Source of the DNA: a virus
Virus genome (UHGV): UHGV-0078760
Direction: 5' to 3' (one strand)
DNA: 15,304 nucleotides
Part shown: one piece after another, positions 1-15,304 of the stretch
How the letters are laid out: the number at the start of each line of letters is the position of its first letter
Numbering within the stretch: position 1 is the stretch's first letter
The notes under the pieces: generated by a model
The model's input: only the letters and a program-made list of their open reading frames with translations
Told to the model about the DNA's origin: nothing
Database searches by the model: none
Made by a program: the position numbers and the translations under genes

Positions 1-287
1 TAATCCCAATGAATGGCTACATCCAACGCTGCACCAAGCCCAATGTTTATGGCTATGTTACTTTTATTTAGGTGAGTGTTACTGCTTCTTTTTAGATGGA
101 TTCTGTTAAATATGTCATTTTTATTATTGTTTAGTTTGTAAGTAAATGACTGAGGTTTAAATACAATTTGTGGTTTATACGATAGTTTTCTTTGTAAACT
201 GGCCTGCCCAACAACCATTAAAGCAGCTATTGCAGATACCAATGCTGCAATAGCTGCTACTAAGGCTATCAATCTATCTGGGGTCAT
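1..287 (-). CDS. Partial CDS running off the window start; hypothetical protein with N-terminal hydrophobic anchor (MTPDRLIALVAAIAALVSAIAALMVVG...); could be host flank or prophage-border cargo
   Basis: ATG at 287..285 on minus strand, open to position 1 with no stop (about 95 codons) by manual translation; AT-rich; not in the supplied ORF track. No convincing Shine-Dalgarno. Confidence 0.3.
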   Translation of the reverse strand, partial: MTPDRLIALVAAIAALVSAIAALMVVGQASLQRKLSYKPQIVFKPQSFTYKLNNNKNDIFNRIHLKRSSNTHLNKSNIAINIGLGAALDVAIHWD

Positions 288-326
288 CTTCGCATCTCAA
301 CTCAATTCAAGAGATGAGATTATTCT

Positions 327-1502
327 TCAGTTTTGTTTGCGATTCAATGTTTGTAATGAAGTATTATTATCGTACTCTTTCAAATATCGACCATAATGCC
401 TAAACAACATTTCTGGACCTTTATGGCCCATCTGAGTGGCGAGCCAGAACAAATTTGTACCTTGACTGATATGCCTTGTGGCGAATGTATGTCTGGTCTG
501 GTAGGGGTTACGGTATCGAATTCCAGCTTTACGTAATGTAGGTACCCACGCTTTCTTCCTAATAGCATCAGCGCTAGCCCATGCTTTATTGCTTTTGGGG
601 TCTTCGAAGACCGTATCATCTTTCATAAAAGTGAAAGATTTCTGACTAGTTAGAGCATCTATTGCTTCGGTAGTCAGTTCAACTTTCCGTGTTCCAGCTT
701 TGGTTTTGGTCCCTTTGATTACGCCAACAACGCTGGCGTTCTGAACATGGGCCGTCATCCCTATAAAGTCGATATCACGCCAACGAAGAGCACACAATTC
801 GGAACTACGCAGCCCTGTTTGTATCGCGAACCGGAAAAGATTCTCCCACTGCTTATTGCCAGCAGCAGAGAGCAAAGCGTCTACTTCTGCTGGTGATAGC
901 GGATCAACCACATAACTACTTTCTGCCTCTGATTTATCACCTTGGTACCGTGAGGCTGTTACCAGTGATACAGGGTTAATCTGAAGCACACCATCCGTCA
1001 CCGCCTCATCCAAAGCAGAACGCAGGAATGACAGTTGGTTTCGGATAGTCTTTAATGTTGTTTTCTGGTTTTGGATCCATGTCTTCAGCGCGGCCGGCGT
1101 CAACTCACTTGCAGGAAAAATATGAAGTGATGACAGCGCGCTTCGGCATTTCTTATATCCACCAATTGTTGAAGGGGATAGTTTTCTCGTTTCACAGATA
1201 ACCAGATATTCGTCCAGGTACATCTTCACCGTTTTGCCTGCGGCAGCGTTGCCGAAAATTTTTAACCGGGTAGAACGGGGAAAGTATTCTGCATAAACAA
1301 ATGTCCCCCTCTCGATCTTGTTATGGATTTCGCCGAGTGTGCGCTCGGCGTATTTGATGTTTTTTGGGGTTACGTCCAGATTAGAAAGGGGCTCACGGCA
1401 TTTAACCCCTTTATAAGTGAAGGTAATATTGATGGTTTCGCCGTTGCGATGTTTCCTAATGGTTACGCCGCGCGGGAGCTTAGGCGATTCTGTCGTGCCC
1501 AT
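327..1502 (-). CDS. int: Tyrosine site-specific integrase (lambda-family architecture)
   Basis: 391-aa ORF with ATG start; C-terminal catalytic region with conserved R...HxxR...Y pattern (..RHTFATRHISQGTNLFWLATQMGH..RHYGRY); 5' end overlaps upstream excisionase as in lambda xis/int. Confidence 0.9.
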   Translation of the reverse strand: MGTTESPKLPRGVTIRKHRNGETINITFTYKGVKCREPLSNLDVTPKNIKYAERTLGEIHNKIERGTFVYAEYFPRSTRLKIFGNAAAGKTVKMYLDEYLVICETRKLSPSTIGGYKKCRSALSSLHIFPASELTPAALKTWIQNQKTTLKTIRNQLSFLRSALDEAVTDGVLQINPVSLVTASRYQGDKSEAESSYVVDPLSPAEVDALLSAAGNKQWENLFRFAIQTGLRSSELCALRWRDIDFIGMTAHVQNASVVGVIKGTKTKAGTRKVELTTEAIDALTSQKSFTFMKDDTVFEDPKSNKAWASADAIRKKAWVPTLRKAGIRYRNPYQTRHTFATRHISQGTNLFWLATQMGHKGPEMLFRHYGRYLKEYDNNTSLQTLNRKQN

Positions 1503-1681
1503 TTTGCAACCTCACTAAGATCAATCCATCTTTCCTTAACGCCGTCGACCTTTAGCACCTGAACCCCTTCACGCCATACTCCACGTTGCACACGTTTGTT
1601 GATGGCATCCGGGGTTTCGCCAGTCTCTTTGCAATAAGTTGAGATGGGAACACAATCGAGGCTCAGCATATATTTCTCCAT
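1463..1681 (-). CDS. xis: Excisionase (Xis-like small winged-helix protein)
   Basis: Small ORF immediately upstream of and overlapping int. Track ORF begins with TTG at 1744; internal ATG at 1681 gives a 72-aa product, the same length as lambda Xis, so preferred. Start uncertain (alternative ATG at 1668). Confidence 0.65.
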   Translation of the reverse strand: MEKYMLSLDCVPISTYCKETGETPDAINKRVQRGVWREGVQVLKVDGVKERWIDLSEVAKWARQNRLSSRAA

Positions 1682-1707
1682 TACCCCGGCTGCACCCGGG
1701 GAAAATT

Positions 1708-2286
1708 TTAGCTGTTGCTGGTGGTTGGGATTAGTTTCTGCCAAATCGCTGAAACATATTTCGCCTGGTGGCGGGCATCAGCCAGTGCGTTATGTGCAAC
1801 CCCATCGAATGGCATATCACGCTTAGGATCGAAACCTACAACTCTGCCTAATGTGACTATGGTTCTTACGTCGTGATCATTCCAAAATTGCCAAGGGCAA
1901 ACCTGGCCGGCACGTTCATATGCTCCACGCAATATAACGTTGTCGAAAGTAGCTCCATTACCCCAAACTTTTAAATATTTCGGATTATCAGAATGCCGAT
2001 TAATGAAATGGCTCAGTTCAGATAGGGCAGACGATATTGGCATAGCATCATCAACACAGATTGCTGATCGTGCTTCTGGGCTTTGTCTTAACCACCACAG
2101 AATAGTGTCACCATCCGGCACAGCTCCCTGTTCCATAGCACTTTCAAGGTTAACGGCGGTGTAAAACTCCTGACCCAGTTCACCGCTTTGCGGATCGAAG
2201 AACACGGCACCAATGGAGACGATAGGGGCATTTGGTTTTTTGCCCATGGATTCAAGGTCGATCATTAAATTGTTCACGTTATACAT
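1708..2286 (-). CDS. DnaQ-like DEDDh 3'-5' exonuclease
   Basis: Exo motif I (MIDLESMG, D-x-E) and motif III (HNALADA) visible in translation. Start placed at ATG 2286 directly after AGGAGA and overlapping the upstream gene stop (ATGTATAA); the track's upstream extension lacks support. Confidence 0.8.
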   Translation of the reverse strand: MYNVNNLMIDLESMGKKPNAPIVSIGAVFFDPQSGELGQEFYTAVNLESAMEQGAVPDGDTILWWLRQSPEARSAICVDDAMPISSALSELSHFINRHSDNPKYLKVWGNGATFDNVILRGAYERAGQVCPWQFWNDHDVRTIVTLGRVVGFDPKRDMPFDGVAHNALADARHQAKYVSAIWQKLIPTTSNS

Positions 2287-2704
2287 TCTCCTGCTGCGTT
2301 GCTGCTTCGAAATGCTCGACACCTTTAGCCCATATAGCTTTGATGGTCGTCCAGGTGACAGGAACGGTAATTTCAAGCCTTCCGCTACCGTCACATGTTT
2401 CGCACTCATCTTCGCCAAAACACTCCGGGCAGTTTATAAACTTCGTTTCTGAAAACTCACCGGATAGCACGCCCTTAGCGCCGTTCTCAGCGGTTAGTTT
2501 CTTCTGGACCATCACATAACCATCTTGGGTTATTGGAAATTTGCCAGCCTTACGGCATTCCAGCTCATCCAGCAGCACCAGCACACGCTGCGCAAGCCAG
2601 CGCTTTTCCTCATCGCCATAGGAGTTGTCAGCTATCTCTTTGAGACGGCCAGTGCCAATATCACCACCATCAGCGCGATATGCCTGTTTGTTGAGTGCTG
2701 TCAT
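2279..2704 (-). CDS. Hypothetical phage protein with Cys-rich zinc-ribbon motif (CPEC...CETCDGSG, CxxCxGxG-like)
   Basis: 141-aa ORF; start ATG overlaps stop of upstream gene (ATGA at 2701-2704); zinc-binding-like CxxC pairs seen in translation. Confidence 0.6.
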   Translation of the reverse strand: MTALNKQAYRADGGDIGTGRLKEIADNSYGDEEKRWLAQRVLVLLDELECRKAGKFPITQDGYVMVQKKLTAENGAKGVLSGEFSETKFINCPECFGEDECETCDGSGRLEITVPVTWTTIKAIWAKGVEHFEAATQQENV

Positions 2705-2934
2705 TGGGCTGCCTCCTCGAATAAAACCTCTCCCTCAATGCCACCAATCTGATAAACGATCGAACCGTCTTCACGATATTCCATCGGAGCTGCACTCCAG
2801 CCTTCGCCGTTAGGTGCATCATCATCGCCGACCAGAACAAATCCGCCACTAACAACACTGGCAGGATATATTTCGCCCTCAGTCCAGTAGCCCTCTGTAT
2901 CTTTGAGACATTTGATAAAAAGCTGATTGCTCAT
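2701..2934 (-). CDS. Small strongly acidic hypothetical protein (77 aa; 15 Asp/Glu vs 3 Lys/Arg)
   Basis: ORF with ATGA overlaps at both ends (2931-2934 and 2701-2704), indicating translational coupling in the early-left operon; residue counts made directly from the translation. Confidence 0.55.
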   Translation of the reverse strand: MSNQLFIKCLKDTEGYWTEGEIYPASVVSGGFVLVGDDDAPNGEGWSAAPMEYREDGSIVYQIGGIEGEVLFEEAAQ

Positions 2935-3185
2935 AGCGCGGCTCCCTGTCTGGCTTTGTTCAATAGCTGGTTAAACATCATGGTTAGGCTGTTACTACAC
3001 CCAAACGGCATATCGTTAACACGGTAAGTAGGAATTCCCTTGCGAACACCAGACTTCACGATCCGGCCGGTGCCATAGAGTTGCGATAATGCGCCAGCGA
3101 CCGCGGGTGTCTTTTTGTTCATACCTTTGGCGATTTCACCGCTGGTGGTATTCGGATGAGCCTGGAGATATTCAAATACGGTCAT
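2931..3185 (-). CDS. Small basic hypothetical protein, possible winged-helix DNA-binding protein
   Basis: 84-aa ORF; ATG at 3185..3183 overlaps stop of the 54-aa ORF upstream (ATGA). The HTH assignment is a by-eye impression, not a verified domain hit. Confidence 0.5.
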   Translation of the reverse strand: MTVFEYLQAHPNTTSGEIAKGMNKKTPAVAGALSQLYGTGRIVKSGVRKGIPTYRVNDMPFGCSNSLTMMFNQLLNKARQGAAL

Positions 3186-3349
3186 GGCGTTTTACCTTTA
3201 CGTTCCTGTTCCAGTTGCACCAGAGACTCTTTTAATGCTGCGAACGTAGCGTCCAGTCTGGTGGCGACTTCGCGCATAAGCGGTGCATGTTTTGGTGGTA
3301 ATTCAGCAACGGAGGCAAAAGCCTTCGCTACGAGCTCTTTTACCTTCAT
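3182..3349 (-). CDS. Unlisted small ORF, 54 aa (MKVKELVAKAFASVAELPPKHAPLMREVATRLDATFAALKESLVQLEQERKGKTP)
   Basis: Manual minus-strand translation: ATG at 3349..3347 overlaps the TGA stop of the HD-hydrolase gene (ATGA), and its TGA stop (3184..3182) overlaps the ATG of the 84-aa gene (ATGA). Fills an otherwise unexplained 160-bp gap. No strong SD. Confidence 0.35.
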   Translation of the reverse strand: MKVKELVAKAFASVAELPPKHAPLMREVATRLDATFAALKESLVQLEQERKGKTP

Positions 3350-3885
3350 GCGGCGCATTGGCGCAGATCCATCAGTTCGTTAAAGCGATTCATGAACAGG
3401 CCATAGGCTTGACCAGGACGGAGAGGGATAACCTGAACGAGATCAGAGCAGGGAATACCTTCGAGAATTTCCCACTTCGAACCGTCATCGATTTCCAGAT
3501 CACGGCGCTCGGTGGCTAACATGGTGAGATCGGCATATTTCACGACGGCTGCTTGTTCAAGTGAGATACCGAATTTAAAGCGGATAAGACCATCAACATA
3601 AGTTTCCATGCGTTGGTAGTCTGGTAACAGGGCTTTGAGCGGGGCAGGAATATCCTGGCAATATGCCTCCGCAGCATCGTGCATTAGCGCTTCAAAGGCG
3701 AACTCTGGCGGCACAATCTGGCTTACAAGCACAGAGTGCTGGGCCACGCTGTAGAACTCTGGCAGATGCCCAGCGAATCGACAGATGTTGGAAAGAGCTG
3801 TCGCGATATCTTCAACATCGATATCGTCGATTGTGGCGGTCAGGTAGTTAAATTTTTTACCGGATAATGTCTGAATGTAGCTCAT
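3346..3885 (-). CDS. HD-domain metal-dependent phosphohydrolase (YfbR/YfdR-like 5'-deoxynucleotidase family)
   Basis: Translation shows HD-family signature segments (..VAQHSVLV.., ..LMHDAAEAYCQDIP..). Start placed at ATG 3885 (MSYIQ..) with GGAG 6 nt upstream, rather than the track's upstream start. Confidence 0.8.
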   Translation of the reverse strand: MSYIQTLSGKKFNYLTATIDDIDVEDIATALSNICRFAGHLPEFYSVAQHSVLVSQIVPPEFAFEALMHDAAEAYCQDIPAPLKALLPDYQRMETYVDGLIRFKFGISLEQAAVVKYADLTMLATERRDLEIDDGSKWEILEGIPCSDLVQVIPLRPGQAYGLFMNRFNELMDLRQCAA

Positions 3886-4013
3886 GGTTTTCTCCATATT
3901 GGCGCGCTGCACCGCGCAGATTTTGGTTGCACGAATCCCTCGCCGGGTGGCGATAATTAATGGAATTACGCTTCAATAAATCCCCGCGGCGCCGGGGATT
4001 TAATGCAGAGCAA

Positions 4014-4841
4014 TTAGGCTTTAAAGTTACCGATGAAAGTTTCCACTGATTCACCGTCGAACTTGCTGATCAGCAGATCGCGGAATTCATTGGCGATCTC
4101 TTCTTCCTGGGCTTCAAGTTGGACGATGCGCAGAACAAAGCAGGGTTCATCGCTGGTCAGCAGGCTGTTACGCAAGCTAAAACGTCGTTCGCCCAGACCT
4201 TCATACGGCACACATTTGAATTCAAACGCCACAGGCATTACGTCTTTGCTGCTTGCTTCAACGCTTTGCATCAGGGATTTTTTACCAGCGAAATCACTAG
4301 TTTCATGGTCCTGCTGGGTTGCTTGTTGAATGGTGATACGACGCACTGCCTGAGCCGCCAGGGAAATCTGCATCGTATTACCATCGGCATCAAACGCCAG
4401 CAGGTAATCACTCCAGTCTTCCAGCCATTCAGCAATTTGCTTTTGCTTCAGACGTTGACCATCGATCTGCAGTAACGCGCGGACCGGGGCGGTTTTCTTC
4501 AGGGTGATCGAAGCAACGTTATCGGCGTGACCGGGATTATCCAGGGTGCCGATGTTGAACACTGAACGAGCGGTCATGTTGTCAGCATCAATGAAGCAAC
4601 GGGCTGGATCGCTGGCGCTGGCGTAACCTATAGAATAACGTGCGAAATCTTCAATACTGGTTGTTGTCATTGCACCACGGAAGCGGAAACGCTCCAGAGA
4701 AAAGCGCTCAAGGCTTTCAACGCTAGTACCATCTGGCAGCAATGCGGTCGGGCAAGCCAGACCATGAATATCATCCAGGTGGTAGCCAGAAAGGACCAGG
4801 TCTTTTACCTGCTGAAATGTACCGCTGTCTAACTGAGACAT
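4014..4841 (-). CDS. Conserved prophage protein of unknown function (recalled as DUF2303 / YfdQ-like)
   Basis: 275-aa ORF, ATG start with AAGGA SD 7 nt upstream. Same size and neighbourhood as yfdQ next to an HD hydrolase in E. coli CPS-53-like prophages; family assignment is from memory and not searched. Confidence 0.65.
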   Translation of the reverse strand: MSQLDSGTFQQVKDLVLSGYHLDDIHGLACPTALLPDGTSVESLERFSLERFRFRGAMTTTSIEDFARYSIGYASASDPARCFIDADNMTARSVFNIGTLDNPGHADNVASITLKKTAPVRALLQIDGQRLKQKQIAEWLEDWSDYLLAFDADGNTMQISLAAQAVRRITIQQATQQDHETSDFAGKKSLMQSVEASSKDVMPVAFEFKCVPYEGLGERRFSLRNSLLTSDEPCFVLRIVQLEAQEEEIANEFRDLLISKFDGESVETFIGNFKA

Positions 4842-4897
4842 AGAAATTCCTTATTAACTGATGATCGAAGTGGTATCAGTGAGTTTGTTGTTGCGGA

Positions 4898-5269
4898 TCA
4901 CTGAGCCGCTTTAAGCTTTCCATCCACCGCGCCAGTGATCCCGAACAGCTGACCCTGATCTTCCTGCAGGATGGTGAGCTTCCCGCCTTTGTTGACCCAC
5001 ATCGGGGTTTCGGTTGTGTCCTCTTCGGAGGCTTTACCACGCGGTGTTGGGGTGCTGTAGTTCAGCTTGTGCTTGATCTTGACGCGCTTCTCTTCAACGG
5101 AATTACCCATGCGCTCAAAATCAAATGTGAGGACTACTTTGCCTTTGTTGCCGTTGTTCAGAACGCCAAGCGCGGTGGTATTAAGTGCTGCCGCGATTTT
5201 GTTCATGAACACGCCGGCATCCAGTTCGCCAAGGAAATCTGGCACTACGGTCATGCGGTCATTACTCAT
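4898..5269 (-). CDS. Hypothetical early-left prophage protein (123 aa from internal ATG); first gene downstream of the PL leader
   Basis: Track ORF begins with TTG at 5356; the ATG at 5269 (MSNDRMTVV...) has GAGG about 8 nt upstream and is preferred. Confidence 0.55.
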   Translation of the reverse strand: MSNDRMTVVPDFLGELDAGVFMNKIAAALNTTALGVLNNGNKGKVVLTFDFERMGNSVEEKRVKIKHKLNYSTPTPRGKASEEDTTETPMWVNKGGKLTILQEDQGQLFGITGAVDGKLKAAQ

Positions 5270-5776
5270 GGTTTTACCCTCGTTAAGGCGGCTGCAACCG
5301 CCGAACTTTCTCCATACACAACAGAGAAGGGCACCTGCATTTGTCGGCGACTGCAATCGCCATCCTCTTGCCCGGGGGGATTGGGTTATGAGCCCGTCGC
5401 CCGGTGATACCCTTTTCTGTTGCGCCCTGAAAAAGGCTGGCGGTTACCGGACAAACGTGAAAACACCGGGCCGCCAGAACAGGGAGTTACTTGTTATTGC
5501 TTTGGCCTGCTTTTAACCACATCAGGCGTGGTGGTAGGTATCTTCGGGCGGGGTGCTAAGGGGGTGATTAGCCCTTGCCCTTAACACTCCTGCTGGTTTT
5601 GGTATTCCTGGCTTGGGTATCGCCACCAGCTATAGGAATTTGACTACGAGTTGCGGTTAATCAGACCGCGCCTCTGTTACCCCTCCCGAAGACACCTGTC
5701 AGCGAATCATCCGGTTATTCATATGCCACCGGCGGCTACTTCGTGGGCGTCCTGCCTGTTCGCTGTTTGTTTATTT

Positions 5777-5828
5777 AGTGTAGGATAACTTACAAAGAAA
5801 GGTCAAGAGGAAATGTTGGATAACTTAC
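5777..5828 (-). promoter_or_regulatory. PL-like leftward early promoter with two operator-like inverted repeats (OL)
   Basis: On minus strand: -35 TTGACC (5801-5806) - 18 nt - -10 TACACT (5777-5782). Operator-like 14-mers GTAAGTTATCCTAC (5780-5793, overlapping spacer and -10) and GTAAGTTATCCAAC (5815-5828). Mirrors the PR arrangement. Confidence 0.5.
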
Positions 5829-5840
5829 ATTGAGGGGTGA

Positions 5841-5863
5841 AAAAAAACCGGGATAACCCGGTT
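5841..5863 (-). terminator. Rho-independent terminator downstream of the repressor gene
   Basis: Stem AACCGGG / CCCGGTT with ATAA loop; on the minus strand the hairpin is followed by an 8-U tract; sits 3 bp downstream of the cI stop. Confidence 0.7.
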
Positions 5864-5866
5864 TCC

Positions 5867-6523
5867 TTATAAATCCATTATCACTTGTCTTACTAATCCG
5901 ACCAAACGGCAGTTGCCGTTTACCTCGAGCATCCTGTAGTTGGGATTGAGAGGTACAAGGTATTTAAGCGGACCATCAATGACGAATTTTTTTATAGTGG
6001 CTTCGTCACTTCCCATTAGCTGAGCAATGACAATTTTACCATTTGCTTGGCTGGCATCTCCAAAGTCAGGTTCTACGACGACGAGAGAGCCCTCCGGGAT
6101 GCTTGGTGCGCCATTTGGGTTAGTCATTGAGTCACCGCGGACTATTAGTGCAAAAGCGCTCTCTGAAACAGCTGCTGAAGTGTAAACCCAGTCTTGAATG
6201 TCTCGTTCCGTTATCGCACCGCTATTGGCAGTCCATTCCCCGGCTTGCACCCACGTTAAAACGGGAACTGATCTAATTCCGAATCTCTGCTCTGGGTTCA
6301 TTGTTGGCGGTTGTTGTTTCCCGTCATCCTTACCCTCCAGCAACCACTGCGGTGTCTTTTCAAGAGCAGCCGCAAGCGCCTGAAGGTTCTCACCGCCAGG
6401 TTTATAGTCACCAGATTCCCAGCCGGTGATCGTGACGCGGTTTACCCCGACAAGCTTTGCCAGGACGGATTGCGTCATCTTCAGCTCTTTTCGTCTGCTT
6501 CGGATTCGATCATTCATTTTCAT
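5867..6523 (-). CDS. cI: CI-like phage repressor (N-terminal HTH, C-terminal S24/LexA-like autopeptidase)
   Basis: N-terminal HTH segment (MTQSVLAKLVGVNRVTITGWESG); C-terminal S24 signature with GDSM serine motif and downstream lysine (..IVRGDSMTNP...KKF..). Start placed at ATG 6523 (alt 6517); the track's longer N-terminus would run into the operator region. Confidence 0.85.
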   Translation of the reverse strand: MKMNDRIRSRRKELKMTQSVLAKLVGVNRVTITGWESGDYKPGGENLQALAAALEKTPQWLLEGKDDGKQQPPTMNPEQRFGIRSVPVLTWVQAGEWTANSGAITERDIQDWVYTSAAVSESAFALIVRGDSMTNPNGAPSIPEGSLVVVEPDFGDASQANGKIVIAQLMGSDEATIKKFVIDGPLKYLVPLNPNYRMLEVNGNCRLVGLVRQVIMDL

Positions 6524-6588
6524 GTAGGCAATCCTACCATTTTCTAATGTAGGAGTGCTTGACCATTTTATGTAAGATATCCTACTAT
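6524..6588. promoter_or_regulatory. OR/PR region: rightward promoter PR with operator-like inverted repeats; candidate PRM on the opposite strand
   Basis: Plus strand: -35 TTGACC (6559-6564) - 18 nt - -10 TACTAT (6583-6588). Operator-like 14-mers GTAGGCAATCCTAC (6524-6537, abutting the cI ATG) and GTAAGATATCCTAC (6572-6585, over the -10). Weak minus-strand candidate: -35 TTACAT, -10 TACATT. Confidence 0.6.
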
Positions 6589-6622
6589 CTATGCACTGCA
6601 TGACCTAACTCCAGAGGGAAAA

Positions 6623-6820
6623 ATGAAAAAGAATGACGTTATCTCTTACTTCGGTGGCGTAGGGAAAACCGCCAAGGCGCTGAATATCTCCCACGCATCT
6701 GTATCGGGCTGGGATGAAGTTATCCCAAAGGGGAGGGCATTTGAGATCCAGGCGCTGACGAAAGGTGATTTGAAAGTTAACCAATCCCTTTATGAAAAGC
6801 GTAGTCATTCGGCTGCGTGA
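6623..6820 (+). CDS. cro: Cro-like small HTH regulator (YdaS-type Cro/C1 HTH)
   Basis: 65-aa ORF divergent from cI; GAGGG SD 5 nt upstream of ATG; HTH segment GGVGKTAKALNISHASVSGW; transcribed from the PR candidate. Confidence 0.8.
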   Translation: MKKNDVISYFGGVGKTAKALNISHASVSGWDEVIPKGRAFEIQALTKGDLKVNQSLYEKRSHSAA

Positions 6821-6848
6821 TTAAAACCACAGAAAATAGGGGACAACC

Positions 6849-7415
6849 GTGGATAAACAACACTGGAAAGTAGAGCGACAACCAGCTTGGCTGGTGGCTG
6901 CAATCAAAAGAACGATCGCCGAAATGTCTGGTGGGTATGCCGAAGCAGCTGAATGGCTTGGTCTGTACCGCGCTGGAAAACTCTCAACGGATGCACTCTA
7001 TAACCGACTACGTAACGAAGGTGATCAAATTTTCCCGCTTGAGTGGGCGATGGTGCTTCAGGATGCGAGCGGTACTAAGTATGTCACCGATGCGATAGCC
7101 CGCCGTAGTGGTGGTGTATTCGTTCCGCTGGTGGAAGTAGATGATCTTGATAACGGCGATATCAACCAGCGTCTGATGGAGTCAATCGAATGGATTGGCA
7201 AACACTCGCAGTACCTGCGTAAGGCAACCGCCGACGGGGTTATTGATCCGGCAGAACGTGAGCAGATTGAAGAGAACAGTTATCAGGTAATGGCTAAGTG
7301 GCAGGAGCATTTGACGCTGCTATTCCGTGTTTTCTGCGCGCCAGAAAAGAATGACGCCCGCGAGTGTGCAGCTCCGGGCGCCTTGGCGAACAACTCTTCG
7401 AGTATGGAGAAATAA
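6849..7415 (+). CDS. YdaT-like protein in the CII position (putative lysis/lysogeny regulator)
   Basis: 188-aa ORF directly after cro; GTG start with AGGGGA SD 5 nt upstream. The YdaS/YdaT-type pairing is recalled from Rac-like prophages; homology not verified. Confidence 0.65.
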   Translation: MDKQHWKVERQPAWLVAAIKRTIAEMSGGYAEAAEWLGLYRAGKLSTDALYNRLRNEGDQIFPLEWAMVLQDASGTKYVTDAIARRSGGVFVPLVEVDDLDNGDINQRLMESIEWIGKHSQYLRKATADGVIDPAEREQIEENSYQVMAKWQEHLTLLFRVFCAPEKNDARECAAPGALANNSSSMEK

Positions 7416-7587
7416 TCCGCATGAGCAGTTTAACGGCTTTTAACCGTCTACCGCAACTCAGGATGATCCCGGTTTCGGGTACTCCGTTGTTTCGGTATGA
7501 ACGCAGATTATCAAACCGCTGGATTCCGTGTAACCACAGTAGGGCGGTTTCAATTGTGGGGGTCTACAACCGGAGGGCAAAACGCCA

Positions 7588-7767
7588 GTGCGCGAACTTA
7601 ACCGAAGGTTCAAAGACCACCGCGGAGTGTCTGTCCGTGTTATCCGCTGGGAACCAGAAACACAACGCGTTATCTACCTGCGTGATGGCTACCCGCACGA
7701 ATGCTTCAGCCCACTTGAGCATTTCAGGCAAAAGTTCAGGGAGATAACGGACGATCATGAGCACTAA
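7588..7767 (+). CDS. Possible small ORF, 59 aa (MRELNRRFKDHRGVSVRVIRWEPETQRVIYLRDGYPHECFSPLEHFRQKFREITDDHEH); GTG start
   Basis: Manual translation; protein-like composition in contrast to the S/R-rich 108-aa track ORF (7364..7747) in another frame. GGAGG 10 nt upstream of GTG; 3' end overlaps the initiator gene by 11 nt. Speculative. Confidence 0.25.
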   Translation: MRELNRRFKDHRGVSVRVIRWEPETQRVIYLRDGYPHECFSPLEHFRQKFREITDDHEH

Positions 7768-8614
7768 ATTAACCGGCTACGTATGGGATGGTTGCGCGGC
7801 GTCGGGCATGAAGTTGTCTAGTGTCGCGATCATGGCGCGCCTTGCTGATTTTAGCAGCGATGAGGGGGTGTGCTGGCCGTCTATTGAAACTATCGCTCGC
7901 CAGCTTGGCGCAGGGCCGAGCACTATCAGAACGGCAATCGCTAAGCTTGAAAAAGATGGCTGGCTCACGCGTACACAGCGCCGTAATGGTAACCGTAATG
8001 CTTCGAACGTTTACCGCCTGAATGTGGCGAAACTTCAGGCTGCCGCATTTTCTCAACTGTCAGATTCTGACACGTCAAAATCTGACGCATCAAATTTTGA
8101 CACCTCAAAAGCTGACCCGTCGAAATCTGGCAAAAATGGCGGTTTTGACCCGTCAGAATCTGGCGGGGATCCGTCAGTAAAATCAAAACAAGATCCACAA
8201 GTAACTTCAAAACCCTCTTGTCCGGTTGCGGCGCAACCAGACCCTGAAGTCGTGATTACTGATCAGGCAATTTTGGTTCTGACCCATTTGAACCAGATCA
8301 GCGGATCCCGGTATCAGAAATCAAAAACATCCCTGGAGAACATCCGTGCCCGACTGCGTGAGGGATACAGCGTTGCAGACCTGCAACTTGTTATCGACCT
8401 GAAGCATGAGCACTGGCACGAGAACGACGAGCAGTACCAGTACATGCGTCCGGAAACGCTGTTCGGCCCGAAGAAATTCGAGAGCTATCTGCAAAGCGCT
8501 ACCTGCTGGGAGCAGAAGGGACGGCCTAAACGGGCTGACTGGGGCGCGAAAAAGCGCGATGTGATGGCTTTTGGTCCGGTTGAAACAACGATTCCAGAGG
8601 GGTTCAGAGGATGA
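7757..8614 (+). CDS. Replication initiator protein (N-terminal winged-helix DNA-binding domain; C-terminal conserved phage replication domain); lambda O analogue
   Basis: 285 aa in the O position; low-complexity Ser/Asp/Lys-rich central linker encoded by DNA iterons; C-terminal segment (..ILVLTHLNQISGSRYQ...ETLFGPKKFESYL..) recalled as the Phg_2220_C-type domain of phage replication proteins. Confidence 0.8.
   Translation: MSTKLTGYVWDGCAASGMKLSSVAIMARLADFSSDEGVCWPSIETIARQLGAGPSTIRTAIAKLEKDGWLTRTQRRNGNRNASNVYRLNVAKLQAAAFSQLSDSDTSKSDASNFDTSKADPSKSGKNGGFDPSESGGDPSVKSKQDPQVTSKPSCPVAAQPDPEVVITDQAILVLTHLNQISGSRYQKSKTSLENIRARLREGYSVADLQLVIDLKHEHWHENDEQYQYMRPETLFGPKKFESYLQSATCWEQKGRPKRADWGAKKRDVMAFGPVETTIPEGFRG
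8066..8180. repeat. Candidate origin of replication: iterons of a 10-bp near-palindrome TGACnCnTCA at about 15-bp spacing inside the initiator gene, followed by an A-rich tract
   Basis: TGACACGTCA 8068-8077, TGACGCATCA 8083-8092, TGACACCTCA 8098-8107, TGACCCGTCG 8113-8122, TGACCCGTCA 8146-8155, plus degenerate copies; A-rich 8177-8215. Analogous to lambda ori inside gene O. Confidence 0.6.
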
Positions 8615-9930
8615 CGTTAAACAAATATTGCCAGGCGCTGGCGGCACTGCGCAGCAAACCAGCCCACGAACTGAAAGAGGTTGGCGATCAGTGGCGAACA
8701 CCGGATCTGCTTTTCTGGGGTATCAACGCGCTATTTGGTCCATTAGTTCTGGACTTGTTTGCTGACGACGACAACGCGAAGTGCCCGGCATGGTACACCG
8801 CCGAAGATAATGCACTGACACAGGACTGGTCTGAACGTCTGGCAGAACTGGGTGGTGCAGGTTATGGCAACCCACCGTATAGCCGTTCGCAGTACCACGA
8901 GAAACAGGCGATCACCGGCATGACGCACATCATGAACTACGCAGCAGCCCAGCGCGAAAAGGGCGGTCGCTATGTATTCCTGATAAAAGCTGCGCCGAGC
9001 GAAACGTGGTGGCCGGAAGATGCCGATCACATTGTATTCATCCGCGGGCGCATTGGGTTCGATCTGCCAGTGTGGTTTGTACCTGCTGACGAAAAACAAA
9101 AACCCACCAGCGCGTTTTTTGCCGGTGCCATAGCTGTATTCGATAAGTCATGGCGTGGCGAGCGTTTCAGCTATATCAACCGTACAGAACTGGAGGCAAA
9201 AGGGCGTGCGTTTATGGCTTTGGCACAATTTGCTGCCAGCAAACCTCAACCAGCAACGTCCACACCAACAGTAGCCGGTAAGCCAGAAACAGAGTTGCCA
9301 CTCACCCAGAAAGATATTTTTGATATCAGCGGTGTCGAAGCGTGGGCATGTGTTAGAGCTGCGTTCGGCGATAAAGAAGAATACACATTCAGTGAATCGA
9401 AGTTTGGGCATACCTGGGCGGCGGATTCTGTCGAAGCACCGGAATTCTCTCAGGTATCACCATTAACGATCGACAAAGCGAAGCTGCTTATTCGTGAGAG
9501 TATTTTGTTCGGTGTGGATGAGTGGCTGTTGTCGATTCAATTCGATGACGCTGCTGCGCGCCTGGATATGTCGGAACGTATTCGCACTGTTGCCCTTGAA
9601 GCATCCGGTGAATATGGCATGAACAGTGCTGATTTCATTGCAGCTATGGGAAGCCTGGATGTTTCCAGTTGGTCCAATATTCGCCACATCCGCATGCACA
9701 TCCGTGAGAAAGCTAAACCAGTGGCGGATCCGCTTCCCGAGTCCCGTATCTGGCCGTTGGAGGTTGGAATTGTATTCGACCAGGTTGATGGCGCTGACAT
9801 GCTGGATGAATCACAGCAGAACAAGCTGAAAGCCAATATCAATCAACTCTGGCTGGAGCGGACGGCCACCAGCGAAATCATTACTGCAGCTTCTGAACTT
9901 GTTCGCAGTATGAGGGGAGAGGCCGCGTGA
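8611..9930 (+). CDS. Phage Dam-like N6-adenine DNA methyltransferase (N-terminal about 190 aa with NPPY motif) fused to a C-terminal region of about 240 aa of unknown function
   Basis: ATG overlaps the initiator stop (ATGA). Translation shows WRTPDLLF...DLFADDDNA...GNPPYS, recalled as the phage Dam family pattern. The C-terminal half has no motif I recognise. Confidence 0.8.
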   Translation: MTLNKYCQALAALRSKPAHELKEVGDQWRTPDLLFWGINALFGPLVLDLFADDDNAKCPAWYTAEDNALTQDWSERLAELGGAGYGNPPYSRSQYHEKQAITGMTHIMNYAAAQREKGGRYVFLIKAAPSETWWPEDADHIVFIRGRIGFDLPVWFVPADEKQKPTSAFFAGAIAVFDKSWRGERFSYINRTELEAKGRAFMALAQFAASKPQPATSTPTVAGKPETELPLTQKDIFDISGVEAWACVRAAFGDKEEYTFSESKFGHTWAADSVEAPEFSQVSPLTIDKAKLLIRESILFGVDEWLLSIQFDDAAARLDMSERIRTVALEASGEYGMNSADFIAAMGSLDVSSWSNIRHIRMHIREKAKPVADPLPESRIWPLEVGIVFDQVDGADMLDESQQNKLKANINQLWLERTATSEIITAASELVRSMRGEAA

Positions 9931-10313
9931 AACTGATCCTGCCTTTTCCTCCGAGCGTGAACACTTACTGGCGCGCCCCTAACAAGGGGCCGCTGGCCGG
10001 TCGTCACCTCATTAGCGCTGATGGCCGTAAATACCAGAGCGCTGCCTGCGTGGCGATCATTGAGCAATTACGACGCCTTCCAAAGCCATCGACTGAACTT
10101 GCAGCGGTAGAAATCACCCTGTACCCGCCGGATGCGCGCCGCCGGGATATCGATAATTACAACAAAGCCCTGTTTGACGCGCTGACGCATGCGGGTGTCT
10201 GGGAAGACGACAGCCAGATTAAGCGCATGCTGGTGGAATGGGGACCCGTTGTGCCGAAAGGTCGGGTAGAGATAACGATCAGCAGATATGAACCGGCGGG
10301 TGCAGCCGCCTGA
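9927..10313 (+). CDS. rusA: RusA Holliday-junction resolvase (crossover junction endodeoxyribonuclease)
   Basis: 128 aa; GTG start overlapping the methyltransferase stop (GTGA); pattern LPFPPSVNTYWR...RRRDIDNYNKALFDALTHAGVWEDDSQI matches RusA, including the catalytic acidic cluster. Confidence 0.85.
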   Translation: MKLILPFPPSVNTYWRAPNKGPLAGRHLISADGRKYQSAACVAIIEQLRRLPKPSTELAAVEITLYPPDARRRDIDNYNKALFDALTHAGVWEDDSQIKRMLVEWGPVVPKGRVEITISRYEPAGAAA

Positions 10314-10326
10314 TATGGAGAAAAGT

Positions 10327-11013
10327 ATGAGCCAGTTTATCGTGAATGGTGTAGTAACAATGTCCAGCCGTGATATTGCGGATCTGGTTCAGAGTAAACA
10401 CAGTGACGTGAAACGCTCGGCTGAGCGTCTTGTTGCTGCGGGAATTTTAACCGCGCCGTTGGCGCAGTTCGATTTTGAGCATAACGGTAATGTGTACCAG
10501 GAGTATCGTTTTAACAAACGCGACTCTCTGGTGATTGTTGCCAGACTGTCTCCTGAATTTACCGCCGCGGTTGTCGATCGCTGGCAGGAACTGGAAGAAG
10601 GGCAGAGTGTCAGTGTTCCCCGCTCATTGCCGGAAGCGCTTCGCCTGGCTGCTGATTTAGCCGAGCAGAAAGAGCAACTGACCATCCAGCTGGCAGCCGC
10701 GGCGCCAAAAGTGGAGTTTGTTGATCGTTATTGCTCTGCAAAAGGCTCCATGTCATTTCGGCAGGTAGCCAAATTGCTTAACGCAAAAGAAACCGAGTTC
10801 CGCCTGTTCCTCATTGAACGCAATATCCTATATCGCCTCGGCGGCACACTTACCCCCATGGCGCAGCACATTTCCGCGGGAAGATTTGAAGTTAAGACGG
10901 GAACATCGAGTACATCTAACCACGCATTCAGCCAGACGCGTTTCACTGCCAAGGGGGTCCGCTGGATTGGTGGTTTGTGGGCTGAATATATTGCAGGGGG
11001 ACAGGCGGCGTGA
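10327..11013 (+). CDS. Rha-family phage regulatory protein / antirepressor-like (Rha N-terminal domain, KilA-C-like C-terminus)
   Basis: Start at ATG 10327 with GGAGA SD about 8 nt upstream; N-terminal segment MSQFIVNGVVTMSSRDIADLVQSKHSDVKRSAERL typical of Rha/ORF6 regulators; C-terminal domain assignment from memory. Confidence 0.75.
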   Translation: MSQFIVNGVVTMSSRDIADLVQSKHSDVKRSAERLVAAGILTAPLAQFDFEHNGNVYQEYRFNKRDSLVIVARLSPEFTAAVVDRWQELEEGQSVSVPRSLPEALRLAADLAEQKEQLTIQLAAAAPKVEFVDRYCSAKGSMSFRQVAKLLNAKETEFRLFLIERNILYRLGGTLTPMAQHISAGRFEVKTGTSSTSNHAFSQTRFTAKGVRWIGGLWAEYIAGGQAA

Positions 11014-12005
11014 GGGCTTTGTTAACTCCTGAAGTAGCCCATCGTATGGGGATTGTGTTGTTTCGGCCCGGTGCGGAACTGATGCATCTCTTCATGCGCG
11101 GTCGCGTTCTGCTCGAGCCTGAACCAGAAGAAATGGCGTCATTCAGTACAGGGGCTGTTCCCGCCGCCATTCAGCCGCTGGCTGATGATCCGGTAATGCG
11201 GCAGGTCTTCGGGAATGAGCGGGTTATTCAGCGTGCCGGCGGGCTTCCTTCCCTTGAGCAATGGTTGAGTAATCGGTTTGAATGCCAGTGGCCACATTCA
11301 ACGTGGCACGACAAGAACTTCACAACAATGCGGCACCCACCAGGAAGTATTCGCCTGTGCTGGCATTGCGATCACACTTTGTCGGGGCAGCATACCGAAC
11401 AGCTTGCAGGTATAGCGGCCGGAAACCTGGTATCCTGGATTCTGGAAGTCATTCGGCGTGATTCTGGTTTTCCCGAGTCGCATATCCTGACGCTTCCGGA
11501 ACTGTGCTGGTGGATGGTCAGAAACGACCTGGCTGATGTTATTCCGGAAAGCGTTGCGCACAAAGGGCTGCGCCTTCCGGATGAGAAGATCCGCTCTGTC
11601 ATGAGGGAAAGCGACATAGTGCCTTCCTCGTCAGCAACCAGACTCGTGCAGGAGAAGGCGAAGAAGATCCTCACGCTCTCTGTTGATCCTGAGTCGCCAG
11701 AGTCTTTTATGCTCAGGCCAAAACGTCGCCGCTGGATAAATGAGACGTACACCCGCTGGGTTAAAACACAACCCTGTGAGTGTTGCCGACGGCCAGCAGA
11801 TGATCCACACCATATCGTAGGTCACGGTATGGGGGGGACAGCAACAAAAGCCCATGACCTCTTCGTGATCCCTCTGTGCAGAGAGTGCCACGACGAGTTA
11901 CACGCCGATGTACCAGCATTCGAGCAGAAGCATGGTACGCAGCTTGAGCTGCTACTGCGTTTTATTGATCGGGCGCTGGCGATCGGCGTAATTGCGACAG
12001 CTTAA
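11010..12005 (+). CDS. Cys/His-rich protein in the NinG position (recalled as DUF968-like; possible HNH-type nuclease fold)
   Basis: 331 aa; C-terminal cluster CECCRRPADDPHHIVGHG...CRECHDELH; start uncertain (GTG 11010 overlapping upstream stop, or ATG 11046). Confidence 0.6.
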   Translation: MRALLTPEVAHRMGIVLFRPGAELMHLFMRGRVLLEPEPEEMASFSTGAVPAAIQPLADDPVMRQVFGNERVIQRAGGLPSLEQWLSNRFECQWPHSTWHDKNFTTMRHPPGSIRLCWHCDHTLSGQHTEQLAGIAAGNLVSWILEVIRRDSGFPESHILTLPELCWWMVRNDLADVIPESVAHKGLRLPDEKIRSVMRESDIVPSSSATRLVQEKAKKILTLSVDPESPESFMLRPKRRRWINETYTRWVKTQPCECCRRPADDPHHIVGHGMGGTATKAHDLFVIPLCRECHDELHADVPAFEQKHGTQLELLLRFIDRALAIGVIATA

Positions 12006-12026
12006 GTGTATGGAGCGCAAAGAAGC

Positions 12027-12716
12027 ATGAATCAACAAGACCTGAATTTTGTAAGAATAGAATTGCGCCGCGCGCTACCTGACCTCTCTGGGGGAACAAA
12101 AGGGCAGCTTGAGGCTTTCAGTGAACACCCACCAGCAGACAAAAATGCCACCCCGCGCCGTGGAATTCATCTCGTCGAACTTGAAGGAGAGAAGGGGCCA
12201 CGCTTTGTTCACTCGCTTTCCGCGCCACTGTATGTACTGGAAACACGCAGCCGCCGCAGGCCAATGCCGCCGATAAAAGATGCGGAATTTGAGTCCGCGC
12301 CGTGGCGTAGGGCAGTGTCCGCGCTTAGTGGATACCAGCAGGCCTGGTTGCGGTACTGCTACGGCTTTGACCTGAGCTATAAGCACCAGGTGATGATGTG
12401 TGAATACGTCTGGAAAACTTATCAGAAATGCCTGGGTGAAAACTCGCTTCAGGAGCGCGTAGTAAAGAAACTGATAGGCCTGGTATGGCTGGCCGGGCAG
12501 GAAATTGCCGCAACCAGAAATAATGAAACCTATAAAGACTATGCTGGTGCAGCGTTGGCCCGCATGGTTAGCGTTGACCGTTCGACATGGTTGCGTGTCT
12601 ATTCAGGGCACTGGGCTGGGTTAAAGGCCGCTTTTACGCAGCTTGATGAATCTGCGTTGGCCATGGCTCTTGAATACTATGAGGAAGAAGAAGCCCTCAA
12701 AGTGGCAGAAATGTGA
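12027..12716 (+). CDS. Putative late-gene antiterminator (Q-like), assigned mainly by position
   Basis: 229 aa from ATG 12027; immediately upstream of a promoter plus intrinsic terminator arrangement preceding the late/lysis genes. No sequence similarity to lambda Q that I can recognise; a different Q family is possible. Confidence 0.5.
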   Translation: MNQQDLNFVRIELRRALPDLSGGTKGQLEAFSEHPPADKNATPRRGIHLVELEGEKGPRFVHSLSAPLYVLETRSRRRPMPPIKDAEFESAPWRRAVSALSGYQQAWLRYCYGFDLSYKHQVMMCEYVWKTYQKCLGENSLQERVVKKLIGLVWLAGQEIAATRNNETYKDYAGAALARMVSVDRSTWLRVYSGHWAGLKAAFTQLDESALAMALEYYEEEEALKVAEM

Positions 12717-12746
12717 AGTAAATTTCACTATCTCCCTCAAACGCGC

Positions 12747-12775
12747 TTGCAAAATGCAACAAAATAAGCCATATT
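12747..12775 (+). promoter_or_regulatory. Candidate late promoter (PR'-like) with expected Q-utilisation region downstream
   Basis: -35 TTGCAA (12747-12752) - 17 nt - -10 CATATT (12770-12775); about 40-55 nt upstream of an intrinsic terminator, the classical PR'-qut-tR' layout. Confidence 0.4.
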
Positions 12776-12810
12776 TGAAGCATATTTGATATGTTGCCAA
12801 AATTTTATAA

Positions 12811-12833
12811 ACCCGCCGATGAGCGGGTTTTTT
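12811..12833 (+). terminator. Rho-independent terminator (tR'-like) downstream of the Q-like gene
   Basis: Stem ACCCGC / GCGGGT with loop CGATGA (12811-12828) followed by TTTTTT (12828-12833). Confidence 0.7.
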
Positions 12834-12865
12834 GGTATGATGGATTTCTTTTTAGGTGAGTTGTT

Positions 12866-13528
12866 ATGGATATAATTCATTTATTGGAAGTGCTTAATCC
12901 TCTTCAAAATGTAATAACTGTCAAAATTGATAATGACAAAGGGGGCTTTGCGACGTTCAGTGATTTCATAATTGCAGTCGCCCCTACAGTGATTGCTGGT
13001 TTTGCTATTTGGTTTTCTTATAGACAATTCAAAATTAGTCAGAGCAAACAAATTGAACAGTTTAACCATGGAATTAAGCAACAAATTAATGAGTTAAAAA
13101 TAAATACACAACTTGCTACTGAAGTGGAATTAATGAAAGATGAAAGCAAGGCCTTAAGAGAAGCTTTTGTCAGTTTTGTAGATGTCGCTTCATCGATTTA
13201 TAGCAGCAAGTCTGATTTTAAACAGTACGCTGAACGGTTAGGTGAAGATGCACTTAAGCATCAACAGTTATCCTGTCAAGCCATAATTGCTAACAGCAGT
13301 AAGTTCTTGCAAGCTAGATTGTTACTAATCTCTTATCTTAACCTTGATGATCCCGAAGAAAAAAACTTCTACGATTGCATTATTGCTATCGGCGATTGTG
13401 CATTTAATGGCGACGGAACAGGAGAGGATTTAGGGATATTGCAAGGTAAGGGCGCAAGTCTTTGCTTTAAATTAATAAAGAAGAAGCGCGATGCAATATT
13501 AAGCTTAGTAGATAACATCACCGACTAA
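12866..13528 (+). CDS. AT-rich moron: hypothetical protein with a single N-proximal transmembrane helix (FIIAVAPTVIAGFAIWF) and a largely helical soluble region; function unknown
   Basis: 220-aa ORF, ATG with AGGTGA SD 6 nt upstream; codon composition visibly more AT-rich than flanking genes; own extended -10 (TGgTATGAT, 12833-12841) just upstream; hairpin GCCTCTT/AAGAGGC (13543-13559) downstream. Confidence 0.7.
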   Translation: MDIIHLLEVLNPLQNVITVKIDNDKGGFATFSDFIIAVAPTVIAGFAIWFSYRQFKISQSKQIEQFNHGIKQQINELKINTQLATEVELMKDESKALREAFVSFVDVASSIYSSKSDFKQYAERLGEDALKHQQLSCQAIIANSSKFLQARLLLISYLNLDDPEEKNFYDCIIAIGDCAFNGDGTGEDLGILQGKGASLCFKLIKKKRDAILSLVDNITD

Positions 13529-13703
13529 TTACGAAATTTCTGGCCTCTTTTTGAAGAGGCATCCCGCTGTGAAAATGGGCGGCTGGTGGGTGTTAGCGCA
13601 CCCGGCCAGCCATCAGCTCATGCTTTCAGGTCACAAGCTAACCAAGGCCCACCGCTTTAGCGCAAAAGCAACGTGAGCCTATCAGAGTTACGCTTACTGA
13701 TCT

Positions 13704-14756
13704 ATGAAGAATACTGTAAAAATAAACAGTGTTGAGTTAATCAACGCTGATAGCCTGCATTACGTCGCCACCCTCCCGGATAACTCTATTGATCTGATAG
13801 TTACGGATCCGCCGTACTTCAAAGTGAAGCCCAACGGCTGGGACAACCAATGGAAGGGGGACGAGGACTACTTACGCTGGCTTGATAGCTGTCTGGCTGA
13901 GTATGCTCGCGTTCTTAAACCTGCTGGCAGCATCTACTTGTTTTGCGGTCACCGGCTGGCCTCAGACATAGAGATTATGATGCGTGCCCGGTTCAACGTT
14001 TTGAATCATATAATTTGGGCAAAACCATCTGGCCGCTGGAATGGCTGCAACAAAGAAAGCCTGCGTGCGTACTTTCCATCTACGGAACGGATTTTGTTTG
14101 CTGAGCACTATCTTGGGCCGTACACAGGTAAAGAGGACGTTTACGAAAGGAAAAGCACAGAACTAAAGCAGCACATTATGACGCCACTGATTGACTACTT
14201 CCGTAATGCCCGTGAATCACTGGGTGTCAGCTCGAAAGAAATAGCTGAGGCAACCGGAAAGAAAAACATGGCGTCACACTGGTTTGGTGCAAGCCAATGG
14301 CAACTACCAAATGAAGTGGACTATAGAAAATTGCAGGAACTGTTCACGCGGATCGCTATCGATAAGCACATTCAGCAGAAGCTTGAACATCCTCACCACC
14401 AGCTAGTGGCTACCTATCAGTCATTAAACCGCAAGTATTCAGAATTGCTGGAGGAATACAAAACCCTCCGGCGCTGCTTCTCTGTTTCCGCTCTTGTTCC
14501 GTATACCGACGTATGGACGCATAAGCCTGTTCAGTTTTATCCGGGCAAACATCCATGCGAAAACCCTGCCGATATGCTGAAACAGATCATTAGCGCCAGC
14601 AGCAGGCCGGGGGATATCGTTGCCGATTTCTTTATGGGCTCTGGTTCAACTGTGAAAGCAGCAATAGAACTTGGCCGTCGGGCGATCGGCGTAGAACTGG
14701 AAGCTGACAGATTTATTCAGACCACCGAAGAGGTGGAAAAACTGAGCAAAACATAA
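13704..14756 (+). CDS. Beta-class DNA methyltransferase (N6-adenine or N4-cytosine; DPPY motif IV preceding FxGxG motif I)
   Basis: Translation shows LIVTDPPYF near the N-terminus and FFMGSGST near the C-terminus (circularly permuted beta-class order) with a central variable region. No nuclease partner recognisable adjacent. Confidence 0.85.
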   Translation: MKNTVKINSVELINADSLHYVATLPDNSIDLIVTDPPYFKVKPNGWDNQWKGDEDYLRWLDSCLAEYARVLKPAGSIYLFCGHRLASDIEIMMRARFNVLNHIIWAKPSGRWNGCNKESLRAYFPSTERILFAEHYLGPYTGKEDVYERKSTELKQHIMTPLIDYFRNARESLGVSSKEIAEATGKKNMASHWFGASQWQLPNEVDYRKLQELFTRIAIDKHIQQKLEHPHHQLVATYQSLNRKYSELLEEYKTLRRCFSVSALVPYTDVWTHKPVQFYPGKHPCENPADMLKQIISASSRPGDIVADFFMGSGSTVKAAIELGRRAIGVELEADRFIQTTEEVEKLSKT

Positions 14757-14902
14757 CGATCATCACGCCCCTGTGGATGTGGTGATCACCATTTTCAGGC
14801 ACTGGGAATCATCCTTACTTTTATTTGAACAAAAGAGCCCGGTTGCCTGATTCCACATCCCCTCATTTCTGAGAGGAATCACAGCAATTAAGAGGGGGCT
14901 AA

Positions 14903-15289
14903 ATGTCCGATCCGATTTCCGGTACTGGACTGGCTGGTGGTGTCCTTACGGGTGCCAGCGTATATGGATTTCTGTCCGGAACCGATTACGGCGTGGTTTT
15001 TGGCGCGTTTGCCGGAGCTGTATTTTACATTGCGACCACAGCTGACCTGAGTGCAGCGCGCCGTCTGGCATATTTTCTGGTGTCGTATATTGCGGGGATC
15101 CTTTGTTCCGGGCTGGTGGGTTCAAAGCTGGCTCAGGTTACTGGCTACAGTGATAAACCACTGGATGCCATTGGCGCCGTAATCGTTTCTGCTTTAGCCG
15201 TCAAAATCCTGACGTTCCTGAATAATCAGGATGTCGGCTCGCTGGTGGCGCTGATAACGCGCCGGGGAGGTTCAGGTGGTACAAAATGA
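14903..15289 (+). CDS. Putative holin / small multi-pass membrane protein at the head of the lysis cassette
   Basis: 128 aa with 3-4 glycine-rich hydrophobic segments and a charged C-terminus; AAGAGGGGG SD; stop overlaps the ATG of the next gene (ATGA at 15286-15289). Four predicted helices is unusual for a holin, so the call is tentative. Confidence 0.45.
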   Translation: MSDPISGTGLAGGVLTGASVYGFLSGTDYGVVFGAFAGAVFYIATTADLSAARRLAYFLVSYIAGILCSGLVGSKLAQVTGYSDKPLDAIGAVIVSALAVKILTFLNNQDVGSLVALITRRGGSGGTK

Positions 15290-15304
15290 CCCATCGGCAA
15301 CTTT
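15286..15304 (+). CDS. 5' end of downstream gene (MTHRQL...), truncated by the window; likely a lysis-cassette partner
   Basis: ATG at 15286 overlapping the upstream stop, GGTGGT SD 5 nt upstream; only 19 nt visible so the product cannot be supported. Confidence 0.25.

Follow-up and report, generated by a model that had tools for sequence, protein, structure and literature searches.

A strongly acidic 77-residue early phage protein with a predicted Gp54-like beta-barrel fold

We found that a 77-residue protein encoded in the early-left operon of a prophage belongs to a family, phrog_11067, whose strong negative charge is conserved position by position, and that its predicted structure is a small all-beta barrel that most resembles Gp54 of Escherichia phage Bas11. 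Its gene lies at 2701..2934 on the minus strand of the window, the whole 15,304-nucleotide stretch of virus genome UHGV-0078760 analysed here. New anti-defence factors, like the triggers that immune sensors recognise, come mainly from small phage proteins that are made early and are dispensable; Gp54 belongs to the few triggers whose structure has been solved. We consider the 77-residue protein a reasonable candidate for a blocker of a host or defence protein; that this blocking would serve anti-defence is what we infer from the context of the gene.

Results

The gene for the 77-residue protein (MSNQLFIKCLKDTEGYWTEGEIYPASVVSGGFVLVGDDDAPNGEGWSAAPMEYREDGSIVYQIGGIEGEVLFEEAAQ) has an ATG start, 77 codons and a stop, and a Shine-Dalgarno-like GGGAG lies 7 nt 5' of the ATG (2942..2946, minus strand; upstream sequence ..CAGGGAGCCGCGCT ATG). 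At 2931..2934 (minus strand) an ATGA joins its start to the stop of the upstream gene (2931..3185, minus strand), which encodes an 84-residue, basic, winged-helix-like protein of the MarR type (pI 10.1; phrog_1687). A second ATGA at 2701..2704 (minus strand) joins its stop to the start of a downstream ORF of 141 residues (2279..2704, minus strand). These 4-nt overlaps, evident from the sequence and the ORF coordinates, make translational coupling plausible at both ends, in agreement with a preliminary description that had placed the gene in a translationally coupled early-left operon. The same description had named an exonuclease and an HD hydrolase as operon companions, and both were borne out by Pfam and PHROG matches: an Rv2179c-like 3'-5' exonuclease domain is encoded at 1708..2418 (minus strand; Pfam E 5.9e-74), and an HD-type deoxyribonucleoside 5'-monophosphate phosphatase at 3346..3912 (minus strand; phrog_318, E 3e-96). 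As mechanically called, the exonuclease ORF has 236 residues from a TTG and overlaps the 141-residue ORF. Translation probably begins instead at the ATG at 2277, in line with the gene calls of locus L008 (189 aa, MYNVNN...), which leaves a 1-nt gap behind the stop of the upstream gene. The 141-residue ORF is absent from the L008 gene calls; it matches phrog_60, and its C-terminal CPECFGED...CETCDGSG is a DnaJ-like zinc motif of the CxxCxGxG type.

The leftward co-directional run comprises genes for a YfdP-like protein, a DUF2303 protein, the HD phosphatase, the 58-, 84-, 77- and 141-residue products, the exonuclease, an excisionase and an integrase. It is headed by a cI-type repressor gene (5867..6601), opposite a Cro-like gene (6623..6820). 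The consensus scan returned a sole sigma-70-like site upstream of the leftward operon, TTGACC-18-TACACT (5777..5806, minus strand), a weak candidate for a PL-type promoter, and the number of promoter and terminator sites found was no higher than the shuffled expectation. Rfam and tRNA scans of the window gave no matches, and the base composition of the locus was unremarkable.

The YfdP-like, DUF2303 (YfdQ-like) and HD phosphatase (YfdR-like) genes at 3346..5356 (minus strand) stand in the same order as yfdP-yfdQ-yfdR of the Escherichia coli cryptic prophage CPS-53. In CPS-53, YfdR was reported to bind DnaA, and overexpression of yfdQRST to inhibit replication initiation (PMC4776307). From this gene order and the reported effect on DnaA, the early-left operon of the window may target host replication. 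The same prophage also carries two further orphan DNA methyltransferases, one of 439 residues and the Dam family in the replication/nin region (8611..9930, plus strand) and one of 350 residues just before the lysis genes (13704..14756, plus strand), implying that it invests heavily in restriction evasion independently of the 77-residue protein.

By direct count, the 77-residue protein contains 15 Asp and Glu residues, three Lys and Arg residues and no His (net charge -12, pI 4.05), which is exactly the 15 to 3, and the net charge of about -12, given in the preliminary description. Such acidity, -0.156 charge per residue, is matched by only 3 of the 1241 distinct non-family ORF products from related phage loci, and among the non-family products of up to 120 residues 0.6% reach this value. 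The acidity is therefore beyond chance in its genomic context. It is also a family trait: net charge ranges from -8 to -17 (mean -12.3) across 103 close clusters, and distant members with only 32-47% identity still carry -9 to -15. Of 41 sequences, at least 85% have Asp or Glu at each of the 15 acidic positions, and in a diverse alignment of 30 sequences 11 of these positions are acidic in at least 80%; the invariant residues of the family are D37, D38, C9, W17, Y23, W46 and F72. Taken together, the position-by-position conservation and the outlier status in context imply that selection maintains the negative charge at fixed positions and that it is no accident of composition. The median pairwise dN/dS of 0.088 (121 pairs) further revealed strong purifying selection on the gene. 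This selection, the 117 homologue clusters and the confident structural model described below establish that the ORF is a real gene.

The phrog_11067 HMM matched the 77-residue protein over its full length (E 1.8e-47, 160 bits, residues 1-77 on profile positions 1-77) and also matched the distant members P0124 to P0160. It was the sole family match of the protein; Pfam (E 0.1 or below), NCBIfam and PADLOC scans gave none. The 117 homologue clusters come from Salmonella, Klebsiella, Citrobacter, Enterobacter, Kluyvera and other genera and are all annotated 'hypothetical', and no experimental or curated annotation was present on any family member found. Searches of PDB sequences with the profile and with the single sequence returned noise only (E 0.3 or higher), and a broader-profile search gave nothing but further unannotated close relatives among the 120 matches listed. 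We searched 1.84 billion representative proteins exhaustively with the family HMM and obtained 47 matches, all short hypothetical proteins except for the 438-residue metagenomic protein P0144. This protein carries the N-terminal half of the domain five times in tandem (pattern Y-x-C-x-K-D..W-F-T-K-G..Y..LVDDxGxEW); its net charge is -50, and it also matches phrog_3523, phrog_10169 and phrog_4927; its tandem copies suggest that the motif is a reusable module in larger phage proteins. The giant repeat proteins P0150, P0156 and P0158 gave marginal matches in repetitive adhesin-like sequence and were discarded. Membership in DUF7244 (PF23896) was likewise rejected: six of the 30 members examined gave sub-threshold matches over the N-terminal 37 residues (best E 0.0021, 18.5 bits, against a gathering score of 27 bits), and the 77-residue protein itself gave none. 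Literature searches with the sequence motif, phrog_11067, PF25180 and 'Gp54-like' found nothing about the phrog_11067 family.

The AF2 model of the 77-residue protein has a pLDDT of 93 and six beta strands. Its predicted fold, a small all-beta barrel, is closest to Gp54 (PDB 9AXB; Pfam PF25180, 'Phage antiviral trigger protein Gp54'; Zhang et al., Nature 2024, PMC11578894), and shows the six-stranded beta-barrel and the long beta1-beta2 loop of that crystal structure. Gp54, a small protein that its phage can do without, engages a defence system: it triggers the bacterial immune sensor CapRelSJ46 by direct binding and activation, and close homologues with just three substitutions no longer activate it (PMC11578894). 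Its authors suspect an anti-defence factor and describe the fold as very rare (PMC11578894).

For a profile comparison, Gp54 was extracted from MZ501085 and its homologues were aligned. Against this alignment, hhalign gave the phrog_11067 family profile a Prob of 0.6% over 9 columns. Gp54 itself scored 116 bits against PF25180 (gathering score 27 bits); the 77-residue protein gave no match to PF25180 at E 0.1 or below, and neither did 30 family members at E 1 or below. In a Foldseek search of the PDB no match had an E below 0.7, and Gp54 was not recovered. From these results, the relationship between the two proteins is one at the fold level only. They also differ in charge, Gp54 being mildly acidic (net about -3) and the 77-residue protein at -12, and the phrog_11067 family has a 10-residue acidic insertion, GDDDxPxGEG, between strands 3 and 4. 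We thus regard the 77-residue protein, as modelled, as a distinct, strongly acidic variant of the Gp54-type barrel that by sequence falls outside PF25180. The analogy says little about function, given the mild acidity of Gp54 and its lack of a known native role.

A Foldseek search of BFVD returned many small uncharacterised proteins of T1-like (Drexlerviridae) phages (TM 0.6-0.73), headed by an 81-residue protein of Enterobacter phage F20 (TM 0.72; phrog_10112; L091:45824-46069, minus strand). With hhalign this protein aligned to the family profile at Prob 72% (E 3.4e-5, 56 columns). The top BFVD rank and the profile alignment make it a probable remote relative. It is acidic (net -8) and sits among small early genes, and the phrog_10112 protein occurs in 333 phage records, mostly of Klebsiella Webervirus. 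These data lend moderate support to the view that phrog_10112 is probably a remote branch of a phrog_11067 superfamily in virulent T1-like phages. The F20 protein did not provide a bridge to Gp54 (hhalign against the Gp54 alignment, Prob 0.4%), and as PHROG labels both phrog_11067 and phrog_10112 'unknown function', membership in either gives no mechanism.

By blastn, the window matches a prophage in GCA_044042415.1 at 99.99% identity. Comparing other loci with the window by blastn, we delimited a single-gene mosaic module at 2682..2945. In locus L011 this segment is the sole DNA around the gene in common with the window (95.8% identity). Homology to the window stops at 2682, 19 nt beyond the stop codon, in three sister prophages that encode an identical protein (L007, L009 and L010). 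The next gene in these three loci encodes an N6/N4 DNA methyltransferase that has only its first eight codons (MTALNKQA) in common with the 141-residue ORF, indicating a recombination joint just inside the gene. The gene occupies the early-left region here and in Salmonella prophages and the nin-like region in Klebsiella prophages; in most of the 80 viral loci retrieved, DnaC-like and ParB-like genes precede it within a region of the nin type. More distant homologues, in the virulent-type Nonanavirus and Carvajevirus phages, stand first in a string of small early genes.

Neighbourhood clustering of 84 loci found no fixed partner gene but a mosaic neighbourhood, and the 84-residue winged-helix gene is the -1 neighbour in only about 5 of the 84. 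A DNA methyltransferase cluster lies no more than three genes away in roughly a third of these loci; as neighbours we counted 18 C5 methyltransferases, 9 small SAM methyltransferases, 4 N6/N4 methyltransferases and 16 dATP/dGTP pyrophosphohydrolases. The methyltransferase association may merely mirror the general content of phage early regions. In E. coli the gene occurs in only 1 of 5426 complete genomes. The related prophage of E. coli Nissle 1917, the closest E. coli relative, has an unrelated 115-residue hypothetical gene in the same slot (L001, 4677..5024), after conserved 58- and 84-residue genes, which marks the slot as an exchange hotspot for small accessory genes. The single-gene sharing in L011, the varied neighbours and the slot exchange together indicate that the 77-residue gene behaves as an autonomous, horizontally shuffled accessory cassette that has no obligate partner.

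Discussion

The reading that we tentatively favour, while placing it at somewhat less than even confidence, is that the 77-residue protein works alone and by binding rather than catalysis, docking its conserved acidic and aromatic loops onto a basic surface of some host or defence protein. A soluble, strongly acidic six-stranded barrel with a Gp54-like fold would be expressed with the early-left operon as the prophage enters lytic growth and would exert no enzymatic activity, instead binding a host or host-defence protein one to one. Its interface would probably be formed by the beta1-beta2 loop D12-T-E-G-Y-W17-T-E-G-E21 together with the beta3-beta4 loop G-D37-D38-D39 and the following W46. 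Occupying a basic surface of the target, quite possibly one that binds nucleic acid, would neutralise it, with an anti-defence or host-takeover effect. This reading fits the conserved charge, the outlier status in context, the purifying selection, the lack of a catalytic or virion family, the mobility of the gene, its methyltransferase neighbours and the precedent of CarS discussed below. A fold of a known enzymatic or structural family, which the preliminary description had held would tell against its proposal, is not what we found, as neither an enzymatic nor a virion family was matched in Pfam, PHROG, NCBIfam or PADLOC.

Many strongly acidic small phage proteins occupy nucleic-acid-binding sites. 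That they do so, and that CarS shows a beta-barrel to be capable of it, makes broad DNA mimicry, in the sense of occupying a nucleic-acid-binding site, plausible within the binder reading. The CarS antirepressor of Myxococcus xanthus uses an SH3-topology scaffold that imitates operator DNA to sequester a DNA-recognition helix (PMC2926617). As modelled, the 77-residue protein may share with CarS a small, highly acidic beta-barrel of SH3-like topology, which in CarS is of the five-stranded type with an acidic face that binds the recognition helix.

This precedent for an acidic SH3-like fold (PMC2926617) also speaks for a regulatory rather than defence-directed alternative, in which the protein would act in the manner of CarS by sequestering the surface with which a DNA-binding protein, of phage or host origin, recognises its target. 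Possible targets would include the upstream 84-residue winged-helix protein, a nucleoid protein, DnaA or RecBCD-type recombination functions. The ATGA coupling of the 77-residue gene to the gene for this winged-helix protein of pI 10.1 is consistent with such a role, as is the presence in the operon of YfdP-, YfdQ- and YfdR-like genes, whose E. coli counterparts were reported to act on DnaA and replication initiation (PMC4776307). However, the basic winged-helix protein is not a constant partner of the family, and we judge this alternative rather improbable.

A role as a DNA-mimic anti-restriction protein of the classical Ocr or ArdA kind is distinctly unlikely; here the carboxylates would stand in for the phosphates of the DNA backbone, and the protein would block the DNA-binding groove of type I restriction-modification or BREX enzymes. 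Like Ocr (T7 gp0.3) and ArdA, the 77-residue protein is a small, early product of a phage or mobile genetic element with a large excess of Asp and Glu, and the high net negative charge expected of such proteins is present here and conserved throughout the family. The context would also be that expected for restriction evasion: in sister prophages the gene is translationally coupled to one for an N6/N4 DNA methyltransferase, and methyltransferase genes are often found no more than three genes away, although such recurrent neighbours are suggestive at most of an anti-restriction role. This role is weakened by the absence of any similarity in sequence or fold and by the small, compact size of the protein. 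Ocr is helical and ArdA elongated, and instead of an elongated helical or multi-domain fold with B-DNA-like spacing of carboxylates, the predicted structure is an all-beta barrel. We also observed no Ocr or ArdA match in Pfam, NCBIfam or PADLOC, in accordance with the preliminary description, which had seen no sequence similarity to either protein. Its proposal of a DNA mimic or anti-defence factor thus survives in part. The anti-defence component is favoured by a conserved, positionally fixed charge, by the presence of the gene as an accessory cassette in hypervariable early parts of the genomes of several phage types that are unrelated to one another, frequently close to orphan DNA methyltransferases, and by a closest structure, Gp54, that engages defence; DNA mimicry, with an all-beta barrel predicted and no sequence link to Ocr or ArdA, is not supported by these results.

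A divalent-cation-binding or passive acidic protein, such as a Ca2+/Mg2+ buffer, a chaperone-like protein or an assembly factor, with the GDDD loop as a metal site, is very unlikely. D37 and D38 are indeed invariant in the G-D-D-D-x-P loop, and the family profile gives weak repeat matches to the large Calx-beta/VCBS-like proteins P0156 and P0158. However, these matches, at E 4e-4 to 6e-4, are marginal and fall within strongly repetitive sequence, the Pfam scan matched no EF-hand or other metal-binding family, and the early accessory position and horizontal mobility of the gene better suit a host-interaction factor than an assembly factor. Finally, we see next to no chance that the ORF is spurious or the decaying, functionless remnant of a gene, for which its small size and want of annotation speak and nothing else, and which is refuted by the median dN/dS of 0.088, full-length homologues in more than 100 clusters from many genera, the Shine-Dalgarno sequence with an ATGA overlap at either end, and the confident AF2 fold.

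The binding of a host or defence protein by conserved acidic and aromatic loops thus remains our preferred reading. On a broader and more speculative view, which we hold to be unlikely, phrog_11067, phrog_10112 and Gp54 would form a widespread, unrecognised superfamily of six-stranded beta-barrel phage 'decoy' proteins. The acidic branch would then be a new, non-helical nucleic-acid mimic with an SH3-like barrel that disables a host DNA-targeting defence (restriction-modification, BREX or RecBCD-type) or another DNA-binding host protein, and could itself trigger sensors such as CapRel or PARIS. What the present analysis adds is a second family with the same predicted fold as Gp54, much more acidic and far more widespread, found in temperate lambdoid prophages of Salmonella, Klebsiella, Citrobacter and Enterobacter and in the virulent phages Nonanavirus, Carvajevirus and, probably, Webervirus. 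If no phenotype emerges, the 77-residue protein would be one of many uncharacterised phage accessory proteins. The broad distribution of its family offers a comparative handle on the purpose of the fold, and the protein is a compact candidate for screens of both defence inhibition and defence triggering in clinically relevant Enterobacteriaceae.

Follow-up and report, generated by a model that had tools for sequence, protein, structure and literature searches.

In phage lambda the immediate-early left operon has the layout PL-nutL-N-tL1, in which N occupies the slot before the first terminator. Structured RNAs can also promote terminator read-through; the put elements do so in cis via the beta-prime zinc-binding domain of RNA polymerase, and in Bacillus the EAR RNA of eps operons, ~120 nt long and containing a pseudoknot, likewise promotes read-through without a protein. 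To our knowledge there are many lambdoid prophages that have no N gene, and how their early operons pass terminators is mostly unknown. The put RNAs are ~70 nt long and fold as two stem-loops (PMC9378689). Here we compare these systems with the early-left leader of a prophage, a gene-free segment of ~500 nt that consists of three RNA modules in series, A, B and C.

The stretch of DNA that was analysed (the window; 15,304 nt of the UHGV virus genome UHGV-0078760) contains the immunity and early region of a lambdoid prophage of the ST64B/SfV/CPS-53 type. Opposite a LexA-family cI-like repressor gene (6601-5867, minus strand) stand a cro-like gene (6623-6820, plus strand) and a YmfL-like gene. 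A Q-type late antiterminator gene (12006-12716; PF06323) to the right of the replication genes is the only antiterminator gene in the window, and DNA methylase and holin genes lie to its right. A 220-residue ORF between the Q-like antiterminator and the DNA methylase (12866-13528, plus strand) has no Pfam or PHROG match. Just past the repressor stop codon (5869-5867) there is a terminator-like hairpin with a T-run (AAACCGGGTTATCCCGGTTTTTTTT; 5840-5864, minus strand), which ends the repressor transcript upstream of PL and is context, outside the leader.

A promoter scan identifies a PL-like promoter and its operators at 5777-5829 (minus strand). The promoter is of the sigma-70 type (TTGACC-18-TACACT, 5806-5777, minus strand), with the -35 hexamer TTGACC at 5806-5801 and the -10 hexamer TACACT at 5782-5777, and we infer that transcription starts near 5770. 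It is flanked by two copies of the 15-mer TGTAAGWTATCCWAC (5829-5815 and 5794-5780, minus strand), and a third copy, bringing the total in the window to three, is located in the PR/PRM region (6571-6585, plus strand); three matches were obtained in none of 200 shuffles. These copies are likely to be repressor operators common to PL and PR/PRM, and the promoter, the copies that bracket it and the copy at PR/PRM together indicate a repressor-controlled PL downstream of the cI-like gene. The first early-left gene is yfdP (4898-5269, minus strand), coding for a 123-residue YfdP-family protein (PF27127, phrog_204), and is followed by the gene for YfdQ (4841-4014, minus strand; PF10065, DUF2303), which is the RefSeq name in relatives; both Pfam assignments were made on identical proteins. 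The next gene (3912-3346, minus strand) we take to be YfdR-like from a reading of its sequence.

The original prediction held that no N-like antiterminator gene follows PL, that the leader has no minus-strand ORF of note, and that it is an untranslated, GC-rich and structured RNA, all of which is upheld here. Between 5770 and 5270 on the minus strand the only ORFs of at least 30 residues are a TTG-started extension of yfdP and a 34-residue GTG-started ORF in element B (5626-5522), and the homologous leaders vary by indels of 1, 2 and 7 nt, so coding is unlikely in the leader, including the yfdP 5' UTR. A missed small arginine-rich ORF, which the prediction itself had named as one finding that would count against it, was looked for in the leader and not found, and tblastn searches of the window with N (a hand-entered query), Nun and the products of two small ORFs of relatives described below, F46 and F66, gave no homologues, the E values for N and Nun being above 0.1. 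A tRNA/tmRNA scan was likewise negative. The leader is 55.3% GC, compared with 49.6% for the window, and its minimum free energy of -201 kcal/mol (z = -5.8) is equalled by none of 100 shuffles; covariation is seen in two separate modules. The A/B/C anatomy, the pseudoknot and kissing loop, and the nature of B as an exchangeable cassette belonging to a wider RNA family go beyond what had been predicted.

The arrangement resembles that of lambda in having a repressor-controlled PL, a leader RNA element, a payload and a first terminator before the delayed-early genes. It differs in that the payload is RNA and not protein, and that the window contains no boxA, boxB or arginine-rich protein; in the leader no boxA (GCUCUUUAACAA-like) is present with up to two mismatches. 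The ops element (GGCGGTAGnnTG) that defines RfaH/ops systems is also absent from the leader with up to one mismatch. EAR differs in being from an unrelated taxon and in being located inside an operon and not in a phage leader, and it has no Rfam match in the window.

It had also been suggested that the leader could give protein-independent, HK022 put-like antitermination; homology to put is not supported, and action in the manner of put is a proposal taken up below as the leading functional idea. A covariance model (R2) built from HK022 putL and putR, HK639 putL and one further locus (L153) recovers its training sequences at 65-92 bits and finds nothing in the window or in ST64B; even unfiltered over 5200-7800, its highest score is 6.8 bits. 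Nor does the window contain the put consensus (CGAACGGC...GUCGG...GGCGGG...CAAU, in two stem-loops). The likeness to put is one of placement, since A and B, as put, are structured RNAs just past an early promoter and upstream of terminators, with no N, and in HK639 a single left-operon putL-like copy is annotated, similar to the one B per phage. The structures are different, in that A is a closed three-stem RNA and B an RNA of 135-165 nt in which a closing stem is combined with a kissing loop and a pseudoknot, and activity on RNA polymerase has been shown for put whereas for A and B it is hypothesised. HK639 also has an annotated 'M3-like RNA' after a cII-like gene (L143:37910-37969), besides its putL-like RNA. 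Other small RNAs were considered as counterparts and rejected; svsR/co293 sits at the 3' end of cI (PMC12803456), and STnc100 and the Pas sRNAs belong with the Q/late region.

Element A (5700-5765, minus strand) is 66 nt long, folds into three stems and opens the PL transcript, beginning ~5 nt past the presumed start. Stem a pairs 5765-5759 with 5706-5700, stem b 5756-5754 with 5748-5746, and stem c 5732-5728 with 5715-5711. Across 51 phage records, in which it is mostly unannotated, A is 85-100% identical; these include the records of ST64B, SfV, SfII, SfIV, mEp460, ZF40, YeP1-3 and an Aeromonas phage, and the carriers are phages of Salmonella, Escherichia, Shigella, Yersinia, Klebsiella, Pectobacterium, Pantoea, Providencia and Aeromonas. 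Among 88 distinct sequences, 97.6% of alignment cells pair in the three-stem fold compared to 16-44% with slid partners, and three of the five pairs of stem c have changed on both sides (G-C to C-G, U-A to G-C or A-U, and G-C to A-U); stem b has neither covariation nor energy support in this set. A is the universal element of these leaders and may be the true cis site.

Element B (5536-5697, minus strand; numbered here with position 1 at 5697) is a 162-nt pseudoknotted RNA of what we designate type II. Its 13-bp closing stem P1 (1-13/150-162) is separated by an invariant A/G from the 4-bp stem P2 (15-18/145-148), and the remaining helices are P3 (19-23/112-116), P4 (29-32/42-45), P5 (59-63/90-94), P6 (74-76/86-88) and P7 (117-120/136-139). 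The internal loop between P5 and P6 pairs with the strand 3' of P5 to form a pseudoknot, T1 (68-73/101-106), and six bases each of the P4 and P7 loops form a kissing loop (35-40, UGAUUA, with 128-133, UAAUCA), for which the variants UGACUA/UAGUCA, UGACCA/UGGUCA, UGAUUA/UAAUCA and UGAUAA/UUAUCA are found. The minimum free energy of B has a z score of -4.9. In the type II alignment 97.4% of cells pair compared with 36-45% when slid, and P1, P4, the kissing loop, T1 and P7 all contain pairs changed on both sides. In the alignment of the second architecture, type I, 92.6% pair compared with 34-47%, with 15 pairs changed on both sides and a covariation score of 0.223 (at most 0.09 when slid, and reached in none of 500 shuffles); the family was gathered by sequence patterns and has ~8 related sequence types, so these values reflect few independent covariation events.

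The two architectures differ in the relationship of P3 to T1. In type I a CCGU segment can pair with either the 5' segment of P3 or the internal-loop segment of T1, and both partners track its changes; in type II, to which the window belongs, P3 and T1 use different nucleotides and are able to form together. A further type I pairing, AACCC with GGGUU, is 85.6% paired with little covariation and is proposed tentatively. A pseudoknot between the P6 loop (ACCC) and a GGG at positions 124-126 was dropped, as the type II G's vary without compensation. The core UUCGGGAGGGG...CCCCGCCCGAA in P1 and P2 is kept in 49 of 55 members found by a pattern that omits it, which suggests recognition by a conserved partner, and two of the six members without the core have compensatory changes in outer P1. 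The window's B has the P1/P2 core, the P4-P7 kissing loop and the early-left leader location that define the family, and all of its helices pair. A covariance model of type I (R1) matches the window once, at B and over its full length (55.7 bits, E = 1e-12), and the match is strand-asymmetric, with the transcribed strand scoring 55.7 bits and the opposite strand 37.8 bits; in ST64B the values are 156 and 24 bits.

The B family as collected comprises 146 fetched prophage loci, of which 93 are type I (133-153 nt, ~7 sequence types, ST64B among them) and 53 type II. The collection began with exact-word scans of IMG/VR, in which B is found at 90% identity or above in dozens of prophage contigs, and was extended by a pattern based on its ends and a second pattern avoiding them. 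Its boundaries are sharp against unrelated flanks, and ST64B has a diverged B with the same ends. R1 finds one copy in the window, with none on the PR side, and a single copy in the ST64B genome as a whole; HK022, HK639 and two fetched E. coli loci (L001 and L002) give no match. No blastn match to B was obtained in complete E. coli genomes, phage records or plasmids, and a type I B was found by blastn in a single one of 5,426 complete E. coli genomes. A scan of one genome per species with a 19-mer from B recovered only Atlantibacter sp., Klebsiella spallanzanii and two MAG contigs, and the hosts, where identified, are Salmonella, Klebsiella and Atlantibacter. Rfam 15 gives no match anywhere in the window at the gathering threshold, and matches with E values up to 10 over 5200-5900 are at chance level. 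No published description of B was found in the literature searched, including ncRNA discovery work (PMC11109978 and the Minerva preprint), and the family is apparently undescribed.

In each of the 58 first-round IMG/VR loci examined, B points the same way as the early-left operon; the repressors upstream of it belong to three different families, and yfdP/yfdQ-type genes lie downstream. A directly precedes B in ~65% of loci, as it does in the window, and elsewhere B is preceded by the end of a small ORF, either F66 (phrog_12911) or F46. F46 is a 70-residue ORF (MNAAQRRKAYRKHPKAGEVV...) between A and B in several prophages (for example in the region L010:6883-7095, or -218 to -6 relative to B, and in L012, L020 and L022). 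The window lacks F46, for which Pfam and PHROG give no match; its N-terminus, MNAAQRRKAYRK, resembles the arginine-rich RNA-binding motif of lambdoid N proteins. In most distinct flanks the conserved terminator comes 21 or 58 nt after B, the distance in the window being 58 nt. Instead of it, in seven related loci (L070:5690-5701, L076:397-408, L077:4853-4864, L088, L115, L128 and L135) an exact rrn-type boxA, GCTCTTTAACAA, is located after a short hairpin ~35 nt past B, which suggests that putative Nus-factor antitermination sites cluster beside B in some phages. Taken with the arginine-rich ORF upstream of B in others, it appears that antitermination parts tend to cluster here.

Alignment with E. 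coli relatives, with matches in 1,393 of 5,426 complete genomes, shows that they have the first 66 nt and the last 266 nt of the leader in common with the window, with other sequence in place of the 162 nt in between. In these genomes A and C are separated by a 121-residue ORF with a ClpX-type C4 zinc finger (phrog_20296; for example L001:3098-3463 in E. coli ECONIH4). Because the zinc-finger ORF takes the place of B while A, C and the terminator stay, B is dispensable, and read-through in those relatives cannot depend on it. As judged from these comparisons, the slot before the first terminator holds alternative predicted payloads, either B alone, F46 or F66 together with B, or the zinc-finger ORF.

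Module C begins with a spacer (ACCACCACGCCUGAUGUGGUUAAAAGCAGGCC...; 5478-5535, minus strand) between B and the terminator that is conserved in the E. coli relatives. It contains the motif CCACCNCGCCTGATGTGGTNAAAAGCAGGC (5503-5535, minus strand), which lies 3' of B in the window and most relatives, and of which a near-copy is found 5' of B in two loci (L008 and L030). The spacer folds no better than chance (z = 0.08), and a hairpin at 5535-5503 has no covariation or energy support. Next is the intrinsic-terminator hairpin (5430-5477, minus strand), which the original prediction had correctly located at about 5425-5480; CUGGCGG at 5477-5471 pairs with CCGCCAG at 5443-5437, followed by CC and U5 (5434-5430). 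It has a free energy of -18.5 kcal/mol (z = -2.4) and the GC-rich stem and U-tract of an intrinsic terminator, with the evidence for a 3' end coming from its ST64B homologue. By inspection, the only complementarity between the 3' strand of P2 in B and the terminator is 5 bp (GGCGG/CCGCC), and no alternative pairing of B with the terminator is seen. The remainder of module C is the structured 5' UTR of yfdP (5270-5429, minus strand), in which RNAalifold analysis of 26 homologues predicts a long-range stem (approximately 5423-5406 with 5335-5318) and inner hairpins, with 98.6% of cells paired and some pairs changed on both sides; the hairpin GGCGGUUGCAGCCGCC (5302-5287) is positioned just upstream of the Shine-Dalgarno sequence GAGGG (5281-5277).

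The homologous region of ST64B is transcribed. STnc1310 is an annotated, uncharacterised ncRNA of S. Typhimurium D23580 (2099207-2099280) located downstream of the ST64B repressor (PMC7067206), and it maps to ST64B at L063:3210-3283, give or take 1 nt. Its 5' end falls within the 3' strand of P1 of the ST64B B, and its 3' end at the U-tract of the conserved hairpin, for which the homologue of the window's terminator is at L063:3241-3283; it is a 74-nt 3' fragment that takes in the final 10 nt of B and then the spacer and terminator hairpin, with A and the body of B outside it. STnc1310 has no Rfam model, and is the only prior label that we found at the locus, covering just the terminator fragment. 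The position of its 3' end indicates that the hairpin marks a real transcript end. In peroxide and NO shock, which its authors read as ST64B induction, STnc1310 rises from ~200 (~44-510) TPM to ~2,300, with yfdP going from ~70 to ~1,200 and yfdQ from ~20 to ~200 (PMC7067206). Read-through of the hairpin is thus partial. The suggestion that the hairpin is a terminator or attenuator of the early-left operon thus finds support in the ST64B homologue, with the downstream genes rising alongside the STnc1310 transcript. The ratio of yfdP to STnc1310 barely differs between induced and uninduced cells, small-RNA and mRNA TPMs being not directly comparable, and its near constancy means that the data do not show induced antitermination. 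In uninduced cells the level of STnc1310 is similar to that of cI. The ST64B leader also has a ~260-nt insertion, absent from the window, that duplicates a terminator-like segment. A part of this insertion (L063:3355-3473) matches STnc100 at 35 bits (E = 8e-6), below the gathering score of 47, and this is the only Rfam match in the ST64B leader, outside A and B.

The reading that we tentatively favour, at somewhat below even confidence, is that the leader is an RNA-only immediate-early module controlling terminator read-through in prophages of the ST64B/SfV type. Loss of the repressor would allow PL to fire, and the first ~340 nt of the transcript would fold into A and then B before RNA polymerase meets the intrinsic terminator at 5477-5430. 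The terminator is expected to stop part of the transcription, serving as an attenuator and insulator, for which there is backing in the transcript data from its homologue, and folded A, B or both would act in cis on the elongation complex such that it reads through into yfdP, yfdQ, yfdR and beyond; this cis action is proposed from position and conservation. The leader would be a functional counterpart of lambda nutL plus N, or of HK022 put, while related to neither, with B as a payload that can be exchanged at the site ahead of the first terminator. In accord with this are the position and orientation of B, the covariation in A and B, the transcript data for the terminator homologue, and the absence of N, Nun, boxA, ops and put from the window. 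Against a role for B in particular are its presence in one copy per phage, with none on the PR side, and the E. coli relatives that keep A and the terminator without B. We regard as rather doubtful the narrower proposal that B, possibly with A, represents a new class of RNA-only processive antiterminator in the slot of lambda N, structurally unrelated to put and swappable for protein factors, these being the C4 zinc-finger ORF or an N-like ORF with an arginine-rich N-terminus.

A different reading, possible if on the unlikely side, is that B is a stand-alone accessory RNA gene, similar to a moron, that acts in trans and has no part in read-through. The unit from PL to the terminator would then make an abundant RNA of ~340 nt, processed at P1, with a host or a competing phage as its target and a role, for example, as a protein sponge, decoy or anti-defence RNA. 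Its cassette-like nature with sharp boundaries and its replacement by a protein-coding gene in relatives are consistent with this, as are the long closing stem and compact pseudoknotted fold, which are typical of autonomous RNAs, and the invariant core, which hints that a specific partner binds it. In ST64B, STnc1310 begins within the 3' strand of P1, as would fit cleavage at P1, and trans action has been demonstrated for other prophage RNAs (PMC7067206, PMC12803456). However, B is never found outside the early-left leader, reversed or with its own promoter, its spacing from the terminator is fixed, no released B species has been reported, and no candidate target is evident.

Control of read-through by the leader must also be weighed against the structures being passive, with A and B shielding the leader from RNase E or Rho and the terminator insulating the lytic genes from cI read-through. 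The 500-nt untranslated leader would otherwise be exposed to Rho, A is at the very 5' end of the transcript, and cI and the leader are co-oriented, with the similar levels of STnc1310 and cI in uninduced cells being as expected if the terminator blocks read-through. This fails to explain why loops and junctions of A are 85-100% conserved from Aeromonas to Escherichia or why B has a conserved kissing loop and pseudoknot, and we consider it unlikely as an account of the leader. It is more improbable still that B is a riboswitch-like or conformation-switching sensor of a small molecule, ion or protein that sets the use of the terminator. There is no expression platform overlapping P1, the terminator is 21 or 58 nt away across an unrelated spacer, P3 and T1 are compatible in type II because they use distinct nucleotides, and the downstream genes give no hint of a metabolite, even though the unpaired nucleotides in the complex junction of B are highly conserved, B is immediately upstream of an intrinsic terminator, and in type I its CCGU segment can pair with either its P3 or its T1 partner. 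Least credible, and very improbable, is that B works at the DNA level, for instance as a MITE whose terminal inverted repeats are 13 bp long, or hides a small protein gene. The P1 arms do resemble such repeats, B lies between unrelated flanks and a 34-residue ORF overlaps it; against this, there is one B per phage in a single orientation and a single slot and not dispersed copies, blastn finds no E. coli chromosomal copies, the internal helices and loop-loop pairs have compensatory changes, the G-U pairs and a model score that differs between the strands favour RNA, and the ORF contains 1-nt indels, is missing from type I and has no PHROG match.

What is new here is the RNA family B and its widely conserved, mostly unannotated companion A; the kind of control to which they would belong, that of early phage transcription by leader RNA, is already known. 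The locus offers two compact RNAs supported by covariation at the place where early read-through gets decided, together with a terminator that has in vivo 3'-end evidence in a homologue, and the natural swaps of RNA, zinc-finger ORF, and arginine-rich ORF plus RNA are ready-made controls. If A or B modifies RNA polymerase it would provide a second model of RNA antitermination after put, and a structurally different one; were B an RNA-only antiterminator, lambdoid phages would have a second way of solving early antitermination with RNA. Should B work in trans, it would count as a new phage RNA, abundant and immediate-early. In either case the B family merits an Rfam entry, and unannotated gaps of 600-1,300 nt in genomes of ST64B- and SfV-type phages can now be annotated. 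In one relative whose YfdP is identical, ~1.3 kb without genes follow an F66-like ORF (L151:1657-3001) and include a type I B at 1665-1828, so that some leaders in the family are much longer.

Follow-up and report, generated by a model that had tools for sequence, protein, structure and literature searches.

The Dam gene and its neighbours

Within the window, by which we mean the whole 15,304-nucleotide stretch of viral DNA analysed here (UHGV-0078760), a replication initiator gene (7757..8614, + strand; 285 aa, with Pfam matches to HTH_36 and Phg_2220_C) is followed by a gene of the Dam methyltransferase family (8611..9930, + strand; 439 aa and a stop codon) and then by a RusA Holliday-junction resolvase gene (9927..10313, + strand; PF05866). 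The Dam gene starts, at an ATG, within the end of the initiator gene: the two share 4 nt (ATGA), a Shine-Dalgarno sequence (GAGGGG) lies ~8 nt upstream, and the Dam stop codon is in turn overlapped by the GTG start of the RusA gene. The overlap between initiator and Dam gene recurs at 68 of 69 loci and suggests translational coupling; it also agrees with an earlier note on this DNA, which had placed the Dam gene directly after the initiator. Inside the initiator gene lies an iteron-like array (8045..8162) of six units at 15-bp spacing, comprising repeat family D1 and inverted repeats I1-I3 and I8, which is a candidate origin and would recall the lambda ori inside gene O.

At roughly twice the usual length of a phage Dam, the protein could, according to the same note, turn out to be two genes split by a frameshift or sequencing error. 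It is not. A single open reading frame of 439-448 aa is common to 74 of 78 related IMG/VR loci, with 68-99% protein identity across 68 distinct gene sequences; prophage 3 of E. coli Nissle 1917 has a version of the gene that also encodes 439 aa (WP_001704140.1) and is 95% identical in nucleotides, and NCBI already holds an identical protein from Citrobacter braakii, named 'phage N-6-adenine-methyltransferase'. Because the single-frame architecture recurs so widely and in so many distinct sequences, a frameshift or assembly artefact is ruled out, and the reading frame is real, intact and conserved: a genuine Dam fusion. Citrobacter, Salmonella and E. coli, the probiotic Nissle 1917 among its strains, harbour the gene or close copies of it in their prophages, and everywhere the annotation reads no more than phage adenine methyltransferase. 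Literature searches on PF05869, the methyltransferase of Nissle prophage 3, the replication units of Stx phages and replication modules turned up nothing about the C-terminal extension. Members of the 90% cluster labelled 'PerC family' share no similarity with the 439-aa protein and were set aside as clustering noise.

From methyltransferase to tail

The N-terminal domain (residues 1-208; 8611..9234, + strand) is of the phage Dam type, as the earlier note had recognised, with full-length family matches above curated cutoffs. Pfam Dam (PF05869) matches residues 19-199 over profile positions 3-167 of 169 (E 7.5e-43, 146.6 bits, cutoff 28.1), the NCBIfam equivalog TIGR01712 ('phage N-6-adenine-methyltransferase') matches residues 16-197 (205 bits, cutoff 97), and PADLOC MTase_II (PDLC03332) matches residues 4-219 before resuming in the tail. 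The catalytic motif NPPY, at residues 87-90, is retained by all full-length homologues in alignment A1; further motifs of the domain are DQWRTP (26-31) and LDLFAD (47-52). The surrounding GNPPYS, which had been taken to close the domain, sits at residues 86-91, in its middle. The domain has a dN/dS of ~0.04, and its family matches point to a functional orphan enzyme of the phage that would make m6A in DNA and belongs to PF05869 ('phage Dam'), with GATC as the probable target. We take M.EcoVT2Dam of prophage VT2-Sa to be a member of the same PF05869/TIGR01712 family. That enzyme is reported to have GATC as its target (PMC6602927).

A suspected internal duplication, in which residues 292-369 would repeat part of the Dam domain, arose from second BLAST HSPs and was discarded after a direct half-against-half comparison came back empty (E > 5). 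Likewise, an assignment of the non-specific methyltransferase Hia5 to PF05869 had to be dropped; the paper on Hia5 links the Hia5 family with Dam of E. coli, DpnM and T4 Dam. As a separate observation, the window contains 75 GATC sites where 55.5 +/- 7.3 are expected, a figure that does not settle what the enzyme methylates; a cluster of these sites lies at 8168-8307.

The remaining 240 aa or so had been read as one domain, possibly novel. Analysis of domain boundaries over residues ~200-439 instead resolves a linker (209-228), a module that we call M (229-372), itself composed of M1 and M2, and a tail (376-439). The proposal of novelty survives for the ~145 aa of M, which lie outside described families and have no convincing structural neighbour, and lapses for the last ~65 aa, which are already known. 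The linker (9235..9294, + strand) is rich in Pro, Ala, Thr and Ser and predicted to be flexible (pLDDT < 50); among homologues it varies in sequence and in length, from ~20 to ~60 aa, and it has the highest dN/dS of all segments (~0.28). Behind it, the model folds M and the tail confidently into distinct helical units, at a mean pLDDT of 85.9, and shows residues 372-378 as a disordered hinge. No family in Pfam or NCBIfam covers residues 200-375, and none in NCBIfam covers residues 201-439; in Pfam, residues 225-375 have no match at E<=1 and the tail only noise. Comparison of the modules and the initiator by hhalign gave a probability below 1% for every pair.

The tail (9736..9927, + strand; ESRIWPLEVG...QQNKLKANINQLWLER...) is a three-helix module (pLDDT ~88; dN/dS ~0.12) that forms the standard end of most 292-aa enterobacterial phage Dams. 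Its identity to the tails of the 292-297-aa Dams is ~75-82%, its identity to the end of ST64B Sb44 is 73%, and it matches phrog_111 (positions 256-343), phrog_16025 and PDLC03332 (positions 228-297). With a Dam domain and then the conserved ESRIWPLEV...QQNKLKANINQLWLER, the protein belongs to a Dam+tail family, and phrog_111 aligns with it from residue 3 to residue 438 (E 1.2e-102), leaving an insertion of ~134 residues relative to the profile.

Within M, M1 (residues 229-291; 9295..9483, + strand) is predicted to form three helices and two short strands (pLDDT ~90), is strongly constrained (dN/dS ~0.06) and carries the core motif F[ST]ES[KR]xxHxWAxDS (alignments A2 and A4); the peptide quoted in the earlier note, GVEAWACVRAAFGDKEEYTF, is present at about residues 244-263. 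M2 (residues 292-372; 9484..9726, + strand) is helical (pLDDT ~90; dN/dS ~0.22), and its last, basic helix bears an invariant R...N-I-R-x-x-R, the invariant residues of alignment A2 being R99, N132, R134 and R137 in module numbering. M1 also occurs with different downstream helical repeats (P0133, P0134 and P0139). Few genomes carry the module: M is matched by only 21 clusters among 1.84 billion representatives, its carriers are only 33 of 185,579 species genomes (nearly all labelled Enterobacterales), and a profile search of a second protein database returned only 13 proteins, mostly fragmentary. On its own, M matches nothing in Pfam, NCBIfam, PHROGs or PADLOC beyond the insertion-tolerant phrog_111, and family scans assign it to no recognised catalytic or nucleotide-binding family; against the PDB, the single sequence gives no match at E<=1, the profile gives noise only (E>=0.04), and no fold match is convincing. 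M is a rare, unannotated, all-helical module under purifying selection, and one third of the protein is conserved, strongly constrained and unnamed in databases.

The module occurs in several settings. Known architectures are Dam+tail (292 aa), Dam+M (397-408 aa), Dam+M+tail (439-448 aa) and ParB-like+M (435-493 aa), and because all four exist, M reads as a cassette inserted between linkers and usable with two unrelated DNA-acting N-terminal enzymes. A short M-only open reading frame, P0127, opens with what appears to be the end of a Dam domain. The 91-aa P0138, beside a 283-aa Dam, at first resembled a stand-alone M2 or a natural split; it proves to come from a Dam-M gene that an in-frame TAG interrupts. 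A putative beta-clamp-binding motif at the start of M1 (QKDIF) was likewise rejected: neither its Q nor its F is kept across homologues, and the model places the segment within the fold.

Possible roles of M and the tail

Position alone invites the view, hinted at in the earlier note, that the C-terminal region takes the place of lambda P or DnaC, recruiting host DnaB to the phage origin or loading it there. One of its premises holds, as the scanned open reading frames of the window include no gene of DnaC, lambda P or helicase type. The view itself strikes us as very improbable. A Walker A motif (GxxxxGK[ST]) is absent from the whole 439-aa protein, thirteen M sequences gave no match at E<=10 to loader or replicative helicase families (Phage_lambda_P, IstB/DnaC AAA+), and neither M nor the tail resembles DnaD-like or Phg_2220_C domains in profile or fold. 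Related replication modules also manage without them: at three loci with the same initiator family (L135, L162 and L165) the slot holds a ParB-like gene with neither M nor tail, again with no recognisable loader, and at others it holds Dam+tail only or Dam+M only, such that neither module is a constant presence and both are dispensable in related replication modules. Dam-M is also found away from initiators, beside an integrase (L171) and after a DpdA-like gene (L197); M therefore keeps company with the enzyme rather than with the initiator. The initiator's own PHROG matches are described as 'replication initiation', 'primosomal protein' and 'DnaD-like helicase loader', and with its DnaD-like domain the initiator is a better candidate for the loader than the Dam gene. 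A tempting inference thereby loses its footing: the Dam gene of this lambdoid replication module very probably hides no helicase loader.

M and the tail are most likely portable, non-catalytic tethering or oligomerisation modules. The fuller reading that we favour, in which a functional orphan phage m6A methyltransferase carries M and the tail as portable, non-catalytic docking modules and not as helicase loaders, seems to us about evenly poised between right and wrong, the docking and any partner being conjectural. Residues 229-439 are acidic (pI 4.6, net charge -14), so that protein binding fits better than general DNA binding. The Dam gene would be expressed in the early-right operon, probably in translational coupling with the initiator, and behind the flexible linker its product would present the rare M and the common tail, both of them acidic, all-alpha accessory modules that are non-catalytic and independent of each other. 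These would hold the enzyme in place through a protein partner, self-association or a nucleoprotein structure, and would have no part in catalysis, sequence recognition or helicase loading. Replication of the phage would be left to the initiator alone, with its own DnaD-like domain and intragenic iterons, together with host DnaB and DnaC, the host helicase presumably being recruited by this route.

Two other roles deserve weighing against such docking. M, the tail or both might touch DNA beside the target site and so raise affinity, processivity or site preference, an explanation we think unlikely. Both fusion partners, Dam and ParB-like, act on DNA, the invariant R...NIRxxR cluster lies on the basic terminal helix of M2, and the modelled helix-helix-strand-helix layout of M1 may be HTH-like. 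There is also a precedent in CcrM, an orphan adenine methyltransferase of the PF01555 class whose non-catalytic C-terminal domain is basic, helps to hold DNA and is needed for work on DNA. Yet the modules are acidic overall, those of homologues included (pI 4.4-5.6, net charge -2 to -14), searches out to E<=10 connect them with no DNA-binding family, HTH included, and an integrated recognition domain sits badly with their long, variable, disordered linkers and their transfer between enzymes that are unrelated.

Alternatively, M could be an anti-defence or host-takeover effector, a separate function riding on an early protein and acting, for example, as an inhibitor of, or decoy for, a host factor of defence or repair. 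The narrow, patchy, cassette-like distribution of M is of the kind often seen in counter-defence genes, the module is acidic, and cargo for defence and modification gathers in the neighbouring slot (DRT2, PDC-S39, a C5 methyltransferase, a DpdA-like gene). Such an effector is nonetheless a distinctly poor bet: known anti-defence families are unmatched, with PADLOC matches confined to the methyltransferase part; M1 is constrained as tightly as the Dam catalytic domain and is not fast-evolving; and M never comes without a fused enzyme that acts on DNA, those short M-only reading frames that were inspected being fusion remnants, except for P0134, whose N-terminus is unassigned. Furthermore, the DNA mimics Ocr and ArdA have a charge density far above that of M.

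A bolder extension of the docking reading, which we consider unlikely, is that M, perhaps with the tail, represents a new portable docking family by which temperate enterobacterial phages would tie early enzymes that modify or coat DNA (of the Dam, ParB-like or DpdB-like kind) to a specific host or phage factor such as the replisome or origin complex, so that new phage DNA would be modified during synthesis, or else that M is a new counter-defence effector. Should M prove to be a docking domain, it would show how phages steer enzymes that modify DNA to their places of work; otherwise it would be a further domain whose function is unknown.

Comparison with known systems

To loaders of the lambda P and DnaC type, M and the tail bear a single likeness, the position of the gene that encodes them, directly 3' of, and overlapping, the initiator gene; they differ in having no sequence, motif or convincing fold similarity to such loaders and in not being constant in the replication module. 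The likeness to CcrM is an analogy only, that of an orphan adenine methyltransferase with a non-catalytic C-terminal extension, as the methyltransferase class differs (PF01555) and the extension of CcrM is basic whereas M and the tail are acidic. With the phage Dams of PF05869 and TIGR01712 the protein shares its catalytic family, a full-length profile match and NPPY; their profiles of 165-169 positions imply a core of ~170 aa, to which the 439-aa protein adds 230 residues.

Closer relatives of the extension are the ParB-like-M fusions of Pantoea and Erwinia prophages (such as Pantoea phage AH07 gp48, a 'chromosome partitioning protein'), which have the same M1 and M2 at 36-44% identity with all core motifs kept, a similar acidic linker and usually the same slot 3' of the same initiator family, and which differ in an N-terminal ParB/HTH_ParB region in place of the methyltransferase and in lacking the tail. 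Some of them adjoin a DpdA-like (queuine tRNA-ribosyltransferase-like) gene. A link between M and 7-deazaguanine modification was considered on that account and rejected, as the DpdA-like gene lies 3' of ParB-M in only ~7 of 80 loci, an occasional association, and the DGQHR match is marginal (E 0.013). Closest of all are the 292-297-aa Dam+tail enzymes, such as Salmonella phage ST64B Sb44 and Escherichia phage LLS gp45, which share the Dam domain (76-94% identity over residues 1-243) and the slot, 3' of an HTH_36/Phg_2220_C initiator and 5' of RusA or Ant, and which differ in lacking the ~145-aa M that, in the 439-aa protein, lies between linker and tail.

The methyltransferase gene and its setting

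The window covers the early region of a lambdoid-type prophage. Minus-strand integrase, exonuclease and DUF2303 genes come first in window order, followed by a cI-like repressor (5867-6601, minus strand), Cro (6623-6820), a CII-like gene (6849-7415) and a 127-aa phrog_1170 protein with no function assigned (7364-7747, plus strand), whose ORF overlaps the CII-like ORF and is retained in nearly all loci encoding Dam joined to the module M described below. Directly 3' of it lie the initiator (HTH_36 + Phg_2220_C, 7757-8614), the Dam ORF (8611-9930), RusA (9927-10313), an Ant/KilAC antirepressor, a DUF968/HNH gene and Q. A second DNA methyltransferase (PF01555 N6_N4_Mtase, 350 aa, 13704-14756, plus strand) sits between Q and the holin; the prophage therefore encodes two orphan methyltransferases, an arrangement also found in the prophage of E. 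coli Nissle 1917. Between Q and this second enzyme, a 220-aa ORF (12866-13528, plus strand) matched nothing in PHROGs or PADLOC and nothing credible in Pfam; the corresponding position in the Nissle prophage is taken by an SDH-family Clp-fold serine protease.

The 439-aa Dam fusion reported in the earlier note is present as described, with PF05869 (residues 19-199) and TIGR01712 (16-197) in its N-terminal part, both scoring far over their cutoffs; the GNPPYS motif had been placed at the end of the Dam pattern, but actually lies mid-domain (NPPY, residues 87-90). The ATG overlaps the initiator stop (ATGA) and is preceded by a GAGGGG Shine-Dalgarno sequence, and the end of the ORF overlaps the GTG start of RusA. 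A frameshift or artefact was discounted, as a single ORF of 439-448 aa with the same architecture occurs in 74 of 78 related IMG/VR loci; the 4-nt overlap with the initiator stop is kept in 68 of 69 loci of that architecture, and the 68 distinct gene sequences encode proteins of 68-99% identity. In Nissle 1917 a 439-aa copy, 95% identical at the nucleotide level, is annotated 'phage N-6-adenine-methyltransferase', an identical protein is held at NCBI from Citrobacter braakii, and the 90%-identity cluster has 337 members from Citrobacter, E. coli and Salmonella. Two entries of 161 aa in this cluster (P0152, P0157), labelled 'PerC family transcriptional regulator', lack similarity to the methyltransferase and are probably a clustering artefact; in many relatives, PerC-like genes do separate the initiator from Dam or ParB.

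A modular C-terminal extension

The C-terminal ~240 aa had been read as a single domain. The extension is real, but tblastn and protein-database matches align to differing sub-ranges of it, and the alignment splits it into four: a Pro/Ala/Thr-rich linker (residues 209-228; ~20 to ~60 aa across homologues), M1 (229-291; core motif F[ST]ES[KR]xxHxWAxDS), helical M2 (292-372; R and N-I-R-x-x-R positions invariant) and a tail (376-439; ESRIWPLEVG...QQNKLKANINQLWLER...). Nor is the whole region novel, the tail already falling within phrog_111, phrog_16025 and the PADLOC MTase_II model PDLC03332. Linker, M (M1 + M2) and tail pieces are found in all combinations, and four architectures were tabulated: Dam + tail (292-298 aa) in Citrobacter and Salmonella and in ST64B Sb44 and LLS gp45; Dam + M (397-408 aa) in, among others, Atlantibacter, Buttiauxella and Leclercia; Dam + M + tail (439-448 aa) here and in relatives of this window; and ParB-like + M (435-493 aa) in prophages of Pantoea and Erwinia, with phage AH07 gp48 as one example. 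Three further proteins (P0133, P0134, P0139) join M1 to another set of M2-like helical repeats.

Against 29 homologues of <90% identity, dN/dS, which is qualitative only as dS is saturated, was 0.04 for Dam, 0.06 for M1, 0.12 for the tail, 0.22 for M2 and 0.28 for the linker, so that constraint on M1 approaches that on the catalytic domain. The stretch from residue 229 to 439 is acidic, with a pI of 4.6 and a net charge of -14; the net charge of M ranges from -2 to -14 across homologues.

M is rare. HMMER, run exhaustively over 1.84 billion representative proteins with residues 225-375 as query, returned 21 proteins at E<=1e-3, 12 of them at E<=1e-10, and every M protein among those Pfam-scanned had a Dam or ParB HTH domain. 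Across one genome per species (185,579 species), M is encoded at 33 loci, by our own count 6 Dam-M-tail, ~11 Dam-M and ~16 ParB-M; all but two carry Enterobacterales genus labels, and for the other two, a Geobacteraceae MAG and a Chryseobacterium assembly, a wrong label or contamination may be the cause. IMG/VR held 393 stretches with M relatives and 296 with ParB-M protein relatives, part of the latter without M, and diversity was low in both sets. M matched no Pfam, NCBIfam or PADLOC family, even with 13 members scanned at E<=10, and no PDB entry by sequence; searches for a family, name or literature found none. The gene as a whole is already databased under a generic name.

At two loci (L167 5053-6276, L168 4197-5420) an in-frame TAG inside M1 (..AVFGDK*EYTFKESKFAHVW..) interrupts the Dam-M gene, and gene callers therefore split it into a Dam of 283 aa and an 'M2' protein of 91 aa; both copies lie in an element that has a WYL regulator but lacks an adjoining initiator.

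Replication module and neighbouring cargo

As the earlier note had observed, no lambda P-, DnaC- or helicase-like gene occurs among the ORFs scanned in the window. The idea that the C-terminal region itself serves as helicase loader is very improbable, with motifs, inconstancy, location and initiator matches all against it. The region lacks a Walker A motif and resembles no loader, DnaD-like or helicase model, and profile-profile comparison with the initiator's own domains gave a probability of <1%. M and tail each come and go among replication modules of this type: only Dam + tail is present in LLS and ST64B, only Dam + M in Atlantibacter prophages, and several Pantoea-type loci (L135, L162, L165) lack both and encode a plain ParB-like protein. 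All of these share the initiator family, yet none has a recognisable loader. Dam-M also occurs away from any initiator, adjoining the integrase among early-left genes (L171) or 3' of a DpdA-like gene (L197). The initiator, for its part, has matches to PHROGs labelled 'primosomal protein' and 'DnaD-like helicase loader' and carries the iteron-like array described below; the simplest reading is an initiator-only replication module that would use host DnaB and DnaC.

Within the initiator gene, an iteron-like array (8045-8162) of six partly palindromic units (GTCAGAxTCTGAC-like) at 15-bp spacing coincides with SDSDTSKSDASNFDTSK peptide repeats, and 3' of it (8168-8307) lie two GATC-headed 22-nt repeats and five GATC sites in 140 bp. 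GATC averages 5.2 in 67 distinct initiator genes of Dam-M phages (3-5 within 150 bp at ~position 411) versus 2.5 in 66 of ParB-M phages, a contrast that, since the sequences are not independent, is no more than a lead towards possible action of the phage Dam at its own origin.

The slot between the Dam/ParB-like gene and RusA/HNH/Q is a variable cargo site (for example L135 7732-9018 and 9101-10069, L091 7590-9413, L005 5725-7662, L162 3582-4652). Cargo includes a DRT2 reverse transcriptase (PADLOC E 4e-201) adjoining an 8xMP membrane protein, a candidate defence gene, PDC-S39 (DUF7380 + DUF4209), a C5 cytosine methyltransferase of 645 aa and a Ser/Thr-kinase-like gene, and about half of Dam-M loci have a ~1.9-kb insert here. 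In P0012 (405 aa), Dam + M1 is joined to C-terminal motifs of a C5 cytosine methyltransferase, probably through a deletion fusing a Dam-M gene to that cargo gene downstream. A DpdA-like gene, which matches phrog_887 'queuine tRNA-ribosyltransferase' at E 8e-97 and nothing in Pfam or NCBIfam, lies 3' of ParB-M in a minority of loci (L001 4504-5259, which is AH07 gp49; L086, L088, L096, L153, L154, L156, L157, L195) and 5' of Dam-M in Pantoea dispersa (L197 2302-3150). This adjacency hints that the ParB-like protein may sometimes be DpdB-like in 7-deazaguanine DNA modification.

Possible roles of M and tail

M is a cassette between flexible linkers, borne by two unrelated DNA-acting enzymes (Dam and ParB-like), and is acidic, helical, strongly constrained and without catalytic signature. 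For these reasons the most economical reading, to which we give about an even chance, is that M is a portable docking or oligomerisation module and that the tail is another of this kind, confined to Dam proteins. A DNA-contacting accessory domain, which the invariant Arg/Asn helix of M2 would suit, is a role for M or tail that we consider rather unlikely. Patchy distribution and the cargo hotspot adjoining the Dam slot would be in keeping with M as an anti-defence effector, a role that we regard as decidedly unlikely. A bolder proposal, in which M would be a new docking domain that couples the modification of DNA to its replication, or else a new counter-defence domain, is likewise doubtful.

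Set beside known systems, the protein belongs with the phage Dams and, among them, with the Dam + tail subgroup, from which it differs by the inserted M module.

What the first reader, a model, noticed from the sequence alone, without database searches (positions are those of the whole stretch)
8066..8215. Origin-like iteron array embedded in the replication initiator gene
Five or more copies of a 10-bp near-palindrome TGACnCnTCA recur at about 15-bp spacing (8068, 8083, 8098, 8113, 8146, plus degenerate copies), followed by an A-rich tract (8177-8215). The array coincides with the low-complexity Ser/Asp/Lys linker of the initiator protein, the same ori-inside-initiator-gene arrangement as lambda, but with a different iteron sequence and period.
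Basis: seen in the sequence. Interest (0 to 1): 0.4.

Follow-up and report, generated by a model that had tools for sequence, protein, structure and literature searches.

The report
Prophage replication origin inside initiator gene
A run of short repeated DNA sites in the middle of a prophage's replication-initiator gene is conserved as DNA rather than as protein, so it is very probably the phage's replication origin: the arrangement known from phage lambda, here with a different initiator domain and a different repeat.

Summary
Window 8060-8134 holds five head-to-tail 15-bp units (TCAaAaTCTGAC+nCn). A highly conserved palindromic site follows (CCGTCAGAATCTGGCGG, 8150-8166), then two 24-bp A-rich repeats that each start with GATC (8168-8215). 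All of it lies in the linker-coding part of a 285-aa protein (7757-8614): a winged-helix HTH_36 N-domain plus a Phg_2220_C C-domain. The gene sits after cro and a cII-like gene in a lambdoid prophage.

Across 143 distinct homologous genes the array changes length only in 15-nt steps. Synonymous (third-codon) positions are far more conserved here than in the flanking DNA-binding domain. Codon choice is fixed (Ser TCA, Lys AAA 220:0), while the encoded amino acids vary in ways that keep the DNA motif. In phiP27-type relatives the same DNA motif occurs in two reading frames.

The N-domain and array move together as one mosaic module. It is joined to unrelated C-domains, one of them the lambda O C-domain. 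An initiator with another N-domain carries different repeats at the same place.

The lambda-like origin reading is therefore supported in silico, though no binding or replication data exist. This is a new member of a known kind.

The parts
7757..8614 (+). Initiator gene (285 aa): winged-helix N-domain, repeat-encoded linker, Phg_2220_C C-domain
   Evidence: ORF and translation. Pfam HTH_36 1e-12 and Phg_2220_C 1e-23. PHROG 'replication initiation O-like' and 'primosomal protein' families, 4e-81 to 5e-50. The gene lies after cro, a cII-like gene and DUF4222 in the early-right operon.
7757..8056 (+). Coding region of the N-terminal winged-helix DNA-binding domain (aa 1-100), the presumed iteron reader
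   Evidence: Pfam HTH_36, GntR and MarR hits at aa 23-78. Weak PDB profile hits to GntR, MarR and PaaX winged helices. This region is always found together with the array.
8060..8134 (.). Iteron array of five 15-bp units: U1 8060 TCAGATTCTGACACG, U2 8075 TCAAAATCTGACGCA, U3 8090 TCAAATTTTGACACC, U4 8105 TCAAAAGCTGACCCG, U5 8120 TCGAAATCTGGCAAA (degenerate)
   Evidence: Repeat detection. Unit consensus and information content from 360 units of 66 non-redundant genes. Codon bias. Length varies only in 15-nt steps.
8141..8167 (.). Most conserved block, GGTTTTGACCCGTCAGAATCTGGCGGG, containing the 17-bp near-palindrome CCGTCAGAATCTGGCGG (8150-8166); a likely high-affinity initiator site
   Evidence: Third-codon-position information is 1.36 bits here against 0.68 in the N-domain. 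The sliding third-position conservation peaks over 8141-8188. YCAGAWTCTGG keeps 87% of its palindromic pairs across 66 genes. phiP27-type genes have two copies 32 nt apart, in two reading frames.
8168..8215 (.). Two 24-bp A-rich direct repeats, each starting with GATC (GATCCGTCAGTAAAATCAAAACAA, GATCCACAAGTAACTTCAAAACCC); candidate DNA-unwinding region
   Evidence: Repeat family D3. A+T maximum of the gene at 8173-8212. The first GATC is kept in 66 of 66 genes and the second in 58 of 66; third-position information is 1.64 and 1.15 bits. phiP27 has the equivalent repeats at 24-bp spacing. The unwinding function is inferred, not shown.
8196..8209 (.). Mosaic joint between the origin-specificity module (N-domain plus repeats) and the C-domain
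   Evidence: Megablast hits to SfIV, SfII and PhiR49 end at gene nt 440. Hits to Salmonella phages 118970_sal3 and F1055 start at nt 453. Protein alignment agrees.
8276..8494 (+). Coding region of the Phg_2220_C domain (aa 174-246); presumed to recruit the host replication machinery
   Evidence: Pfam PF09524 and TIGR02220. PHROG 'DnaD-like helicase loader' family at 7e-8. The function is inferred; no solved relative was found.
8611..9930 (+). Co-transcribed phage Dam-type N6-adenine methyltransferase gene overlapping the initiator stop codon; a possible link to the GATC-headed repeats
   Evidence: Pfam Dam 7.5e-43 and TIGR01712 5e-61. A Dam-like gene lies just downstream in 88 of 142 related loci. 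Any functional link is speculative.

Best explanation
Window 8060-8215 is the cis-acting replication origin of this lambdoid prophage, embedded in the linker-coding part of its own initiator gene.

Proposed mechanism (all steps inferred):
1. After induction, transcription from the early-right promoter produces the initiator.
2. Its N-terminal winged-helix domain, probably as dimers, binds the palindromic sites (G)TCAGAWTCTGA(C). These sites are packed at 15-bp spacing (five units, 8060-8134), with a separate, best-conserved site at 8150-8166.
3. The resulting nucleoprotein complex destabilises the adjacent A-rich pair of GATC-headed 24-bp repeats (8168-8215).
4. The C-terminal Phg_2220_C domain brings in the host helicase machinery. 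It must be the host's, because the phage encodes no helicase, loader or primase anywhere between int and Q.

Shown here: the repeats exist; they are under DNA-level purifying selection that is independent of reading frame; they are inherited as one module with the N-domain; and they occupy the same place as the lambda and P22 origins.
For: 1. DNA-level constraint. In 360 units from 66 non-redundant genes the information content follows the motif TCAaAaTCTGAc followed by a variable nCn, not codon position. Third positions 3, 6, 9 and 12 of the unit carry 1.58, 1.26, 1.03 and 0.77 bits, against a mean of 0.68 bits for third positions in the N-domain. First and second positions of the fifth codon carry only 0.49 and 0.74 bits.
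2. Codon choice.
   - Ser codon 1: TCA 306, TCG 30, all other codons 0.
   - Ser codon 3: TCT 214, TCC 52, TCG 12, TCA 1.
   - Lys: AAA 220, AAG 0.
   - Asp: GAC 200, GAT 45.
   - Elsewhere in the same genes AGC is the commonest Ser codon, Lys is AAA 561 to AAG 380, and Asp is GAC 356 to GAT 429.
   - Codon 3 changes amino acid (S, F, A, T, I, P) but usually keeps its third base T (275 of 360 units).
3. Synonymous conservation rises from about 0.6 bits to 1.3-1.8 bits exactly over 8045-8212. Third-position divergence from the window is 0.258 there against 0.478 in the N-domain (n=27, Wilcoxon p=6e-6).
4. Frame independence. In phiP27 (L007) and L081 the motif GTTTTGACCCTTCAGAATCTGG occurs twice, 32 nt apart, read as FDPSDSG and as VLTLQNL.
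5. Array length differs among 133 genes only in 15-nt steps: 48, 93, 108, 123, 138 and 183 nt between anchors, apart from two cases where the left anchor was misplaced.
6. Module behaviour.
   - The same N-domain and array are joined to Phg_2220_C (113 genes), to a lambda O-type C-domain (20 genes; SfIV against lambda O, E=1e-25), or to a third type in phiP27, where a DnaC-like loader and a DnaB helicase follow.
   - Phage 118970_sal3 has the same C-domain, another N-domain, and four unrelated 23-bp repeats at the same place.
   - A scan of viral contigs with the two-unit DNA pattern alone returned 80 loci. 79 have the N-domain directly upstream, and the last is at a locus end.
7. Position. 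The array occupies nt 304-407 of 858. The lambda iterons occupy nt 349-433 of 900 and the P22 rep_origin nt 353-497 of 816.
8. Published comparative analysis (binding shown only for lambda O) holds that lambda, P22 and L each carry their own iterons inside the initiator gene (PMC8022706).
9. Relatives with this module (phiNP, SfIV, LLS, YeP1) are isolated phages; infective virions are documented for phiNP (PMC6456863).
Against: - There is no experimental evidence of binding or origin activity for any member of this family.
- The N-domain is not detectably a lambda O (Phage_rep_O) domain. hhalign gives 21% probability against P22 gp18 and nothing against lambda O.
- The A+T-rich tract is only 70% A+T.
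- No DnaA boxes lie nearby.
- Units within an array are related by descent, and the sequences are phylogenetically related, so the Fisher p-values overstate significance.
- Choosing sequences by two anchor motifs inflates conservation at 8060-8067 and 8168-8180.
- A 15-bp centre-to-centre spacing is tight for simultaneous occupancy by winged-helix dimers.
Confidence: 0.75

Rival explanations
1. The repeats are a cis-acting DNA element, but not the origin. They could be initiator-binding sites used for autoregulation, copy control or handcuffing, or sites for another phage or host protein, with the true origin lying elsewhere.
For: The comparative data show DNA-level selection and linkage to the N-domain, but they say nothing about what the bound complex does. 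The A+T-rich tract is modest.
Against: - Motif copies are confined to 8060-8163, with none near the promoter region, so an operator role for the gene's own promoter is unlikely.
- Upstream genes differ among relatives (DUF4222, Rha, Ant) while the array stays, which argues against those proteins as binders.
- No repeat array elsewhere in the window was detected by Tandem Repeats Finder beyond a 20-nt chance-level hit.
- The position matches the annotated lambda and P22 origins.
Confidence: 0.13
2. The repeats matter only as protein. A Ser/Asp/Lys-rich flexible linker built of pentapeptide repeats is selected, and the DNA periodicity is a by-product.
For: The period is 15 nt, exactly five codons. 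The segment encodes a low-complexity peptide between two domains. The single-sequence structure model shows no secondary structure at aa 104-162, but its confidence is too low to count.
Against: - Amino acids vary while the bases of the motif are kept, including third codon positions.
- Two Ser positions in the same repeat use different, fixed codons (TCA against TCT), and Lys is AAA 220 to 0.
- The motif recurs in another reading frame, encoding a different peptide.
- Synonymous divergence is halved compared with the adjacent structured domain.
Confidence: 0.05
3. The array is a neutral, slippage-prone minisatellite, kept uniform by concerted evolution and without function.
For: Copy number varies from 1 to 10 units in whole-unit steps, and a four-unit block is duplicated in L070.
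Against: The same consensus, including synonymous bases, is kept across genera from Escherichia to Providencia, Yersinia and Rahnella, while N-domain third positions are near saturation. The non-repeated right block and the GATC sites are even better conserved.
Confidence: 0.03

Closest known systems
Bacteriophage lambda ori (four iterons plus an A+T-rich region inside gene O)
   Same: - Multiple dyad-symmetric initiator sites inside the initiator ORF, at the segment between the DNA-binding N-domain and the C-domain.
- An A+T-rich tract immediately downstream.
- Location in the early-right operon after cro and cII.
- The N-domain and iterons behave as one exchangeable specificity module.
- Some relatives (SfIV type) even carry the lambda O C-terminal domain.
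   Different: - The N-domain is Pfam HTH_36, not Phage_rep_O, and shows no detectable similarity to lambda O.
- The iteron is an 11-13 bp palindrome, TCAGAWTCTGA, at 15-bp spacing, instead of 18-19 bp sites at 20-24 bp spacing.
- Five units plus one separate site, instead of four iterons.
- No P gene, helicase or loader in the phage.
- The A+T-rich part consists of two GATC-headed 24-bp repeats.
Phage P22 gene 18 origin and phage L gene 18 origin (Casjens and colleagues, PMC8022706)
   Same: These are lambdoid initiators, each with its own iteron type inside the coding region. This is the precedent for 'different initiator, different iteron, same place'. P22 gp18 aligns weakly with the window protein over its whole length (19% identity, pairwise E=1e-4).
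   Different: P22 and L gp18 are Phage_rep_O proteins (shown here for P22) and are followed by a DnaB-type helicase gene (gene 12). Their repeats are about 20 bp in P22 and 11 bp (TGTCCAACGGA) in L, unrelated to TCAGAWTCTGA.
Iteron-type plasmid origins (pSC101, R6K, RK2, P1 oriR)
   Same: A winged-helix initiator binds tandem repeats next to an A+T-rich repeated unwinding element. P1 oriR and oriC also have GATC-bearing repeats in the unwinding region (my own knowledge, not tested here).
   Different: Plasmid iterons are typically 17-22 bp at about 22-bp (two-turn) spacing, lie outside the rep ORF, and are accompanied by DnaA boxes. Here the spacing is 15 bp, the array is inside the ORF, and no DnaA box lies within about 1 kb.

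Membership tests
Lambdoid 'origin inside the initiator gene' (ori-lambda type) | Three or more repeated initiator sites located inside the initiator ORF, between the N- and C-terminal domains | tested here: met
   Five 15-bp units at 8060-8134 plus a site at 8150-8166, at gene nt 304-410 of 858, between HTH_36 (aa 23-70) and Phg_2220_C (aa 174-246). Same relative position as the lambda and P22 origins.
Lambdoid 'origin inside the initiator gene' (ori-lambda type) | Each site has internal dyad symmetry | tested here: met
   U1 TCAGATTCTGA is a perfect 11-bp palindrome. Unit 11-mers keep 74% of palindromic pairs and the right site keeps 87%, across 66 genes.
Lambdoid 'origin inside the initiator gene' (ori-lambda type) | An A+T-rich region directly downstream of the iterons | tested here: inconclusive
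   8173-8212 is the A+T maximum of the gene, but it is only 70% A+T (97th percentile of the window) with 51% A on the top strand. It is conserved as DNA. Unwinding is untested.
Lambdoid 'origin inside the initiator gene' (ori-lambda type) | Iterons co-inherited with the N-terminal (origin-binding) domain across mosaic relatives | tested here: met
   Module boundary at gene nt 440-453. The same N-domain and array occur with three C-domain types. Another N-domain carries other repeats. 79 of 80 pattern-found loci have the N-domain upstream.
Lambdoid 'origin inside the initiator gene' (ori-lambda type) | The initiator binds the repeats and the segment supports initiator-dependent replication | not testable with these tools
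   This needs EMSA or footprinting and a plasmid-rescue or marker-frequency experiment.
Lambda O protein family (Pfam PF04492 Phage_rep_O) | The N-terminal domain matches Phage_rep_O | tested here: not met
   No Phage_rep_O hit for the window protein at E<=0.01, whereas lambda O and P22 gp18 score 6e-36 and 7e-38. BLASTP against lambda O shows no significant alignment. hhalign gives 0.1% probability against lambda O and 21% against P22 gp18.
Lambda O/P replication module | The initiator is followed by a helicase loader (P) or a phage helicase | tested here: not met
   The next gene is a Dam methyltransferase. No helicase, loader or primase domain was found in the 16 larger ORFs scanned with Pfam between int (327-1502) and Q (12006-12716); four of these ORFs have no Pfam match at all.
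Plasmid iteron origins (Rep_3/RepA type) | Direct repeats of about 17-22 bp at about two-turn spacing, with DnaA boxes nearby | tested here: not met
   The period is 15 bp. No TTWTNCACA match with up to one mismatch lies between 6857 and 9218, and there is no enrichment in the window.

The most novel reading that the evidence does not exclude
This could be a distinct class of lambdoid origin, with three linked properties. First, an HTH_36 winged-helix initiator coats a run of alternately oriented half-sites spaced about 7.5 bp apart (15-bp palindromic units). Second, it opens a pair of GATC-headed 24-bp repeats whose methylation state is set by the Dam methyltransferase co-transcribed just downstream. 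Third, it recruits the host DnaB/DnaC directly through the Phg_2220_C domain, with no phage-encoded loader or helicase. That would make it a lambda-like origin that has dispensed with P and added methylation control.
Probability: 0.15. Interest if true: 0.5.

Novelty: new member of a known kind. Interest (0 to 1): 0.3.

Why it matters
- It places the probable origin of a very common family of enterobacterial prophages. Homologues of the gene (megablast matches, nearly all covering only part of it) are in 1850 of 5426 complete E. coli genomes, and the family includes SfII, SfIV, phiNP, phiP27-type Stx2e phages and an E. coli Nissle 1917 prophage.
- Current annotation calls this gene a 'GntR family transcriptional regulator', a 'conserved phage C-terminal domain protein' or a 'primosomal protein', and no origin is marked.
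- It gives a concrete iteron (TCAGAWTCTGA at 15-bp phasing) and a clear module boundary. These would be useful for replicon typing, for predicting replication incompatibility or cross-activation between co-resident prophages, and for building vectors.
- It is a clean example of DNA-level selection overriding codon-level selection inside a gene.
- Conceptually it extends a known rule rather than overturning anything.

Tried and rejected
- Structure prediction from the single sequence gave mean pLDDT 43.7 and pTM 0.25, too poor to use, so no fold search was run. The homologues returned by the protein search were all at least 98% identical and useless as an alignment. Sequences derived from fetched loci are not accepted by the structure tool.
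- PDB sequence and profile searches gave only weak winged-helix hits (GntR, MarR, PaaX) for the N-domain and nothing meaningful for the C-domain.
- The Rfam scan of 7000-9000 gave only chance-level microRNA hairpin hits, caused by the dyad symmetry. The single-strand fold z-score of -5.9 reflects the palindromic units, not an RNA gene.
- The promoter and terminator scan found nothing in the array, so an internal promoter or operator was rejected.
- The DnaA-box search found none near the array, which argues against a DnaA-assisted, plasmid-type origin.
- Single-linkage clustering of C-domains merged everything into one cluster through shared tails. It was replaced by classification against two reference domains.
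- My first unit count was circular, because units were chosen by TC..GA. It was replaced by anchor-based slicing.
- Literature: a full-text search for the iteron sequences found no relevant paper. The SfIV paper says nothing on an origin. The 2002 SfV genome paper (PMC134923) is not held, so a prior mention of these repeats cannot be excluded.

Full report
**1. What is in the sequence**

The window is the early region of a lambdoid prophage. The genes identified are:
- integrase (327-1502, minus strand)
- a LexA/CI-type repressor (5867-6601, minus strand)
- P22-type Cro (6623-6820)
- a cII-like CP76 protein (6849-7415)
- a DUF4222 ORF
- a 285-aa ORF (7757-8614)
- a Dam-type methyltransferase (8611-9930)
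- RusA, an Ant/Rha protein and DUF968
- antiterminator Q (12006-12716)

An identical protein is on record from Citrobacter braakii.

The 285-aa protein has a winged-helix HTH_36 domain (aa 23-70) and a Phg_2220_C domain (aa 174-246). It matches PHROG families annotated 'replication initiation O-like', 'replication initiation protein' and 'primosomal protein', with E-values from 4e-81 to 5e-50.

The exact 10-mer TGACNCNTCA occurs at 8068, 8083, 8098 and 8146 and nowhere else (0.41 expected). The copy at 8113 has one mismatch. Tandem Repeats Finder gives period 15 with 4.7 copies over 8059-8129.

**2. Anatomy**

Read in the gene's frame, the array is five 15-nt units (8060, 8075, 8090, 8105, 8120) with consensus TCAaAaTCTGAC plus nCn. 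After an 18-nt gap (33 nt start to start) comes GGTTTTGACCCGTCAGAATCTGGCGGG (8141-8167). It contains the 17-bp near-palindrome CCGTCAGAATCTGGCGG. Two 24-bp direct repeats follow, each beginning with GATC (8168 and 8192). The 40-mer 8173-8212 is the A+T maximum of the gene, at 70% and the 97th percentile of the window.

Motif copies (TCAGAWTCTGA with up to two mismatches) are confined to 8060-8163, apart from one chance-level hit.

**3. Is the constraint on DNA or on protein?**

I collected 170 loci holding this gene: annotated phages and E. coli genomes, one genome per species and viral contigs. They yield 143 distinct genes. In 133 of them both a left and a right anchor motif are present in frame.

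- **Length.** The distance between the anchors takes only the values 48, 93, 108, 123, 138 and 183 nt, that is, whole 15-nt steps. The exception is two cases where the left anchor was misplaced.
- **Information content.** I kept 66 sequences that differ by more than 5% in N-domain DNA and sliced the arrays blindly by register, giving 360 units. Information content follows the DNA motif and not codon position. Unit positions 3, 6, 9 and 12, all third codon positions, carry 1.58, 1.26, 1.03 and 0.77 bits. Third positions in the N-domain of the same genes average 0.68 bits. The first and second positions of the fifth codon carry only 0.49 and 0.74 bits.
- **Codon choice**:

| Position | In the units | Elsewhere in the same genes |
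|---|---|---|
| Ser, codon 1 | TCA 306, TCG 30, others 0 | AGC is the commonest Ser codon |
| Ser, codon 3 | TCT 214, TCC 52, TCG 12, TCA 1 | as above |
| Lys | AAA 220, AAG 0 | AAA 561, AAG 380 |
| Asp | GAC 200, GAT 45 | GAC 356, GAT 429 |

- **Amino-acid variation.** The third codon changes amino acid freely (S, F, A, T, I, P) but usually keeps its final T (275 of 360 units).
- **Profile along the gene.** Third-position conservation rises from about 0.6 bits to 1.3-1.8 bits over 8045-8212 and peaks at 8141-8188. Third-position divergence from the window sequence is 0.258 in this segment against 0.478 in the N-domain (27 comparisons, Wilcoxon p=6e-6).
- **GATC sites.** The two GATC sites are kept in 66 of 66 and 58 of 66 genes. 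Asp is always GAT there, although GAC dominates a few codons upstream.
- **Reading frame.** In phiP27 and a Citrobacter relative (L081) the motif GTTTTGACCCTTCAGAATCTGG occurs twice, 32 nt apart. The two copies are therefore in two reading frames and encode FDPSDSG and VLTLQNL.

These results rule out a purely peptide-level explanation.

Two caveats apply. The units and the sequences are related by descent, so the Fisher p-values are inflated. Anchor selection also biases about 20 positions. The effect sizes and the frame-shifted copy do not depend on either point.

**4. Who reads the repeats?**

The N-domain and the repeats behave as one mosaic module.
- Megablast matches to SfIV, SfII, PhiR49 and Kati stop at gene nt 440. 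Matches to Salmonella phages 118970_sal3 and F1055 start at nt 453.
- Among the 133 anchored genes, the module is joined to a Phg_2220_C C-domain in 113 and to a different C-domain in 20.
- That second C-domain is homologous to the C-terminal domain of lambda O (SfIV against lambda O, E=1e-25).
- phiP27 has a third C-domain type, and there the gene is followed by a DnaC-like loader and a DnaB helicase.
- Conversely, 118970_sal3 has the window's C-domain but an unrelated N-domain. At the same place in the gene it carries four unrelated 23-bp repeats.
- Upstream genes also vary (DUF4222, Rha, Ant) without affecting the array.
- I scanned viral contigs with a two-unit DNA pattern alone, which makes no reference to the protein. 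It returned 80 loci. In 79 the N-domain lies directly upstream, two of these after correcting a strand artefact caused by the palindrome. The 80th is at a locus end.

The N-terminal winged helix is therefore by far the best candidate binder.

**5. Which unit is the binding site?**

The alternative register, (G)TCAGAWTCTGA(C), is centred on the conserved A/T core. The array starts and ends in this register: U1 is a perfect 11-bp palindrome preceded by CTG, not by TGAC. Inside the array the two registers are equally palindromic. I therefore favour TCAGAWTCTGA as the iteron, with moderate confidence. Either way, the half-sites alternate in orientation about every 7.5 bp.

**6. Mechanism**

Steps shown:
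- the DNA-level selection
- the linkage of the repeats to the N-domain
- the lambda-like position. The lambda iterons lie at nt 349-433 of 900 and the P22 rep_origin at nt 353-497 of 816; here the array lies at nt 304-410 of 858.

Steps inferred:
- initiator dimers bind the sites
- the complex opens the A-rich GATC-headed repeats
- the C-domain recruits the host helicase. This follows because no helicase, loader or primase domain was found in the larger ORFs scanned between int and Q.

No DnaA box lies within about 1 kb. Phages carrying the module are isolated phages, and phiNP is documented to produce infective virions (PMC6456863).

**7. Comparison with the known**

The arrangement is the one established for lambda. 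Casjens and colleagues generalised it explicitly: lambda, P22 and L each have their own iterons inside the initiator coding region (PMC8022706).

The differences here are:
- the initiator N-domain is HTH_36, not Phage_rep_O
- the iteron sequence and its 15-bp phasing
- the absence of P or a helicase
- the GATC-headed repeats, often accompanied by a Dam gene (88 of 142 loci)

I found no paper that gives this iteron. Subscription-journal papers such as the SfV genome paper are not held.

**8. Verdict**

This is a new member of a known kind. Confidence that the segment is the origin is about 0.75. Interest is 0.3: the finding is useful for annotation and as a clean case of DNA-level selection inside a gene, but it would not surprise a phage specialist.

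Noticed in passing
window 8611-9930: The gene after the initiator overlaps its stop codon (ATGA). It encodes a 439-aa protein whose Dam-type N6-adenine methyltransferase domain covers only aa 19-199; the rest is unassigned. A Dam-like gene lies within about 900 nt downstream in 88 of 142 related loci.
   Followed up: partly
window 8168-8304: Five GATC sites lie within 137 bp (8168, 8192, 8261, 8296, 8304), against about 0.7 expected at the window's own density. Other GATC clusters exist in the window, so only the first two, which are conserved, are clearly meaningful.
   Followed up: partly
L004:1501-2442 (Shigella phage SfIV) and 19 other loci: These initiators are chimeras of the HTH_36 N-domain and array with a lambda O-type C-terminal domain (E=1e-25 against lambda O). 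No lambda P homologue follows; instead there is a 164-aa YfdN-like ORF. The same YfdN-like domain is fused to the C-terminus of the 118970_sal3 initiator.
   Followed up: partly
L008:1715-1849 (Salmonella phage 118970_sal3): An initiator with the same Phg_2220_C domain but an unrelated N-domain carries four 23-bp repeats (AGAATGTGGAAACNCCGCAA type). A second set of 23-bp-spaced repeats follows at 1858-1903, at the equivalent position in the gene.
   Followed up: partly
L070 (Providencia sp. MAG), gene nt 313-447: The array has expanded to ten units by duplication of a 60-nt (four-unit) block. Most units read TCAAAATCTGTC or TCAAAATCTGTT instead of ...TGAC, a half-site variant shared by Providencia and Proteus relatives. 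Co-variation with N-domain residues was not analysed.
   Followed up: no
L078 and L088 (E. coli ECDA1023, ECGI0523): The initiator ORF follows the family for about 78 residues and then continues into unrelated sequence. This suggests a disrupted or rearranged prophage.
   Followed up: no
L023, L027, L055: Assemblies labelled Vagococcus sp., Chryseobacterium sp. and Martelella alba contain this enterobacterial prophage module, with 80-90% N-domain protein identity. This looks like contamination of those assemblies rather than true hosts.
   Followed up: no
plasmid records NZ_CP081716.1 (37.7 kb) and CP085522.1 (41.5 kb): These E. coli 'plasmids' of phage-genome size carry the array region at about 84% identity. 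They may be circular replicating phage genomes deposited as plasmids.
   Followed up: no
window 7364-7767: The mechanical ORF 7364-7747 (127 aa) has no Pfam hit. Relatives annotate instead a 59-aa DUF4222 gene corresponding to 7588-7767, which overlaps the initiator start by 11 nt.
   Followed up: no
window 8056-8165: As single-stranded DNA the array folds into a long hairpin (-30.2 kcal/mol, z=-5.9), because palindromic units make the whole array dyad-symmetric (8061-8080 pairs with 8143-8162). Whether a cruciform or hairpin matters at the origin is unknown.
   Followed up: partly

Follow-up and report, generated by a model that had tools for sequence, protein, structure and literature searches.

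Cargo genes are carried by lambdoid phages between the Q/PR'/tR' module and the lysis genes, for example stx in Stx phages and nmpC/lc in DLP12/PA-2. Prophages also encode membrane-anchored exclusion or abortive-infection (Abi) proteins, including SieA of P22, SieB of lambda and P22, RexB of lambda, lactococcal Sie2009 and AbiP-type proteins; we know of none among these that has been described with a layout of an N-terminal tail, one transmembrane (TM) helix and a four-helix bundle. Most known anti-defence proteins are small and soluble and are produced early. The prototype moron is HK97 gp15, which acts in superinfection exclusion at the inner membrane (Cumby et al. 2012, PMC3594210). The gpA-gpQ locus of P2 is an anti-phage hotspot with old and tin (Rousset et al. 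2022, PMC9122126), and such hotspots also hold non-defence cargo, e.g. partition systems and the CDT toxin (PMC9122126). Six of eight randomly picked genes of unknown function from P4 defence loci were protective, and 15–32% of unknown P2 proteins scored as defensive (PMC13586616).

The window, i.e. the whole stretch of 15,304 nucleotides analysed here (virus genome UHGV-0078760), contained a discrete AT-rich cassette of ~730 bp (~12834–13565) in a Citrobacter braakii lambdoid prophage. The cassette encoded an orphan bitopic membrane protein, ORF220 (Table 1), and a 100% identical protein was found in C. braakii. An earlier note, made from the sequence alone, had described this 220-aa ORF as an AT-rich gene of separate acquisition, occupying a cargo slot and preceded by an extended -10 element. 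The ORF was recovered from the list of open reading frames at the same coordinates, on the plus strand and with an ATG start, and the -10 element read as described.

Table 1. Features of the cassette and its surroundings (positions in the window)
Feature	Position	Strand	Evidence and remarks
Late-gene antiterminator Q	12006–12716	+	PF06323 (E = 2.2e-36), phrog_304 (3.9e-72); context, outside the cassette
Putative late promoter PR' (TTGCAA, 17 nt, CATATT)	12747–12775	+	Candidate from reading of the sequence
tR'-type intrinsic terminator	12809–12833	+	Terminator scan; 8-bp GC-rich hairpin (12809–12830), then T-tract
Putative extended -10 (TGgTATGAT), no -35	12833–12841	+	Expected TSS ~12847–12849
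Shine-Dalgarno AGGTGA	12854–12859	+	Sequence; 6 nt before ATG
ORF220, orphan bitopic membrane protein	12866–13528	+	ORF list; 220 aa, ATG start
Residues 1–30, N-tail	12866–12955	+	Alignments; MDIIxLLEVLxP..V.TVKI, most conserved part of the family
Residues 31–52, single hydrophobic (TM) helix	12956–13021	+	Hydropathy across 33 members; near-invariant Pro40
Residues 78–98, motif LNTxLATExELxKExCxxVR	13097–13159	+	Alignments; stalk-bundle junction
Residues 90–216, confident four-helix bundle	13133–13513	+	~101–190 hypervariable, 111–150 most
3' hairpin GCCTCTT-TTTG-AAGAGGC	13543–13560	+	RNA fold; end of cassette
Near-invariant pre-methyltransferase block, ~135 nt	13566–13703	+	Right flank of the slot, outside the cassette
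N6/N4 DNA methyltransferase (N6_N4)	13704–14756	+	PF01555 (5e-43), PADLOC MTase_II (1e-141); context
Holin, start of lysis cassette	14903–15289	+	PF16931 (3.5e-33); context

ORF220 had a GC content of 0.359, compared to 0.502 for the whole window, and a GC3 of 0.326, compared to 0.45–0.61 in the 14 other genes. Among all 663-nt segments, the GC content of ORF220 corresponded to z = -3.45, and none of the 12,642 segments outside the locus was as low. The cassette is the strongest AT-rich outlier of the window. The same difference was found for all homologs (GC 0.32–0.43, versus 0.46–0.53 in their flanks). At a GC content of 34–36%, silencing of ORF220 by H-NS in the lysogen is possible.

Comparison with related phages defined the boundaries of the cassette. 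Collinearity of the window with phages Flotzy, Eeyore and 434 extended to position 12833, where the T-tract of tR' ends, and resumed at ~13566. Flotzy represented the empty site, as it contained Q, tR', the block preceding the methyltransferase (pre-MTase block) and the methyltransferase as in the window, with only ~50 nt in place of the cassette; this agrees with the proposed separate acquisition. The slot was occupied by an unrelated 181-aa AT-rich gene in Eeyore and by a lipoprotein-like 138-aa AT-rich gene in mEp460, and was thus variable, in keeping with the cargo slot of the earlier note. Further cargo of the lambdoid slot included a gene for a periplasmic-binding-like protein, and HicAB toxin-antitoxin cargo was located close by in related prophages. 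No terminal direct or inverted repeats marking site-specific mobilization were detected at the cassette beyond short matches at chance level. Extra DNA between conserved genes, a deviant GC content, an own promoter and terminator, and expression from the repressed prophage characterize morons (restated in PMC3594210); the first two were observed here, together with a putative own promoter. The cassette is best read as a self-contained moron that occupies variable cargo space immediately behind tR'.

On the left, the cassette is bounded by tR', which belongs to the Q module. The terminator (RNA fold -12 kcal/mol, z = -2.4) was shared with Flotzy and Eeyore and matched the annotated terminator of phage 434, and homology to all three ended at 12833. 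The candidate PR' scored 8/12, which is below the threshold of the promoter scan, and the surrounding block was conserved in Flotzy and Eeyore. Weak Rfam matches to Trp/Leu leaders at 12770–12836 reflected the terminator only; in the window as a whole, nothing reached the gathering threshold of Rfam, and a tRNA scan gave no tRNAs. On the right, the pre-MTase block also occurred in phages without ORF220 and in 845 of 5426 E. coli genomes. Its fold had a z-score of -3.0. The block had no match in Rfam and no covariation, the latter because it is too invariant. The order of the genes was Q, ORF220, methyltransferase and holin. Therefore, of the placement given in the earlier note, between the late terminator and the holin, the left side was confirmed, with the gene directly after tR', whereas the immediate downstream neighbour is the methyltransferase and not the holin.

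The extended -10 element accompanied the gene in all but one of the loci compared. The motif (TGnTAnnnT) was located 24–30 nt upstream of the ATG in 19 of an initial 20 loci and in each of six metagenome loci added later (25/26), compared to a background frequency of 0.044 per kb. The loci came from lambdoid phages with three Q families, from P2-like prophages, from a Buttiauxella phage and from a non-phage island. The homologs also carried purine-rich equivalents of the Shine-Dalgarno sequence. A two-hexamer scan found no full sigma-70 promoter upstream of ORF220; this was expected, since a promoter without a -35 element would be missed. The conservation of the motif together with the gene across unrelated contexts is strong comparative evidence for a putative independent promoter of the cassette. 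Such a promoter would fire in the lysogen without Q, and read-through by Q would add late expression. At the other end, every allele had its own GC-rich hairpin past the stop codon, with stems that differed between alleles and with a following T-run in some (L008, Kp4866-6). The hairpin of the window allele, which the terminator scan did not report, had no T-run and would therefore be a weak terminator.

ORF220 belonged to an orphan family of ~30 clusters, restricted to Enterobacterales and located almost always in prophages. Neither a profile search against 5.8 billion proteins nor a complete HMMER scan covering 1.84 billion representatives extended the family beyond this order, and tblastn searches of INPHARED phages and PLSDB plasmids gave no match. 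One hit of the family search, the 946-aa repeat protein P0046, was spurious. ORF220 had no family match in Pfam, PADLOC, PHROGs or NCBIfam, in line with the absence of a recognizable motif in the first reading. Pfam searches with 33 family members resulted in scattered weak matches without a recurrent family, the E. coli homolog was not matched by PADLOC either, and a PDB sequence profile search with ORF220 yielded nothing below E = 0.1. A literature search with the family accessions found no paper citing them.

Proteins of the family start with a conserved acidic N-tail, which is followed by a single hydrophobic helix and a stalk that leads into a four-helix bundle. The N-tail had a mean net charge of -2.3 and was predicted to be disordered or weakly helical (pLDDT <50). 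Column entropy was 0.76 at residues 1–10 and 1.17 at residues 81–90. The single TM helix near the N-terminus, already recognized in the earlier note, was recovered as the only hydrophobic segment (~31–52), with a 19-residue Kyte-Doolittle maximum of 1.91 for ORF220 and 1.35–2.9 across the family. In both AlphaFold2 models (pLDDT 77 and 82), this segment was part of a continuous helix from residue 27/28 to 122. In the motif at the stalk-bundle junction, the columns T81–K91 and R98 were invariant or near-invariant. The protein ended at the last helix of the bundle, and a second hydrophobic segment was absent. Three of the four cysteines conserved in most members were replaced in the window allele (S94, F101 and G196). 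A bias towards even numbers of cysteines, which would be a sign of periplasmic disulfides, was absent. Coiled-coil periodicity in the stalk (residues 53–92) did not reach significance (194 of 500 shuffles did equally well), and thus no claim on oligomerization is made. The topology was weakly predicted from the charges flanking the helix (K+R of 1.7 on the N-flank versus 3.0 on the C-flank). The acidic N-tail would be outside, with the protein inserted in the inner membrane and the stalk and bundle in the cytoplasm. Since the best fold matches were periplasmic sensor domains, the bundle could face the periplasm instead.

Diverged alleles of the cassette are swapped within near-identical flanks. 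ORF220 homologs were 39–65% identical, compared to 96–99% for the flanking proteins; the flanks of the compared alleles were 95–100% identical overall, and DNA identity dropped to 40–60% within the ORF and returned to 100% just past the stop codon. The overall dN/dS was 0.1–0.3 with saturated dS, indicating a real gene under purifying selection. It was highest in residues 101–190, and was ~1–2 in the closest P2 pairs, values calculated from few substitutions. That ORF220 is a decaying or selfish ORF without function, AT-rich junk tolerated in a permissive slot, is scarcely credible. The family is an unannotated orphan, this lambdoid allele was rare (carried by none of 5426 complete E. coli genomes), and the loss of three conserved cysteines in the window allele would fit decay. 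Yet ORFs of ~200–240 aa were kept at full length across the ~30 clusters under the selection described above, the N-terminus, the junction motif and the putative promoter were conserved across genera and contexts, and the structure was predicted confidently.

The gene was found with three Q families (PF06323, PF06530 and PF03589) and several holin types, and additionally in P2-like prophages, in a Buttiauxella phage, where it was next to the terminase genes, and in an island of non-phage type, where it adjoined an Mrr-domain gene. The TM protein adjoining the homolog in the Buttiauxella locus was not related to the family. A pairing of ORF220 with the downstream methyltransferase, as considered at the outset, did not hold. 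Each gene occurred without the other (the methyltransferase alone in Flotzy, Eeyore, mEp460 and the 845 E. coli genomes, the ORF220 homolog alone in loci L030–L032 and L037 and in the P2 loci), and their order was reversed in L035. A pair resembling a restriction-modification system was rejected, as there was neither consistent co-occurrence nor a fixed order. ORF220 has no fixed partner gene.

The position of ORF220 directly after tR' and before the lysis cassette means that Q read-through must transcribe it. This would suit an accessory late function in the phage's own lytic cycle, such as antiholin-like lysis timing or the preparation of the membrane for lysis or assembly, as would the membrane location of the protein and the occurrence of a homolog directly before the holin in L030–L032 and L037. 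We nevertheless regard such a function as decidedly unlikely. The gene was missing from sister phages such as Flotzy, in which the lysis cassette was intact. In the P2-like and Buttiauxella contexts, the gene was away from lysis genes. Alleles differed by 35–60% beside a 98–100% identical holin, and similar alleles adjoined different holin families. The conserved sigma-70-type element further argues for expression independent of Q, and no holin or antiholin match was obtained with Pfam or PHROGs. A lysis-cassette protein proper (holin, antiholin or spanin) was disfavoured for want of an obligate linkage to lysis genes and of a match to holin or lysis HMMs.

In E. coli, homologs, among them the allele WP_097331330.1, were located in the P2 gpA-gpQ (tin/old) hotspot (L026, L033 and L042–L044), in the order gpA (PF05840), DinI, homolog and portal, while the window copy is lambdoid and outside this hotspot. 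The same promoter-bearing cassette, its promoter being a prediction, occurred in two prophage hotspots, the lambdoid slot after tR' and the gpA-gpQ slot of P2. Slot-mates in the latter were a SIR2-like protein and a DUF4325 pair. In Table S5A of Rousset et al. (PMC9122126), loci of this type are represented by unnamed hypothetical proteins only, none of them validated. The homologs in the P2 hotspot, the hypervariable alleles in near-identical flanks and the lack of a fixed partner strengthen the candidacy of ORF220 as an Abi or superinfection-exclusion protein. We infer a single-gene exclusion or Abi function, for which ORF220 is a reasonable candidate, and give about an even chance to the reading that the cassette is a moron with a lysogen-active promoter encoding such a protein.

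Variable hotspots carry anti-defence genes too, and rapid diversification fits either side of an arms race. ORF220 could accordingly serve counter-defence, shielding the phage or prophage from the immunity of the host or of rivals, or stabilize the prophage as a membrane toxin, to which the HicAB cargo near the gene in related prophages might point. We consider these roles very improbable: no antitoxin-like neighbour was conserved, and a constitutive-type promoter, as predicted here, and a membrane anchor would be unusual for known anti-defence proteins.

The remaining explanation, rated as rather unlikely, is a lysogenic-conversion factor outside defence, which would change the envelope physiology, stress tolerance or signalling of the host, for instance by serving as a decoy for its four-helix-bundle sensors or as their partner. 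The moron anatomy with its putative own promoter is compatible with such a factor, since morons encode diverse functions benefiting the host (PMC3594210). The top fold matches were sensor domains of chemoreceptors and histidine kinases, non-defence cargo is present in P2 hotspots, and cargo of the lambdoid slot includes lipoprotein-like and periplasmic-binding-like genes. However, extreme allelic diversification in near-identical flanks is more typical of conflict genes than of conversion factors of a housekeeping type. ORF220 was only 4–12% identical to the sensor domains, lacked a Pfam match, a second TM helix and an output domain, and had an acidic N-tail.

Under the exclusion or Abi reading, the hypervariable, membrane-distal part of the bundle (~101–190) would recognize a component of an infecting phage. 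The membrane response, either a block of genome entry or a collapse of membrane integrity, would be effected by the conserved parts, namely the N-tail, the TM helix and the stalk junction. More broadly, and at somewhat less than an even chance, we tentatively propose a new class of single-protein, membrane-anchored immunity factors. In these, a chemoreceptor-like bundle under diversifying selection would sense a phage component, the N-tail and TM helix would block genome entry or permeabilize the membrane, and the promoter-bearing cassette would move among prophages of the lambdoid and P2-like types and, on occasion, into chromosomal islands.

If ORF220 is an exclusion or Abi gene, a compact (~0.7 kb) single-gene family would be added to the immune repertoire of prophages, with a sensor-like fold not described among known defence proteins. 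The allele series (39–65% identical, in isogenic flanks) would in that case be a ready resource for mapping specificity determinants. Because the cassette moves between both hotspots, the late-region slots of lambdoid phages are worth searching for new systems, beyond the P2 and P4 loci. Even if the gene is not a defence gene, the locus is a clean, precisely bounded moron with an identifiable empty site.

Compared with the known systems, ORF220 was closest in predicted fold to the sensor domains of chemoreceptors and histidine kinases (Tsr, Tar, PcaY, QseE and TorS), with which it would share a four-helix bundle continuous with TM1. This is a resemblance of predicted fold, not family membership. 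Sequence identity was 4–12%, and the Pfam 4HB_MCP match, the second TM helix and the cytoplasmic signalling module were lacking. Unlike the basic N-terminus of chemoreceptors, the N-tail was acidic, and the predicted orientation is probably opposite, with the bundle in the cytoplasm. With SieA, SieB, RexB, Sie2009 and AbiP-type proteins, which are prophage-borne, expressed in the lysogen, membrane-anchored, in some cases encoded by a single gene and variable among related phages, ORF220 had no homology detectable with Pfam, PADLOC or PHROGs. Its position downstream of the late terminator, its variable presence and its transcription by Q read-through plus any own promoter are comparable to stx and nmpC/lc, but it had no toxin or porin features, and the right edge of its slot was the conserved block followed by the methyltransferase. 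Like the cargo of the P2 hotspot, the E. coli homologs lay between gpA-DinI and the portal gene, either next to defence-like genes (a SIR2-like gene, a DUF4325 pair) or instead of them; the protein was unrelated in sequence to Old (ATPase-TOPRIM) and Tin, and the family is catalogued as 'hypothetical'. HK97 gp15 is not a sequence relative of ORF220 either, being much smaller, YebO-related and encoded in the tail operon, whereas ORF220 has 220 aa and a predicted four-helix bundle, follows tR' and is only a candidate for exclusion activity. The two nevertheless have much in common, as both are bitopic inner-membrane proteins, by prediction for ORF220, encoded by an insert relative to sister phages with deviant GC content and an own, here putative, promoter, both have a conserved N-terminal region and a diverged C-terminus, and expression in the lysogen, as known for gp15, would be expected for ORF220.

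Gene calls and HMM annotation showed the window to cover the left and centre of a lambdoid prophage, with the gene order integrase, cI-like repressor, replication, Dam methylase, RusA, Ant, DUF968, late antiterminator Q, ORF220, N6/N4 DNA methyltransferase (MTase) and holin. Protein and locus were 100% identical in Citrobacter braakii assemblies and gut metagenomes. The 220-aa ORF220 was borne out as described in the earlier note, as was its AT-richness relative to the prophage: its GC content was 0.359 and its GC3 0.326, versus a GC3 of 0.45–0.61 for the other genes, making it the strongest composition outlier of the window (z = −3.45; 0 of 12,642 equal-size windows outside the locus were as low). 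Upstream of the ORF lay AGGTGA and, further upstream, TGgTATGAT, directly adjoining the T-tract of an 8-bp hairpin terminator (tR'). A second variable site of these prophages is marked by the Dam-family methylase (439 aa, with a long C-terminal extension); in comparison loci L005, L006 and L009 it was replaced by a shorter Dam (293–299 aa) and a C5 DNA methylase of 644–665 aa, with flanking genes ~97–99% identical.

The window was compared with phages carrying a related Q module (Flotzy, Eeyore, Phi06_2987 and LLS) and with the annotated terminator of phage 434. The alignment covered the end of Q, a block resembling the late promoter PR' and the hairpin with its T-tract, ended at 12833 and picked up again at ~13566, within a ~135-nt block before the MTase. 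In Flotzy only ~50 nt separates these two points, and its site is therefore regarded as empty. The slot is occupied in Eeyore by a 181-aa gene unrelated to ORF220 (GC 0.40), and in mEp460 by a lipoprotein-like 138-aa gene (GC 0.39) and a 67-aa gene. Comparison with these phages therefore delimits the cassette to ~12834–13565, nearly exactly the 12832–13562 noted earlier, and makes the slot, as the proposed comparison of related prophages was to reveal, a variable cargo site. Its placement after tR' also stood, but the immediate downstream neighbour is the MTase, and the holin comes only after that. ORF220 was absent from all 845 of 5426 complete E. coli genomes in which the pre-MTase block occurs, and a repeat search found no terminal repeats flanking the cassette. 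The post-tR' occupants of mEp460 (gene 051, lipoprotein-type signal MKKVLIAAIGFCLVGCAG), Eeyore (CDS0039, soluble) and L035 (a 281-aa NMT1_3 periplasmic-binding-like protein with signal peptide) are uncharacterised and matched no PADLOC model. In some C. braakii prophages (L008, L010) a HicA/HicB toxin-antitoxin pair was inserted on the opposite strand between MTase and holin, so this junction is another late-region cargo site.

The segment between Q and the cassette resembles a compact late-promoter unit (TTGCAA, 17 nt, CATATT and a ~50-nt leader ending at the hairpin) and is conserved with Flotzy and Eeyore. Its distal part corresponds to the terminator region annotated in phage 434, and weak sub-threshold Rfam matches to Trp and Leu leaders reflect its terminator-like leader. 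The non-coding pre-MTase block is nearly invariant in Citrobacter, E. coli and Klebsiella phages and conserved above adjacent coding DNA (~88–98% identical where the MTase protein is only 78–80%). Two stable stem-loops were predicted in it (z = −3.0); since it hardly varies, it yielded no covariation, and it had no Rfam match. A conserved small ORF is disfavoured by a 1-nt deletion in Flotzy. Possible roles for the block are as an MTase leader or regulatory RNA, or as an anchor at which cargo is exchanged by recombination. Each allele has a GC-rich hairpin of its own past the stop codon; the window's hairpin has no T-run and was not called by the terminator scan. ORF codons 12–15 are joined to the 3' arm of this post-ORF hairpin by a perfect 11-nt inverted complement (CCTCTTCAAAA / TTTTGAAGAGG); with ~0.1 such matches expected by chance in a region of its size, it could be coincidence or long-range mRNA pairing.

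Coordinates of features in the window and in comparison loci
Feature	Sequence	Position	Strand
Dam-family methylase	window	8611-9930	
Late-promoter-like unit	window	12747-12833	
Part matching phage 434	window	12766-12833	
Hairpin of tR'	window	12809-12830	
Extended -10	window	12833-12841	
ORF220	window	12866-13528	+
Inverted complement, arms	window	12899-12909; 13549-13559	
Cys position 94, codon	window	13145-13147	
Cys position 101, codon	window	13166-13168	
Cys position 196, codon	window	13451-13453	
Cys position 200, codon	window	13463-13465	
Pre-MTase block	window	13566-13703	
HicA/HicB pair	L008	7953-8591	
Gene 051	L013 (mEp460)	2149-2565	
CDS0039	L040 (Eeyore)	1111-1656	
NMT1_3 protein	L035	7020-7865	
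Repeated motif	L045	4790-4945	
134-aa protein	L015	6695-7099	-

The extended -10 noted earlier was kept with the gene across unrelated contexts. TGnTAnnnT occurred 24–30 nt before the start codon in 19 of the 20 loci of the first comparison and in each of the six metagenome loci, usually as TGnTATGAT after a T-run and often followed by TTTCTTTTT; the background of the strict motif was 0.044 per kb. The loci covered lambdoid prophages with three Q families (PF06323, PF06530, PF03589), P2-like prophages, a Buttiauxella phage, in which the homolog is divergent from the terminase genes, and a non-phage island. In lambdoid contexts a significant hairpin lay 5' of the motif, even where an MTase instead of Q was upstream (L035: 17-bp stem, z = −7.3); P2-like and Buttiauxella loci retained only the T-run and -10 upstream of the gene. 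These patterns are strong comparative evidence for a putative independent sigma-70 promoter of the extended -10 type that travels with the gene. Expression from it would be constitutive in the lysogen, and Q read-through would add late expression.

No partner gene was fixed across the homolog loci. The homolog preceded the MTase in the window and in most Citrobacter, Salmonella and Kluyvera loci, followed it in L035, and lay directly 5' of the holin without an MTase in L030–L032 and L037; a restriction–modification partnership with the MTase was rejected on these arrangements. Lysis cassettes of several kinds accompanied the homologs, and holin/antiholin membership was rejected for lack of a family-model match; an accessory lysis or late function is unlikely. 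E. coli homologs had gpA (PF05840), the P2 replication gene, on one side and the portal and terminase genes on the other. The gpA locus of P2-like prophages has been defined as an anti-phage hotspot, where P2 itself carries old and tin; Table S5A of that study enters loci of the homolog type only as 'hypothetical' (Rousset et al. 2022, PMC9122126). In strain PSS-15 the homolog adjoined a DUF4325/STAS pair, and in strain A38 a SIR2-like gene stood in its place. A literature search found no paper citing accessions of the ORF220 family. Since six of eight randomly chosen unknown genes from P4 defence loci were protective and 15–32% of unknown P2 proteins were scored as defensive (PMC13586616), the prior for a defence role is moderate. 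Counter-defence or addiction has a slim chance.

The L045/L046 allele lay outside any recognisable prophage, and none of its neighbours matched PADLOC. With a resolvase and an Mrr-domain gene nearby, L045 may be a mobile island of another type that bears the same cassette. Four copies of AAATGCAGGT lay within ~140 nt upstream of this homolog, an arrangement that resembles iterons or recombinase arm sites. In Buttiauxella (L015) the homolog was followed by a convergent gene. Its 134-aa product has a TM helix at the N-terminus and a helical tail, had no Pfam match and was unrelated to the ORF220 family (hhalign probability 0.5%).

The ORF was only 39–65% identical between loci that share 96–99% identity in their DUF968, Q and MTase proteins. 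DNA identity was 95–100% in the flanks, 40–60% in mid-ORF and 100% again directly past the stop codon. The alleles are old and functional and were swapped by recombination via the conserved flanks; in-situ drift was not their origin. With dS saturated, dN/dS was 0.1–0.3 overall and peaked in residues 101–190; in the closest P2-context pairs it was ~1–2, based on few substitutions. The family is under purifying selection, and a functionless ORF is hardly credible.

Searches of 5.8 billion clustered proteins (single sequence and profile) and a complete HMMER run across 1.84 billion representatives yielded only ~30 clusters of 200–240 aa, with hosts all within Citrobacter, Kluyvera, Salmonella, Escherichia, Klebsiella, Enterobacter, Buttiauxella and Yersinia. 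Deposited phage genomes and plasmids contained no match. The earlier impression of no recognisable motif was upheld against Pfam, PADLOC, PHROG and NCBIfam models and PDB sequences; 4HB_MCP membership (no Pfam match) and PADLOC family membership (no model match) were rejected. The single TM helix near the N-terminus was recovered as one moderately hydrophobic segment (residues ~31–52). Two AlphaFold models agreed (pLDDT 77 and 82), with low confidence for residues 1–28, a single very long helix (28–122) holding the hydrophobic segment and stalk, and a four-helix bundle (pLDDT ≥ 90) formed by the end of this helix and helices 127–156, 163–181 and 186–216/219. Conservation was inverse to model confidence, being highest in residues 1–10 and 81–90 (entropy 0.76 and 1.17) and lowest in residues 111–150 (~3.1). 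The acidic N-tail (mean net charge −2.3), K+R counts of 1.7 in the N-flank and 3.0 in the C-flank, and Cys counts with no even-number bias across the family together weakly favour an N-out/C-in orientation. Cys at positions 94, 101, 196 and 200 were conserved in 28, 18, 19 and 30 of 33 members, respectively, on bundle helices 1 and 4 as CxxVRxxC and CxxxC; of the four, the window allele retains only C200, with S94, F101 and G196 at the other positions. Judged from the modelled helix boundaries, the four Cys should be mutually near, which suggests a possible metal site or redox switch.

The analysis thus shows the anatomy of the cassette, the conservation of its promoter, the swapping of alleles, purifying selection, the protein's architecture and residence in a hotspot. 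For function, we give roughly even chances to a single-gene exclusion or abortive-infection protein, expressed in the lysogen. It would insert into the inner membrane with its bundle in the cytoplasm. The bundle's variable distal part would recognise a phage component; action at the membrane would fall to the conserved N-tail, the TM helix and the stalk junction. A membrane factor for lysogenic conversion outside defence is possible but rather improbable. Extra DNA relative to sister phages, deviant GC and an apparent promoter of its own, three of the published marks of a moron (PMC3594210), were found at sequence level. The cassette is a real, precisely bounded moron encoding an orphan, fast-diversifying membrane protein, whose family also resides in a recognised defence hotspot. 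With its clean empty site, portable promoter and allele series, it is unusually tractable as a candidate; a specialist would find it plausible rather than surprising, as unknown genes are common in prophage hotspots. As an element the cassette is of a well-known kind; its protein family is new. ORF220 shares sequence with none of the membrane-anchored prophage Sie/Abi proteins, HK97 gp15 included, but these are functionally the closest to it.

What the first reader, a model, noticed from the sequence alone, without database searches (positions are those of the whole stretch)
12866..14756. Possible two-gene cargo module: membrane protein plus beta-class DNA methyltransferase inserted before the lysis genes
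Between tR' and the holin, where lambdoid phages normally go straight to the lysis genes, there are two extra genes: the AT-rich membrane protein and a beta-class DPPY methyltransferase with no recognisable restriction endonuclease partner. The methyltransferase may be a solitary anti-restriction or epigenetic enzyme, or the pair may form an uncharacterised modification-dependent module in which the membrane protein is the effector. The prophage also carries a second, unrelated Dam-like methyltransferase at 8611-9930, so the genome is potentially doubly modified.
Basis: inference. Interest (0 to 1): 0.55.

Follow-up and report, generated by a model that had tools for sequence, protein, structure and literature searches.

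The report
Phage methylase beside an unrelated inserted gene
The two genes are real but are not a functional pair: the methyltransferase is a standard late gene of many temperate phages (family of the non-specific adenine methylase M.EcoGII), and the membrane protein is a separately acquired, self-promoted insert in a variable slot that in related prophages holds anti-phage defence genes.

Summary
Both ORFs exist exactly as described, in a Citrobacter lambdoid prophage. The pair is not a module.

**Methyltransferase (13704-14756).** It is 75% identical end to end to M.EcoGII, the characterised non-specific adenine methylase. Homologues sit between the late terminator and the holin in SfV, phiP27, mEp460, Stx2 phages, N15, PY54 and VHML. 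ORF220 is absent from all 95 phage records carrying it, 46 of 48 species-level loci and 41 of 43 viral contigs.

**ORF220 (12866-13528).**
- It lies in a 725-bp, 35% GC cassette that cleanly replaces 319 bp in a 97-98% identical relative.
- It carries its own extended -10 promoter, conserved in 12 of 14 contexts.
- Its alleles are far older than the neighbouring methylase (dS saturated against 0.05-0.25).
- Relatives occur without the methylase, in the P2-type gpA-portal defence hotspot (once beside GmrSD) and at chromosomal sites.

**The slot.** In other prophages it holds PD-Lambda-5, PDC-S33/S39/S42/M68 and a ClpP-like protease. ORF220 is best read as an uncharacterised prophage exclusion or defence moron; this is inferred, not shown.

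**Unexpected.** The methylase gene has a conserved, covarying, roughly 140-nt structured leader (13565-13710) with no Rfam match.

The parts
12006..12716 (+). Late antiterminator Q (phage-82 type), the left anchor of the variable slot.
   Evidence: Pfam PF06323 E 2e-36 and PHROG 304.
12747..12789 (+). Candidate late promoter PR'. The -35 TTGCAA is at 12747-12752, followed by a 17-nt spacer and the -10 CATATT at 12770-12775. A second copy of CATATTTGA at 12781-12789 may be the sigma70 pause element used for Q loading.
   Evidence: Read directly from the sequence. Conserved in all relatives with the 82-type Q. It falls below the threshold of the consensus scan. This is inference only.
12809..12836 (+). 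tR'-type intrinsic terminator (8-bp GC-rich stem plus T-run).
   Evidence: Terminator scan. Homology with E. coli Nissle and C. murliniae ends inside its T-run, at 12833-12837.
12834..13557 (+). The ORF220 moron cassette: about 725 bp, 33-38% GC.
   Evidence: In C. murliniae (L015) the flanks are 97-98% identical, and this stretch is replaced by 319 bp that carry a 63-aa ORF. The same right-hand junction (13558-13566) is seen in Nissle, L008, L009 and L013. GC profile.
12833..12841 (+). Candidate extended -10 promoter of ORF220, TGgTATGAT. The -10 hexamer is at 12836-12841.
   Evidence: TGnTA(T/C)(G/A)AT lies 24-26 nt before the ATG in 12 of 14 distinct upstream contexts. These include the other Q type and two P2-like prophages. 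Variants keep the TAnnnT invariants. Activity was not measured.
12866..13528 (+). ORF220, a 220-aa single-pass membrane protein of unknown family. RBS AGGTGAG at 12854-12860. TM segment is residues 34-52 (nt 12965-13021). The C-terminal part is a four-helix bundle.
13543..13560 (+). Hairpin just after the ORF220 stop. It is a weak terminator because no T-run follows.
   Evidence: Fold. Every relative has a hairpin at this position. Some have a proper T-run (L008, L013, L096).
13565..13710 (+). Conserved structured 5' leader of the methyltransferase mRNA: a three-way junction whose 3' end overlaps the start codon.
   Evidence: Covariance model R1. The methyltransferase starts at a fixed offset in 41 of 43 viral contigs. 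Detected in OS31, PY54, VHML and N15, none of which were in the seed. 17 of 27 pairs show compensatory changes, against 7.6 in shuffles (0 of 500). 89.6% of cells are paired, against 28-42% when partners are slid. RNAalifold agrees. No Rfam family.
13704..14756 (+). M.EcoGII-family beta-class N6-adenine DNA methyltransferase. DPPY at 13806-13817 and FxGxG at 14631-14645.
   Evidence: 75% identity over 348 aa to M.EcoGII and 69% to the reconstructed ancestor SUPREM. PF01555. PADLOC MTase_II E 1e-141. 95% nt identity to the E. coli Nissle prophage gene.
14903..15289 (+). Holin, the first lysis gene and the right-hand neighbour.
   Evidence: PF16931 E 3.5e-33 and PHROG 198.
8611..9930 (+). Second, unrelated phage Dam-type methyltransferase (439 aa). 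Only residues 19-199 match the family.
   Evidence: PF05869 E 7.5e-43 and TIGR01712 E 5e-61.

Best explanation
Two independent elements lie side by side in the late operon of a Citrobacter lambdoid prophage.

**(1) The methyltransferase.** It is an orphan enzyme of the M.EcoGII family with its own conserved structured leader.
- It has no recognisable promoter of its own. It should be transcribed from PR' only when Q lets RNA polymerase read through tR'.
- It would then methylate adenines in replicating phage DNA before packaging, probably with little or no sequence specificity. Progeny would escape host restriction.
- Family membership is shown. Timing, lack of specificity and the anti-restriction role are inferred from M.EcoGII.

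**(2) ORF220.** It is a moron: a 725-bp low-GC cassette with its own extended -10 promoter and a trailing hairpin.
- It sits in the hypervariable slot between tR' and the methyltransferase leader.
- Most likely it is made in the lysogen as an inner-membrane protein. The predicted topology puts the conserved acidic N-tail outside and the variable four-helix bundle in the cytoplasm.
- Most likely it protects the lysogen against other phages, by superinfection exclusion or abortive infection.
- Its cassette nature, autonomy and independence from the methyltransferase are shown. Its expression, topology and defensive role are inferred.

**Sub-confidences.** Not a functional pair, 0.85. M.EcoGII family member, 0.95. 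Non-specific activity, 0.6. ORF220 is a defence or exclusion gene, 0.4.
For: **Methyltransferase**
- 75% identity to M.EcoGII and 69% to the ancestor SUPREM. Both are reported as non-site-specific enzymes.
- Homologues lie between the late terminator and the holin in Flotzy, SfV, phiP27, mEp460, Stx2 phages and N15. Stx-phage papers note the same position.
- No promoter-like site was found in 12650-14950.
- M.EcoGII is not expressed during normal growth of its native strain and slows growth when over-expressed.

**Independence of the two genes**
- ORF220 is in 0 of 95 phage records that carry the methyltransferase, and in 0 of 50,697 phage records overall.
- It is in 2 of 48 species-level loci and 2 of 43 viral contigs.
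- In 934 E. coli genomes, matches begin only at window 13566.
- ORF220 relatives without the methyltransferase occur in the P2-like gpA-portal hotspot (L095; L098, beside GmrSD) and at chromosomal sites (L096, L100). They are intact next to a truncated or split methyltransferase in L093 and L102.
- dS is 0.6 to saturated for ORF220 alleles, against 0.05-0.25 for the adjacent methyltransferases.

**Cassette and hotspot**
- Clean junctions at 12833/12834 and 13557/13558.
- Conserved TGnTATGAT promoter element.
- In relatives the slot carries PD-Lambda-5, PDC-S42, PDC-S33, PDC-S39, PDC-M68A, a NYN protein and a ClpP-like protease.
- The P2 gpA-portal locus is an experimentally validated defence hotspot (PMC9122126).

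**ORF220 protein**
- The N-tail is conserved (80% mean pairwise identity) and the bundle is variable (36%).
- Flank charges favour an N-out, C-in topology across the family.
Against: **ORF220**
- Nothing links it to a known defence or exclusion protein. There is no PADLOC, Pfam or PHROG hit. An exhaustive profile search of 1.84 billion representatives finds only 36 relatives, all unannotated.
- The fold is a generic four-helix bundle.
- Location in a hotspot is circumstantial. Such slots also carry virulence and housekeeping cargo.
- Pairwise dN/dS never exceeds 1, so diversifying selection is not demonstrated.
- In the closest 22 clusters that were checked, ORF220 always sits next to the methyltransferase. 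Some lineage-specific interplay therefore cannot be excluded.
- The hairpin after ORF220 lacks a T-run in this window. Transcripts from the ORF220 promoter might read into the methyltransferase.
- In the more distant relatives the hydrophobic segment is marginal (KD 1.2-1.8).

**Methyltransferase**
- Specificity at 75% identity is not guaranteed to be the same as that of M.EcoGII.
Confidence: 0.6

Rival explanations
1. ORF220 and the methyltransferase form one functional module. For example, ORF220 could be a membrane toxin or effector whose action depends on, or is held in check by, adenine methylation.
For: - The genes are adjacent, on the same strand and in the same late operon.
- In every close ORF220 homologue checked (39-65% identity) the methyltransferase follows, even across different Q and holin types.
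- The pair is kept in degraded prophages L005 and L006.
- The weak hairpin between the genes could allow co-transcription.
Against: - Non-co-occurrence in both directions.
- ORF220 stays intact where the methyltransferase is deleted or frameshifted (L093, L102).
- dS values are discordant.
- There is a clean cassette junction and separate regulatory elements.
- M.EcoGII works alone.
Confidence: 0.06
2. ORF220 is a lysogenic-conversion or host-physiology factor rather than an anti-phage gene. It could be a membrane-anchored sensor or decoy, an envelope modifier or a stress factor.
For: - It has moron architecture and its own promoter.
- Some relatives sit at ordinary chromosomal sites, next to an RND pump or an M60 peptidase.
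- Classic lambda morons such as bor and lom are not defence genes (own knowledge).
Against: - It recurs in two different prophage hotspots that are rich in defence genes, once beside GmrSD.
- Deeply diverged alleles are shuffled into young flanks. That pattern is more typical of conflict genes.
- It has no signalling output domain.
Confidence: 0.25
3. ORF220 is a late-expressed lysis accessory, such as an antiholin, a lysis-timing regulator or a spanin-like protein.
For: - It lies in the late operon, two genes before the holin.
- Its layout (one TM segment plus helical domains with conserved cysteines) loosely recalls i-spanins and RI-type antiholins (own knowledge).
- The hydrophobic segment of distant relatives is Ala/Gly-rich, like SAR domains.
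Against: - No PHROG or Pfam lysis family matches.
- Related loci already have a full holin, endolysin and DUF2514 spanin set.
- The gene is absent from the great majority of phages that carry the same methyltransferase and a downstream lysis cassette.
- Relatives occur in P2-like hotspots and at chromosomal sites, far from any lysis genes.
Confidence: 0.07
4. The methyltransferase is a sequence-specific epigenetic regulator that is active in the lysogen, possibly driven by read-through from the ORF220 promoter, rather than a late anti-restriction enzyme.
For: - No T-run follows the ORF220 hairpin in this window.
- Beta-class orphan methyltransferases such as CcrM act as regulators.
- 25% sequence divergence from M.EcoGII could change specificity.
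Against: - The position after tR' is conserved and there is no dedicated promoter.
- Family members were not detectably active in the native strain and slowed growth when over-expressed.
- The structured leader overlaps the start codon and there is no Shine-Dalgarno sequence, which suggests expression is held down.
- Reconstructed ancestors across the clade are also reported as non-specific.
Confidence: 0.12

Closest known systems
[quoted passage not shown]
   Same: - 75% identity over the full 350 aa.
- Beta-class motif order: DPPY, then the target-recognition domain, then FxGxG.
- Prophage-encoded orphan with no nuclease partner.
- Lies in a lambdoid late region.
   Different: - The host is Citrobacter.
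- 25% of residues differ, including in the central target-recognition region.
- Activity and specificity have not been measured.
- No leader RNA turned up in the M.EcoGII papers consulted by term search.
Morons of lambdoid phages, as defined for HK97/HK022 (lambda bor and lom; stx in Stx phages downstream of Q-PR'-tR')
   Same: ORF220 is a single gene with its own promoter-like element and a trailing hairpin. It has deviant GC. It sits between sequences that are adjacent or differently filled in close relatives. This is the same late-operon position where stx genes lie.
   Different: The cargo protein is unrelated to any known moron product. Expression in the lysogen has not been shown.
Prophage defence hotspots (P2 old/tin locus between gpA and portal; P4 hotspot), Rousset et al. 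2022
   Same: - It is a small (0.4-3.1 kb) locus of high turnover between conserved anchors: tR' and the methyltransferase leader.
- It contains PADLOC-recognised systems in several species.
- ORF220 relatives also occupy the P2 gpA-portal hotspot itself.
   Different: The Q-methyltransferase slot of lambdoid prophages turned up as a defence hotspot in none of the papers found here. Only a manual sample of about 45 loci was surveyed, and no enrichment statistic was computed.
Membrane-anchored superinfection-exclusion or abortive-infection proteins of temperate phages (P22 SieA/SieB, HK97 gp15, lactococcal Sie2009, lambda RexB) - recalled from memory
   Same: A small prophage-encoded inner-membrane protein with autonomous expression signals and rapid allelic diversification.
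   Different: No sequence or fold similarity was found to any of them. The comparison is by analogy only.
Four-helix-bundle (4HB_MCP-type) sensor domains of Tsr, Tar, PcaY, QseE, TorS and NarQ
   Different: - Identity is 3-12%.
- De novo designed bundles score almost as well.
- There is no second TM helix and no output domain.
- The charge bias predicts that the bundle is cytoplasmic, not periplasmic.

Membership tests
M.EcoGII family of beta-class N6-adenine methyltransferases | Beta-class motif order: catalytic DPPY at the N-terminus, central target-recognition domain, FxGxG SAM-binding motif at the C-terminus. | tested here: met
   DPPY at residues 35-38 and FMGSG at residues 310-314. PF01555 spans residues 29-336.
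M.EcoGII family of beta-class N6-adenine methyltransferases | Full-length sequence similarity to M.EcoGII, including the central domain. | tested here: met
   260 of 348 residues identical (75%) with 2 gaps. 69% identity to the ancestor SUPREM/Anc284. The sequences were taken from PMC11551740 Table S1.
M.EcoGII family of beta-class N6-adenine methyltransferases | Methylates adenine in any sequence context. | not testable with these tools
   Needs a methylome or an in-vitro assay. Inferred only from M.EcoGII and its reconstructed ancestors.
M.EcoGII family of beta-class N6-adenine methyltransferases | Prophage-borne and silent in the lysogen. | tested here: inconclusive
   The prophage location after Q-PR'-tR', with no promoter-like site, was confirmed. 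Silence in the lysogen was not measurable. Read-through from the ORF220 promoter remains possible.
Type II restriction-modification system | A cognate restriction endonuclease gene next to the methyltransferase. | tested here: not met
   The neighbours are ORF220 (no nuclease signature), Q and a holin. Homologues in 95 phages are likewise solitary.
Two-gene functional module (ORF220 plus methyltransferase) | The two genes co-occur across genomes, in both directions. | tested here: not met
   The methyltransferase occurs without ORF220 in 46 of 48 species loci, 41 of 43 viral contigs, 95 of 95 phage records and the E. coli genomes. ORF220 relatives occur without the methyltransferase in L095, L096, L098 and L100.
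Two-gene functional module (ORF220 plus methyltransferase) | Shared evolutionary history or co-divergence. | tested here: not met
   L028 against L030: methyltransferase dS 0.045, ORF220 dS saturated. Window against L007: 0.15 against more than 1.7.
Moron (autonomous gene cassette in a phage genome) | Inserted between sequences that are contiguous or differently filled in close relatives. | tested here: met
   C. murliniae L015 has 97-98% identical flanks, and 725 bp is swapped for 319 bp. In L011 a remnant of the displaced 63-aa ORF follows the ORF220 homologue.
Moron (autonomous gene cassette in a phage genome) | Its own promoter and terminator. | tested here: inconclusive
   An extended -10 element, TGnTATGAT, lies at a fixed distance in 12 of 14 contexts, and a hairpin follows the stop in all of them. 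These are sequence features only. In this window the hairpin lacks a T-run.
Moron (autonomous gene cassette in a phage genome) | Nucleotide composition unlike the surrounding phage genome. | tested here: met
   GC 0.33-0.38 against 0.50-0.57.
Known anti-phage defence systems (PADLOC-DB v2) | A significant match to a defence-protein HMM. | tested here: not met
   No PADLOC family at E <= 1 for ORF220, and none at E <= 0.001 for the L095 homologue.
Known anti-phage defence systems (PADLOC-DB v2) | Confers resistance to phage infection. | not testable with these tools
   Only the hotspot context supports this.
Phage lysis proteins (holin, antiholin, spanin) | A match to a lysis family, and conserved placement within the lysis cassette. 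| tested here: not met
   No PHROG or Pfam lysis family matches. The gene is absent from most phages that have the same cassette, and relatives lie outside lysis cassettes.
Rfam RNA families (for the methyltransferase leader) | A match to any of the 4,227 covariance models. | tested here: not met
   Over 12600-15000 at E <= 1, the only hits are Trp/Leu-leader noise on the tR' hairpin.

The most novel reading that the evidence does not exclude
**(a)** The roughly 140-nt three-way-junction leader fused to the start codon of M.EcoGII-type methyltransferase genes is an undescribed class of cis-regulatory RNA. It would gate translation of a promiscuous, growth-impairing, SAM-dependent enzyme by binding a metabolite such as SAM or SAH, or a phage or host protein. 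It is conserved from Escherichia and Citrobacter to Yersinia, Serratia and Vibrio phages.

**(b)** Separately, ORF220 may found a new single-gene, membrane-anchored anti-phage family, with a conserved N-tail and TM 'effector' and a hypervariable cytoplasmic four-helix 'sensor'.

The probability given is that at least one of (a), in the broad sense of a functional regulatory RNA, or (b) is true. A true riboswitch would be about 0.1-0.15. ORF220 as a defence gene would be about 0.35-0.4.
Probability: 0.6. Interest if true: 0.6.

Novelty: new member of a known kind. Interest (0 to 1): 0.38.

Why it matters
As submitted, the finding turns out to be ordinary: a known kind of phage anti-restriction methyltransferase next to an unrelated moron. 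Three things may still be useful.

1. **A candidate defence-gene slot.** The stretch between tR' and the M.EcoGII-type methyltransferase behaves like the P2/P4 defence hotspots. Its two anchors are short and well conserved, so it could be mined across Enterobacterales prophages and short metagenomic contigs for new anti-phage genes. ORF220 is one candidate.

2. **A possible control element for a widely used enzyme.** M.EcoGII is a commercial reagent used for chromatin and RNA mapping. A conserved structured leader on its natural genes points to an unknown way of restraining an enzyme that slows growth when over-expressed. That may be relevant to expressing it heterologously.

3. **A caution for annotation.** Adjacency within a prophage late operon is weak evidence for a functional module.

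Tried and rejected
**ORF220 homology searches, all without a meaningful hit**
- Pfam, PHROGs, NCBIfam and PADLOC on ORF220 alone. The only NCBIfam hits were far below their cut-offs.
- Pfam and PHROGs on 30 family members at E <= 1. The output was noise. Two members hit SLATT_1 at E 0.007, which was not pursued as significant.
- Pfam on 10 of the most distant relatives.
It then ran and found only 36 full-length relatives. The ten clusters looked up, including the most distant, are named only from Yersinia and Enterobacter.

**ORF220 structure searches**
- Foldseek against PDB and BFVD gave nothing at E <= 0.001.
- The afdb50 library was unavailable.

**Other negative or unresolved checks**
- hhalign of the family against the similarly built 220-aa protein in the same slot of Enterobacter RIT637 (L058): probability 1%, so not homologous.
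- tblastn of ORF220 against 50,697 phage records and 72,556 plasmids: no match.
- tRNA scan (Stx phages carry tRNAs at this position): none.
- The consensus promoter scan found 0 sites in 12650-14950. It also missed the likely PR', so it is too strict to argue against the extended -10 element.
- Pairwise dN/dS above 1 in the variable bundle, as a test for positive selection: not found, and most pairs are saturated.
- A possible pseudoknot between the second hairpin loop (AGGUCA) and UGAUCU just before the methyltransferase AUG: the variation is too limited to judge.
- The supplement of the M.EcoGII paper is not held. The sequence was taken from the SUPREM paper instead. That text is machine-read from a PDF and may contain a few errors.
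Full report
**1. What is there**

The window is the immunity-to-lysis part of a lambdoid prophage. Its gene order is:
- integrase (327-1502, minus strand) and a cI-like repressor (5867-6601, minus strand)
- a Dam-type methyltransferase (8611-9930)
- RusA, Ant and a DUF968/HNH protein
- Q antiterminator (12006-12716)
- ORF220 (12866-13528)
- an N6_N4 methyltransferase (13704-14756)
- a holin (14903-15289)

ORF220 is 100% identical to a hypothetical protein of Citrobacter braakii.

- GC is 0.33-0.38 across ORF220, against 0.50-0.57 around it.
- ORF220 has one strongly hydrophobic segment at residues 34-52.
- The methyltransferase has DPPY at residues 35-38 and FxGxG at 310-314, the beta-class order.
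- It has no nuclease neighbour.
- A terminator with a T-run lies at 12809-12836, just after Q.

**2. The methyltransferase is a known kind of enzyme in its usual place**

Its sequence is 75% identical over 348 residues to M.EcoGII. It is 69% identical to SUPREM/Anc284, a reconstructed ancestor of that clade.

M.EcoGII is a prophage-encoded orphan beta-class enzyme. It methylates adenine in any context, is not expressed during normal growth of its native strain, and slows growth when over-expressed. Its discoverers proposed that it overcomes host restriction (PMC5778455). The ancestors are also reported as non-site-specific (PMC11551740).

Homologues at 50-83% protein identity occur in 95 phage records. 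These include phiNP, SfV (orf48), mEp460, phiP27, many Stx2 phages, 1720a-02, cdtI phage, N15, PY54, phiKO2 and VHML.

Where I looked, the gene lies between the late promoter/terminator and the holin:
- Flotzy: Q, a small ORF, the methyltransferase, then the holin.
- N15: annotated promoter, terminator, methyltransferase, holin.
- E. coli Nissle 1917 prophage.

Stx-phage papers also record a DNA methylase just downstream of Q (PMC8456039 and PMC10462455). The statement that lambdoid phages go straight from tR' to lysis genes is therefore true of lambda but not in general. Only ORF220 is 'extra'.

**3. The two genes are not a module**

*The methyltransferase usually occurs without ORF220.*
- ORF220 has no match in 50,697 phage records or 72,556 plasmids.
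- In 934 E. coli genomes that carry the methyltransferase region, the listed matches begin at window 13566, and none covers 80% of the query.
- Among 48 species-representative loci whose methyltransferase is at least 55% identical, only two carry an ORF220 homologue: Enterobacter wuhouensis and a Buttiauxella MAG.
- Among 43 IMG/VR contigs that carry the methyltransferase leader, only two do.

*ORF220 relatives occur without the methyltransferase.* The family has 43 clusters at 90% identity and only 36 representatives among 1.84 billion. All named members are Enterobacterales.
- The closer relatives (39-65% identity) all sit in the same Q-to-methyltransferase slot.
- Two of the more distant clusters lie between gpA and the portal gene of P2-like prophages, once next to GmrSD.
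- Two lie at chromosomal sites.
- One survives intact in an Enterobacter prophage remnant where only the first few codons of the methyltransferase remain.
- One sits beside a methyltransferase split in two.

*The two genes have different histories.* Synonymous divergence between ORF220 alleles is 0.6 to saturated. For the adjacent methyltransferase genes of the same pairs of loci it is 0.05-0.25. For example, L028 against L030 gives 0.045 for the methyltransferase and a saturated value for ORF220. Old ORF220 alleles have therefore been recombined into young flanks.

**4. ORF220 is a moron cassette**

The cassette replaces other sequence cleanly.
- Citrobacter murliniae (L015) has flanks 97-98% identical to the window. 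Window 12834-13557 (725 bp) is replaced there by 319 bp encoding a 63-aa winged-helix-like ORF.
- The Nissle prophage breaks at the same two points but carries about 1.8 kb of other cargo.
- In Kluyvera (L011) the 3' remnant of the 63-aa ORF still follows the ORF220 homologue. This shows that the cassette was inserted into that older arrangement.

The cassette brings its own expression signals.
- TGnTA(T/C)(G/A)AT lies 24-26 nt upstream of the ATG in 12 of 14 different upstream contexts.
- These contexts include prophages with the other Q type and the P2-like prophages.
- Variants (TATGAT, TACAAT, TATACT) keep the invariant positions of a -10 hexamer.
- A hairpin follows the stop codon in every context. 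In this window it has no T-run.

dN/dS of 0.1-0.3 shows that the gene is under purifying selection.

**5. The slot is a cargo hotspot**

In 45 loci the Q-to-methyltransferase distance ranges from 394 to 3,136 bp. Apart from ORF220, the cargo includes:
- a ClpP-like SDH serine protease (Nissle, Kluyvera)
- a D12 methyltransferase plus a PD-Lambda-5_A protein
- PDC-S42
- a RelA/SpoT protein matching PDC-S33, next to an NA37 protein
- a DUF7380/DUF4209 protein matching PDC-S39
- an HNH-type protein matching PDC-M68A
- a NYN-domain protein
- several unknown gene pairs, many on the opposite strand

The P2 gpA-portal locus, where distant ORF220 relatives sit, is an experimentally validated anti-phage hotspot (PMC9122126). 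A second variable site lies between the methyltransferase and the holin. It holds HicAB in L008, L010 and L102, and a 276-aa ORF in L013.

**6. What ORF220 may do**

The AlphaFold2 model has mean pLDDT 79. It shows a disordered N-terminal 28 residues. The TM helix then runs on as a long helix to residue 122, whose distal part packs with three further helices into a four-helix bundle.

Conservation is uneven:

| Region | Mean pairwise identity |
|---|---|
| N-tail | 80% |
| TM and juxtamembrane helix | 64-67% |
| Bundle core | 36% |

Some alleles (window against L008, L009 and L013) are about 95% identical in DNA up to about codon 95 and unalignable after that.

Flank charges (N side -1 to -3, C side +1 to +3) consistently predict an N-out, C-in topology. 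In the more distant group the hydrophobic segment is Ala-rich and marginal.

My best guess is a prophage-encoded exclusion or abortive-infection protein with a variable cytoplasmic recognition domain. This rests on context and evolutionary pattern only. A non-defence lysogenic-conversion role is the main rival.

**7. An unexpected element**

The 138 nt between the cassette junction and the methyltransferase ATG are conserved far better than expected for a spacer. One-nucleotide indels break any reading frame, so the stretch is non-coding. It folds more stably than shuffled sequence (z = -3.1).

I built a covariance model from 23 leaders.
- It found the complete element in 43 of 80 viral contigs that share a 14-mer.
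- The methyltransferase ORF started at the same offset in 41 of those 43.
- It also found the element directly upstream of the methyltransferase in Serratia phage OS31 (60 bits), Yersinia PY54 (59 bits), Vibrio VHML (37 bits, E 6e-7) and N15 (31 bits, E 1e-5). None of these was in the seed.

On 13 diverse sequences:

| Measure | Observed | Control |
|---|---|---|
| Pairs with compensatory changes (of 27) | 17 | 7.6 in shuffles (0 of 500 reach 17) |
| Cells paired | 89.6% | 28-42% when partners are slid |
| Covariation score | 0.377 | 0.14 or less |

That alignment was fitted to the model. However, RNAalifold run on it recovers the same helices 1-5, and the unfitted MAFFT alignment already gave 9 covarying pairs against 2.3 expected.

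The structure is a three-way junction. Its invariant closing helix is UGGGC/GCCCA, and the junction nucleotides are highly conserved. No Shine-Dalgarno sequence precedes the AUG. No Rfam 15 family matches.

I read it as a cis-acting leader that restrains or times expression of an enzyme that is harmful when over-expressed. Its mechanism is unknown.

**8. Verdict**

- **Observation:** confirmed.
- **Interpretation:** half right. The solitary anti-restriction methyltransferase reading holds. The two-gene effector module does not.
- **Methyltransferase:** a new member of a known family.
- **ORF220:** a new, narrowly distributed and unannotated moron family in a hotspot.
- **Leader RNA:** the most interesting by-product.

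Overall interest is moderate to low for the finding as posed. The two undescribed elements give some upside.

Noticed in passing
window 13565-13710 (also L223:1367-1507, L224:1371-1512, L225:1322-1466, L226:1363-1507): A conserved three-way-junction RNA leader is fused to the start codon of M.EcoGII-family methyltransferase genes, in phages from Escherichia to Vibrio. It shows strong covariation (17 of 27 pairs) and has no Rfam family. It may be a new cis-regulatory RNA for an enzyme that is harmful when over-expressed.
   Followed up: yes
L015:3659-3850, L001:3797-3988 and 12 other loci. Absent from the window; a remnant lies at L011:5674-5814.: A conserved 63-aa winged-helix-like ORF (weak DprA_WH hit) sits immediately 5' of the methyltransferase leader in prophages that lack ORF220. 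The ORF220 cassette displaced it. It could be a small regulator of the methyltransferase.
   Followed up: partly
L032:1139-3436, L024:2473-3366, L033:1644-3763, L046:1610-3388, L040:2404-3156, L064:562-1437, L001:2729-3628: In other species the Q-to-methyltransferase slot carries PD-Lambda-5 (with a D12 methylase), PDC-S42, a PDC-S33-like RelA/SpoT protein next to an NA37 protein, PDC-S39, a PDC-M68A-like HNH protein, a NYN protein and a ClpP-like SDH protease. Unknown 308-aa plus 177-aa pairs lie on the opposite strand (L020, L047, L054). This looks like a lambdoid-prophage defence hotspot.
   Followed up: partly
L008:6953-7591, L010:6953-7591, L102:5938-6576, L013:6999-7829: There is a second variable site between the methyltransferase and the holin. 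It holds a HicA/HicB toxin-antitoxin pair on the opposite strand in three loci and an unknown 276-aa ORF in another.
   Followed up: no
window 8611-9930; L004:387-2384, L009:130-2064, L013:133-2067: The Dam-type methyltransferase here is 439 aa, but only residues 19-199 match the family. The C-terminal 240 aa have no Pfam domain. In close relatives the same position holds a roughly 295-aa Dam plus a 644-665-aa C5-cytosine methyltransferase, so some of these prophages encode three DNA methyltransferases.
   Followed up: no
window 12747-12789: The likely PR' has its -10 (CATATT) inside a 9-nt motif, CATATTTGA, that is repeated 11 nt downstream. This arrangement fits a sigma70-dependent promoter-proximal pause site for Q loading. 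The PR'-to-tR' transcript would be only about 50 nt.
   Followed up: no
L058:3172-3834 (Enterobacter sp. RIT637): A different 220-aa protein with the same layout occupies the same slot: an N-terminal region, one TM segment and a helical C-terminal part. It has no detectable homology to ORF220 (hhalign probability 1%). It may be a functional analogue.
   Followed up: partly
L223:1501-2589 (phage N15, NC_001901.1 gene 52): The annotated start of the N15 methyltransferase (locus 1735) is probably about 234 nt too far downstream. The tblastn match to the window protein starts at locus 1501, and the leader element ends there.
   Followed up: partly
L093:1799-4687 (Enterobacter roggenkampii CP109727.1): A prophage remnant keeps a truncated Q, an intact ORF220 homologue and the methyltransferase leader with only the first codons of the gene. 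A RelA/SpoT-like gene pair lies just upstream on the opposite strand. The ORF220 homologue is found on 22 contigs, which suggests it is retained after the phage decayed.
   Followed up: partly
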